A stretch of 63,833 nt of DNA, filler included, from Welwitschia mirabilis (Eukaryota): assembly GCA_051453625.1 (NCBI GenBank). It is 4 parts of one record of this genome, joined end to end, with 100 filler letters (N's around TTAATTAATTAA, not from the genome) between each part and the next. Parts side by side here need not be neighbours in the genome. Positions count along the whole stretch, not along the records: positions 47,456 to 61,333 come from JBOZIK010000001.1; 3 more parts are not named here. One strand, given 5' to 3'. Shown in pieces: positions 1 through 63,833 of the stretch. The first letter of the stretch is position 1; every line of letters starts with the position of its first letter. The notes beneath the pieces were generated by a model. The model was not told where the DNA came from. It ran no database searches and saw only the letters and a program-made list of their open reading frames with translations. The position numbers and the translations under genes were made by a program.

Positions 1-3000
1 GAAAAGAGATTATGCAATGAATACTTTAATTGGAATTATCCTATTTTATTTTAATTTTACCAAGTTCTTCCAAATTTTATTGTACTTAAGGTTGTCTTGG
101 AAGATATTCCAAAAGGGTAGATTGATAGCAACATCATTCATAATTACTTTCAAACATTCATCATAAGTTGGATTGTTGTTTAATCTTTCTAGCTAAGGGA
201 TAGTATCTTCTTGGGATGTTGGTTATTGTTATTGGATTTAAGAAAGTTTAATTGATTAAGAATTTTAATGTCATCTTCTTAAGCCCCTCCTTTTCTTTAC
301 CAATAATAGTTAAAGGTTTTTTATGAGGAGTAGTATTATGTCCACTTCTGGTTACTACTTTTCAATCTTTCTTTACATCATTTGGGTCTAGAATAGTTTG
401 AGTGGTAAGTAAGCCTTGAGGTTTTTTATTTTTAGCATGTTTTTTCAAAGGAGGCTAATAAAATTTTCTAAGTTTTTATCTTGATTTTATAAAGATTTCA
501 TTGGTGGTATCTTATATCTTTTTTAGTTCCTCCATCATTTCTCTATAAGAATCATTTTTATTGTAGTTGAAAAAATTGGGCTAAAAGTTATGACCTATAT
601 ATTTGTTGTTAAATGAAGGTTGAAATGATGTTGAAGGTCCTTATTTCTTAGTGGATATTGTTGGTTATCTCCAAAGTTTTTTGGCCTTTGATTGAATACA
701 TAAACTTCACTAAATATGACCTCTCTATAAGTTGGTAAAGCTGGATATTCCTTCATAGAATGATAGTCTTTTGTCATATATTTCACAATGGTTGAGTTGA
801 TTTAGTAATTTTGCATTAGTTATAACTTTTGTGTAACTATCCAATGTACTAGTAAAATCACTATGTAGGATGTTAACTTTTGATNNNNNNNNNNNNNNNN
901 NNNNNNNNNNNNNNNNNNNNNNNNNNNNNNNNNNNNNNNNNNNNNNNNNNNNNNNNNNNNNNNNNNNNNNNNNNNNNNNNNNNNNNNNNNNNNNNNNNNN
1001 NNNNNNNNNNNNNNNNNNNNNNNNNNNNNNNNNNNNNNNNNNNNNNNNNNNNNNNNNNNNNNNNNNNNNNNNNNNNNNNNNNNNNNNNNNNNNNNNNNNN
1101 NNNNNNNNNNNNNNNNNNNNNNNNNNNNNNNNNNNNNNNNNNNNNNNNNNNNNNNNNNNNNNNNNNNNNNNNNNNNNNNNNNNNNNNNNNNNNNNNNNNN
1201 NNNNNNNNNNNNNNNNNNNNNNNNNNNNNNNNNNNNNNATACATAAACTTCACTAAATATGACCTCTCTACAAGTTGGTAAAGCTGCATATTCCTTCATA
1301 GAATGATAGTTTTTTGTCATATATTTCATAATGGTTGAGTTGATTTAGTAATTTTGCATTAGTTATAACTTTTGTATAACTATCTAATGTACTAGTAAAA
1401 TCACTATGTAGGATGTTAACTTTTGATTATTCTTCTTTATATTGTAATTCTTTTGAGTCTTTAAGTATGTCAACTATAGTTCTAGTGTCTTTACNNNNNN
1501 NNNNNNNNNNNNNNNNNNNNNNNNNNNNNNNNNNNNNNNNNNNNNNNNNNNNNNNNNNNNNNNNNNNNNNNNNNNNNNNNNNNNNNNNNNNNNNCTTCTT
1601 TATATTGTAATTCTTTTGAGTCTTTAAGTATGTCAACTATAGTTCTAGTGTCTTTACATATAGTTTTTGACCAATTTTAACTTCTTTCTACAAGGTCTTC
1701 TAATACGTTCTAAGCATTGTCTAAGGTTAAATTAAGTAAATCTCCACCACATGAAAAATATATCATCTATCTAGTTTGACTATTCAATCCACTATAGAAG
1801 TGATTAATGAGTTATTATTTTTAAACTCATTTACTAGGTTGAATGACACATCAATTAAGAATATTTTATATATTGAGGAATAATCTTTGTGAGAGTACTA
1901 TTGAAAATTTATTACTTCTTTTCTTCTTTTTTTTATGGTTATCAAATTCATGAACCATTTGATAAAGACTTTTTATACATGGTTTCATAACTTAAGACTT
2001 CTATGTGGATTGGTTTTGAGCTATTTTTTTCCTTTTTTTTTAAGGTAAATGGAAAGATTATCATGTAGGTCCTATCTAAAATTTTATTTTCCCATTTTCT
2101 AAAGTAAGATGAATTGTTTAATATCAGCTATATGTTGGAATGCACTTCATTAAGTTCTCCAAAAAAAGTAGGATAGGCATTTAAGTTTTTTAACTCTACA
2201 TCATCTCAGGGGGAAGGTTAAATAGGTTTTGAAGTTTCATCTTTTTATTCACTAACATATCCTTTAAAGTGACATTAGATAGTCCTGATATTTTGAAATA
2301 AGATTTGTTAGATACCATAGAGGTAAGAGTATTAGGATGATCAGACAAAAGAGGAGACGTAGGAGTTTTAGTAAAACTTGATTGATTTTTAGAAATTTTT
2401 AAAGACTTAGGAGTATGCAAATAAGAAATAGTAAACCTAGAATAATCATCTTACTTAATTAAAGAATAAAATTTTTCTTTCTTACCTTTTTTTCTTGAAT
2501 TAAAGTCCACCAAAACTTCTTTGATTTTTTCATTAAAAAAATGTTTTTCATGTGTGTATTTACCTTTACTGCTATTTACCATTACCCTGTAAGATTAATT
2601 TATGTTATACAAACTTCTTTACATTTAAGTGGCATCAATCTCTATGTTTAATCAAAGTTGTTTAAGAAGTAGGATCTAAAAATAAATGTAATAATTACTT
2701 AGATTGCATAAAGTACAACGTGTAAGTTAAGTTTTTTGCAAATAATAATCAATGTGGTAATTTCCAAGATCACATGAAGTACAAGAGTAGACCTAATATA
2801 TTGCTAAATTAAAATATGAATTCTTAAAATTGCACTTGAAAGTAAAGAAAGGAAAATTTAAAAAAAATAAAAATTATAATTTACAAGAAAGAAAATTAAA
2901 GTACACTCTAAATGGATGATTAAACAAGTACTTGTAGACCAAAAGGTAATTAAGTAATTATAAGTAGATCAAATAGGATAAAATACAACACTAATCAAAT

Positions 3001-3068
3001 AAATAAATTGAAATTAATTTAAAATACTTACTTCAGTAATGATAATCTTCCTTTTTCTCTTGAATTCT

Positions 3069-3086
3069 TCCTCAGTAATAATACCA
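3069..3086 (-). promoter_or_regulatory. Primer-binding site, decayed tRNA-Asp type (TGGTATTATTACTGAGGA)
   Basis: Differs from the Athila PBS TGGCGCCGTTGCCGGGGA only by C>T/G>A changes; lies 3 nt after the LTR end. Confidence 0.8.
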
Positions 3087-3089
3087 AAA

Positions 3090-4820
3090 TATTGTAATGT
3101 GTATTTATACTTCTAATTCCAATTTTCTAAAGATTAAATTTAACTTGCAACATCTAAAAAGATAATATTCTAATTGCACAGAATACACATTTTTATAGAG
3201 GGATCAACCCAAATGTTATACACTTAGAGAATATTTCTAAAAGAGAATTTAGAACATTGATTTCAAGAGAGAAGAATGATAGTTTTTCTTTATAGAAAAT
3301 AAAATTAAACAATGCAAAGATGAAGATGAAATGCAATGTAATGTAATGGAATGAAAGGAAATGCAATATAATGAATGTAATTCTAATGTAATGAATTAAT
3401 TAAACTTCTAATTTACTATTACTTAGATTAGTCCTTATAATCTATTTTAATTACAAATTCATGTTAGTTAAATTACAATTAAGATAAGCTANNNNNNNNN
3501 NNNNNNNNNNNNNNNNNNNNNNNNNNNNNNNNNNNNNNNNNNNNNNNNNNNNNNNNNNNNNNNNNNNNNNNNNNNNNNNNNNNNNNNNNNNNNNNNNNNN
3601 NNNNNNNNNNNNNNNNNNNNNNNNNNNNNNNNNNNNNNNNNNNNNNNNNNNNNNNNNNNNNNNNNNNNNNNNNNNNNNNNNNNNNNNNNNNNNNNNNNNN
3701 NNNNNNNNNNNNNNNNNNNNNNNNNNNNNNNNNNNNNNNNNNNNNNNNNNNNNNNNNNNNNNNNNNNNNNNNNNNNNNNNNNNNNNNNNNNNNNNNNNNN
3801 NNNNNNNNNNNNNNNNNNNNNNNNNNNNNNNNNNNNNNNNNNNNNNNNNNNNNNNNNNNNNNNNNNNNNNNNNNNNNNNNNNNNNNNNNNNNNNNNNNNN
3901 NNNNNNNNNNNNNNNNNNNNNNNNNNNNNNNNNNNNNNNNNNNNNNNNNNNNNNNNNNNNNNNNNNNNNNNNNNNNNNNNNNNNNNNNNNNNNNNNNNNN
4001 NNNNNNNNNNNNNNNNNNNNNNNNNNNNNNNNNNNNNNNNNNNNNNNNNNNNNNNNNNNNNNNNNNNNNNNNNNNNNNNNNNNNNNNNNNNNNNNNNNNN
4101 NNNNNNNNNNNNNNNNNNNNNNNNNNNNNNNNNNNNNNNNNNNNNNNNNNNNNNNNNNNNNNNNNNNNNNNNNNNNNNNNNNNNNNNNNNNNNNNNNNNN
4201 NNNNNNNNNNNNNNNNNNNNNNNNNNNNNNNNNNNNNNNNNNNNNNNNNNNNNNNNNNNNNNNNNNNNNNNNNNNNNNNNNNNNNNNNNNNNNNNNNTCC
4301 AATTATTATAATAATGTAAATAACAAAGGATGATTTTGAATAGGATCTAGAGGGGTCTATTTATAGGTTGGGATAGGTTGCCAAAGGGTGTGAAACAAAG
4401 AGGTATGAGTCAGATCCATCCTTTCATAACAATTTGATGATGTTTATAAATAGTTTTAACTGTCATCTATCATGGCGTCCCCATGACATAGAGGATGATA
4501 CTCCATCTACCAAGTAATGCTTAGCACATGTCTAAAAATGCTAACTATTTTCCTGATCATCATCCACACAAGAAGGATGAACATACTTTTTTGAATGTCA
4601 TCCTCATTATTGTCTCCATGAAATGGAGGATGAATAATATATCTTTATCACATTGCTTTAGTTCATCATTATCTAAAAATGGCTTCTTATTTGGGAAATT
4701 ATTGCATTTTTAACCTATATAGAAGCTTTGTATAATTTACATAAATCCCTAGAAAAACCTATCAATAGGATCTAAAAATGTATTCCACTATATTAAATAG
4801 GTTAAGTTGGCATCACAACA
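3090..4820 (-). repeat. 5' LTR of Athila-like element (contains gap 3492-4297)
   Basis: Minus strand begins TGTTGTGATGCCAA like the LTRs at 48217 and 58909; CCTATAAATAG TATA near 4356-4366; ends ..TTACAATA next to the PBS. Confidence 0.75.
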
Positions 4821-6899
4821 CTTTTCCTTAAAAAATTCCATTTAATATTTAAATTAATATCATTTCCTCTTCTATCATGTCCACTTTACCTTATGTCTTT
4901 AATGATTACTCTTTTTAAAAGTATGACCTGAAATATCTTGAAATTATAAATTGGGTTAAACTTTGTCCTCTTAATAATAATCCATGCATAGGGTTGAATA
5001 TTAGGAAGCTTTTAAGTATTTTAGACCTATCCTTATCCGTCATTCTAAGAAGATTTATTAATACTATTAAATTCATAATAGTTCCACTAATGTATTTCAT
5101 TTTTAATATTAATATTTAAATGAAATCTATGTTTTAATTTCTTTATACAATGAATTTAATAAGAGATTATTTTTCCATGAAATATATGAACTCTTTATAT
5201 CTTCTATTGTTAATGAATTTTGTGGAGTTAAATTTTTATTAGTTAGGTTATTTATTACCAATTAATTCCTTTAAAACATTCATGCATACCTATGATGGTT
5301 TATTAATTGGTTTTCATATGGTTAAATCCTCACTTTTTTAAAAAATGTACAATGCAATAACTATGTTAGAATATCTAGATTTTTGGCATAGGGACAAACA
5401 CAAAGCAAAGGAATGCTAGTTTTGTTTCAATATAAGTTTGAAGTAATTCATGTAGTGGATCTTATTTTGGAATGTCCATCACTTATTCTTACATGAATGT
5501 AATTATTTAAATAGTCTCTTTTCCAACAGCTATTAACTTAATTTTACTTTAGCTTTCCATTATGTAGTATGTTTAAGCATTTCATGCTATTATAACGCAT
5601 GGATGATCAATTGGATTTTAGTCAATTAAAAGGAATTCGAATGCTTATAAACTCTTATTCCAAGAAGGGAAAATGTGCTTAATTGAGTTGTTCATATTGT
5701 ATGCCTTGTCTATTCATCAACTTCATTTTTACTAAAGGCTACAACTTATTAGTACTTTGAATGAATAAGTTGTTTTTCATATTTCTCAGTGTGGGTAGGG
5801 GGGTGGGATGGAGGAAGGAGGGGTGAGGGAGAGGAAGAAGAAAACAAGAAAAAAATAAATAAAAAGAATTATAAAAAATGCAAAATATTAATTTATACTA
5901 TGAAAGCACTTTTGATAATCACTCCTAATCTATCTCAGGGATTAACACATTAGGGGAAAATTTGCTTGATGACCTATCTCTTATCTAATGGATTTTACTA
6001 CTTGTAATAAAATCAAGATTAGTGGTTTAAAAAAGAACACTCCATAATTGGAGGAATCTAAAATAAAAGGAGGTACATATTGAAGATTACCATGATTATC
6101 ACATTACTAAGTATTATTAGTTTGTAGACATTCTTTAACTTAATGCTTGAGAATATACTATGATATGTTAATTTTAATTAGTAGATTTTCATTTTCATCC
6201 AAACTATTTCAACATAATAATGATGTTTTACTAATTGGAATTAATATATCTTTAATTTGGAATGTATGAGATACTATTGGTAAGTGATCAACTTCAAATG
6301 ACATATGTGTTCTTGTGCAATGTATATGTTTCTATTCATTAAGTTAGATACTTCCAAAGTTGCTAATTGTACTTTTTTAATCATAGGACCATATCATTAG
6401 AGTAACCAAATTTGATATTTTGAAAAAGACCTACATTCCCTTTTATTTCAAATAAAGTATTAAGTTTGGAGAGCCTAGTATTTATGTTTTAAGTAACTCA
6501 ATGTTTATTTTCATGATTCCTTAGCTTAATTAGGTTTATTTTCTTTTTCTTTTTTATTTCATGCTTATGTGTTTTTCTTATGTACTTTATCTCTTATTCT
6601 TGATTCATCTTTTACAATCTTTTAAAAAAATAGCTTGTTTTTATTTTTCTAGATTTTTTTTGGGTTTTAACTTTCAATGGATGTATGACTCTAGTGAGGG
6701 GTTGATTTATATGAAAAACCTAATAATTAATTCATTAGATCTTTTAAAAGTAAGTTTTTATGTATAATTATATTCCTAATAAGCACAAATCATATGTTGA
6801 ACTTTATGAATATTGTTTTGTAATGATTATTTTAAATTAGATATACTTTATGTTTAATATGAATATTTTGAGGGGCCAAGTAGTCATGACAAAATTGGA

Positions 6900-7725
6900 A
6901 TTTTTTTTTCTAGCTACTGCCTTCTTATTTTTATCTATTGGAGAATTAGAGCTACTTGTAAAACCCTAAAATGTATCTCCTATGTATTTCTCACACATCA
7001 AAATCATAGTACCTTCTCCACCTGACCAAAAATTGAAGTAAAATTTTTTGATTATCAATCCTTTGATCAATTAATTTTTACATTATATACTTTTATTTGT
7101 GATATTATTATTAGATACTATAGTACTATCATTACTATAAGTTAGATCTGGTGAAGCCTATGCATTGTGGCATACTATTGACACTGGGCTGTTTGGAGTG
7201 GGGATGTCTACACTTGAGAACTATTAATCATATTTCTTATAAGGAAAAGGGATGTCCACCCTATTTTAGTGGGGATGTCTAGGCCTACGACCTGTTACAT
7301 ATATAATTTACCTATAGGTAGAGGGAATGTCCATCTTGTTTTGAATGGGGACATATGCATGCAAAGGTTGACTTCTTAACATAATTGTAATGAATGATGA
7401 TCATTCTTTCACTTGATTCTCATGCTATTAGTATCATTTAATGAATTATGATCATGGAAGTATAATAACCACCAAAGAAGTAAGATTACATAAGATAAAA
7501 ATAGATAATAAGCAACTAACTCTTTAATGAAGTTTTTATATTTACCATAGCATAATGCTAAAGGTTAATTTGATCACCACTCTCTTATCCTACCCATGTA
7601 TTAACTTATTCTAACTTAATATCTCAAGTTCTTATCATTGATGTCTTATATTAAATCATCTGGAGATGTTTATCCTATTCATCCCTGTCCTCTAAGATAG
7701 CTAATTATAACAATTGGTATTAGAG
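6900..7725 (+). mobile_element. LTR 3' portion plus tRNA-iMet PBS of a different LTR retrotransposon; 5' boundary uncertain
   Basis: ..TAATTATAACA-AT-TGGTATTAGAG (7715-7725) resembles TGGTATCAGAG. Recurring GGGATGTC(C/T)A motifs at about 7200-7350. Confidence 0.55.
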
Positions 7726-7729
7726 ATTT

Positions 7730-7935
7730 GAAATAGGATATTTACTATAATTTAATTACTTAATAGGGTTATAACCCTCATCTATACTAGTATGTGTTTT
7801 TCTGCAAGTAATTTGATTTATAGATTTATCTAAAGGACTTAAGGATTACATAAATTCATACCTTGATATTTTAATGCCATTGTTAAAAAAGTATGCAAGA
7901 AGCTAGAGAATTATCACTATCCAGATAAGTAACTA
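7730..7935 (+). mobile_element. Athila-like LTR 3' end plus decayed Asp PBS (7872-7889) fragment
   Basis: GGATTACATAAATTCATAC..TAATGCCATTGTTAAAAA..CAAGAAGCTA..CAGATAAGTA aligns with 49535-49625. Confidence 0.7.
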
Positions 7936-8149
7936 AAATTTTGTGAGATGTTATCTGTAAATATTCATCATTATTTAGTATCTATCAAGCTTTGAAGTTC
8001 TTGTAATGACTTATTTACATAATGACACAAAATATTTGATAAGTGGAAAAACTAAGGATATTCAAACCCAAAACCATGTTAACCCCATGTTTATGATACT
8101 AATTGTTGGACCCTTTACCATCACAATAAACATCATAGCTTGGTCTCTA

Positions 8150-8310
8150 TAACCTATGCCATTCCTCTTATCCTATGCAAATTTTGAATGCTCAATATTC
8201 TATAGTTGAAGAGGGATATGTGTCCATCAGTGTGATTATCTTAAAGTATTATCTTTTATATCCTATCCAAGTTAGCTAGCTTTCATGATTTCTCAAGAAA
8301 TGATAAATGC
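8150..8310 (+). mobile_element. Ty1/copia fragment (integrase-RT linker)
   Basis: CAAATTTTGAATGCTCAATATTCTATAGTTGAAGAGGGA is similar to 24877-24920 inside the copia at 23080-27430. Confidence 0.55.
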
Positions 8311-9450
8311 TTAGTGAGGGCCTATGATAGATGACAAACTTGTTGCATTTCACATATGATTTGGAGTGTGTTTTAAGGTTTGTTTTATAGGATTAATGCT
8401 TAAATTGATTACTTTTGATATCGAGAATCAAAGATAAAGAATGAAGCATAATTTAAATTAAAATTTAGTAAATAAGAAGCATTTGAAAAAGCACTAGCAA
8501 ATAAAGCAATTAGATTCCGTCTAACACTAGAAGATAAAGCACTAAAAAACAAAGCATTAAAGGATAAGGAACTTTAAGAGACAACTATATTCCATATACC
8601 AATAGATTCCAAGAAGCTCATATGTAAGGTGGATGAGTGAAGAAAATGACTACATATCAGATTCCACCTAATACGAGATTCCAATAAGTACAAGTGGTAG
8701 TAATTACTAAATAATCATTATATGTATTACTATATTTATATTATGATCACTCTCTTATCATTAGAGGATGAAGTCAGTAGATAATAAAGAATTAAGTTTT
8801 GTTTGTAGCTAAAATTTTAATGTGATAATTATAGTTTTTTTAGCTAACTTAGACCATCATCCAAACCTATGTAAACCTCCTTAGGCCTTCCATTTCCTCA
8901 TCTATATTTTGGCATAAAATTACTTATGACATTGGAGCAACTTGGATAGGGAGATCCATTTTTTTATGAGAAGGACTGCCTTGGTGTTAGGATGTGTATC
9001 CTTCATTGTTAAAAGTTAATAAAGTATGCTTTATTTTTCTCAAACTCTCTATTTATATTATTTAAACTTTACATTGATATTAATTTAATACTCTTGTAGA
9101 TTAAATATAATTTTGATATAAAATATGAGTGCCAACTTTCATGATAATGAGTGGGTAAAAATGTTAGTTACTTGCATTTAGGATTTGCATTCCAATCCTA
9201 TTGCATTTCCACTTCTAATTGCATTAATTCCATTGCATTTTATCATTTTAATTAATTTTTTTATTTTTAAAAGATTAAAAACATAAATATCTCTCTCTCT
9301 ATCTCTCTCTCTTCCCCCAATAAAGAATTAGGCCTCTTTAACTCATTTTCTTCTTTATGTTTATGAACCTAGATTGACACACTCTATACCCTATGTGTTT
9401 GCTCACCATTACTTGAGAATGTTTTGAGATCTAACTTGTAGGTTTTTGTA
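8311..9450 (+). repeat. PPT plus probable Athila-type LTR (TGATAG.. start at 8325); end uncertain
   Basis: TTAGTGAGGGCCTA-TG matches the PPT-LTR junction AAGTAGGGGCCTA-TG at 58896-58910; TTGCATT-rich U5-like tract at 9170-9245. Confidence 0.5.
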
Positions 9451-10489
9451 ATGTAATAATTGATTAATACTAAAACTACATTTTATTATTTTTTATGATA
9501 TTTTAAGCATGTATCTTTTGAATTATTTTACTCTACATGACTAGTGGCATTGATGACCTAGACAATAGTGTTGACATTTTTGGCTAGATCAGTTTTATAT
9601 TTAAGTTTGTCCTTCAAAATGTACTAAAGAATTTAAANNNNNNNNNNNNNNNNNNNNNNNNNNNNNNNNNNNNNNNNNNNNNNNNNNNNNNNNNNNNNNN
9701 NNNNNNNNNNNNNNNNNNNNNNNNNNNNNNNNNNNNNAGTTTTATATCTAAGTGTGTCCTTCAAAATGTACTAAATAATTTAAAATTATAATGAAAAAGT
9801 GAATACATTCACAAATTATGTTAAAAATGGTAGAATACATAATATTATGATAAAAATATTTATCTTAATATCTTTGACTAAGCTAAATTAATTAAGTAAA
9901 TCTAGTTTAAATGTCACGTTTTACATGTTAAGATCATGAAAGTTTTAGTAAAGATTCCAAACCATTAGCTCTAAAATGTTATAAGTAATATCTACAAGTT
10001 TCTAAAACCCCATATCCTAAAAGAACTACCAAATTTATACTTGTCTATTTCACTTAAAATTTAAGGTTATTTTTACTATGATGTTCATTAATTTCCAACT
10101 AGAATATCTCTTTGTCACATTAGAGGTAACAAATATGGGTTCACAATAGTTTTTTTAGGCTACTTCATTGTTATTTTTAGTCCTTTGGCATGCTAAGAGT
10201 CCATTAGGCTTTTTCCACTAATCATTTTGACAGAAATGCTAATTTGAAAACCAAAGAAAGAGGGAAAAAACTAAAATTAAAGTAAGAATTAAAACATTTT
10301 AAAAAAATGATATCTTTAAATAGATGAACAACATTATGCTATTGTAGAAATTCTTCAACATAAGATCTTAGGAGATTTAGAATAGGTACTTAAGGGCTAT
10401 GAAATGATTGATTTTGGAGGAATCTTTCTCTTATATAGATATTTTTAACCCTAACTTTTACATTTTTTTTGGCCTAGTTTATAATTTCT

Positions 10490-11480
10490 ATAAAAGTATT
10501 AGACATCTAAAATAAACTTTATATATTTCTATCACTAAATGAGACATCTATGCTGAATTGGTAGTTAAAATATAGAATTGAAGAATGAACGTTTTTGGAA
10601 CTTCAAGATATTATAGAATTTAGATATGCCTATTTGAAAAGAAGATATCTATGTTAAAACTTTTAAAAAATGTAGAAATACATATAGTTAAATAACAGTG
10701 AATATCTTAGTAAAAGTCATGTGAAGACATCTATACTTTTCAAAGATATCTATTACATGTAGAGATGTCTATTCTATGGAAGACATCTACATGAAAATTC
10801 ACTGCAAGAATAACATTATAATGTGAAATGTAAGATTATCATAAATTAAGGAAAGATAAATATGGTAATTTAAGAAATTGAAATAAAAGCCAATACAATT
10901 AATGAACATTTATGTATCTCTAAATTACCTATTTGAAAATGGCCTAGTCCCTAAATTTTTAGATATGGTTATTTTGTTTAACATGTCTAACACTAAGTCT
11001 TTATCCTCATCTATAGGACTTTCAACCTCTACTTCAAATACATGCTCATCTTACCTAAATAATTCTCTTATAAATTTCTTATGTGAACTTTAATATATTG
11101 GTTTCCAGTGATATTGCTAGGTGGATGTACCTTTTCTAGTCTACTCCTTCTCTAGGGATTTAAAGAGCCTACTATATTCTTATAATTAATATCACTATTA
11201 AGGTTTAATTCTCTTTTTGTTCTACATTAATTCTTTCTATCTTATCTTTCATTGTTCTATCCATATGAAGGATTTTACTTATTAGTATCATCAATATTTT
11301 AATTAATGATTTCTATTATGGTTAGAGTTCATTTGTTAAACATTTTATGTACCTTACTAATTCCAAAAAAATATACTTTTATCATCCTTGGTATCAAATT
11401 TTTGTAATTGATTCTTTTCATTTAGAATAGAATATTTCAAACCACAATCATGAAGTAACTCATAGAGGGACTATTATTAT
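10490..11480 (-). mobile_element. Highly decayed, internally deleted copia (SIRE-like) remnant
   Basis: Minus strand near 11075-11135 reads KVHPPSNITGNQYIKVHIR, like the DHP..IIG....V.TR linker also seen at 63620-63680. It is followed by GAC(A/G)TCTA repeats at 10500-10790. Confidence 0.4.
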
Positions 11481-11796
11481 GTCATACCTTATAAGAATTT
11501 TTTTAAAATGAAAAATGTTATCAAAACCAAATCTAACATATAGCATATAAGGTTTATAGCTTAATGGAACTAATTATAATGAAATATTTTTCCTGTGGCG
11601 AGATTTACATCTATAAGATAATTTTTATAAATAATAGTAATATATATATTAAACTTAAATAAATGGATGTAAAACCTAAATAAATGGATGTAAAACCTAC
11701 TTTCCTCAATGGTAATATTGCAAAAAATATTTATATACTTCAACTTAAAGGATATGTAGTGAAAGGTAAAGAGCATATATGTATCACTTGTTAAGA

Positions 11797-12760
11797 TCAC
11801 TTTATGGCCTAGAAAAGCATCAAGGATGTGGAATAAAATGTTTAATCATCATATTATTAAGTCTTGACTTATTCAAAAGGATTTATATATGGATGTGAAG
11901 AGCAAAAATAATAAAACTTTAGTGTTATTACTAGATGTTGATGATCTACTAATAGTAAAAATTGATCTACATGTAATACAAGAATTAAAATACCTTCTTT
12001 CTTCTTAGTTAGAGAGAAAATACCTTGGTTCTTCATAATGTATTTTAGGAATAAAAATTAAAATAATTAAGGATAATAAAAAAAATTTATCCTAAATAAT
12101 ATAGACATGTTAAAATTACTTTTAAATAATTTAATATGTAGGACTATATGCCTATATCTACTCCTTGTAAATCTGGGATAAATACAAGTGGTATTAGCTA
12201 TTTAATGTAAGCAATGTTTACCATTAGACTTAACATTTCATACATTATCTGATATCTTTAAGGTACTCTAAACTTTGGAATTTGTTATAAAAGAATTCAA
12301 TTTACATGGTTATGTGGATATTGATTGGAGGAGTGATCTTGATTAAAAAATCAACTAGTGGATATGTATTTAATATCTTTAGTGATGCTATCCCTTGGTA
12401 AAGTCAAAAACAATCTTACATAGCTCAGTCTACTATTGAAGTTAAATATGTTATTGTAAATGTAGCTAGTTACAAGTAATATGGCTTTAAAGCTTAATAG
12501 CTAAACTTAGATATTTCATATCAAAGTAAAATTTACATATGCAAGAATCCTACCTTTCATAGTAGAATAAAGCATATTGAAATTTAGTACCATTATACTT
12601 GGAGAGAGATAAATAGAAAGATGAGTTTTCTTAATAAAATTAAAAATAAAGAAAAATTCCACTAATATATTAATTGAAAAAAACTGACTGCAAACTTTAT
12701 ATTATAAAAAAAATCTATTAGTCTTAATTAAAAAAAGACTCTTTGTGATATTGATTAATC
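11797..12760 (+). pseudogene. Ty1/copia RT-RNase H fragment, deleted and stop-riddled
   Basis: Motifs SLYGL..ASRMWN (about 11800), LDVDDLLI (11931), GYVDIDW.SDLD / STSGYVF (12308-12370), KHIEI*YH (12570). Confidence 0.85.
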
Positions 12761-12777
12761 TTCAAGGCATCTCAACC

Positions 12778-13345
12778 TTTAAGAGGAAGAATTATAAGAG
12801 TTTAAGATGAAATCTACATATATTTATCAAAATATTATTTTCTAGTTAACTATTATTGGTTCCTCACCCCCTATTTACTACTTATTATCACTTATGTTCA
12901 TATTATTTTGCCTCTATTCCTTCATACTCACTTTTATTTATTCATCATTGATTACCACTAGTTAATTCTTTTTAAAAGAGATCCCTATTTATGTTTAAAT
13001 GACTTATTATCCACTTATGTTCATATTATTTTACCTCTATTCCTTCATACTCACTTTGATTTATTTATCATTAATTACCACTTGTTAATTCCTTTATGAA
13101 AGAGATAACTATGTGTATTTGAAGGACTTATGAGATGGACTAAAGAAAATGCAATTAGCTGTATCTCATTCTAATTGCAAAGTAATTTCATATCAAATTT
13201 GTAATTCTCTTAGAGGTTTATTTTAAAGTTGACTACTATAATAATTAGTTAATAAGCTACTTTACTGAGTTTTTTTTCATTAGAAGATTTTCCCTAGGGT
13301 AAATATTTATCTATCACTTTTTCATATTTTGTTTAATTATTCTAC
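12778..13345 (+). repeat. PPT and 3' LTR of the copia fragment, with an internal ~122-bp-period direct repeat (12881-12982 / 13003-13106)
   Basis: TTTAAGAGGAAGAAT purine tract after RNase H; duplicated CTTATTATC..CACTTATGTTCATATTATTTT..AAAGAGAT unit. Confidence 0.6.
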
Positions 13346-15906
13346 ATCTATTTCTTAATAATATAGACATCATTCCATTGATGCATTCAATTATGGACTT
13401 AGATCAGAAGGTCTTTCCTTTATACAATAATATGCTAAACATTTTAGAGTATTGGATAAAAGTTTAGGAGGTCTTACTAGCTTTCTTTAGTTATGTTTAA
13501 AAACCAATGTTTGTATTGGTATTTAGGATGAGAAATATTCCATTCTTAGTATTTTATTACTTCATATTATTTAGTTAGTATGTGTGAGCTTTTCAATGTC
13601 TAATGTTATAATTTATTAATTTCTAAAGAAATTTGTTGACATTGCCCTCATAATGTGAGAGACCTTCATAATTGACCATGTCAAGCTGAAGTTAAAGTAT
13701 TACTAATTTGTTTAAAACTGTAGGTCTTAGCTTCTTTATCTCAAGAGTGAAAGGAAGGGTGTTTATGGAAAAGAATTGTTTAATTTCTCTAATTTATTAA
13801 AAATAAATATATTCCTAATCTTTCTAGATAAAAGATGATTCAATACCTTTACATTATTTTTTTGTTTTACTTTTCAATAATNNNNNNNNNNNNNNNNNNN
13901 NNNNNNNNNNNNNNNNNNNNNNNNNNNNNNNNNNNNNNNNNNNNNNNNNNNNNNNNNNNNNNNNNNNNNNNNNNNNNNNNNNNNNNNNNNNNNNNNNNNN
14001 NNNNNNNNNNNNNNNNNNNNNNNNNNNNNNNNNNNNNNNNNNNNNNNNNNNNNNNNNNNNNNNNNNNNNNNNNNNNNNNNNNNNNNNNNNNNNNNNNNNN
14101 NNNNNNNNNNNNNNNNNNNNNNNNNNNNNNNNNNNNNNNNNNNNNNNNNNNNNNNNNNNNNNNNNNNNNNNNNNNNNNNNNNNNNNNNNNNNNNNNNNNN
14201 NNNNNNNNNNNNNNNNNNNNNNNNNNNNNNNNNNNNNNNNNNNNNNNNNNNNNNNNNNNNNNNNNNNNNNNNNNNNNNNNNNNNNNNNNNNNNNNNNNNN
14301 NNNNNNNNNNNNNNNNNNNNNNNNNNNNNNNNNNNNNNNNNNNNNNNNNNNNNNNNNNNNNNNNNNNNNNNNNNNNNNNNNNNNNNNNNNNNNNNNNNNN
14401 NNNNNNNNNNNNNNNNNNNNNNNNNNNNNNNNNNNNNNNNNNNNNTTTTGCATTGGCTCATAAAAAAATTTTCTGTTCTTAATGGAATCCTTTAATTGAG
14501 TTAACATATTTTGATATAGCATGATAATTTTTTAATGTATAAATATTTTTCTTCCTAAATCATTATGCATGCACTATTAAAATTATTGAAATCATATAAA
14601 TATTAGAATTCATGTACATGTTTGTAAGGCTATTTGTTTCATTATTTTGAAATAAAAGCATGATTTCCATCTTGATAATTCTATGCATTAAATGCTTTCT
14701 TACATGGCTAAGATTACAAAACTACCTTTAATTTTTCAATCTTTAGAATGAAAAATCATTAATATTATTGGTAATTTTCTTCACTCTAATGATAAAGTTT
14801 TCACTAGGATTGTTTATAGGTAATTCGTTATCAAAGTAAATATAAAAACTTGAAGATTAGTTATTACATTAAAATTTTGTGATATAATCTTATATAAACA
14901 TATGTCTTATTTTAATATTCTAATTTTTTGCAATTATTATTAATAAAAAGGCTATATTTTTAATATGTATCTACTTTTAAGGAGAAAACTATTATACCTC
15001 TTAATTCTCTATTGATAACATACTAAATCTCAAATAAAGATGATACCTTTTAGAAATTCTATAAACCTTAAAGAAAGTATAGATACATAGATACATAAAA
15101 GATAAATCATAAATGCAAGACTAGAATAAGCAAGTAATCAACCAGGATAAGGATATTAGTCTCATGATAGAAAAAAAGAGTAAAATCATTAATAAATAGT
15201 TAATTAAATATGAGTTTAAGGTTGATGATGTGTTGTAAATAAAATGCACTATATTCTTGAGTGGTGAAATAACTACATATAGGGTTCAACAAAATATTGC
15301 TAAATTCCTAAATTTTATCTTCAAAAAATTTATTAGAATATTTAAAGCATAATTACTTGAGTATTTTATTTTTAGTAATTCTATATTAGTAATAGGTTGA
15401 TTAGATTAGAATCAAGATCAATTGGCTAAGGGATTAACTAGGTCCTATCATGGGATTGAATGTCATGTACTTGTTTATCACTATTATATGTCATTATAAG
15501 TAGCCATTAGAAAGTTAAACTTCTCTATTTTATCTAGCATTAGGAGATTAAACAACCATTCTATCTCACTCCAATAGATACATTTCTTGGAAAATTAGCT
15601 TATAGTTACTAAAATTTATTTTCTATATAATATAAACACTATTGTATTTGTTAAAAGATTTTGGATATTTGATCATTAGACTAAATTATGAAATATAATA
15701 CTATTTTACTTATTTTTTCTTNNNNNNNNNNNNNNNNNNNNNNNNNNNNNNNNNNNNNNNNNNNNNNNNNNNNNNNNNNNNNNNNNNNNNNNNNNNNNNN
15801 NNNNNNNNNNNNNNNNNNNNNTCGATCATTAGACTAAATTATGAAATATAATACTATTTTACTTATTTTTTCTTTCTTTGTTATCTCTTTATATCTCTCT
15901 CTCTTT

Positions 15907-15919
15907 ACACACACACACA

Positions 15920-15950
<31 letters not shown>

Positions 15951-15971
15951 GTGCACGCACACACACACACA
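15907..15971 (+). repeat. (AC)n microsatellite
   Basis: Directly visible, slightly interrupted. Confidence 0.95.
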
Positions 15972-15974
15972 GAG

Positions 15975-16691
15975 ACGCAGTGTGTATTTATGCAAATGCT
16001 ATGTTCTCAAGCAGATCCTATTAATTATATATAGATAAATTACATAATTATATACACTGATATAAATGTAAGTGACCCAAATGTTATATTCTCTTTGAAG
16101 GCATAGGGAAGAAGAAAGAGANNNNNNNNNNNNNNNNNNNNNNNNNNNNNNNNNNNNNNNNNNNNNNNNNNNNNNNNNNNNNNNNNNNNNNNNNNNNNNN
16201 NNNNNNNNNNNNNNNNNNNNNCAAATGCGATGTTCTCAAGTAGATCCTATTAATTAATTATATATAGATATATATATATATATATATATATATTACATAA
16301 TTATATACATTGATATAAATGTAAGTGATCCAAATGTTATATCCTCTTTGAAGGCATAGGGAAGAAGAAAGAGAATTAATTTCGAAAACAAAACACTACC
16401 TATCCTTAGAGTATAAATGAATAACAATGTAGAAATAATAATGAAAATACACTATGCAAATGAAATGCAAGTTTAAACTAAATGCAACTTCCCTTTGATT
16501 ATCAAATTAACCTTTCATGGAGATCATCCTTTTATAATCTAGATTAATCAAGAAAATTCATTGCTAAATGAAAGACAATCTAAGCTATCAGGTATGTTAG
16601 AAAAAAAAATGCAAAGTTGTTGCGACGACAACATATATGTATTTAATATGGTATATTAAGTTTTTTTTTAGATAAACTAAAAGATAAATGG
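15975..16691 (-). repeat. Athila-like LTR 3' portion
   Basis: AGTGACCCAAATGTT..AAGGCATAGG..AAAGAGAATTAATTTC is the reverse complement of about 40110-40175; TCTAGATTAATCAAGAAA matches about 39941-39960. Includes (AT)n at about 16259-16292. Confidence 0.75.
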
Positions 16692-17268
16692 NNNNNNNNN
16701 NNNNNNNNNNNNNNNNNNNNNNNNNNNNNNNNNNNNNNNNNNNNNNNNNNNNNNNNNNNNNNNNNNNNNNNNNNNNNNNNNNNNNNNNNNNNNNNNNNNN
16801 NNNNNNNNNNNNNNNNNNNNNNNNNNNNNNNNNNNNNNNNNNNNNNNNNNNNNNNNNNNNNNNNNNNNNNNNNNNNNNNNNNNNNNNNNNNNNNNNNNNN
16901 NNNNNNNNNNNNNNNNNNNNNNNNNNNNNNNNNNNNNNNNNNNNNNNNNNNNNNNNNNNNNNNNNNNNNNNNNNNNNNNNNNNNNNNNNNNNNNNNNNNN
17001 NNNNNNNNNNNNNNNNNNNNNNNNNNNNNNNNNNNNNNNNNNNNNNNNNNNNNNNNNNNNNNNNNNNNNNNNNNNNNNNNNNNNNNNNNNNNNNNNNNNN
17101 NNNNNNNNNNNNNNNNNNNNNNNNNNNNNNNNNNNNNNNNNNNNNNNNNNNNNNNNNNNNNNNNNNNNNNNNNNNNNNNNNNNNNNNNNNNNNNNNNNNN
17201 NNNNNNNNNNNNNNNNNNNNNNNNNNNNNNNNNNNNNNNNNNNNNNNNNNNNNNNNNNNNNNNNNNNA

Positions 17269-20200
17269 AGAAGTCTTTATCAAATATTTTATGAATGAGA
17301 CAATTATAAGAATAAGAAGAAAAGAAGTAATAAATTTTCAACAATACCCTCACAAAGATTATTCCTCAATGTATGAAAGATTCTTGATTATCATGTTATT
17401 CAACTTGGTTAATAACTTTGAAAAAAAGGACTTATTAATCACTTTTATAGTGGATTGAATAATCAAACTAGATAAATGATAGATTTTTTATGAGGTAGAT
17501 TTTTGATCAATTTAACCTTATAAAATGCTTGAAACTTATTAGAATACCTTGTAGAAATAAGTTAAAATTGGCCCAAAAATAATGTAAAGATACTAGAAGT
17601 ATAGGTAAAATGCTTAGCTATTCAAAAAAAGTACAACATGAAGAAGAACAACCAAAGGTTAACATCCTACTTAGTGATCTTACTAGTATATTGGAGAGTT
17701 TCACAAAAGCTTTAACTAATAAAAAATTGCTAAATTAACTCACTCATTGTGAAATATGTGATGAAAACTATCACTTTACGAAGGAATTTTNNNNNNNNNN
17801 NNNNNNNNNNNNNNNNNNNNNNNNNNNNNNNNNNNNNNNNNNNNNNNNNNNNNNNNNNNNNNNNNNNNNNNNNNNNNNNNNNNNNNNNNNTAACATCCTA
17901 CTTAGTGATCTTACTAGTATATTGGAGAGTTTCACAAAATCTTTAACTAATAAAAAATTGCTAAATTAACTCAATCATTGTGAAATATGTGATGAAAACT
18001 ATTACTCTACAAAGGAATTTTAAGCTTTACCAACTTGTAGAAATATTATATTCAATTAATTTTATGCATTTAATCAAAGGCCAAACAACTTTGGAGGTAA
18101 TCAATAATATCCATCAAGAAATAATGGACCTTCAACATCTTTTCAATCTTCATTTAACAACAAATACATAGGTCATAACTCTTAGTCTAAATTATTCCAA
18201 CTACAATAAAAATGATCCTTATAGAGAAATGATGGAGAACTAAAAAAGACATAAGATACTATCAATAAAATCTTAGAAAACCAAAACAAAAACTTAAAAA
18301 ATTTGATTAGCCTCCTTCGATAAAACATGTTAGGAAATGAAAGACCTTAAGAATCACTTGCTACTCAAACTATTCCAAACCCAAATGATGTAAAGAAATA
18401 TTAGAAAGTAGTAACTAGAAGTGGAAGTAACACTACTCCTTATGGAAAGTCTTCAAATTCTTCCATAAAGATAAGGAAAAACCTTAAGAATATGATATTA
18501 AAATTCTTAATAAATTGAAATTTTCTCCTACTCTTAATTCTAGATGTAATAACAATAACTAACATCCAAAGGAGAAGACTAACTATGGGTGGAAAGATGA
18601 AATAACAATCCAAATTATGATGACTGTTTAAAACCAATTATGAATGATGTTACTATCAACCTATCCTTTTGGAAGATCCTTTAATAAAACCTTAAGTACA
18701 ACAAAATTTGGAAGGACTTAAAATAAAATAAAATAAAATAAGATAANNNNNNNNNNNNNNNNNNNNNNNNNNNNNNNNNNNNNNNNNNNNNNNNNNNNNN
18801 NNNNNNNNNNNNNNNNNNNNNNNNNNNNNNNNNNNNNNNNNNNNNNTTATAAGTAAATTATTCATTATACAATCTCTTTCCAACTTAGTTTCTCAAAAAT
18901 GTTCTAAGTTTAAAGATCTAGGGGTAGTTACTGCTGTTATTTTTAAAGGAAATAAGAAAATCAAGAAAGCTCTAATAGACATAGCATCAAGTGTCAATAT
19001 AATGCCTTTATGCATTTGTAAAAAGCTTAGATTATAAGGGATAATTAAACCTACTAAAATAGTATTTGAATTGGTTGATTCATTAATTAAGAAACCTACA
19101 AGAATAATCAAAGNNNNNNNNNNNNNNNNNNNNNNNNNNNNNNNNNNNNNNNNNNNNNNNNNNNNNNNNNNNNNNNNNNNNNNNNNNNNNNNNNNNNNNN
19201 NNNNNNNNNNNNNNNNNNNNNNNNNNNNNNNNNNNNNNNNNNNNNNNNNNNNNNNNNNNNNNNNNNNNNNNNNNNNNNNNNNNNNNNNNNNNNNNNNNNN
19301 NNNNNNNNNNNNNNNNNNNNNNNNNNNNNNNNNNNNNNNNNNNNNNNNNNNNNNNNNNNNNNNNNNNNNNNNNNNNNNNNNNNNNNNNNNNNNNNNNNNN
19401 NNNNNNNNNNNNNNNNNNNNNNNNNNNNNNNNNNNNNNNNNNNNNNNNNNNNNNNNNNNNNNNNNNNNNNNNNNNNNNNNNNNNNNNNNNNNNNNNNNNN
19501 NNNNNNNNNNNNNNNNNNNNNNNNNNNNNNNNNNNNNNNNNNNNNNNNNNNNNNNNNNNNNNNNNNNNNNNNNNNNNNNNNNNNNNNNNNNNNNNNNGAT
19601 GGGTGTTCTACAACTATGAAGGATGAAAATAATTTTCAACTTAAAGACTTATCTAATGGCTTGAAATACATGTTATTAAATAACACTCTTATTAAGCCAT
19701 TGATCATTAGTTTTAAACTTCATCCTTTCTAAGAAAAAACCTTACTTAATCCTACTATTAAGCAAGTAATCAAGGAAAAAGTTACTAAACTTATATACAT
19801 AGGTCAATTTATGCTTTTGCATAATACTCGAGTACATCCTATACATAATAAGCTAACCTATAAATGGTTTGGTTCTTACCATGTCTAAAAGATCTTTGAT
19901 CTTGAAACTTAAGAAATTCAAAGAGTAAATAAACAAATGTTAAAAACTTTATACATCTCAAGATGATTATTATTATACCTTGAACATGATATAATAAATT
20001 AACTTAAAAGATCCTCTTTGCAAATATGAAAGTTTTCCTTAGCCATCTACTAGATTCTTTCTTAGCTTTATTTCTTGGTTTAAGTTATGATACTACTTGA
20101 TTATCTTTAACTTAATTTATGTTTAGCTTTCATAGGTCTTATCATGATTAAGTAATTAGCTACTTTGCATTTTCATGTGATAAAGATTGGATTTATCCAA

Positions 20201-21499
20201 TCTTAAGATGTTCCAATATTTACAATTAATATCCTTAATTATTTTATGACAAAATATCAATTATACTAATCTGATGCTTATTTTTAATCATATACTCTGT
20301 TACCTTATCATTCTAATGATTAATCAATGCTATCAAAAATGGGAGTCTAAGTTAATGGAAAAAGATTTAAAAATGAAAATAAGAGGGTTAAAAAAATAAA
20401 GAAAACAAAAAATTAATTACCCTCTTGTAATTATACCATGATGTACTACTGCAAGCATACTGGGGTAAATTTTCTTGAGAGGGGCCTTTGGCAATATGAT
20501 ATAGTAGATATGGGAACTCCACTAGAGGATTAGTTGACCATAATCTAGCTTTGGCTTGTAGGTCCTTATTCTCTTGGCTGTAGTTTCACTTTCCTCATCA
20601 TGATGAATGGTGTTTTTGAACATCCTATTGATAAAAAATTCTCTTCACTATGAGGAACAAACTTTAAGATCATATGAGTATACTTATCATTGGATGATAT
20701 CTTATCAAAGTACTATAATTGTCGTAGCTGAAGAGGGATTGAATTATAGTTCAAACATGACTTGATACCTTGCTAAACATAACCATTAGACATTGTCATC
20801 ATCACTATCCTTTTGAATGATACTTTATGGTGTTTTTCATTAAATCATTTATTTCTATATCAAGTAGTTTTATAATCCTTACCAATAATTTTTGCTAAGT
20901 TTGAATTTTAGGAAAAACGTTAATCTTCTTCATGTTCTATCTTGTCCATTTTCGTTTTTACCTTATTTGAATTTGTGGATTTATCTTCTCAAAGTTATTT
21001 TTCTTACCTCTTCCAAAATAATGTTTAGGAATTTGTCATTTTGTACTCTACTTATTACATTTTTCATCACTTGATTATTATACATAAAATCAAATTGACC
21101 TCTGCCTTAACCATTCTTTTGTATGATAATATTAATGTTCTGCTTTCCTTTAATAATATTTCTTTTTATAACCTCTTCTACTACTTAACCTTGTAATCAT
21201 GAAATCTTACCCTACTTTACCTTTCCTACATGACTTATGCAACTTGATATGACTTTCTCATTTAGTTGGAGAAATAAACACCTATATTACATGATTTGTA
21301 AGCCAAACGTTTTCACCAAATATATGCTATGATGTTAAACTTATGATTGATAATATACATTAATTTCACTTGTGATTTCTCATAAATGTATTCCACATGT
21401 TATACTCTTAATTCTAAATGATATATATGCTTTGAGTTTCTTTTTATTAATTAGCTCACAACTTATTATTTTCTTACTTTGTTAGGGACTAATAAATGC
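17269..21499 (+). mobile_element. Decayed Athila-like element: gag, protease, RT start fused to INT end by internal deletion, 3' non-coding up to the pre-PPT motif
   Basis: Protease KALIDIASSVNIMP at about 18965-19010; ends AGGGACTAATAAA as before the PPT at 58880. Confidence 0.85.
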
Positions 21500-21599
21500 N
21501 NNNNNNNNNNNNNNNNNNNNNNNNNNNNNNNNNNNNNNNNNNNTTAATTAATTAANNNNNNNNNNNNNNNNNNNNNNNNNNNNNNNNNNNNNNNNNNNN
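21500..21599. other. Artificial scaffold linker N44-TTAATTAATTAA-N44
   Basis: Exact 100-bp construct; the 12-mer is a six-frame stop; repeated at 47356 and 61334. Confidence 0.97.
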
Positions 21600-21799
21600 C
21601 TATCATCTTATGCTATTTAGTCAAAGGGGAAGAAAAGATTACCTCTCTTACCTTTTGCTTACATATGTAGATGTCTTGATTTAAGGGGGAGTTTTTTGAT
21701 TTTTTTGATATGCTCTTAAAAATGTTTAGTGAATGCGTTTAAATTATTTAAATCTTTAAAATCATAAAATTTTATATCATCAATGTTAAAGAAGGAGAT
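21600..21799 (+). promoter_or_regulatory. Multiple polypurine tracts upstream of a Sirevirus-type 3' LTR
   Basis: CAAAGGGGAAGAA, TAAGGGGGAG and terminal TATCATCAAT..AAAGAAGGAGAT-TG; multiple PPTs are a known Sirevirus signature. Confidence 0.8.
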
Positions 21800-23079
21800 T
21801 GTTAGTTTATATTTGCCAATTGATGTCAAACTAATTCCTCTGATTTGGTACAAATTTGTTAAATAATGTGTGCAAATGAGTTTGAGTTATGCAGGTGAAA
21901 GATGTAGAACAAAATGCACGAAAGAAACTGCTTAGTTCTGTTTACCTCTAATGGGGGTCGACCGGATCCTAGAGGGGTTGACAGCACCTAAAGCAGATNN
22001 NNNNNNNNNNNNNNNNNNNNNNNNNNNNNNNNNNNNNNNNNNNNNNNNNNNNNNNNNNNNNNNNNNNNNNNNNNNNNNNNNNNNNNNAAGTCCTAGACCG
22101 AGAGGAAAGGGGTCGACCAAATTTTCATGGGGTCGACCAAACCTAAGAAGCTGACAGTCCATAGTTCCAGACTAAGAGACAAGGGGTCGACCAGACCCAG
22201 GATGGGGTCAACCAAGTTCTTATAGGGTCAACCAGATATTTGTGGGATCGACCAAATAGTACGAAAAAGTAAATCTTATAGATGTTATGTATCTATTACC
22301 TAGCCGTTACCTAGTCATTTTCTAGCCATTTATAGCCGTTGGAGGAGAAATTCAATTATATCAAACCCTAGTAACCCTACATTATAAATACCTAAGCAAG
22401 AGATGACCTAGAGATCTTTTGGCATATTTTCAAAACTGGCATATTCTCTGTGGATCTAAAAGATCAAGTAGCATATTTCATTGGAACATCTTTTGTACTA
22501 ATTCATAACTAATTGAGGAGATCTATTTCTGGATTTGGATGTTACTTAGAATCAGATCTAAGCATTTTATCATTGTATTTATTTGGAGAAGAACTCCATT
22601 CTATGTATTGATACTGAACAAGTGATATCAAAGCTACAAAGGCTTCATTGCATCACTTCTATTTGTCTTCAAAGATTGAGACTTAGCCTGCAAAAGTCTG
22701 TTGTCAAAGATTGAGACTTAACCTGCAAAAGTGCATTGTTAAGGTTGAGACTTAGCCTGTAAAAGTTCACTTGTAAGGGTTAACAGGTGAGCCTGGCAAA
22801 ACTTGTGAAGTAACAGAGATCCAAGATCAAGCTTGGGAGAAGATGATCATCAAGAGTGGAGTAAGAGAGTTCTCAAACCACTATAAATCCTGTGTGCATC
22901 CAAACTAGTAGTTTCTATTTTATGCTTTATACTCTATATCTCATTCCTTATATTCATAATCTTAATTTTATTATTTAGTTAAATGCAACCTGTGATTAGA
23001 TTTTGTTAAGTTATTTTTGAGCTTAAAGTTTTTGAAAAGAACCTATTCACCCCCGCTTTTAAGGTTCTCGATCCTATCA
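21800..23079 (+). repeat. Sirevirus (SIRE/Maximus, Ty1/copia) 3' LTR
   Basis: Starts TGTTAG; GGGGTCGACC palindrome array; TATAAATA at about 22383; ends CCTATTCACCCCC..CCTATCA (C-rich Sirevirus terminal motif). Confidence 0.85.
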
Positions 23080-26000
23080 GAATCAAGTTTGCACATACTA
23101 TATCACCTTGGGTAAGTATTGTTTAGAGGATACATCTTTATGTGATTATATTATGTCAATACATGATATTAGTCAACTACCATAAATGATATTTAATATA
23201 CTTAGTTAGGACCTTATAGCTACCAAGTCATAAGTCAACTTTATTAGTACTTTGTCCTTTGAAGCTGTATTTAGAGTATTACATCCTCATAGTGGATCAC
23301 ATTCTAATACATAGTCTTCAAGAAAATAAAAATATAATGTTAAACATTATGATATGAATAAAGATCCTTAAAAATAACAAGCAATTTCACCTCCGCAACA
23401 CCAGGTATTAAGTAAGAGAAAATCACATTAGAATAATGCTAATTTGAAGAAGCATATATATTAGTGTTTATGATGTGGAAGACAAGATGATACCACAACT
23501 TATTATTACATCCCTTAGAACAAAATTAAAGATACTCCTAGTTCTTGATGACTCTAGTTGTTTTGGATAATGCTAAATTCTATTTATCTAATGCCATCTT
23601 TCAAAGGCATGATTTTATATGTATGATTAAAAACATTCCTCATGATAGATTTTAAATATAGATACTAGTGCAATTAGGCATATAACATATAGATGTGACT
23701 AGTTTAATAACTTAATATCATAACATAGTAAAATTTATTTGGTAGATAGAGCTTCAATTCTTATGGAAGGTTATGGTACAGTTATCTTTTAGTTTCTTCT
23801 TGCTTATAATGAATGCTCTCTCACTCTTTTTATGTGCTCTCTATAAGATTACATCTTATCTTCCTTTCCACATTAGTTAAAGAAGATTACTTTATCTTCA
23901 TGATAAAGGGTTCCATTGATGTTTTTAACGATTCTCAAAATATTATTATGAAGGACTATAGAGAGGAAAAAATGATGTATCTTCAAGGATGCGTTGGTAT
24001 GCATGAAACTACATGCTATGTCTTCTATTTTTTTGTAGCATGCTTTCTTGGATTAAGTAAGTCTTTGTTATTTAACTACAATACATGAGGATCGACATTG
24101 ACTTATACCCTCCATTTCACATGTTTTTCCTTAATGTGAAGCATGTATAATGGGTAAATCAAGATACTAATGCTTTTTTAAAAGTGAGTGGCACGATGAT
24201 CACAAGCTTCTACTCATTCATAGTAATCTATATGATCTTATGTGAGTTCCTACACTTTAAGGATATTGTTACTTCATTTATTTGATAGATGATTTCCATG
24301 TATGACTTTGATGCTTTTTATGTAATTAAAATTTCTTAAATATTTCTAAGATTTTTAGAGTAAAAGTGGAAAAAGGATCTTGTAACAAGATCAAGGGTTT
24401 TAATTTTAATAATGGTGGGGAATAAACATTATCTAAATTCAAGAACTTTCTTGCTTTAGAAGGGACTCATCATCTAAACATTTTCTTAGGAATACCTTAA
24501 CATAATGGAATCACTAAATAATTCAATCTATCCATCATGGATATGGCATGTTTAGTGATGTAGTCTAATGAATGGAAATTCTACTTATGAAATGAAGTTG
24601 TTAGTTCAACTGAATGGATACATGCTTCTTATAAACCATCTTTATGTATTTAGATGTAAATGTTGTGTCCATATTCCTATCGAATATTGTGATAAGATTG
24701 GTATACATGCTCATATCGATATTTTTGTGGGATGTCCAACTAGATAGAAAGGATATTGCATGTACATTTTTGAGTATCATAAGATCATCATTTCTAATGA
24801 TGTGATATCTTTTAAAACCTTATAAAATGTATATTAGCTTAATCTTTTCAAGCTGCATCCTTCCTATCATATTATACAAATTTTAAATGCTCAATGTTCT
24901 ATGGTTGAGGGGGAAGATGTATCTACCAATTGCAATTTCTTAGTTTCTTCCAAGAAAGAAAAATGATTTGTTTATAATACAACCTAAAGAAATTGAGATT
25001 TTTTATATGCCTAGAACATACGAACATGGTTCTACCAATAACTCATTGGATTGTCTTAGGAAGTATGCTAATCTCTCCCAAAGATAAGAATAAAGTACTT
25101 AGCTATAATCTATTCTAGAAGAGGCTAGTGATGATAGAAGGGGAAAATCTAGAACTAGGTAGATCTATTATGCATATCTTAATGATGATGATGATCTTCA
25201 TCTCACATTTGATGGTGAAGCAATCTCTTTCAAGAATGCCCTTCTGCATGCTCACTGGGTATAACCTATAAAATAAAAATATAATGCACTTCTGAAAAAC
25301 GATACATGGAAGTTGGTTGATCTCCTAGTAGGTTGCACTGCATTACTAAAAAATGGATTTTATATAATAAGCATATAGTGGATAACACCATTAAAAATAA
25401 CAAAGCTTAGCTTATTACTGTAGGGCTACAACAAAGAAAATGAATAGACTATAATGAATTTTATGCACCAATAGCTAAATGGGTTATCATAACAACTATA
25501 ATTGCCTTAGTAGCTTAGAAGGGATACAAGATGTACTAATTATATTCCGAAACTAAATTTTTCAATGAATCTCTTAAAGAATAAATATATATGATGCAAT
25601 CAAAGGGCTCTAAAGTGAAAGGTAAGCAATAGAAAGTATCTATACTAACTAAGTCATAATAAGAGCTAAAACAAGCTCCAAGAGCATTATATACTAAACT
25701 AACCAATTACTTGAATATCATTGGATTTAAACTATATGAAAATCAAGATGTAGATGTCATACTGTTCATCAAATATGATGAAAAAAAAATCTACATAAAT
25801 AGTATTTCATGTAGATAACATGTTGATAACTAGTAGCAATGATGCAGATGTGAATCATATAAATATTGCTTTAATTAAGGCATTTATAATTTTTGATTTA
25901 GAATTAGATAGATTCTAATTTGATGTAGAAACTAAGAAAATAAAGAATGAAATATTTATAACTCAAAGAAAATACGTTTGAGGATTTATTTAAAAATTTA

Positions 26001-27430
26001 GATCAGAAAATTCCTAAGAAGTTGTTATACATTTGGAATAAAATGCAAAGATTGGTGCTAATAAATACTTGGCATCAATAGATGAAACTGAATACAAAAG
26101 AATAATTGGTAGTTTCATTTATGTTACCAATACTATATCTAATATCTAATATGTGGTTGGTGTTTTATATAAATATATTTATGCACCAAAGATAAGTCAT
26201 CTGAACATAGCCATGAGATTATTGAGACACTTGAAGAAGATAAAAGACTTAGGCCTTCCATTTAAGAGAAACTCTTAGTTTATTCTTAAGACATACTCTG
26301 AATTGGGATTTGCTAGAGAGTTAAAAACTTGTTTATTAACATTAGAATACGTTATGTTTTTAGAAGCATCATCTTTATCTTGGTGATCTAAGTGTTAAAG
26401 CATAATAGGTTGATCCTCTATAGAAGTAAAATAGACAACTATATCCAAAGCCTTTAGAGAAATTGAATGGTTTAAAAAACTTCTGAAAGTAGTAAACTTA
26501 AAGAAAATAAAAGAAAATGAATTATTCATTAATAATTAATCTTCTATGTACACAGTCAAAGATCCATGCATCATGATAGGATCAAACACCTTTGTGTTGG
26601 AGTTCATAAAATCTAGAAACTTTACAGTAAGAAGTTATTAGATGAGTATATTATCTAACATATAATAAATCACTGATATCTTAACTAAACCAGTTCATTG
26701 AAAAAATTTTCATTACTTCCAATATAAGATTGAATTGATCATGAATTAATGCAACTTATTATTTTATAGATATCCAAATTCATTTGACTTTCAGAGTCAC
26801 TATAAAAAGCCTTTCTCATTTCTAGTACTACAAGATGTGTAGTACAACTTTTTCTAGCACTATAGGATGTGTAGTATAATTTTTCCTAACATTAGGAGAT
26901 GTATAATACATAAATCCTACTACTATAAGATGTGTAACAAAATATAACTATTTTTTTGTGAAATAGTTCCCTTACATGGCAACTCCTTTTAGGAGGTTTC
27001 ATTGTAGATTACATTCCTAAGATTTTCTTCTTGGCACCTTCATTTTCTTAAGGAAGAATGTATTTCCACATTGAAGGAGGAATTATTAGAGTACTAATTA
27101 GTCACATCATGGTACTACACTTAGGAAAAATAAAAAGCCTAGTGAAAGCTTAGTTTTGTGTGCCTACCTGTAACAGTAATCTTTATTTTTTGAAAAGGAG
27201 GAAAAAATAAAAAGATTATTTGGAAAATCTTTTTTTACTATTTTTACTTACTTTTTCTTTTACAATTTTTTCTTCCACTTTTTCACTTTATTTTAAATTC
27301 TCTAAAATGTCCAATCCCATATCTTGTAAGAAGAATTTTTGAAGGACAAAAGAATACCCAAAACTTTTATAATTTTTTATCCCTGTAAAAGTTTCTAAGA
27401 CTAATGTAAAAGGTACTAGTAATTATCATA
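23080..27430 (+). mobile_element. Decayed Ty1/copia element (gag end, PR, INT, RT, RH, PPT at about 27071, 3' LTR)
   Basis: IDTSAIRH protease (about 23660), NNGGE integrase (24410), P*HNGI (24495), KNDTWKLVDL (25295), ELKQAPRA (25662), HVDNMLI (25808), RNase H at 26290-26750. Confidence 0.85.
26818..26941 (+). repeat. ~32-bp tandem repeat x4 in the copia 3' UTR
   Basis: CTAGTACTACAAGATGTGTAGTACAA / CTAGCACTATAGGATGTGTAGTATAA / CTAACATTAGGAGATGTATAATACA / CTACTACTATAAGATGTGTAACAA. Confidence 0.85.
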
Positions 27431-27599
27431 TGCTATATAAAGTAAATATGTTTGGTAATTAATTTCACTCCTAATAAATAAAAATCTTATTAAATATAAG
27501 TGAAAAGATAATAATATATTCTTGACTATTTACTACTATCCAAAAATAATTATTAATAAAATGTAAATTTAATAATTTTTGTATTATGTCTCATAGTGA

Positions 27600-30500
27600 A
27601 TTTTCCTTTACCAAGTTCTATTAGATATCCTGTTGAAGATCTAGATAAACAAAATCAATGATAATGATAAAAATATATAAAGCCAAAGAACAACCTCCTA
27701 TAATGGAGTAGTGGACTGAAGAACTTACATCATGAGAAGTAGCTATATAGGTCTTTGCATTATCAAAGAGACTCTGTAGCATATAAAAAAAAATTAAAAT
27801 ATAAAATCAAAATTTTCCATAATTAAATGATATTGATTTCTATTATATGCTTTGGCATAAAGCCACATCTTGATTAGAGTCGATTTCCTTTTGATGCTCT
27901 TTTCAAGATACCATATTTGAAAGAATATATTTTCTTGGAAAAAACTTATTTATTGCTTTATGATAATATTTGAAAGAATTTTTAAGCTTGTAAGCTAAGA
28001 TTTTTGTTCTAATTTTATAAGTAAAATTTAATAAACTAATAGTTAAGTAATTATTAATTAAAATAATTAAAATAAGACCCTAAGATTTATGTAAAAAACA
28101 AATAACTTCTTTGTTAGTATGATGCCCAAGTGAACCTTGAAGAATGTCTTTCCTTACAACATTAAGATAATCATGACATTCTAGATCCTAGTTCTCTTAA
28201 AAAACTAAATAGGAAAATCATTAAAGCTAGGAGCTTTGCCATTAATCATATTAAAGCAAGTATTCCTAAGATCTTTAATATAATATCTTCATCCTACATT
28301 AAATGAATTTTTACATTGAGAATCAAGGAAATAAATGAAGAGGCATACTAAAAATCATCCATATTAATTGAATTCACTTGAAATAGTATTTGAAAATTAT
28401 CCTTTAAAAAATTAAAAAAGTATTATGATTGTAAATAATTTAATCATGACCTTATTAAGTAGTAATTTGAATTCCTCCATTAGAGTGATTCAAAAATTTA
28501 AAATTGTTTTTGGAATTTTCATTTTGGTTTTGTAACTACTAGAGTCTACTTTAAGAAGAGTACTTTTTGCCCAAAAAGAATTCCATTTTTATTTAGACAT
28601 GTAAGCTTTAGTAAGTGTAGAATGAAATGTTGGATTAAAAGAATCATGAAATTTTTATGTTGAAAACCAAGGAAAGAATAGAAGAGGAATATTGAAACTC
28701 ATCCATATTAATTTTAGTTGCTTGAAATAGTATTTGAAAATTCTCCTTTAAAAATTAAAAATGTGTTATGATTGTAAAGAATTCAATCATGACCTATAAA
28801 GTAGTAATTTAAATTCCTCCATTAGAGTGATTCAAGAATATAAAATTGTTTTTTAAATTTTCACCTTGATTTTGTAATTGAAAAATAAGAAGAGCACTTT
28901 TTGCTTAAAAATCATTGCATTTTTGTTGAGAAATTTAAGCTTCAGTAAGTGTATAATAAAACGTTGGATTAAACGAATCATGGAAAATATGATTATATAA
29001 ACTTGAAACTCTCTAGGTAATAGAATGAAAATAAGATTTTCCTTGTCTAGATGCTTATCTTTCCAATAGAGAGAATAATTTCTAACTTTACAAAAAGTAT
29101 AATGCAACTAATTAATCCATCCTCTATGACCAAACGATCTAGGATCTACATTTTAAAAACTAGAAGGAATTTGTTTCTTAGTATGGTACTTATACTAAGA
29201 GGTATTAAGATGGAATAAAGAGAAATAACCTTTAGAAAAAGCAATAGAAAACTTTATGGGTGTTTGGATAGGAAAATGATTTGATAAAATTGTCATCTTT
29301 AAAACCTAGGTAAAGCAATTTAAATTCCAAATTAAAAGAAAAGAAAAAAAAAGAGTAAGATAATAGAATTTATCTAAATTCCTGAAGATTCATTAAGAAC
29401 CTTGACAAAAATCGCTTCAAGTAAAATGTTCTTGAATATTTTAGGAGGAGAAAAGAATTGCATTTAAAAGAAAAAAGTGACTTTTTAATTACAACTAAGC
29501 ATTCAATTCAGAAAAATGAAAAAAAAAAGCCTCTCCATTCAACTTATGAATCAACCATATTAAAATGTTTTCAAAAAAGCCAATGAATAGAAGATAATAT
29601 ATGTGTTAAATCTCTTTAAAGTTAAATTTGCTTATGCATATGATTAGGAGAATAGATGGAACATATACGAAATATTCTAATTGGAGAATAAAGAATGACC
29701 CAGTAGGGTCCTTGTTAAGGATCTGAACTAGAAGAATAAATTTGTGAAGTCCAATAAGAAGAAACTAAAATGGTAGCCCCTTCATGTCATTCGCAATGAG
29801 AAGTAACAAAATCTTAGGAGTTACAGAGTAGCTCATGATAAGAAAATTACAAACCTAAAGATATAGTCTTGATATCTTAAAGTAATAAAAAATCTAAAAG
29901 AAGAGAAATCATTAAAAAATTCCCAAGAGCTTTTTTGAGCTCATTAGTCAAGCCCTAAACATTCTAAGAGATAATATTCACTAAGCTAGATACAAGGAGA
30001 ACGACCCCATCAATGTTAACAAAAATATCCATATCAACATCCATACCTTTAAAGGTAATAATTGGCTTCAAAATAACATACTCTAAAAAAGTATATTAAG
30101 AAACTATAGAAGATGAAATTGTATGAGACTGAATATGTTTAGATCTTTTTGGATCTATAATCAAAATAAAAGTTGCCTCATCCATAAATGATTGATTATT
30201 AGAAGAAGAAAAGGCCTTATTAGAGGAAGAGAGTGGTGAAGATAAGGAATATTCATTTAACATGCTTTTAAAAGATTGATTCTTAGATTTTTAACGTTGT
30301 CATGTTTCATAGGTTTTAAAGAAGGGTGAATAATCTGTGGCATTAAATATGATGCAACTTTTTATTATTTTACCCAAAGAGAGACTTATTGGGTATGATA
30401 CTTAAGGTAGACACATTGAGAAATTTGATGATCATTATGATGAGAATATATGCATGAGTTGAGAAAATTAAAGTAAGTAATCTTCTAGGTAAAAACACAA

Positions 30501-31100
30501 TCCTTAGCATGCAAAGTTAAAAGATGCTTACCCTCTAATAGAGTAATCTCTATGAAATAACATGTCTTATAAACATCATTAAAGAAAAAAGTTTGTGCAT
30601 GAAGGATAGGACTAATGTAGCCAATGATTTCATAGTCAAACAAGTGAAAAATAAATGGAAAATTTGGAAGTTTGACATGGCATGAAATTCAAGCATAAAC
30701 TAAATCATTCAAATTTAAATCCAGTGTCCATTGCATGTTTACAAGGTTGCTAAAGAAATTGGAAAAATGTAAAGATCTAAAGTTTTATAAACCATTTCAG
30801 AAGTAGCAAATTCAACCAAAATAAATCCCTTAATGAAATATTATGTACGGGAAACTTTAACAACATGAGTAGTAAGCATATGTTTAATATCGTAGAAATT
30901 AAAACATGATATGATATGAAATCAAAAATCTAAAGAAAAGATACATCAAATAGTAAAAGTATTGGACATCTCCTTAAATACACCATCTAGTGATGCATAA
31001 TGAACAACATAAAGTTCTAGAAGTTTGCCTTCCTTGAAAGAAGGTAATGAATTTTTAGGCAAACCAGTGTACACTGGTTAGTATAGGTGCTCATGATATT
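27600..31100 (-). mobile_element. Decayed L1-type LINE (ORF2 from about 29981; ORF1 region inferred upstream)
   Basis: APE motifs on the minus strand: VNIIS*NV*GL (29981), ICSIYSPN (about 29655), HFNMV (about 29560), LDKFYY (about 29370), LSNHFPI (about 29280). RT and ORF1 are only weakly readable. Confidence 0.7.
28354..28985. repeat. Diverged direct duplication, period ~343 bp, within LINE ORF2
   Basis: TCATCCATATTAATT..CTTGAAATAGTATTTGAAAATT..AATTCCTCCATTAGAGTGATTCAA occurs at about 28355 and 28699. Confidence 0.9.
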
Positions 31101-32198
31101 AATACTTATAAATATTAGATATTAATAGTTAATTAAGATTAGTTAAGTAATTACTATATGGTGTGAGAAAATAAAATACACCCAAATAAGATAAGAATAT
31201 TTAGGAAGTCTCATGGAAAAAGCATATCAAAATGGTTAGAGTGATGTGCAATAAAGAAAAAGAATAAGGCTTTGAAAAGATAGATAAAAAGAGGAAAAGA
31301 AAAGGCTATGTAAGTAAGATAAATATGAGAAAGAGTTTTTTTAAAAGAAGAAGACATGTTAAAGATTTTTTCCCCTTATATTAAAACTTCTATTCAAGAA
31401 ATTTTTAATACTTTCAAACTTCAATGTAAAAATGTAAAAGATTAAAAAGAGATATTTTACAAAGAATAATATTTTCAAAGTTTCATTTATAGTAGAAGTT
31501 TCAAGGCTTGAACTATCTTTCTTTCCTATGTCCTATGAATACCCCCTCATTGTTATCCACATAAATAATAATAAAATAACCTCTTAAGGTGAAAACTCAA
31601 GTAAGAATGTCTCATTTAAGTAGTATTTTTAAAAGTTATGTTGAATAATTGAAATGTTATTTAGTAAGTTTCTTTATTATGTTATGATAAGTAACATTTC
31701 TAACATAATGTTTAAAATTATTTTTAATCTAAGACTATTGTTGGTTGCAACTCTATTTTTTTTAACTTAAGGACATTATAATATAATGTTATTTTCATAA
31801 TTTTATAGCTATAATCGATTGATGTTGAATGATGATATTAATGGATGGATGTAAATTCCAATTAGAACAAGATGTAAAAAAGTGAAAACATATTATTATA
31901 GTGTGTTACATGTTATTGCTCACTTTGTATTACTAAAAATTTAGGAATACCATTTTTTATAAATAAAAAAATTTAGAAAGATCATTCATGATTCTAATGC
32001 AATTTGAACATTTTTCAAAGTTGGCATACTCTCTTCTTTTACGCATGTAGCCTTTTTACACTTAAATTTATATATATTTATCTCTTTGAAATTTAGTAAG
32101 TAATATATTTTGAAGCTATTAGTTTCATGTTTATTATTGAATTTAATCAAGTATTATCCTTATAATGTTGAAATGTTATTAAAATGGACTTATAATTA

Positions 32199-33298
32199 TG
32201 TTGCGGTGCATATTTATGTAACGTTTATGTCCTAAGTAAAATCCTATTTAATTACAAATATAATGCACAAAAACAACATACTAATATAGATGGGAGTGAC
32301 CCAAATGTCATAATTGGTCAAAAGCCAAAATAGGAAATAAGAGAGTTACTTTCCATAAAGAAATACTTGCACAATGATTTATAGAAATAACTTGCAATGC
32401 ATAAAAGTAAAATATAATACACTCATGCACAGCTAACCTAGGAAAAGAAATCAACAATGCACCTAACCTAAACTCATTCAGCATAACCTTTTTAAAGGTT
32501 GCCTTCATAACCTATATTGCTAAAGAAACTGTCATCAGATCAGAAGCAGCATAAGTTACGAGGATGAAAAATAATCACAAATTAAAATCATAAAAAGAAA
32601 TGTTTTTGTATTAATAGAACCACATCTATGTTACAAAGTAGTCGCGTCTTAATGGAGGAAATGCCACCCAACATCAAGGAAACATCTCTCTACAACTATA
32701 AAGATAGATCTCCGGTCCTTCGATCTTCTATCATGAGAATTTTATGTGCAAATAAAGATAAGTAGGAGTCAAGGATGAGATTTCTATTTATTGACTCAAA
32801 TACACAACAACAAAAATAGAAAAGCATGGGTAAACCATAATGATCGCTTAAGGAAAAAATGGAAATAAAAGTGGTATAAGTTAGGTGCATGTTTAATATA
32901 GACATTACAAAAGCATCGTCTGGCTTACTGTCTGGATGATAGAAGAGATAATGCCATCTCATAATTAATCCACATTAGCTACTAGATAGACTATAGTTAG
33001 CATCCCAATTGACACTCTTTGCACAGTTGTCCATACAGTCATCCAAATGATGAGATGGATGAGGGCCTTTGATAATTCTTTAATTATTTCATTAGCCTCA
33101 ATGTTTGTAAGAAGTTGTCTTTAGAAATATAAAGTATTTAGATTTGTTTAAAATAGTATAAATCATCATCGAGATTGCGTGTTTTCATTCTTTTCATCTT
33201 AACTCTCCATTATCATGGAAACTAAGAATTTACCTATTTATTTACCTACAAACTACTCAAAATACCCTATCAAATATGCCTAAGTTGGTAGTGCAACA
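32199..33298 (-). repeat. Complete 3' LTR (1100 bp) of an Athila-like element
   Basis: Minus strand TGTTGCAC...CCGCAACA with TGTTGC/GCAACA terminal inverted repeat; preceded by PPT GCTAAGTAGGGAGTTA (33299-33314); homologous to 39050-40273. Confidence 0.9.
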
Positions 33299-33849
33299 TA
33301 ACTCCCTACTTAGCCTTATTAGTCCCTGACAAAACCAAGTAGTAAACCATGTTTGAGAGTCAACTTATTAGATAATAAAATAGCTAGGATACTTGAGGAA
33401 ATTATCTCAAAAAGATTTGTAAAAATTACAAAGATACAAATTGAATGTTGAAATATTAAAAAAAACTAAACATTTCACTTGCCAGAAGCTTAACCAGTTA
33501 GTTGTCCAAGTCATCTTCTAGACGATGGAGGGGACGATAGGCTCAAAAAAAGTTTTTGAAATATAGAACCTATGACAAAATTTTTGTTTTTACAGATAAT
33601 CAGTCAAAGTAATAAAATAGTCCCCCACTAAATTAACTAGTTATGAATAGAAAATTTGTCCAAATATAATAAAATAGATCCTCATCATAAGAAATCAAAA
33701 GATAATCATGAAAACTCAGATACAAATGAGTACACCATAATGAAAAAAATAAAGTATCTATATCATATTAAAAGACAGTTTTTTTAGTAAAAAAAGAATA
33801 TAGAATAGGAGATATAAAATAACAATATAAAATCACTTCCCTCGTCTAT

Positions 33850-35140
33850 GCATAATGAACTATGGCTCGATAGCTGTCTTAGGTATAAGAGGAGAAGAAG
33901 GAGAATGCTTAGGATCTATGAGGAAACGGACATCTAGAGATGTAGAGATAGATCTGACTGTCTCATTGTCCTAGATACGAATAACCTCAAAAATGTTTAT
34001 AGTCACATTCTTCTAAATGGAAATAATGCACTAGCACATGTCAACCATATGGTCCTCGATGTGCTGTACTCTCCTCTCAATAGATAGGATCCTTTGCTCA
34101 AATATTTATTGTCTCTGATCAAGAGTCTGTGTCCTTTGATTGAGTACTTGTGTCCTCTGATCAAGTGCATAGATTATCTAATCAAGTGTATGGATATCTT
34201 TGTCCATGAAACCTCTGATGGTCTTGGTGATCTCAACTAGGAGAACCGAAATCTGCTTAAGTATAGCTCAAATCACAGGTCTTTGTAGCTGAAGTCTCTT
34301 TATCCTAGAACCTATATATCCATGTCTTATAAATAGTGAGCAAATGTTTGAATGTGTGATATATGCTACCCGCCCATGGGCTTTGGTATCTCATACTATT
34401 TAAAGAGTACTAAGAAGAGGCATGAATAATTAAGTTTTTGAAGGTGTCATGCCTCTATCATAGATTTGAGTTTCCTCTAAATGAATGTAGGTAGGTCCAT
34501 CTGCTTTCCTTGTCTGAAAGTTGCTAAAATATGTAAAGATACCACCATGGCGTGAGTATCGTGGAAAGATGAGCTAATGTTATAAATCAGTCCTCTATGC
34601 AATGCTCTGTATGCATGGATTAGTTGAGTAACATTTACCTCTTATTGATCAGTAGTCAAATCAGCTGATATATCCAAAATGACACCCTAGGCTCGACACT
34701 CCTCAGTACCATCAGCTAAGTGTATGTGCATACTCCCAACCTTACTAAGATCTGTGATAACTACAATGTGGGATGGGAGAATGGCTATCTCATAATCCCA
34801 TATAAATGCAATGATCATGTCCTGTAGCTGACCACGAGCGTCAGGTCACCTTTCTATGTGCATGGTGTCATAGAAATCTCTCATCTCTGATACATAATAA
34901 GATCCATGTGCATCTATAATCCATTGGAGCCATAGGTATATCAGTCTCTAGTCTATATTAGGATTAATATGGCTTATGAAGTCATTAAAATGCTACTCAA
35001 CATGGATGCTAGCAATCTGTATACTCAAGAAATGACTGTGTTAAGGTGGCGAATGTGTAGAATCCACATGCTCNNNNNNNNNNGCCTCCTACTCTACTAC
35101 CTTAGCCTCAGCCTTGGCTTATCTAGCTCTATGCATACAT
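33850..35140 (-). pseudogene. Athila 'env-like' / putative plant transposon protein ORF with C-terminal coiled coil
   Basis: Manual translation gives YYVSEMRDFYDTM, IAILPSHI, AYRALHRGLIYNI, GKQMDLPTFI and LNYSCLF, then LDQRTQV-LNQRTQT-LDQRQ*I-FEQRILS-IERRVQH-IEDHMVD. Several stops. Confidence 0.75.
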
Positions 35141-38100
35141 TCCTACTTAATTGAAACACAAAAATCATCCTGCAAAATGTAAAGACATGTTAAAAACGTC
35201 GCATGGATGCGCAATAATGATCCCTGAAATCGATAAAAGCTATGAAAAATACTAAAAATATGTCCTACTCCTCTTAAAAGTCATAATGCATTCCGAATTG
35301 GCTAAATAAGAGAGAAAAAATGCGAAAATATGAAAAAGTCAAAACTGGTATTTTTAGTGGGCCCCACATGAAGTAAAAGTTCAAAATGCTCAAATGAAAA
35401 ATCTAATTTAACAAATTCGTAGAACACATTGAACTGATCAATTNNNNNNNNNNNNNNNNNNNNNNNNNNNNNNNNNNNNNNNNNNNNNNNNNNNNNNNNN
35501 NNNNNNNNNNNNNNNNNNNNNNNNNNNNNNNNNNNNNNNNNNNCATAGAACACATCAAACTAATTAATTTTGTTTAGAGGACCACTACATTTCAACCTAA
35601 GGTTTGCAAGAAAATAAGTACGAAAAGTGAAAATTTGAAAATACCTTATAAAATGCAAAAATGCTCATAACTTGAAAAATACATAGTGAAATTCAAATCC
35701 ATAAGTCCCAAAATGAAGAGAATAAAAAACTAAATGATATATGTGAAAACTATGTGTTAAAAGGCTAAAAAAGAGGAGGAAAAAATGAAAAATATGAGGA
35801 GAGAGAAACATACCTCATTTTTGAAAATCTCTCACAATCTGATAATGAAATTGAGTGGAGCAAGTTTCTAAATGTTGGTACAAGCTAGACAAGTTATTGT
35901 CTCTTAAAGAAAAGGAAGAAAATGATAAAAAAATGAGAGAAATGAGGAAAAGGGGTTTGGGCCACAGTTTTATCGCATTGTCGGACGACAGACCTAGGAC
36001 GACTCTCAGGAAAAATTAGACCTTTGTCTACCCAGTGTTATCTAGATGACTAGGTGGATAATAGGATATGAAAAAGATTTTCAAAAAAGAAAAAGGTTAG
36101 CCAAAAAACTTAGGCTCAGATATGACCATTTAAGTAGCAGATCTGAATAAAAAAACTCAGAAAGACATAAAATTAAACAGAAAACTAAGAAAAACAAAGA
36201 AAAAAGGATAAATACACAAGAAAGAAAAAACTATGGCAAGAGAAAATAGACTATCTAGGTTGAAACATATAAGAAAAACTTCATGAATGTACCCAAATAG
36301 AAAAGGAAATCATGATAAACTTAGAACTCCATAAGCTATAAGGGAACTCATAAAAACTATGGAATGAAAAGATGTTCATTTTAGTTTTCCGAATGCTTTT
36401 TGAAAAATGATTTAACATAAAAGAAAAAAAAAGGGAGCTACTAATAATTAAGGTCCCATGAAAGAATAAGAAAATGCATAAATGATTTTGAAATCTTAAA
36501 CTCAAAAACCAAAGAAACACAGAGTGAAAATGGACAGAAGGAATACAAAGATTATTTACCTGTCCTAAGTACTTACCAGCAAACTTCCAAGGAAGACATC
36601 ATAATATCACCTTAGTAAATATGCATGAATGAATGTAAATACTTCGTAAAGTTCATTTGAAAAGGTAGTGGTTATAATGATAGTCAAATCTTCAAGTACA
36701 TAGAACAATGAATGCTAAAATCAAAAACTACTTAGAAATAAACTCACCTACTCTCACCCCACAAACACATCTAAATCTTTAAAAGTGAAATAACTATGTG
36801 AAAATACTAAGAGTCTAAGAAATAAGTAATGCCTCTGATTACACCAGGACATCATTGATCCTTAACCTTAAAGTTTATTTCTTTTTCCATAATAAGGGAG
36901 TGCAACCATTGTTAGAGGAGTAAGGACCCACGAAGCACAACCAACTAACCCCCCAAGGAAGTTCCTGTAGCTACTAATACTACTAAAGGCTCCTTTCAAA
37001 AATATTCACCTCAATGTGGTAGAACATCAAGGTGACCATGTATTTTTCTTTAAAGCATAAAATATAATAGCTCATGGTCATTATTTCTCTCTTTTCCTTT
37101 TTTTTTTTGAAAAATTCCCTCATAATCATACACTCAAAAAGGCAAAGGTGAATAAGTAAGATAAAAGATAGAAAAGAATACTCCCAAAAAATACAAGACC
37201 TTAATACTATTGAAAAAGGCATAAGAAATCAAGGCATCTTTCTTCAAATGAAGTCCATAGACATGGGAATGTCTTAAAATTTGGTGAATCCAATCTTACC
37301 ATTGTAAATGCCTAAGTATAAAACTAGTCATGAAACTCCATAAAGCAATACACAATTCAAGTTTGAAAGATGATTAGGTAATGTTATAATATCAACCAAA
37401 GGAGTAGGCTAAGAAAGAAATCAGACAATAATGGGGAGGAAGTCCTCCTCATTAAGGAAAACCTCTAAAACAAGTACTTCTACTATGTTTATAGTTGCAT
37501 CTAAAGATACTATATATAATTTCAACTGTTGTTCATTAACCTTCTAGATCTCTCTATTCTCCAAATCTAAAATCTCAACTAACCCATTAAGATGTACTTT
37601 CTCTACAAGGTAAGGACCTAAGCATTTAGAGATTAACTTATTATACAAAAGATGAACTTTAGTATTATATAATAAGACAAGTTGACTGGGTTTAAACTTT
37701 TTATGAAAAATATTTTTATCATGTTTGAACTTTGCTTTGGATTTATGGATTAATTGACGATGTATGACATGAGTTCTTTTTTATCAAGATGGTCTAATTA
37801 GAATAGTCAATATTTAAGGTTTTCATGAAAATCCATAGGATTGAGTTGATAAGATGCATGATAATAATTATAACACACATCAACTAGTAAAACATAAGCT
37901 TTACCATATATAAGTTATATAACTACGATTTAGCAATCGATAATTAAGGTAAGAGAGTGTTTATGCATAAGAATCCTTAGCCATTCCATTTTTCATAGTG
38001 CCGTATGTCCTTCTGTTCTTACCAACTGCCTCTGTCTAAGCATTCGTTGCTGCTTCATCCTTCTCCCCCATTTCTCTTAACTGCCTCTACCAAGTGGGAT

Positions 38101-39049
38101 CCTTAATTGTGCCACCGCTCATACCTCACACCTCCTTCAACATCGTCGGCGCTCCAACGCTGCTTATCTTCATGGTCCATGCATCCCTTCACTCGTAGAC
38201 ATCCACTAATTGCTACAATGCATTGCTACTAGCTGTGTCTGGAATTATTCTTCCCCTGAAATCGGCCATTTCTATCTAACTAATCTCTTAGTGCTAGCAT
38301 TACTGCTTAGCGTGGCCTCGAATGCTTCTTCCACTGATGTCTGACTATGCTTCATCTCAGTGTCTCCATCTACTAACACTTGTGCATAACCTTTCACGTG
38401 TTGGCACCTCATCTTCTTGCCTTTGCCTCACGTTTACTTTGCTTGGTGCTCTGTATCTGTGTCTTTCACATTTTAATTTGCTAGTTTCTTTGCCCTGTCC
38501 ACTCGGCCTTTGCTGTCTGTGCATCCACACTCATTAGCAACGCCTTCCACCTGCATCCTGAATTGACTACTCACTGATGCAATTCCCTCTGCACCCTTGC
38601 ACTTTCTGAAATGCATTCCCCTCCATCACAACATTAGCCCCCTTTCTCTGTTCTTGTCAAAACTCCGCTCTCTGCTGCATTTCATCCCAGTGCCTATTCC
38701 AGCCTTCTTCATGCCCTTAAAACTCCATGCAAATGCCCTCCACTAGCAATTTGAAATGCGGAATTACTATTGCCTCTAGTCTCCTTTCTCCCGAGTTCAT
38801 CACCTACCTACCTTACATCTCCTTCCATCCCCAGAAACACCCAGACATACATATTCCATAGAAAATACACATAATTACTAGTTGCAATAATTCTCATATA
38901 GGCTATTTTAAAATATATAAAACACAGAGATACATACCACTTAAAGAACTAAAATAAGACATATTTAATAATCATTTGAACAACTTACTAAATATACAAA
39001 AAATAGATGATAAACTATTAAATTTTCAATTCACCTATATATGTAAAAA

Positions 39050-40273
39050 GTGAGACATAAAGATATTAGATTGGTTTATGCTAGATTTTTACAATAATGA
39101 AGAGCTAAGAAGAATGATATAAAAACATGTTATCTTTATTAAATTTTATAGCATTTAAAGCAATTTATAATATTTCTTATCTAAAGTGAAATTCTTGTAA
39201 ATATTAAGGCTAATGCGATATATAAATAATTATAAAAAATTCCTATTGTTTACTTCATTATCTAGATGACTATACAAATGCTAAAACACTTAAAAAAAGA
39301 GGATGCTAACTAGGATGAATCTAGTAACTAAGGTAGAATTGTTATGAGGTGGAATCATCTCCCATATTATCAGGATAATTAGTAGGATGATAATTGAAAT
39401 AGATGCTTCACAAAACTTCACCTAACTTTGGTCATTTATCTCTCAGTTTCTTGCGTGGTTGTTAGGGTTGTATCCATGCTTATTTTTTCTTATTTATTTA
39501 TAAGCTTGCCTTCATTAATAAATATCGACTCTACCGTCGACTCCTTCTTATCTTCATTTACACTAAAAATTCTAATGATAGGAAATCGAAGAACTAGAGA
39601 TCATCCATTATTATTATAGAAATTTATTATCCTTGGTATTAGATTATGTATCCTCCATTGAGGTGCTACCACTTTGTAACATGGATGTTGATTCAAACCT
39701 AATCTAAAAAACTCTTTTTCTATTTTCATATCTATATTTTGTACATATTCCTTGTAGTTTATGTTGCTTCTGATTCTGTGATAGCTTCTTTAGTAATATA
39801 GATTATGAGGGTAACTGTTATTAAGGCTTAGCATAATTAATTTAGGTGTAAATTATTTACTTTTGTAGATTAACTTCACATAGTTTTATATTCTATTTGA
39901 CATATCTAATAGCTTAGATTGGTCTCAATCTAATAATAGCATTTCTTGATTAATCTAGATTATACGAGGCTGATCTCTGTAAAAGGTTGATATGTTAATT
40001 GGATAAGAGTTTCACTTAGTTTAGATTTACGTTCATTTGCCTAAGTGTGTTTTCATTATTATTTCTACATTGCATTTTATTTTTACTTTAAAAGATACAT
40101 GTGTTTCATTCTTGAAATTAATTCTCTTTTTTATCACCTATGCCTTTAATAAAAATAGAACATTTGGGTCACTTCCATCTATATTAGTGTGTTATGTTAT
40201 ATAAACTCTATATTTATTTGTGAATGATGGGATCTTCTTAAGAGTGTAACATCTGCACACACACACTACAACA
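39050..40273 (+). repeat. 5' LTR (5' boundary approximate)
   Basis: Colinear with the reverse complement of 32199-33240; ends ..CAACA before the PBS. Confidence 0.8.
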
Positions 40274-40276
40274 TCT

Positions 40277-40294
40277 TAGCATCATTATTGGAGA
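40277..40294 (+). promoter_or_regulatory. Decayed tRNA-Asp PBS (TAGCATCATTATTGGAGA)
   Basis: Transition-only derivative of TGGCGCCGTTGCCGGGGA. Confidence 0.8.
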
Positions 40295-40739
40295 AGCCTG
40301 CTTGGAGTTTGAGGATTATTATTACTGAGGTAAGTGTTTGGATTTTACTCTAGATATTTACCTATAGTAGCATTGTATGTTTATAGTAGTAGCGTAGTTT
40401 TTCTTTTTCATACTTTTTGTTTTTGTGTTCTAAAATAAATGCCCTCCAGATGATGCACCATGAAGATGGCCCATGTGCCTTGAGTTTTTTTCTTTTTTAA
40501 AAATTAGATTTTTTCTATCATTCCTTCTATCATCCAGATGACTCAGGCAAACAACAGTCTATTTTCAGTGTTTTTAGTATCTGTTATTTTATGTTTATGT
40601 TTTTTTGCATTTTTTTATTTTCAGTTTACTATTTATTCTATTATTCAAGGGTATCATTTAGATGACCATATGGATGATGTACACTGAATATAAACTAAGC
40701 ATGCTAGGATGTGATAAATTCTAGTAAGAAAACAAAATA

Positions 40740-43700
40740 TCAGAGAGAGAGCAGTTGTTCATTAAAGAAAAATCTGAGAAGGTTTGATTAACTTTGAACT
40801 TAACTTAGATACACATACCATAGGCATGAAAAGTATTTTAAAAATTTCAAAAAAATAAATTTTTACATTTATTGTTTCAGAATCTAATGTTGCAAAAGAA
40901 ATTTTTTTAGAAGATAGTTTAGAAGACAATTTAGAAGAAAACTATTTTATCAATATGTTTAGTTCATCACAAAAATAAAAGTAGATCGCTTCACCTAATC
41001 CTTATCTTATTATTGAAACCTCTATAACTATCCTCGTAAATCCTAATGCTAATATCACCCTTAGAGAGCTTATTGCTAATGAAAAACATGAAATCAAAAC
41101 CTCTTTTGATTTACCTCTAGGTGATAATGTTCAACTAAGAAATTTAAACGCTTACTTCATTTTAATAGAGAAAACAATAAAGATTCTTTACAAGATATTG
41201 TCAACATCAAATAGTTAGTACTTACTTTTGGAAATGGTAAGAAAAGAATTAGTGATCATACTTGTATGGTAATTTTTCCCATCACTTTAAAAGGAAAAGC
41301 TAAACTATGATTGAGAACTATTCTCCATAAAAGTTTAAAAACATGGAATCAAGTTCAGAAAGCATTTATAAAGAAAGTTATAAGTAAAATAACCATAAGA
41401 AAAATAAAGAAAGAAGTGACTAACTTCCAAGAATATCCTAACTAAGATTATGCCTCCACATATGAGTGATTTTTTATTGCTTTACATTCTAATCCAATAG
41501 ATTCTTTTTCTCAAGAAGAATTAGTAGATTACTTTTATAATATATTTAATAGTAAAATAAATTAACTTGTTCGTTTTTCATGTGGAGTAAACTTGATGAA
41601 CCTTACATTATAAAATGCATGTAGAGCATTAGATGAGTTAGTAGAAGTGAGGCAAACTTAACCTAAACCCTCATCTCAAGAAAATTGTATACTAGACCAA
41701 ATTATTAAAGATCTTAAGGAGGTTAATCAAGAGAAGAAGGAAGTAAAAACTAAGAAAGAACTAATTAATGTCATTAAGGATTTCACTATAACATTAAAAA
41801 AATATGCACAAATCATATTAGATGCAAAGTTGGTAATAGAAAACGGTGTGGTTGTAGTTCTAACTTGTGATTTATGTGAAGATAACTATCATGGGATAAA
41901 AGATTATCCTCTACTATCAACCTATAAAGAAAATATTTATAAAGAGATGTGTACTTTTAATCAAAGATCTTTAAACTTTTAAAATCAAAATCAAAATCAA
42001 AATCAAAATAAAAAACAAAATAAAGACAATGTTCAACCTAGGATGAATGGACAATCAAATTTTCATTCTTTTAAAAATAAACTTAGAAACTTTTAAGAAA
42101 ATCATCCTAATTTCCAACCATTTAGAAAAAGATTTAAAAATGCAAATTTCCAATTAAACAACTCTAATAATCAAGCAAGCACTTCTAAATTACAAAATCA
42201 AATTGACTTACTTAGAAATTCTATTGATAAGTTAAGAAAAACCTAAGAGAAAACAAATTGTAACATTGAAAATCTTGTTAGTGTTTTACAACAAACTGTG
42301 CTTGCTAATCAAAAATCATGAGGGTTACTTGCAACACAACCTCTACCAAATCCTAATATAGTTAAGAAAAATTATAAGTTTGTGATAAAAAGTGAAAATG
42401 ATATAACACTTACCTATGAGGCTTCAACATCTCAAAATGATCAAAATGATAAGGAAGAAGAAGATATTGAAATTTTAGAAAACCATTTCTTCCCTTCTCC
42501 TTTCACTTATAAAAAAAAAAAAATCTTCTCAAGAAAAAGGTAAGAAACTTGCTACCCCTTGGCTTGATAGATTGAATATTAATCTTACATTTGATAACCA
42601 TCTTAAAGCCCTAATACAAAATGCATGCATAAATTTACTATTTTGAAGACTTTTACAAAAGAGTCCTAAATATTCTAAGTTTGGAAAGATTTGATTAGGA
42701 AGAAACAAAAACAAACTATACCTAGTAAATTCTTCCTATCCCAATCCATAACCAAATTTGTCTTAAAGAAATGTCCAAAGCTTAAAGATCCAAGAATAAC
42801 AATAGTTTGTATTACTTTAGAAGAAAACAAAAGAATAATGAAAGACTTGATTGATATAGGAACAAGTGTCAACATTATGACCTTACATATTTATCAATGA
42901 CTTGGGTTGAAAAGTAGAATTAAGCCTATAAGGATTTTCTTAGAACTAGCAGATACATTAGTTAAGAAATCTTTAGGCATGATTAAAGACTTAGTGATTC
43001 AAATTGAAAAAGCATTCTATCTTATAGATGTAGTTGTGATTAAAGTTAAGCATAATGATGGTTATCCATTACTTCTAGGTAGAGCTTTTTATGTAATATC
43101 CTATTGCATTATAGATATTAGAATAATACTGATGAAATATTACTTAGGGAATAAGAAGTCCATAGTAAGAGTATTTTATGTTACTAAAAAATATTTAGGC
43201 GATGAATTGAGTGTTAAAGAAGAAATTAAATTAAGGTTATTCTTATAATATTATCCACTTAAAGAAAGGTGATCAATGCTTTATGAGCTTTTTTTTTTGA
43301 TAATCCACTTGAAGTAGACAACTTGAAAGATTTTGATGATGATCAACTTGATTTTATGCAATTAGAAACTAATTATTTTGATTAAAATAGAAGAAAAATT
43401 AAAACTATCAACTATGCAAAAGTCTAAGATCTAATCAAAATGGATATTTTCTATTTTAAGGATGGTCATCCACTACTAACATCTGGATGACAGTTTGAGA
43501 CGATAGTCAATTTTTATGAAAATTTAACAAAAAATAAAAATTTAAACTTAAATCTAAAACGTTTACCTAGTGGACTAAAATATATATTTTTGTGTAATAA
43601 TGAAAACAAACCTTTAATAATAAATAAGAATCTATTTCCTCAACAAGAGTTAATCTTAATCTTACTTTTAAAATCTAAGGCTAATGTGTTTGCTTGGCAT

Positions 43701-46260
43701 TACAAAGATTTAACAGCTATTCCTACCTCTATTATTCAACATAAAATCTATTTTGAAGATAATGCAAAACCTGTTAGGAAACCCCAACATACACTAAATT
43801 TAACTCTTAAATAAATTATAAAAGATAAAATAATTAAGTTAATGGATGCTACAATTATTTATGCTATAGCTGATAGTGAGTAGGTTAGCCCTTTGATGGT
43901 AGTATGTAAGAGAGATGAGAAAGGAAGGATGTGTATTGATTTTAAAAAATTAAATAAAGTAACCTAAAAATATCATTATCCTTTATCTTTTCTCAATCAG
44001 ATATTTGATAGAATTCAAGGACATACTTTTTATTATTTTCTTGATGCGTATAGTAGTTACAATCAGGTTTGCATTACTAGTGAGGATTAGGCTAAACCTA
44101 CTTTCACTTCATCATTTAAAACTTTTTCTTTTAGATGCATGCCTTCTAGACTTTACAATGCTCCTGGTACTTTTTAACATGCAATGATGGGTATTTTTTT
44201 AATATGTTAGAGGATTAAATAGAAATTTTTATGGATGACTTCTTTATCTATGATGAAAGATTTGAACAAATCTCATAAAGATTAGAAAAAGTCTTAGATA
44301 GATGTATTACTAGTGGCCTACATTTGAGTTGGGAAAAATGTTTCTTTTTAGTTAATAGTGGAATTGTCTTAGGTCACCATATTTCTAATAAAGAAATTAG
44401 GATGAACCTTGAAAAGATTAGAATCATTAAAAACCTAAATCTTTTAATCAATGTAAAACAAGTTTAATCCTTCCTTAGTCATTATGGTTTTTATCATTGG
44501 TTTATTTAAGATTACGCAAAAATTTATAAACCACTTCACTCATTACTAGAAAAAAAAGTTAAATTTGATTAGAATGAATTTTATCAGCTTGCTTTTGATA
44601 TACTTAGATCTCTTCCACTTCTTTTGTAATGAGACCTAATTAGAATAAATATTTTGAATTAATGTGTGATGCTAGTAATATTGCTATGAATGGGGTGCTT
44701 GATCAAAAATATAAAAATGATTTTAAGGTTATATCTTATTATAGTAAAACTCTATCAAAAGCTCAAATGAATTATACTGCTAACAAAAAAGAAATATTAG
44801 AAATTATCTTTTACCTTGATATGCTTAGACATTATCTTTTAGACTTTCATACAAATATTTATACTAACCATGTAATAATTCGATACCTTGTGACTAAGAA
44901 AGATTCGAGTGCTAGACTGATTCGGTGAATCCTCCTTATGCAATAATTTAATTTAACCATCATTGATAAATTAGGAAAGCATAATAGTATAGCTGATTAT
45001 TTATCACATCTTTCTTCCTCTCTTAATAATCTTATAATGATGATTTGTTTCTATATGAATAATTTTTCGCTATATCTTCTACTCATCCTTCTCCTTCATA
45101 TGTTGATATTGTTAATTATCTTGTTATTATGAAAACACCACAACTTTAAATTTATAATCAATAAAATTATTTTTTTCATAGAATACATGATTATAAATGG
45201 ATAGAGTCACATCTTTATCATAAATGTGTGCCTGTTGGAAAAAATCTAATATCCTTCATCTTTATCATGGTGATGTTTGTGGAGGTTATTTTCATGATAG
45301 AAAATAGCTATGAAAATTCTTCACTTTAGTTTTTATTAGCCTAGTCTTTTTTAGAATTCTTTCAATTTTACTAGAAGATGTAATACTTATTAGCATTATA
45401 TTAGCATTATTTGTGCTTAAGAAATGCTCCTTAAACCTATTCTTGAATTTGAATCTTTTGATTATCGAGAAATTAATTTTATAGGCCCTATTTACCCACT
45501 TTATAATGATAACAATTACATTTTAGTAACTATAAGTTACATTACTAAATGAGTTGAAGTTATTCCTACTTCTATGAATGATGCCCAAACTATTTATACT
45601 TTTCTTAAAACTCATATTTTTCAACATTTTAGTTTTCATAGAATTATCGTTAGTGATCAAAGAACTCATTTTATAAATTAAATTTTTAGAAAACTTCTTT
45701 TATCTATTGGAATATAACATATAGGAGCTTATGCTTATCATCCATAAATCAATGGTCAAGCTGAAAATGCAAACAGAGAAATTAAAAAAATGCTATAAAA
45801 AATTGTCTTTGTTAATGCGAAATCTTAGGCTTCTAAGATTAACAATGTTTTTTAGGCTTACCATACTAGTTAGCATAATTTTCTTAGTTTTTTCACCTTA
45901 TGAACTTGCATACTGAAAAGTTTGTGTTTTACCTATTGATGTGTATTATAACTCTTATCATTCTTCTCATCAACTTAATCTTGTAGATCTTTATGAGAAT
46001 CTTAAACATAGGTTAGCCTGACTTAATCACTTTGATAAAAAACATACTCATGCTATACATCATCAATTAGTTCACAAATCCCAAGCTAAATTCAAACATG
46101 ATAGAAATCTACTCCATAAAATATTTGAACCTAGTCAATGTGGCCTTTTATATAATATAGAGTACATCTTTGAAATAACAAGTTAATCTCTAAATGGTTA
46201 GGTCTTTATCTCATAGAGAAAGTGCATTCTAATGGCTTTATTGAGATTTTATTTAATAAG
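40740..46260 (+). pseudogene. gag-pol pseudogene (gag, aspartic protease, RT, RNase H, integrase)
   Basis: LIDIGTSVN and LLLGRAF (42691-43248), IQHKIYFEDNAKPVRKPQ (43590-43814), FLDAYSSYNQ (about 44040), FMDDF (about 44228), MCDASN..YTAN..E (44662-44928), YHP*INGQAENANRE (about 45735). Confidence 0.95.
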
Positions 46261-47355
46261 GAGGACTTCCACCCTATTCTTGTCTAAATTATTTCTTAGC
46301 TTATTCCTTTGGTGGATGTTATGATGTCACTTGATCATCTTTTAAACTTGACTTATGTGTTGCTTTATAAAGTTTTCATGACTAGTAGTCATAATTAGGC
46401 ATTTTATAATGATAAGATTAGATTCACCCAATCTTAAGACATTACTATATCTATGAACTTTACTTTGAAGGAAGGTGCCTTACTTTTTGTACTTTTTTCC
46501 CTAATGGTATGAGGTCTTTGGTTGTTTAGGTGCATTCTTTTCTATCTTTTATGTCACTTATTCACCTTCATTTTTTGAGTGTATGATCATGTGGAAATTA
46601 TTTGGGGAAAAAAAGAAATAGAAAATAATGACCTTAATCTATTGTATTTATACCTAAAGAAATACATGATTACAATAATGTCCTATTACAATAGGGTAAT
46701 TTTTTTTCAAAAGGAACCTTCGATAGTGTACTCCACTAGGGGGTTAGTTAGCTATGCTTCATGGGTTCTTACTTCTTTAACTGTGGTTGCACTTCTCTCA
46801 TCATAAAAAAGTTGTAATAGACTTTAAGATTATGGGATCAATGGTGTTCTTGGTATCATCATAGGAATTGCTTATTTTCTAGACTCCTAGTATTCCTATA
46901 AGATTATTTTACTTTTGAGGATTTAAGTGTGTCTTGGGATGTGAGCAAGTGAGCTCATTTTTGAGCAACTTTTGATCTTATTATTCATTATTTTAATAAC
47001 CTGGTCTTTGGTATCATCATAATCATTGCCTTTTTAAGTGGAACATTATGAAGTGAATACATTTTGTCATACATTTTTATTCAAGTGGCTTTACTCTTTT
47101 TTCTCATTTTTCTTCATTTCTCTGTCATTTTTGTCCATTTCTTCGAGAGACCATCATTCTTGCTATTATGCTTAAACTGGTCTTAGTGAAATTCACTTAC
47201 TAGATTTTTAGATTTTTGTGATTTTTAAAAATGAGGTATGTTTTTCTCTTCCTTGTTTTTTAAATTTTTTCTCCCATTTCTTAGACTTTCAACAGTTTTC
47301 ATGTATGTTATTTAGTTTTTTGTGCTCTTCGATTAGGAACTTATGGATCTGATTT

Positions 47356-47455
47356 NNNNNNNNNNNNNNNNNNNNNNNNNNNNNNNNNNNNNNNNNNNNT
47401 TAATTAATTAANNNNNNNNNNNNNNNNNNNNNNNNNNNNNNNNNNNNNNNNNNNN
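47356..47455. other. Artificial scaffold linker
   Basis: N44-TTAATTAATTAA-N44. Confidence 0.97.
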
Positions 47456-48160
47456 TTTTAAAAATAATGGAATAAATGAAGAAGATGATGTATAAATTTT
47501 GGATTCATCCAACTTTCCATCAACATCACCTACTAAGAACTCTATTAAAAACTCTTCACAAGAAAATAAAGGGAAAAAACCATTCACTTCTTGGTTTGAT
47601 TGATTAAATACAAATCCTACCTTTGATGAACACTTGAAAACTTTAATGTAAGAAGTATACATAAACTTGTCTTTTTAGAATTTTTTATAAGAAAATCCTA
47701 AATATTGTAAGTTGTGGAAGAACATAGTAAGAAGAAAACAAAAATGTATCATTCCTAGTAAAGTTTTTCTTGCTTAATCTCTTTCCAACTTAGTCATGAA
47801 AAAGTATCCTAAATTCAAAGACCTTGGAGCTGTGACTGTGAGTATTACCTTAGAAGAAAACAAAAAAATTCAAAAAGCTTTNNNNNNNNNNNNNNNNNNN
47901 NNNNNNNNNNNNNNNNNNNNNNNNNNNNNNNNNNNNNNNNNNNNNNNNNNNNNNNNNNNNNNNNNNNNNNNNNNNNNNNNNGGACATGGAGAAATAATCA
48001 AACCAAATACTACCCATCATATTAGAAAGGCCATTCTTAACAAACTTCAATGCCTTGATCAATGACAAGAATGGATTAATGAAACTTTCATTTAGCAACA
48101 TAACCATAGATCTAAAAATCTTTAATGCTATTAAGTTACCATCAAATGATAAAGGGTAGA
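47456..48160 (+). pseudogene. Athila-like gag-end/protease fragment, interrupted by the next element
   Basis: Homologous to 51695-52450; KKYPKFKDLGAVTVSI..IILGRPFL-like. Confidence 0.85.
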
Positions 48161-48216
48161 GTACGTAGATAGGATAGAAATCCTTGTTGAGGATTAGAAA
48201 TCCACTTCTCATTATC

Positions 48217-49560
48217 TGTTGTAAAGCCAAATTGTGGAAATTTGATAGTGTATTTTAAGTACTTTTGAAGGACATTTAAATAGGTTTTGATTTAATACTG
48301 ATGACTATGAAGATCTGATAGGATGAATAATAAAACTTGTGATACTTGACATTTTTGGCAATTTCTTAGGCATATTCTAACACTGCAAATGTGGACAAAT
48401 GACTTTATAATGCAAAAGAATGACTTACCTTTGAGATTAGAGAAAATAAAGATTATTGTCCCCTGTGTCATCCCCACAACAGGTAGGACAATGATACTAT
48501 TGTCATGGACAAAGGCTACAGGGCTGACAGTAGTACATGAAGCACATGAAGATATGTGACACATAGCATTGTTCCATATGTCATCTCCATAACATGCAGG
48601 ATGATGACACTGCTAATATGAATAGAGGCTATAGGGCTGACAGCAGCACATGGAGTACATGGAGGCATTTGGTACATGGTTACATCCCCTATGTCATCCT
48701 AATGACCAATAGGATGATAGGTGTTTTTGCATGTTTAGAAGAAATATCTTTGTAAATGGGATCAAGTAACGCATGTGGGTTGTTAGAGTTTTTGTTTCTA
48801 ACCTTTAGGATTTTGGTTTTAGAACATCAAATAAAAACCTATAAATATCCTTCTCCTCCTTTATTTCTATCTCCATCTTTTATACCCAATACTTGTGATG
48901 GAGGATTGAAGGACAAGAAGTCCATCCTGAGCTATAGAAATAAGTCTTCTTGATGTTAGACTAAGTCTCTTCCATTGAGATGCTTTTATTCTATTGTAAG
49001 TGAATGTTATGTTTTGAATACTTTTTGAATTAATACAATTTCTCTTCATTTCAATTCTATGAATGTCCCTTGTAATTTAAATTGATCATAGTTATTTGTG
49101 ACAACTCTGTAATTTATCTAGATCATAAGAGAAACCTTTGTTAAGGTTGAGCTTGGTTAGTAGTTAGATTTACATTTCTTTTATAATTTATTTCATATTT
49201 CATTTCTTATATTACTTGAATATATTTCATAGTTTATGTTGATTAATAAATAGTGGATACTCCTTTTAATTATGATAGAAGGACTAGGATCTAAGTAGAA
49301 TATATTTCCATTTCCATTTGCTGCATTTTATATTTATTCATCTTGCATTGCATTTACTTATTTACTTCCTCCTTTTTTTATAAGATAAAAGATTAAAAAT
49401 ACCTTTGGAAATCAGTTCTCTAACTCTAACCCTAGTTCCTTTGTTGGATTATAACATTCGGGTCAACTCTTATCTATACTAGAATGTGTTCTTCTATAAA
49501 TTATTTGATTTACAGGTTTACCTAAAGAGCTTCAGGATTACATAAATTCACATCACAACA
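48217..49560 (+). repeat. 5' LTR (TGTTGT...ACAACA)
   Basis: Terminal inverted repeat TGTTGT/ACAACA; CCTATAAATA at 48838; homologous to 58909-59517. Confidence 0.9.
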
Positions 49561-49563
49561 TTT

Positions 49564-49581
49564 TAGTGTCATTGTTGGGAA
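49564..49581 (+). promoter_or_regulatory. Decayed tRNA-Asp PBS (TAGTGTCATTGTTGGGAA)
   Basis: Transition-only derivative of TGGCGCCGTTGCCGGGGA, 3 nt after the LTR. Confidence 0.85.
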
Positions 49582-50168
49582 AGGTGACAAGAAGTTAAGA
49601 AGGATTGTCATTAATCAGATAAGTACTTTGAATCTATTATTTAGGTTATTTATTTACATTAATTCTATATTTGTAATGTAGTTTAAAGTAGATTTATTTT
49701 TACATCACTTTATTTTCTATAATTTTTCTTAGGGACCTTGTCATTTTTTGTATCATCTGAATCACATCGAGCATGATAGTTTAAAATTTTAAAATTAGTT
49801 TCTATTTTTTACAATTTTTCTTTGTTTTTTTCATAATAAACAGTTGTTTTGTCTATTGTTCCATGATAAGAAGGATGATAGTCCTAAAATTTTTCGTATT
49901 TTCAAAATTTACTTTTTTACAAACTAAATGACCTATCATTTTTCCTATTGTTCTCATAATAGTTTGGATGATAGTCTAGTTTTCTTCAGTTAGAATTTTT
50001 GTAGTTTTAGATTTTTATTATTATGACCATTATCCTTCTTGTCATCCTTATAATGAAGCAAACAATGGTCTGCTATTTTTTATTTTGGCTTTTTATTAGT
50101 TGTTTAAGCATGTAAAAATATGGTGAATTGTAGTAAGAAGACAAAATATCAAAGATAACAAAACTTGA

Positions 50169-53100
50169 TTGAAGAAAAAAATTAGAGAAGGATTTTTCAA
50201 CTTCAAGCTAAATTCAGGTATGCATACCCAGGTACGCAAATTTCTAAAAATGAATAAGAAGATTTTTTTTATTTTAATTATTTTAGAATTAGATTTTACA
50301 AAACAAAATTATAGTGTAGAAGTCGATCATCTTTTTTCTTCAAATATGTCGAACATATCAGAAGTATTACAAAAAAGAAAAAAACAAGTTATTTCATCTA
50401 ATATCCCAATTATAATAAGAACTTCTTACTTAAATGCAAACATTACTCTTAGGGATTTAATTGCTAATAGAAAATGTGGAATTCAAGATACTTTTGATTT
50501 ACCTCTTGGAGATGATGTAGAATTAAGAAATTTAAGTGCTTGTCCATCTTTTTTGAGGGAACCAGAGGAAGATCCTTTTCAACATTTAGTTGACATTAAA
50601 CAACTTGTGCTTACCTCAAGAAATGGGAAAAACATATTAGTAACCAAAATTACATGATTATTTTTCTAGTCATCCTTAGAGAAAGAGAAAAAGTTTGGCT
50701 CAATACTATTCCACATAAAAGCCTTAAATCTTGGAGTTAAGTGTAAGAAGTCTTTATTAAAAGATTTCTGAGTAAGAGTTCCATGAGGAAGAAAAGAAAA
50801 AAAGTAACCAACTTTTAATAACAAACTCATGAGGATTATGTAATAGCTTATGAATGTTTTATAGTTGCTAGCAATTTCAACTCTATTGATGAATTTAGTA
50901 GAGATGAGTAAGTAGATTATTTTTATAGTGGGTTAAATGGTTCAATAAAACAACTTGTATATTTTTCTTGTGGAGGTAACTTTTTAAATTTAGGGCTAGT
51001 TGATGCATGGCGTGTGCTAGAGAATTTGGTAGAAATAAGTTAAACTTTGTCTAAACCCACTAAAGAAAATCATTCTATAGGATAAATTCAAAAAGATCTA
51101 AAAGAAGTGAATCATGATAAGGAAGAAAAAAGGGAGGACTCAACCAACTTAATGAAAGATTTTAATACTACTTTAGATAAGTATACACAAATGATAATTG
51201 ATGCAAAAGTAGTAAAGAATGAAATATTAACCTCAAATTGTGAAATTTGTGAAGATGACTCTTATCCAATAAAATAATGCCCTTTGTTACCAACTTGTAA
51301 GGAAATGATGTTTACGGAAGTTTGTGCCTTAAATCAAAGAACGCCTAATGTCAAAAAACAACTATAATTTTAACAAATATTGAGTGGGCAATTTCAATGA
51401 AAACCATTTGAAAGTAGATTAAGAAATTATAATTTTAACCTAATTTTCAATAAAACTCGATTAATCCACTTAGAGAATCCATAGAAGAGATCAGAAAACT
51501 GTAAGATAAAACTATTATTAATATTAAAAACTTATTAAATTTACTTCAAAAAATACTGATTGCCATGCAGAGAGCACAAGGGTCTCTTACATCTTAATCA
51601 TTTGTCCAACCCAAATGAAGTTAGGAGAGATTTAAAAATATTAACTAAAAGTGAAAATGATACAACACATCCTACCCATGAGGTTTTAACTTCTAAAAAT
51701 AATGAAATGAATGAGGAATATGATGTAGAAGTTTTAGACTCATACAACCTTCCATCAATTTCACCTACTAAAACTTCCACTAAAAATACTTCACAAGAAA
51801 ATAAAGGAAAGAAACCATCCACTTCTTAGCATGATCAATTAAATACACATCCTATCTTTGATGAACATTTGAAAGCTTTGATGTAAGAAGTTAACATCAA
51901 CTTATCCTTTTGGAAACTCTTACAAAAAAATCATAAATATTCTAAGTTATGGAGGGATTTAGAAAGAAGAAAGCAAAAACATATCATTCCTAGTAAAGTT
52001 TTTCTTACTTAATCTCTTTTCAACTTAGTCATGCAAAAATGTCCTAAATTTAAAGACCTTAAGGCTACAACTATAATTGTTATTTTAGAAGGAAATAAAA
52101 GAATTTAAATAGCTTTAATTAACATAGGAGCAAGCATAAATATTATACCTCTCCATATATGTAAGAAGATTACATTAGAAAATAGAATATAACCTACACT
52201 AATCATCTTGGAATTAGCTGATACCTTAATTAAGAAATCATTATAAATTATCAGAGACTAGTTATTCAAATTGAGGAAGCTTTTTATCCCATAGATGTTG
52301 TTATAATTAATAGAGAACATGATGGAGAATATCCACTTCTTTTAGAAAGAGCTTTTTGTGCAACTGTCCATGTATCATCGATACACAATTAGGGATGATG
52401 AGATACCATTTCAACAATAGATAAATTACCATTAGAGTTTTTAATGCTATTGAAAAGGAAACAGGAATTGAGTTTAACTTTGAGGATGAATTGAAACCAA
52501 CCTTGTTTTTACAAGATTGACCAATTAAAGAGAGATTAATCATGCTACATAAACCAACTGTGTACAATAACCCCACTAAAACACACTGTCTTGAGTCTGA
52601 GAATGAAGAACATACTAATTAGGATAAAATCAACATTTTATTCTATAGAAAAACTTTTTATAGAGTGTTATCCCACATCTATCATTCCAACAACAAATGG
52701 AACAATAGCTCAAAATATTAGCCTTGAACTTAAGAAATTATCCTAAGTTCTAAAATATATTTTCTCTCTGAAAATCAAATAGAACCCCTGATAATAAGTT
52801 ACCTTCTCTTTCCTCAACAAGAATCAAACTTGTTTTCACTTTTAATTTCAAAAGAAAATGCCTTTGCTTAGATACATAAAGATGTAGCTGCCATTCCTTA
52901 TTTTATTGTTTAACATAAGATTTACCTTGAGGATAATACTAAACCTATTAGGTAGCCTCAAAGAAGACTCAATTCAACCCTTAAACAAATAATTAAAGAT
53001 GAAATCATTAAAATCATAAATGATGAAATCATATATGCCATATCCAATATTGAGTGGGTTAGTCCTTTAACAGTAATTCCAAGAAAGGGAAAAATGGAGA

Positions 53101-55560
53101 ATGTGCATTAATTTTTAAAAACTTAATGAAGTCATTAAAAATAATAATTAATCTTTACCATTTCTTAATCAAGTACTTAATAGAATCCAAGGTTATGCCT
53201 ACTATTTATTTTCTTGATGGGTATAGTGGCTATAATCAAATTTGTATAGCAAGTGAATACTAGGCTAAAAACACTTTTACCTCAACTTTGCAACATTTTT
53301 TCTAAATGAATTCCCTTTAAACTTTACAATGCCCTTGGAACCTTTTAACAAGCCATGATCGGGATCTTTTTTAATATGATTGAACATTCTATTCAAATTT
53401 TTATGGATAACTTCTCAATCTTTAGTAATACCTTTGAAAAAAATATAGAGAGATTAGAAAACATGCTAAATCAATGTATTGAGAATGGCTTACATTTAAG
53501 TTGAAAAAAGATTTTTCTTCTTGTCAAACATGGAATTGTTTTAGGTCATCACATTTTAAAATAAGGGATTAGGATCGACTCCACCATTAAAAACCTTAGC
53601 CCTCTAACTAATATCAAACAAGTTAGATCATTCCTTGGTCATGTTGGTTTTTATTGATAATTCATTCATGATGATGCTAGAATTTATAAACCTCTCCACT
53701 CCTTACTTGAAAAAGATGTTAAATTCAAGTGAAATTATTCATGCCAACTTGCTTTTAAAACTTTCAAAAAAAACATTTCTTTTAAATCTGTTATCACAAG
53801 TTCTGATTGAAGTATGTGTAATGCAAGTAACATTACTGTAGGGGGAGTTCTTAAATAAAAATATAAAAAAGGTTTTAAAGCCATAACCTATCTTAGTAAA
53901 ACTTTTTCCCCAACCTAATCTAACTACACTACTACTGAGAAAAAAATTCTTGCCATTATCATTTGCTTAAATCATTTTTGTCATTATCTTCTTGGCTATT
54001 ACATAAAAGTTTACATAGATCATGTAGCCATCTGCTATCTTATGACTAAAAAAGAATCTAGTATTAGACTTATTAGGGGGATTCCTCTCATGTAATAATT
54101 TAATATTACCATCATTGATAAAGTTGAAAGACATAAAAGTGTTGTTGATCATCTATCTCGACTTTCTTGCTATCATGATGAACTTCCAATTAATGACTCT
54201 TTTCTAGATGAATAGCTCTTTGCAATTAAGCAACTTTATGCTATCTCTTATATTCATCCTGCTTCTTGGTATACTAATATTTTAAACTATCTTATTACTA
54301 TGAAAACTCCTCAACATTGGAAACATAACCAATGTAAATCTTTTCTTCATAGGATCAATGACTATGAGTGGAATGAACTCCATCTTTATCCATGTTGTAA
54401 AGATTAAATCATGCGTAAGTGTGTACCTAAGTGGGAAATCTTAAAAATCCTACAACTTTGCCATGATGGGATATGTGGGAAACACTTTATGGCTAAAAGA
54501 CCATCATGAAAATTCTTTATTATGGTTTTTATTGACCTATCTTTTTCAAGGATTCATTTGACTTTTCTAGAAGGTGTGATGCATGTTAGCGTTATGGTAG
54601 CTTAACTCATTTTCAAGATATGTCCCTCAAACCTATACTTGAATGTGAACCTTTTTATTGTTAGGGACTTGACTTTGTAGGCCCAAATACACTACCTTCT
54701 TATGACAAAAATTATATCCTTGTATCTATTAATTAAGTGGGTAGAAGCTGTTTCTACTACTAAAAATAATGCCCAAACTGTTTGCAACTTTGTTCAAACT
54801 TATATCTTTTAATGTTTTGGTTTTCCACGAATTATCATTAGTGATCACAGAACTCATTTCATTAACCACCTTTTCTGAAAACTTCTTTTATACATTTGTA
54901 TTGAACATAGAATTGCATGTGCTTATCACCCTCAAACTAATGATTAAGTTGAAAACATAGATAAGGAAATTAAAAATAAGCTCCAAAAATTAGTATTTAT
55001 CAATAGGAAAGCATGGTCCTCCAAACTTAGTGATGTTCTTGGGGTGTACTGTACTACTTGGCGTAACTCTCTAGGTTTCTCACCATATGAAATTATGTAC
55101 GAAAAAGTTGTGTTTTGCCAGTTGATGTTTGCTATAAATCTTATTAATCCATCCATTAACTTAACCTTATAGACTTGGATGAAAATCTTAGAACTCGATT
55201 ATCCCAACTTGACCATTTAGATTAAAAATGTACTCATGCTTTACATCATCAACTCATTCATAAAGCTCAAATCAAGTTCAGATATGATAACAAGATTATT
55301 CATAAGCAATTTGAACTTGATCAACTTGTTCTTTTATATAACACCTGAGTACATCTTTTACACAACAAGTTAACTTATAAATGGTTAGGTCTTTAGCTTA
55401 TAGAAAAAGTATATTCAAATGGCTCAATTGAAATCTCCAATCTAAACACTAGCGAAATTCAAAAAGTTAATGGACAAAGGTTAAAAATTTATGAGTTATC
55501 TTCTGACGAAACCTTGAACATGATAGAAGCACTTAGTTTGAAAGCCTTTCTTAATGAGGA
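50169..55560 (+). pseudogene. gag-pol pseudogene
   Basis: gag PSF..EPEEDPFQHL (50169-50657), protease ALINIGASIN (about 52110), EWVSPL (about 53050), FMDNF (about 53400), RNase H at 53810-54160, integrase CHDGICGKH..CDAC and GLDFVGP (54460-54690). Confidence 0.95.
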
Positions 55561-56169
55561 GGACCTTCTTTTTACCATTTTCAATTCCTTCTTAACTCAT
55601 TCCTTAGGTAAACATCATGTTATCACTTGAATATCTCTAACTTAACTTATGTATTTACTTTATAGAGTTTTTATGATTAGTAATATTTTACTTGGGCATT
55701 TTATATGATAAGATTGATTTCATCCAATCTTCAGACATTCATATGTCTATGAAATTTATTTTTGGAGGAAGATGTCTTGGTTCTTTTGTTCTCTTTCAAT
55801 GGTATGAGTAATTAGTTATTTTTTCATGTTCTTACTTCTTTACTCATCTCATTAGTTCTCTTTTATCCTTACAAATATTTGGTCATGTGGAATGTTACTC
55901 CAAAAAAAAAAAAGAAAGAAAGAAAGGAAAAAGAAAGAAGAAGAAGAATAAAAAGCAATAACGACCATGCTCTTTCATGTTATATCTCCAAACATGGTCA
56001 TCATGATGTCCTACCACAAGTGCATTAAGGTAAATATTCCCAAGAAGGGACTTTGATAGTGTGATATAGTTACTGTAGGAGCTCCACTAGGGGGCTAATT
56101 GGCCATGTTGTGTATGTAATTACTTCTCTAGTAGTTGTTGCACGTCCCTCATCATGGAAAAATAAATTG

Positions 56170-57260
56170 AATTTCAAGGCTACAAGATCAGTGATATCCT
56201 TGGTGTCATAAGAGGCATTGCTTATTTTCTAAACACATTTTTTTTTTAATTTCTAGTACTTCCACATGATAACTCTACTTTTTGGATTCTCATGTTATTT
56301 TGTTATGGTAACCTATAAGTTCCTGTCTTAAATAAGTTTTTATCTTATCATCCATTGTTTAATAACATTAGACACACTTGACATTATCATGATCATTACC
56401 TAATTGAGTGATAATTTATAATTTCTATATACTATTATGCATATTTCATCAAGTGATTTTATGATTATTACCAAGTAAATTTATTAGGTTAGTATTTATG
56501 GTAGAAAAAAATCTTCTTCATGTTTATAGTTGTCCATTTTCATTTTTATTTTTCTTTAGTTATTTAGTTGGATTTTTTTAAAGTCATTTTCCATACTTTT
56601 TCAACATCATATTATGGATCTAATCATTTTCTAATTCCTTGTTGATATTTATCCATAATTTATCTAGAGGATAATTNNNNNNNNNNNNNNNNNNNNNNNN
56701 NNNNNNNNNNNNNNNNNNNNNNNNNNNNNNNNNNNNNNNNNNNNNNNNNNNNNNNNNNNNNNNNNNNNNNNNNNNNAAATTGTATTTCGAGGTTATAAGA
56801 TCAATGATGTTCCTGATGTTATCAGAGGCATTGCTTATTCTCTAGACTTATTTCATTTATTTATTTATAGTACTTCCACATGGCCACTCTACTTTTTTGG
56901 ATGCTAGTGTTATTTTGATATGATAGCTTATAAGCTCCTATTTTAACAACTTTTTATCTTATCATTCATTGTTTGATAACATTAGACATATTTGACATTG
57001 TCGTAATCATTGCCTATTTGTTGTTATGCATCTTTTATCAAGGTATTTTATTATAGTTGTCAAGGGAATTTGTTAGGTTAGAATTTAGGGTAAGCAAGTA
57101 ATCTTTTTTATGTTTGTAGTTATCCTTTTCATTTTGTCCTTTTTTGTTCGTTTTATTAAATTTTTCAAAATCATTTCTCATACTTTTTCAGCATAATATT
57201 GTGGATCTAATCATTTCCTACTTTCTTATTGATGTGTTTTCCTAGTTTCTATAAAGGATT
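56170..57260 (+). repeat. Diverged direct repeat (~480 bp) on either side of gap 56678-56776
   Basis: AAGATCA(G/A)TGAT..AGAGGCATTGCTTATT..TAGTACTTCCACATG..GGATCTAATCATTT occurs twice. Confidence 0.85.
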
Positions 57261-58908
57261 GTTATTCTCTTTTTGATAGGTTCCTATGATTTAATGAGTT
57301 ATAGTTCTTATTCTTCCATGAGTTCGAGCACATTTGCGGAGTCTTTCAGCATTGCTTCTTTTTACTTAGTGCATTTTCTTCTATTTTCACATTTTCCTTC
57401 ACAAGTCCCTCTCCACCATGGACATGTTTGTCAAGCTATTTCTTTACTTTCTACGTTCTTTCTACTTTTTCTACTGTTTTTCATGTATTTTCTTGATTTC
57501 AAAATTTTTTTGGTTTGTCTTTTCTCTTCAAATATCTTATTTGATCACTGTCATCCCACTCTATCATCCCCACGACAATCGGACAACATTCATCCTTTCC
57601 TTTTGATGTAATTTGAGATATTTTGCTTCATCTATGGGGGGTATAGAACACCTTTTTGGGCTTTCTTTTGTAATTTTGAGCATAAATTTTAAATTTAAAA
57701 GGATCATATTTTGAGCTTTCATGTTACATATATATGATGATTTTTTTGGATTAGATTTCATATTAATTGAATAAAATTCATGGAATTTATCTTATAGGAG
57801 TATAGTAGCACTCTCATAGAGTTTTCTTTTAGTTACGATTTAGGTCATCTAAAAGAATGCTATACCTACTCTTGTCCTTAGNNNNNNNNNNNNNNNNNNN
57901 NNNNNNNNNNNNNNNNNNNNNNNNNNNNNNNNNNNNNNNNNNNNNNNNNNNNNNNNNNNNNNNNNNNNNNNNNNNNNNNNNNNNNNNNNNNNNNNNNNNN
58001 NNNNNNNNNNNNNNNNNNNNNNNNNNNNNNNNNNNNNNNNNNNNNNNNNNNNNNNNNNNNNNNNNNNNNNNNNNNNNNNNNNNNNNNNNNNNNNNNNNNN
58101 NNNNNNNNNNNNNNNNNNNNNNNNNNNNNNNNNNNNNNNNNNNNNNNNNNNNNNNNNNNNNNNNNNNNNNNNNNNNNNNNNNNNNNNNNNNNNNNNNNNN
58201 NNNNNNNNNNNNNNNNNNNNNNNNNNNNNNNNNNNNNNNNNNNNNNNNNNNNNNNNNNNNNNNNNNNNNNNNNNNNNNNNNNNNNNNNNNNNNNNNNNNN
58301 NNNNNNNNNNNNNNNNNNNNNNNNNNNNNNNNNNNNNNNNNNNNNNNNNNNNNNNNNNNNNNNNNNNNNNNNNNNNNNNNNNNNNNNNNNNNNNNNNNNN
58401 NNNNNNNNNNNNNNNNNNNNNNNNNNNNNNNNNNNNNNNNNNNNNNNNNNNNNNNNNNNNNNNNNNNNNNNNNNNNNNNNNNNNNNNNNNNNNNNNNNNN
58501 NNNNNNNNNNNNNNNNNNNNNNNNNNNNNNNNNNNNNNNNNNNNNNNNNNNNNNNNNNNNNNNNNNNNNNNNNNNNNNNNNNNGAACTACTTAAGTTTGT
58601 CACATCAGTCCATTATCACTGTTTTGTATTATGCATACACATTATCATTTTCTGAGCTATTAATGTTATATTTTATGATTTTTGTATGTGTATGATATTC
58701 ATCCTATCTATAGTAACATGATTAAGTAGGGGGCTTAGGAATATTTCAGCATTTGTATTAGTTAATTAGTTTTTGATATCTATTCCTACATGATTAAATT
58801 AAACTCAATTTACATTTTTTTTAAGAATGTTTTATTTTAGCCAAATTGGCTCATAATATAGTTGATTGCTCACTTTATCAGGGACTAATAAAGCTAAGTA
58901 GGGGCCTA

Positions 58909-59517
58909 TGTTGCGATGCCAATGTGTAGGAATTTGATGATATATTTTGAGTGCTTTTACAGGATATTTATATAGGTTTGGATGCAATACCGATGATTAT
59001 GGAGAACTAATACGATGATCATTAACACATGCAATTCTTAGCATATTTGGAGGTTTCTCAGGCTTATTATGATACAACATTCTTTGGAAGAAGGGTTCAC
59101 CATGAAAAAGACTGATTTACCTTTGAGATTAGAAATAAAGAAGCTTGTCATTACCACGATAGGTAGGACGATAATACTGCTGACGTGGGGTTAACAATGG
59201 GCCTTGAAGCTGATGGAGTACCTTTTAACGTAGAGTGACATCCCCTCTATTGTACTCACGATAGTCAAAACGATAACTATTTTTCTATGGTCAGAAAGAA
59301 TTATCTTTGTAATGGGGTCACACTACCCATTTGAGCTGTTAGGGTTTCTTTTCTGACTTCTAGGGTTGAGCTTCTAGAACTTCAATGTAAAACTATAAAT
59401 ACCCTTCCCCTCCTTCATTTCTGTTGCTATATTATGTAGCCAATATGCTTGTGAGGGAAGATTGAAAGACAAGAGGTCCATCTAATAGCTACAAAGAGGA
59501 TTTCCCTTAGTATTAGG
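58909..59517 (+). repeat. 3' LTR, 5' half (truncated by gap)
   Basis: Follows AGGGACTAATAAAGCTAAGTAGGGGCCTA; begins TGTTGCGATGCCAA; CTATAAATAC at about 59393. Confidence 0.85.
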
Positions 59518-59637
59518 NNNNNNNNNNNNNNNNNNNNNNNNNNNNNNNNNNNNNNNNNNNNNNNNNNNNNNNNNNNNNNNNNNNNNNNNNNNNNNNNNNN
59601 NNNNNNNNNNNNNNNNNTGGGAGTCAAGAGTTGCAAT

Positions 59638-59787
59638 ATTGGCTATTGAGGATGACTTGTGTCCTTTTCATTCTAATAGAGAGCACTGCATTGCTTCCGT
59701 GGTTTTTCCCCGCATTGGGTTTTTCCATGTAAATCTGGTGTGTTGATGTTTGCTTTTTGCTTTTGCTCTGCTGCATTTTTTCTAACA
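59638..59787 (+). repeat. 3' end of a copia-type LTR abutting the LINE
   Basis: CCGTGGTTTTT..GGGTTTTTCCATGTAAATCTGGTGTG..CTAACA is typical of Tnt1/Tork-like LTR ends. Confidence 0.65.
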
Positions 59788-61333
59788 CAAACAAGGCTCA
59801 AGTGTTTTCCATTAATTTTCGTCTTCAGCTTCTCGGCAAAGAATAGCGGAGGGTTGAGTCTTCTTCCTTCCCTCAAAGTGAGTAAGAAATTGAAGTAGAG
59901 CCCTCTGAGTTTGGAGTGATTCCCATCTTGAATGATAAACCTGTCTAGGAACTTCGTTGCCAGGGCCCAAATCTTCTTTAGCTTTGCTTTTCGGATGTGT
60001 CCTTTTGCGTTTTTAGGTGCCCTATGCCCAAAAAAGCGATCAGCATCCGATGCCCATAGAAAGAAGGGAGCATCAAATCTCCCTCTTTCGTCAGGCTTGT
60101 GGTCCATACAGTTAAATTCGAGGTCACCAAAATCCTCCTTTTTGCTACCATGAGTTTCCCCTTCACAACTGCCTTGGCTGTATTCAAACTCGAGTTGCTC
60201 TGTAACTCGACCATACCCTCCCATTCCACATGTTGTATCCAATGCCAAAGCTCCTCATTGCTTCTAAATTTTGTACTGGCTGTAGGTTTATAGCGGGGGT
60301 GCTTCCTCATCCTCTTTATCACCCAATGAGCTTCTGTCTTCCTTAGGATGAGGAATGTCATTTCTCGTGCGCTTGGTACCACCCCAAAAAAGATGCGGTT
60401 ATTTCGGGCCCTCCACATGAACCAAAGCACAACTTTCTAGCCTTTATGAGTTGCGAGAAGAATTCTTTCCTAGGTGGCCTTCTTGTCCATTGCCCTCCAC
60501 CCCTCAGTCATAAAGGGGCAGTCCCAAAATAGATGTTGCGCCGCTTCTGCTCCTCCACATGCCAGACATTTCTTCAGAACTCTTCCACTGCTGTGCCTTA
60601 ACCTTACTACCGTTGGTAGTTTGTTCTTCTGAATTAGCCATTTGAGAACTATGTACTTGCCCGCGAGTCCTTTTTTCTAGGTGTCTGCCATGATTTTATT
60701 ACTACTGTACTTCTTAATTAATATTGCCTTTGTAGAAATCCTCCGAACATCAATTAGACGACAATCTTTTTTGTTAGGCGCTATATTCACTCCTTGAAAA
60801 ATTTTCATTAGAGTATTATTGCCTTTTTCGTTTTCTTGGTTCTCCCCTGATAGCTCATTGATAGATTTCAATAATTTCTAAGTTTTCTCCTTGCTAACAT
60901 TTCTAGTTCCCCTCTTGTCCTTCTTAGCTCTGGGAAGTCTAACGTGGTCTCACCATTGATGAAACTGGAGTGCCAAAAGGGGATATTCCCTTTGCTGCTT
61001 GACTGGGTAGAGATTTTCTCCAAATTTTCTCTTCCTTTGCAAAGAGCCTTTCAGAAGGGGGAACCTCCTCGGCTCCTAGTTCTTATACTTCCTCTTCAGC
61101 AGGTTTTTCCATAACAAAGATCCCCCCACTTCTAGATTGGTAATAATCTTGACCACGACGAAAAAAAGATACTCTTTTAGGTCTTGGACCCCTCCATCCT
61201 GCTACTTCCACCGACTTAGCTATTTCTTCCGATGCCACTGCATGAAACCTTGTCCCTCCCCTTCCTTCCGCCTAAATGAAATTTTTAACCCGACGATTTA
61301 GAATATTTTTTTACCTTCTCTGGCAAGACACCA
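59788..61333 (-). mobile_element. L1-type LINE ORF2 C-terminal part (zf-RVT) plus downstream accessory domain
   Basis: KYIVLKWLIQKNKLPT (60660-60612), CLACGGAEAAQHLFWDCP (60570-60516), LWFMWRARNNRIF (60430); visibly GC-richer and less decayed than the neighbours. Confidence 0.85.
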
Positions 61334-61433
61334 NNNNNNNNNNNNNNNNNNNNNNNNNNNNNNNNNNNNNNNNNNNNTTAATTAATTAANNNNNNNNNNN
61401 NNNNNNNNNNNNNNNNNNNNNNNNNNNNNNNNN
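61334..61433. other. Artificial scaffold linker
   Basis: N44-TTAATTAATTAA-N44. Confidence 0.97.
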
Positions 61434-61755
61434 CTATTACTTCCCGTCCGTAAATTCTACTGTAAATGAGCCAAGAAGTAGAATCAAACCGACCATTACA
61501 GTAAAATAAATGTACCATTTTGGCTGAAGCTCTGGTATCAGGATCCAAGGCATTCATCCAGCCTTGTTCCTCAAATTTGTGTACAATTTTCATCTCTCTT
61601 TTGAAAGATTGGTAGTCAATCTGCCTCTCAGGAGCTATGGGTCTTTTGTCTAGACCCTCAAACCATGTTTTCTGTGCTGCAGGAGTAACAAACCAGTCTT
61701 CTTTAGAGGCTGGTTTCTTTCCTTTGCGAGAAACTCCAATCTTTGTTCTGACCAT
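61434..61755 (-). CDS. Sirevirus extra ('env-like') ORF downstream of pol, 3'-truncated by scaffold end
   Basis: Open frame from ATG at 61755: MVRTKIGVSRKGKK..KRPIAPERQID..FEEQGW..MVHLFYCN..IYSRIYGREV; same strand as pol, about 300 bp after its stop. Confidence 0.75.
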
Positions 61756-62061
61756 GACTGAAGCAGAGGAGAGCAAGAGGAGCTAGAAAGAAAAGTGACA
61801 AAATGAGGAAAGAGGTTGAAAATGGCAAATAAAAAGAGGTGAGAAAGCGCGGGCATCTGCATCGCCTTTCGCTCGGACGTCTGGGTTAAAAATATGGGAC
61901 ATCCAAGTATTTTAAAAAGATGACGTCTGGAAAATAAATGGGACGTCCGGACTCGGATGGAATAAAATTTATTGAAGAAAAACAAGTTTAGCACAAGGAA
62001 AAAAATTCTCTTCCCAGATAATAACAAATTTTTTGACTGGGAAATAATTATAACAAAGAAT

Positions 62062-63833
62062 TCATGCCTGAGAGGGATAGGACCATATCCCTAAATTCTT
62101 TCTTAGAAAGATGAATCGTTCTTCATTTAGTGCCTTTATCATAATATCTGTAAGCTGATGATTAGTATCAATGTAATTTAATTCAAAAATACCATTTTGA
62201 ACCTGTTCTCTGATAAAGTGATGTCTGATGTCAATATGTTGTATGTGAGAGTGTTGAACTAGATTCTTGATAATGTTTATCGCACTTGTGTTGTCACAGT
62301 ACATCTTGATGGTAGGAATTTCTACACCAAAATCAATGAGCATTTGCTTAATCCAAATGAGTTGAGCACAACAGGCTCCAGCCGCAATATACTCGGCCTC
62401 AGCAGTGGATAAGGATGTGTTTTGTTTTTTGCTTAACCACGATACTAGACAATTTCCCATATAGAAACATGCTCCACTGGTGCTTTTGCGATCATCAATA
62501 CAACCTGCCCAATCTGCATCACTATATCCAACAAATCAAGTGAAGTATCGTATGAATACCATAAACCAAAATTTTGAGTGTACTTTAGATATTTTAAAAT
62601 TACGTTTTACACATAGGTAATGGGATTCCATTGGGTCAGATTGGTATCTGGCACACACACCTACACTATGAGCTATATGAGGTCAACTTGCAGTGACATA
62701 AAGCAAACTTTCAATAATGCCTTTAAATAATTTTTAATCAACCTTCTTACCGCTTTCATCTTTACTAACCTTAACATTCGTAGAATAAGGTGTACAAGAA
62801 TCTTTTCCATCAATCATTCCGTATTTCTTAAGAATGTCTTGAATGTACTTAGTTTGACTAATGAAGATTCCATTTTTTGATTGTTTAATTTGCAAACCAA
62901 GAAAGAAATTCAACTCTCCAACCATGCTCATCTCAAATTCAGTTTGCATAAGCTTGGCAAAGTTTGTTGCTAAACAAAGTTTGGTAGAACCGAATACTAT
63001 ATCATCAACGTAAACTTGAACTATTAAAATATCTTTTTGCTCATGTTTTATAAATAAGGTAGGATCAGCTTTGCCTTTTGAGGAACCATTGGATATGAGA
63101 AATGAATTAACCTATCAAACCATGCTCTAGGCGCTTGCTTCAAACCATATAAAGCTTTAGGAAATTTTGGATCTGTAAAACCAGGTGGCTGAGCTACATA
63201 AACTTCTTCATTTATAATACCATTCAAAAAAGCACTTTTCACATCCATTCGAAACAGTATGATTTTATGAAAGCAAGCAAAAGCTAAAAGCATGCGAATA
63301 GCCTTTAACTTGGCAACGAGAGCAAAGGTTTTGCCATAGTCTATATCTTCCTGTTGACTGTAGTCTTGAGCGACTAATCTTGCCTTATTCTGAATGATAT
63401 TATGATTTTCATCCTTTTTATTTTTGAACACCTACTTTGTTCCAATATCATGCTTTCCTTGAGGGGGAGAGACAAGGTTCCAAACTTTGTTCCTCTGAAA
63501 TTGATGAAGTTCATTTTGCATGGCTAACATCTATGCTTGATCCTTTTCTGCTTCCTGAAAATTTTTTGGTTCAAAGGATGAAAGAAAACATAGAAAACTT
63601 GGACTAATATACTTACCACTTCTTGTTGTAGTCCCTTGGTTTGGATTACTTACTACCAATTCCATTGGATGATCACGTCTGGTTATTTGTGGTAGTGAAT
63701 GAAAATTTTGACCTTATTTAAAAGATTGATTGGAACTTGTAGAGGGAATACCTATGTCGGAAGGAGAAGCATTATATTCATTCAAAGAAATATTTGGAAT
63801 AAAATCTACATCATCATCTTTGTTTATGCTGTT
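62062..63833 (-). pseudogene. Sirevirus-type Ty1/copia pol (INT-RT linker, RT, RNase H) with frameshifts
   Basis: NKARLVAQ.YSQQE.IDY, MDVKSAFLNG, LYGLKQAPRAW, VYVDDIVFGST, FEMSMVGELNFFLGLQIKQ, SLSTAEAEY, CDNTSAI, HIDIRHHFIR. Confidence 0.95.

Follow-up and report, generated by a model that had tools for sequence, protein, structure and literature searches.

Plant L1-type LINEs carry a zf-RVT region in their ORF2, and this ORF2 reportedly occurs with or without an archaeal-like RNase H, as Smyshlyaev et al. are said to have described in 2013. Chimeras formed by LINE 3' transduction or by template switching have as their hallmarks an original and a second poly(A), together with TSDs. In some plant L1s, the RNase H (Pfam RVT_3) comes after zf-RVT (PMC5203782, in extract). 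A sunflower Athila element is reported to carry the family PF20167 (Transposase_32) in its additional ORF at the 3' side; the family is described as related to ATHILA ORF1, and in the Athila ORF the domain occupies residues 133-312 of 487 (PMC11728184, in extract). In bdelloid rotifers, ORF3 types are common to LTR retrotransposons, non-LTR ORF1s, and Penelope-like elements (PMC5408684, in extract). No report of a LINE paired with a PF20167-type ORF was found among the papers listed on Transposase_32 or, by title and abstract start, among those listed on non-LTR additional ORFs.

The locus compared here with these systems lies near the end of the window, by which is meant the whole stretch of 63,833 nucleotides analysed from Welwitschia mirabilis (Table 1). 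It consists of the dead remains of three element types, all of them already known. On the minus strand, a LINE ORF2 remnant, read at its end in a frame called frame A below, is followed by a tail that reaches down to an LTR end at 59787 and that contains a second long open frame, frame B. As in plant L1-type LINEs, zf-RVT and the conserved stretches before and after it are recognisable, and the tail occupies the site that RNase H holds in some lineages. Unlike them, the window copy is without RNase H signal and has instead an LTR-accessory-like tail in another frame; on the 1.7-kb contig that carries it, the LINE is represented by the C-terminal part of ORF2, with no RT, endonuclease, ORF1, poly(A), or TSD in view. 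With the PF20167 and PF03078 (ATHILA ORF-1) proteins, which are additional ORFs of Athila-type Ty3/gypsy elements, the tail shares frame-B motifs that align with a PF20167 relic found elsewhere in the window, and its ESM Atlas neighbours belong to PF20167/ATHILA. It differs from them in having no direct Pfam match, in being shorter between the motifs, and in the lack of the long N-terminal part; furthermore, it adjoins LINE sequence and does not lie within a recognisable LTR element. The presence of foreign sequence 3' of ORF2, copied along in several copies, recalls the 3' transduction and template-switch chimeras, and a mechanism of this kind may be proposed. A last parallel is with the bdelloid ORF3s, where the same accessory ORF type is likewise seen in different retroelement classes; those, however, come from other organisms, belong to other ORF families (GDSL esterase, DEDDy exonuclease, env-like), and are intact, whereas the window copy is a relic (PMC5408684, in extract).

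Table 1. Features of the window around the LINE remnant and its tail, with the related relic at 34.5 kb.
Feature	Position	Strand	Basis
Decayed relic of PF20167 Transposase_32, four stops	34450-35070	-	Pfam E 0.0043, profile 5-151 of 177
100-N assembly gap	59518-59617	.	contig boundary
3' terminal LTR segment of a highly abundant LTR retrotransposon family, with ...CTAACA as its last bases at 59787	59618-59787	+	depth step, loose ends
155-codon open frame B, putative Transposase_32 (PF20167)/ATHILA-ORF1-like relic, cut by the LTR	59790-60254	-	motifs 60158-60054 and 59891-59814
Stretch without recognised homology, from LINE end to putative accessory relic	60159-60361	-	Pfam, phmmer, ESM Atlas blank
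Decayed C-terminal part of plant L1-type LINE ORF2	60362-61065	-	LINE profile and tblastn; stops, frame changes
zf-RVT zinc-binding region of LINE ORF2	60470-60676	-	Pfam PF13966
N44-TTAATTAATTAA-N44 linker	61334-61433	.	identical linker at 21500-21599 and 47356-47455

The contig measures 1716 bp (59618-61333 of the window) and sits between assembly gaps. Three N44-TTAATTAATTAA-N44 linkers divide the window into four parts, the other N runs, of 100-806 bases, being ordinary gaps. A copia pol relic (RVT_2, E 3e-31 and 4e-19) lies past the linker at 61334-61433 and, being separated from the contig by it, provides no evidence through its adjacency. The G+C content of the contig (59600-61200) is 40-46% vs about 15-34% in the flanking scaffold sequence; the contig may perhaps be misplaced in the scaffold, or may just represent a repeat of another type or of younger age.

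The LINE part is recognised by several searches. In Pfam, zf-RVT scores above the cut-off (37.1 bits vs 27.5, E 5.1e-9, profile 27-85 of 85). An exhaustive phmmer search with the 299-residue frame-A read-through (X at stops) against 1.84 billion protein representatives returned 20 proteins at E<=1e-3 (best 1.4e-6), the best stretches all falling within query residues 22-176. Scanned with Pfam, 9 of 10 best-hit proteins harbor zf-RVT, and two of those nine RVT_1 as well; the remaining one, P0006, is repetitive, does not come from a LINE, and is probably a spurious match. A self-built LINE profile of 320 positions, assembled from 13 LINE proteins found by this phmmer search, matches 60838-60362 (76.6 bits, i-E 8.4e-25, profile 132-315 of 320) and, collinearly and in another frame, 61065-60937 (i-E 0.03), which locates a frame change of ORF2 between 60937 and 60838. 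All six LINE proteins compared with the contig by tblastn match it from 60676/60658 to 60344-60419 (E 2e-10 to 4e-12). A word-index protein search with the zf-RVT ORF gave six candidates, none at E<=0.01. By the agreement of the zf-RVT, profile, tblastn, and phmmer matches, 60362-61065 is therefore the decayed C-terminus of a plant L1-type ORF2. Three in-frame TAG stops interrupt it between 60877 and 60437, and the LINE similarity stops at about 60362-60344, by profile and by tblastn alike.

At its other end, the tail is cut by an LTR. Two DNA runs, as contigs, and two RNA runs, as raw reads, were mapped on the contig at 80% likeness. The summed contig depth is 3e4-2.9e5 over 59618-59791 and 20-320 from 59792 on; at this step (59787-59792), loose ends in the DNA and RNA runs share the consensus CTAACAACTGGTATCAGAGC. 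Other copies diverge from the window after 59780 and read CTAACA, then AC, then TGGTATCAGAGC, a 12-mer which we take to be the primer-binding site for initiator tRNA-Met. The depth step, the ...CA end, and the primer site in other copies together identify 59618-59787 as the 3' end of an LTR on the plus strand, and the boundary at 59787 that had been placed there by eye is thus real; the insertion truncates the accessory-ORF relic. Hundreds of RNA reads fall on the LTR end, on both strands and in both RNA-seq runs, and the family is probably among the most abundant, transcribed LTR families of the genome. Within the window, no second copy of this LTR or of the rest of the tail was found, and the LTR end has no likeness to an old LTR-like pair at 48.2/58.9 kb. 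A motif past 59787 ('VRKNAAEQ') that seemed by eye to continue an RNase H proved to be LTR sequence.

Two frames of the tail deserve description, and the peptides quoted in the preliminary description are indeed present in them, on the minus strand. Frame A spans 60877-59978, with three TAG upstream of 60436 and none after; from 60436/60310 down it reads LWFMWRARNNRIF, then MRKHPRY...TSLTKEG, and remains open to 59978 (152 codons). Frame B is open over 60254-59673 and contains DRFFGH...FFAEKL; it is preceded by a stop at 60257-60255, and its first ATG is at 60224. The blank stretch of Table 1 between the LINE end and the putative relic holds the expected ORF2 end as well as a frame-A ATG at 60310. 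The longest open run in 60389-59788 is the 155 codons of frame B; among 2000 dinucleotide-preserving shuffles (mean 73 +/- 19), 0.2% contain a run at least as long. Within 60254-59790, frame B has no stops, frame A five (all below 59978), and the third frame eleven, a distribution in keeping with frame B as the one that coded for protein. Codon position 1 is rich in purines in frame B (0.62), as it is in the LINE coding frame (0.68). The strand of the tail is T-poor (23% T), which makes open frames longer. Frame A is also stop-free for 92 codons beside frame B, a point that counts against the reading favoured below and is only loosely explained by it.

For the frame-A tail, no protein relatives emerged: none of the 20 phmmer matches (1.84 billion proteins) extends past query residue 176, ESM Atlas gave no usable match for 60388-59981 (recognition 1485), and a word-index protein search with the 152-aa ORF gave 130 candidates, none at E<=0.01. 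These results reshape the proposal of a domain of ~170 aa running in frame after zf-RVT, with a frameshift near 60060 joining two peptides. Its frame-A half (60310-60060) is without relatives, and its second-frame half does carry a protein signal; the recognisable homology is, however, wholly in frame B from 60158, overlaps the frame-A peptide, and starts ~200 nt past the end of LINE homology at 60362. Neither the frameshift nor an in-frame extension or fusion is thus upheld, the similarity lying in a frame other than that of ORF2. One extra base after 60050 occurs in a minority of other copies (three contigs of X1, depth 9.45 of 39.7; two contigs of X5, 9.29 of 25), which may leave room for other frame histories. 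A separate third ORF is possible, as the first frame-B ATG, at 60224, comes shortly after the point where ORF2 ends in relatives lacking RNase H.

The identity of the frame-B product is suggested by two methods. In ESM Atlas, frame B (60143-59790, recognition 2429) has as neighbours clusters of "putative plant transposon protein"; PF20167 appears in 20 of 30 matches, the top one scoring 0.92 with 173 of 256 shared features, and PF03078 ATHILA in one row. On the scale of this tool, 0.9 is reached by 4-10% of shuffled sequences, and a match is, by the tool's own account, a lead rather than proof. The second line of evidence is the decayed relic at 34.5 kb, which, read with X at its stops, yields 17.4 bits against PF20167 (cut-off 45; profile 5-151 of 177, E 0.0043), and with a second, overlapping query matches profile 79-176 (E 0.011). 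The frame-B peptide finds this relic (about 34.45-34.9 kb, minus strand) by tblastn (E 0.005) and by phmmer (i-E 0.0066). A C-terminal motif aligns relic residues 133-158 with 59891-59814 (score 55, z 8.0, 0 of 500 shuffles), and an N-terminal motif relic residues 6-44 with 60158-60054 (score 40, z 4.45, 4 of 2000 shuffles). Both are in frame B and collinear, and the other two tail frames stay at z<0.5. The middle of the relic (residues 61-125) has no alignment to the tail (z<0.5), in which the two motifs lie about 37 residues closer together. On the tail itself, Pfam gave no match at E<=10 in any frame, to PF20167, PF03078, or any other family; a PDB sequence search with frame B gave one meaningless match (E 1.6), and a metagenome contig scan gave 426 pattern matches, none confirmed. 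Two candidates for a PF20167 N-terminus chosen by eye were rejected, namely 'MRSF' in the third frame (z<=0.4) and the neighbouring ORF at 61435-61782 (z<=0.4, no Pfam match). The ESM Atlas lead and the relic alignment, each part of an indirect, sub-threshold chain, converge on PF20167, and this convergence bears out the likeness to plant LTR-element accessory proteins that had been suspected; judged from sequence likeness, the tail probably belongs to the PF20167 Transposase_32/ATHILA-ORF1-like family. The frame of similarity is frame B, not that of ORF2.

The pairing of LINE and tail is found in other genomic copies as well. The matches listed comprise 16 of about 4490 mapped pieces, and the statements on linkage hold among these. 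Both of the two-piece contigs among them are collinear over tail and LINE, with the spacing of the window and about 80% identity: X1 record 1 (2017 bp) covers 59839-60041 and 60286-60604, and X1 record 3 (2703 bp) covers 59857-60084 and 60592-60799. One contig among the matches listed, X5 record 8, crosses the junction itself (60152-60377). Per variable site, 1-22 distinct contigs are seen in the tail and 2-22 in the LINE part; setting the summed depths against the depth of a single-copy contig, near 5, gives an estimate of tens of copies. Since the copies are collinear and ~80% identical, the LINE-tail pairing is a repeated unit and no one-off neighbour: the zf-RVT/tail junction recurs in the genome, and the anticipated linkage of tail relatives to the zf-RVT region holds among the matches listed. 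Differences between copies are mostly C>T and G>A; together with the three TAG stops, this dominance fits old, methylated, decaying repeats. RNA reads on the LINE and tail amount to about 1x or none in the two RNA runs. By eye, no A-rich tract was seen anywhere on the contig, the interval 60362-60158 included, nor did a poly(A), a 3' UTR end, or a target-site duplication appear, which counts against taking the unit for a LINE and not for part of a larger repeat.

Several explanations of the tail can be weighed against these data, two of which dispute that it is an accessory relic at all. Its position would be right for an RNase H, as RVT_3 lies after zf-RVT in some plant L1s (PMC5203782, in extract) and in the L1 ORF2s P0022 and P0024; frame B can moreover be threaded by eye on a beta-beta-beta-alpha order, and a low-confidence AlphaFold model has strands and then a long helix. 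That model, an AlphaFold2 single-sequence prediction of 60224-59790, has however a pLDDT of 41.8, too low for use, and ESM Atlas matches PF20167, not RVT_3. Neither in the separate ORFs nor in any of the three read-through frames over 59789-60388 did Pfam find a family at E<=10, RVT_3 and RNase_H included. By tblastn, P0022 and P0024, both RVT_3-bearing, align at 60676-60350 only, with no tail HSP better than E 0.2, and their RNase H domains, aligned to the three tail frames under shuffle control, give z of -0.27 to -1.08. The tail is thus without RNase H signal, in agreement with the preliminary description, and a strongly diverged or decayed RNase H, of the kind found after zf-RVT in many plant L1s, is very improbable. 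Only slightly less improbable is a non-coding 3' UTR or junk with open frames and weak similarities by chance. The T-poor strand that lengthens open frames, the silence of Pfam on the tail, and a similarity made of two short motifs and a language-model search in which 4-10% of shuffled sequences reach 0.9 would all speak for this reading; against it, the two motifs fall in one frame and in the right order (0 of 500 and 4 of 2000 shuffles), an independent method agrees on PF20167, and the open run is matched in 0.2% of dinucleotide-preserving shuffles. The tail is most likely a decayed accessory-protein remnant of the plant LTR retrotransposon type, in a frame other than that of ORF2.

How such a remnant came to stand behind a LINE is the question on which the remaining explanations part. 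The favoured one, to which an even chance is given, is that a LINE-derived repeat, present in the window as a dead copy, had passively captured a Transposase_32/ATHILA-ORF1-like relic 3' of ORF2, the copy being truncated by an LTR. The unit would be a middle-repetitive one, in tens of copies, made of the 3' end of an L1 ORF2 and, ~200 nt later and in another frame, the accessory-ORF relic. A LINE lineage would have acquired the piece 3' of its ORF2 either through 3' transduction, its transcripts reading on into an adjacent LTR element, or through template switching, and the captured piece would thereafter have been copied passively with the LINE, since whatever precedes the poly(A) is copied in target-primed reverse transcription; both the route of acquisition and the passivity of the piece are inferred. 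An abundant LTR element inserted at 59787 has removed the end of the accessory ORF. With the stops and frame changes of ORF2 and the loss of that end to the LTR, nothing in the window copy can be functional. Rather than a passenger, the accessory gene might have been a working part of a plant L1 lineage, as a third ORF or as a C-terminal fusion to ORF2, the window copy having decayed since. This is unlikely, and its narrower form, in which the lineage adopted a Transposase_32/ATHILA-ORF1-type gene as a working third ORF of which the window holds a decayed copy, marginally more so. A junction common to several ~80% identical copies, with contig numbers alike on both sides (among the matches listed), would agree with it, as would the absence of stops in 155 frame-B codons vs three in 159 in the LINE part, an open run longer than 99.8% of shuffles, and an ATG at 60224 soon after the expected ORF2 end; bdelloid rotifers offer an earlier case of ORFs common to LTR elements and retroelements of other classes (PMC5408684, in extract). 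However, the similarity lies outside the ORF2 frame, tail RNA reads are about 1x or nil, and ~22 codons separate the ATG from the domain, against a domain at residues 133-312 of 487 in the Athila ORF (PMC11728184, in extract). At the decay rate of the LINE part, the chance of zero stops in 155 codons is moreover estimated at roughly 0.1-0.15, so that the openness of frame B is weak evidence.

Just as unlikely as a working accessory gene is that the LINE never owned the tail, both pieces being part of a larger repeat, either an amplified LTR element with a nested truncated LINE or a segmental duplication. PF20167-type ORFs do belong to LTR elements (PMC11728184, in extract), no A-rich tract is seen at 60362-60158 or on the rest of the contig, the depth is without the 3'-ward rise expected of 5'-truncated LINE copies, and the contig begins within the LINE, at 61333. 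Set against this are a LINE homology that nearly reaches the natural ORF2 end (profile 315 of 320) and is hence no random cut, a copy number (tens) that is low for an LTR family, and the lack of any visible LTR-element sequence upstream on the contig, though no more than 270 bp precede the first LINE match. If the pairing is truly a property of a LINE lineage, it would be a case, in plants, of an accessory ORF passing from one class of retroelement to another, and would open another, independent context for studying the role of the PF20167/ATHILA ORF-1 domain; if the gene had been a working third ORF, gene sharing between LTR and non-LTR elements in plants would be comparable to that of bdelloid rotifers.

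Other elements are present in the window. An uninterrupted 134-codon frame (MVRTKIGVSRKGKK...) at 61378-61782 on the minus strand follows the copia pol relic (62062-63431) after ~280 bp and runs into the linker; Pfam assigns it to no family, and it does not significantly resemble either the tail or the 34.5-kb relic; an additional ORF of a copia element is one possible reading of it. Two old Ty3/gypsy-like relics on the plus strand, at 41.0-46.5 kb and 50.4-56.2 kb, are mutually 65-69% identical, with an RT_RNaseH match at 44644-44925. Direct repeats at 48217-48926 and 58909-59482 (71-76% identical) look like the LTRs of the second of these relics (50.4-56.2 kb).
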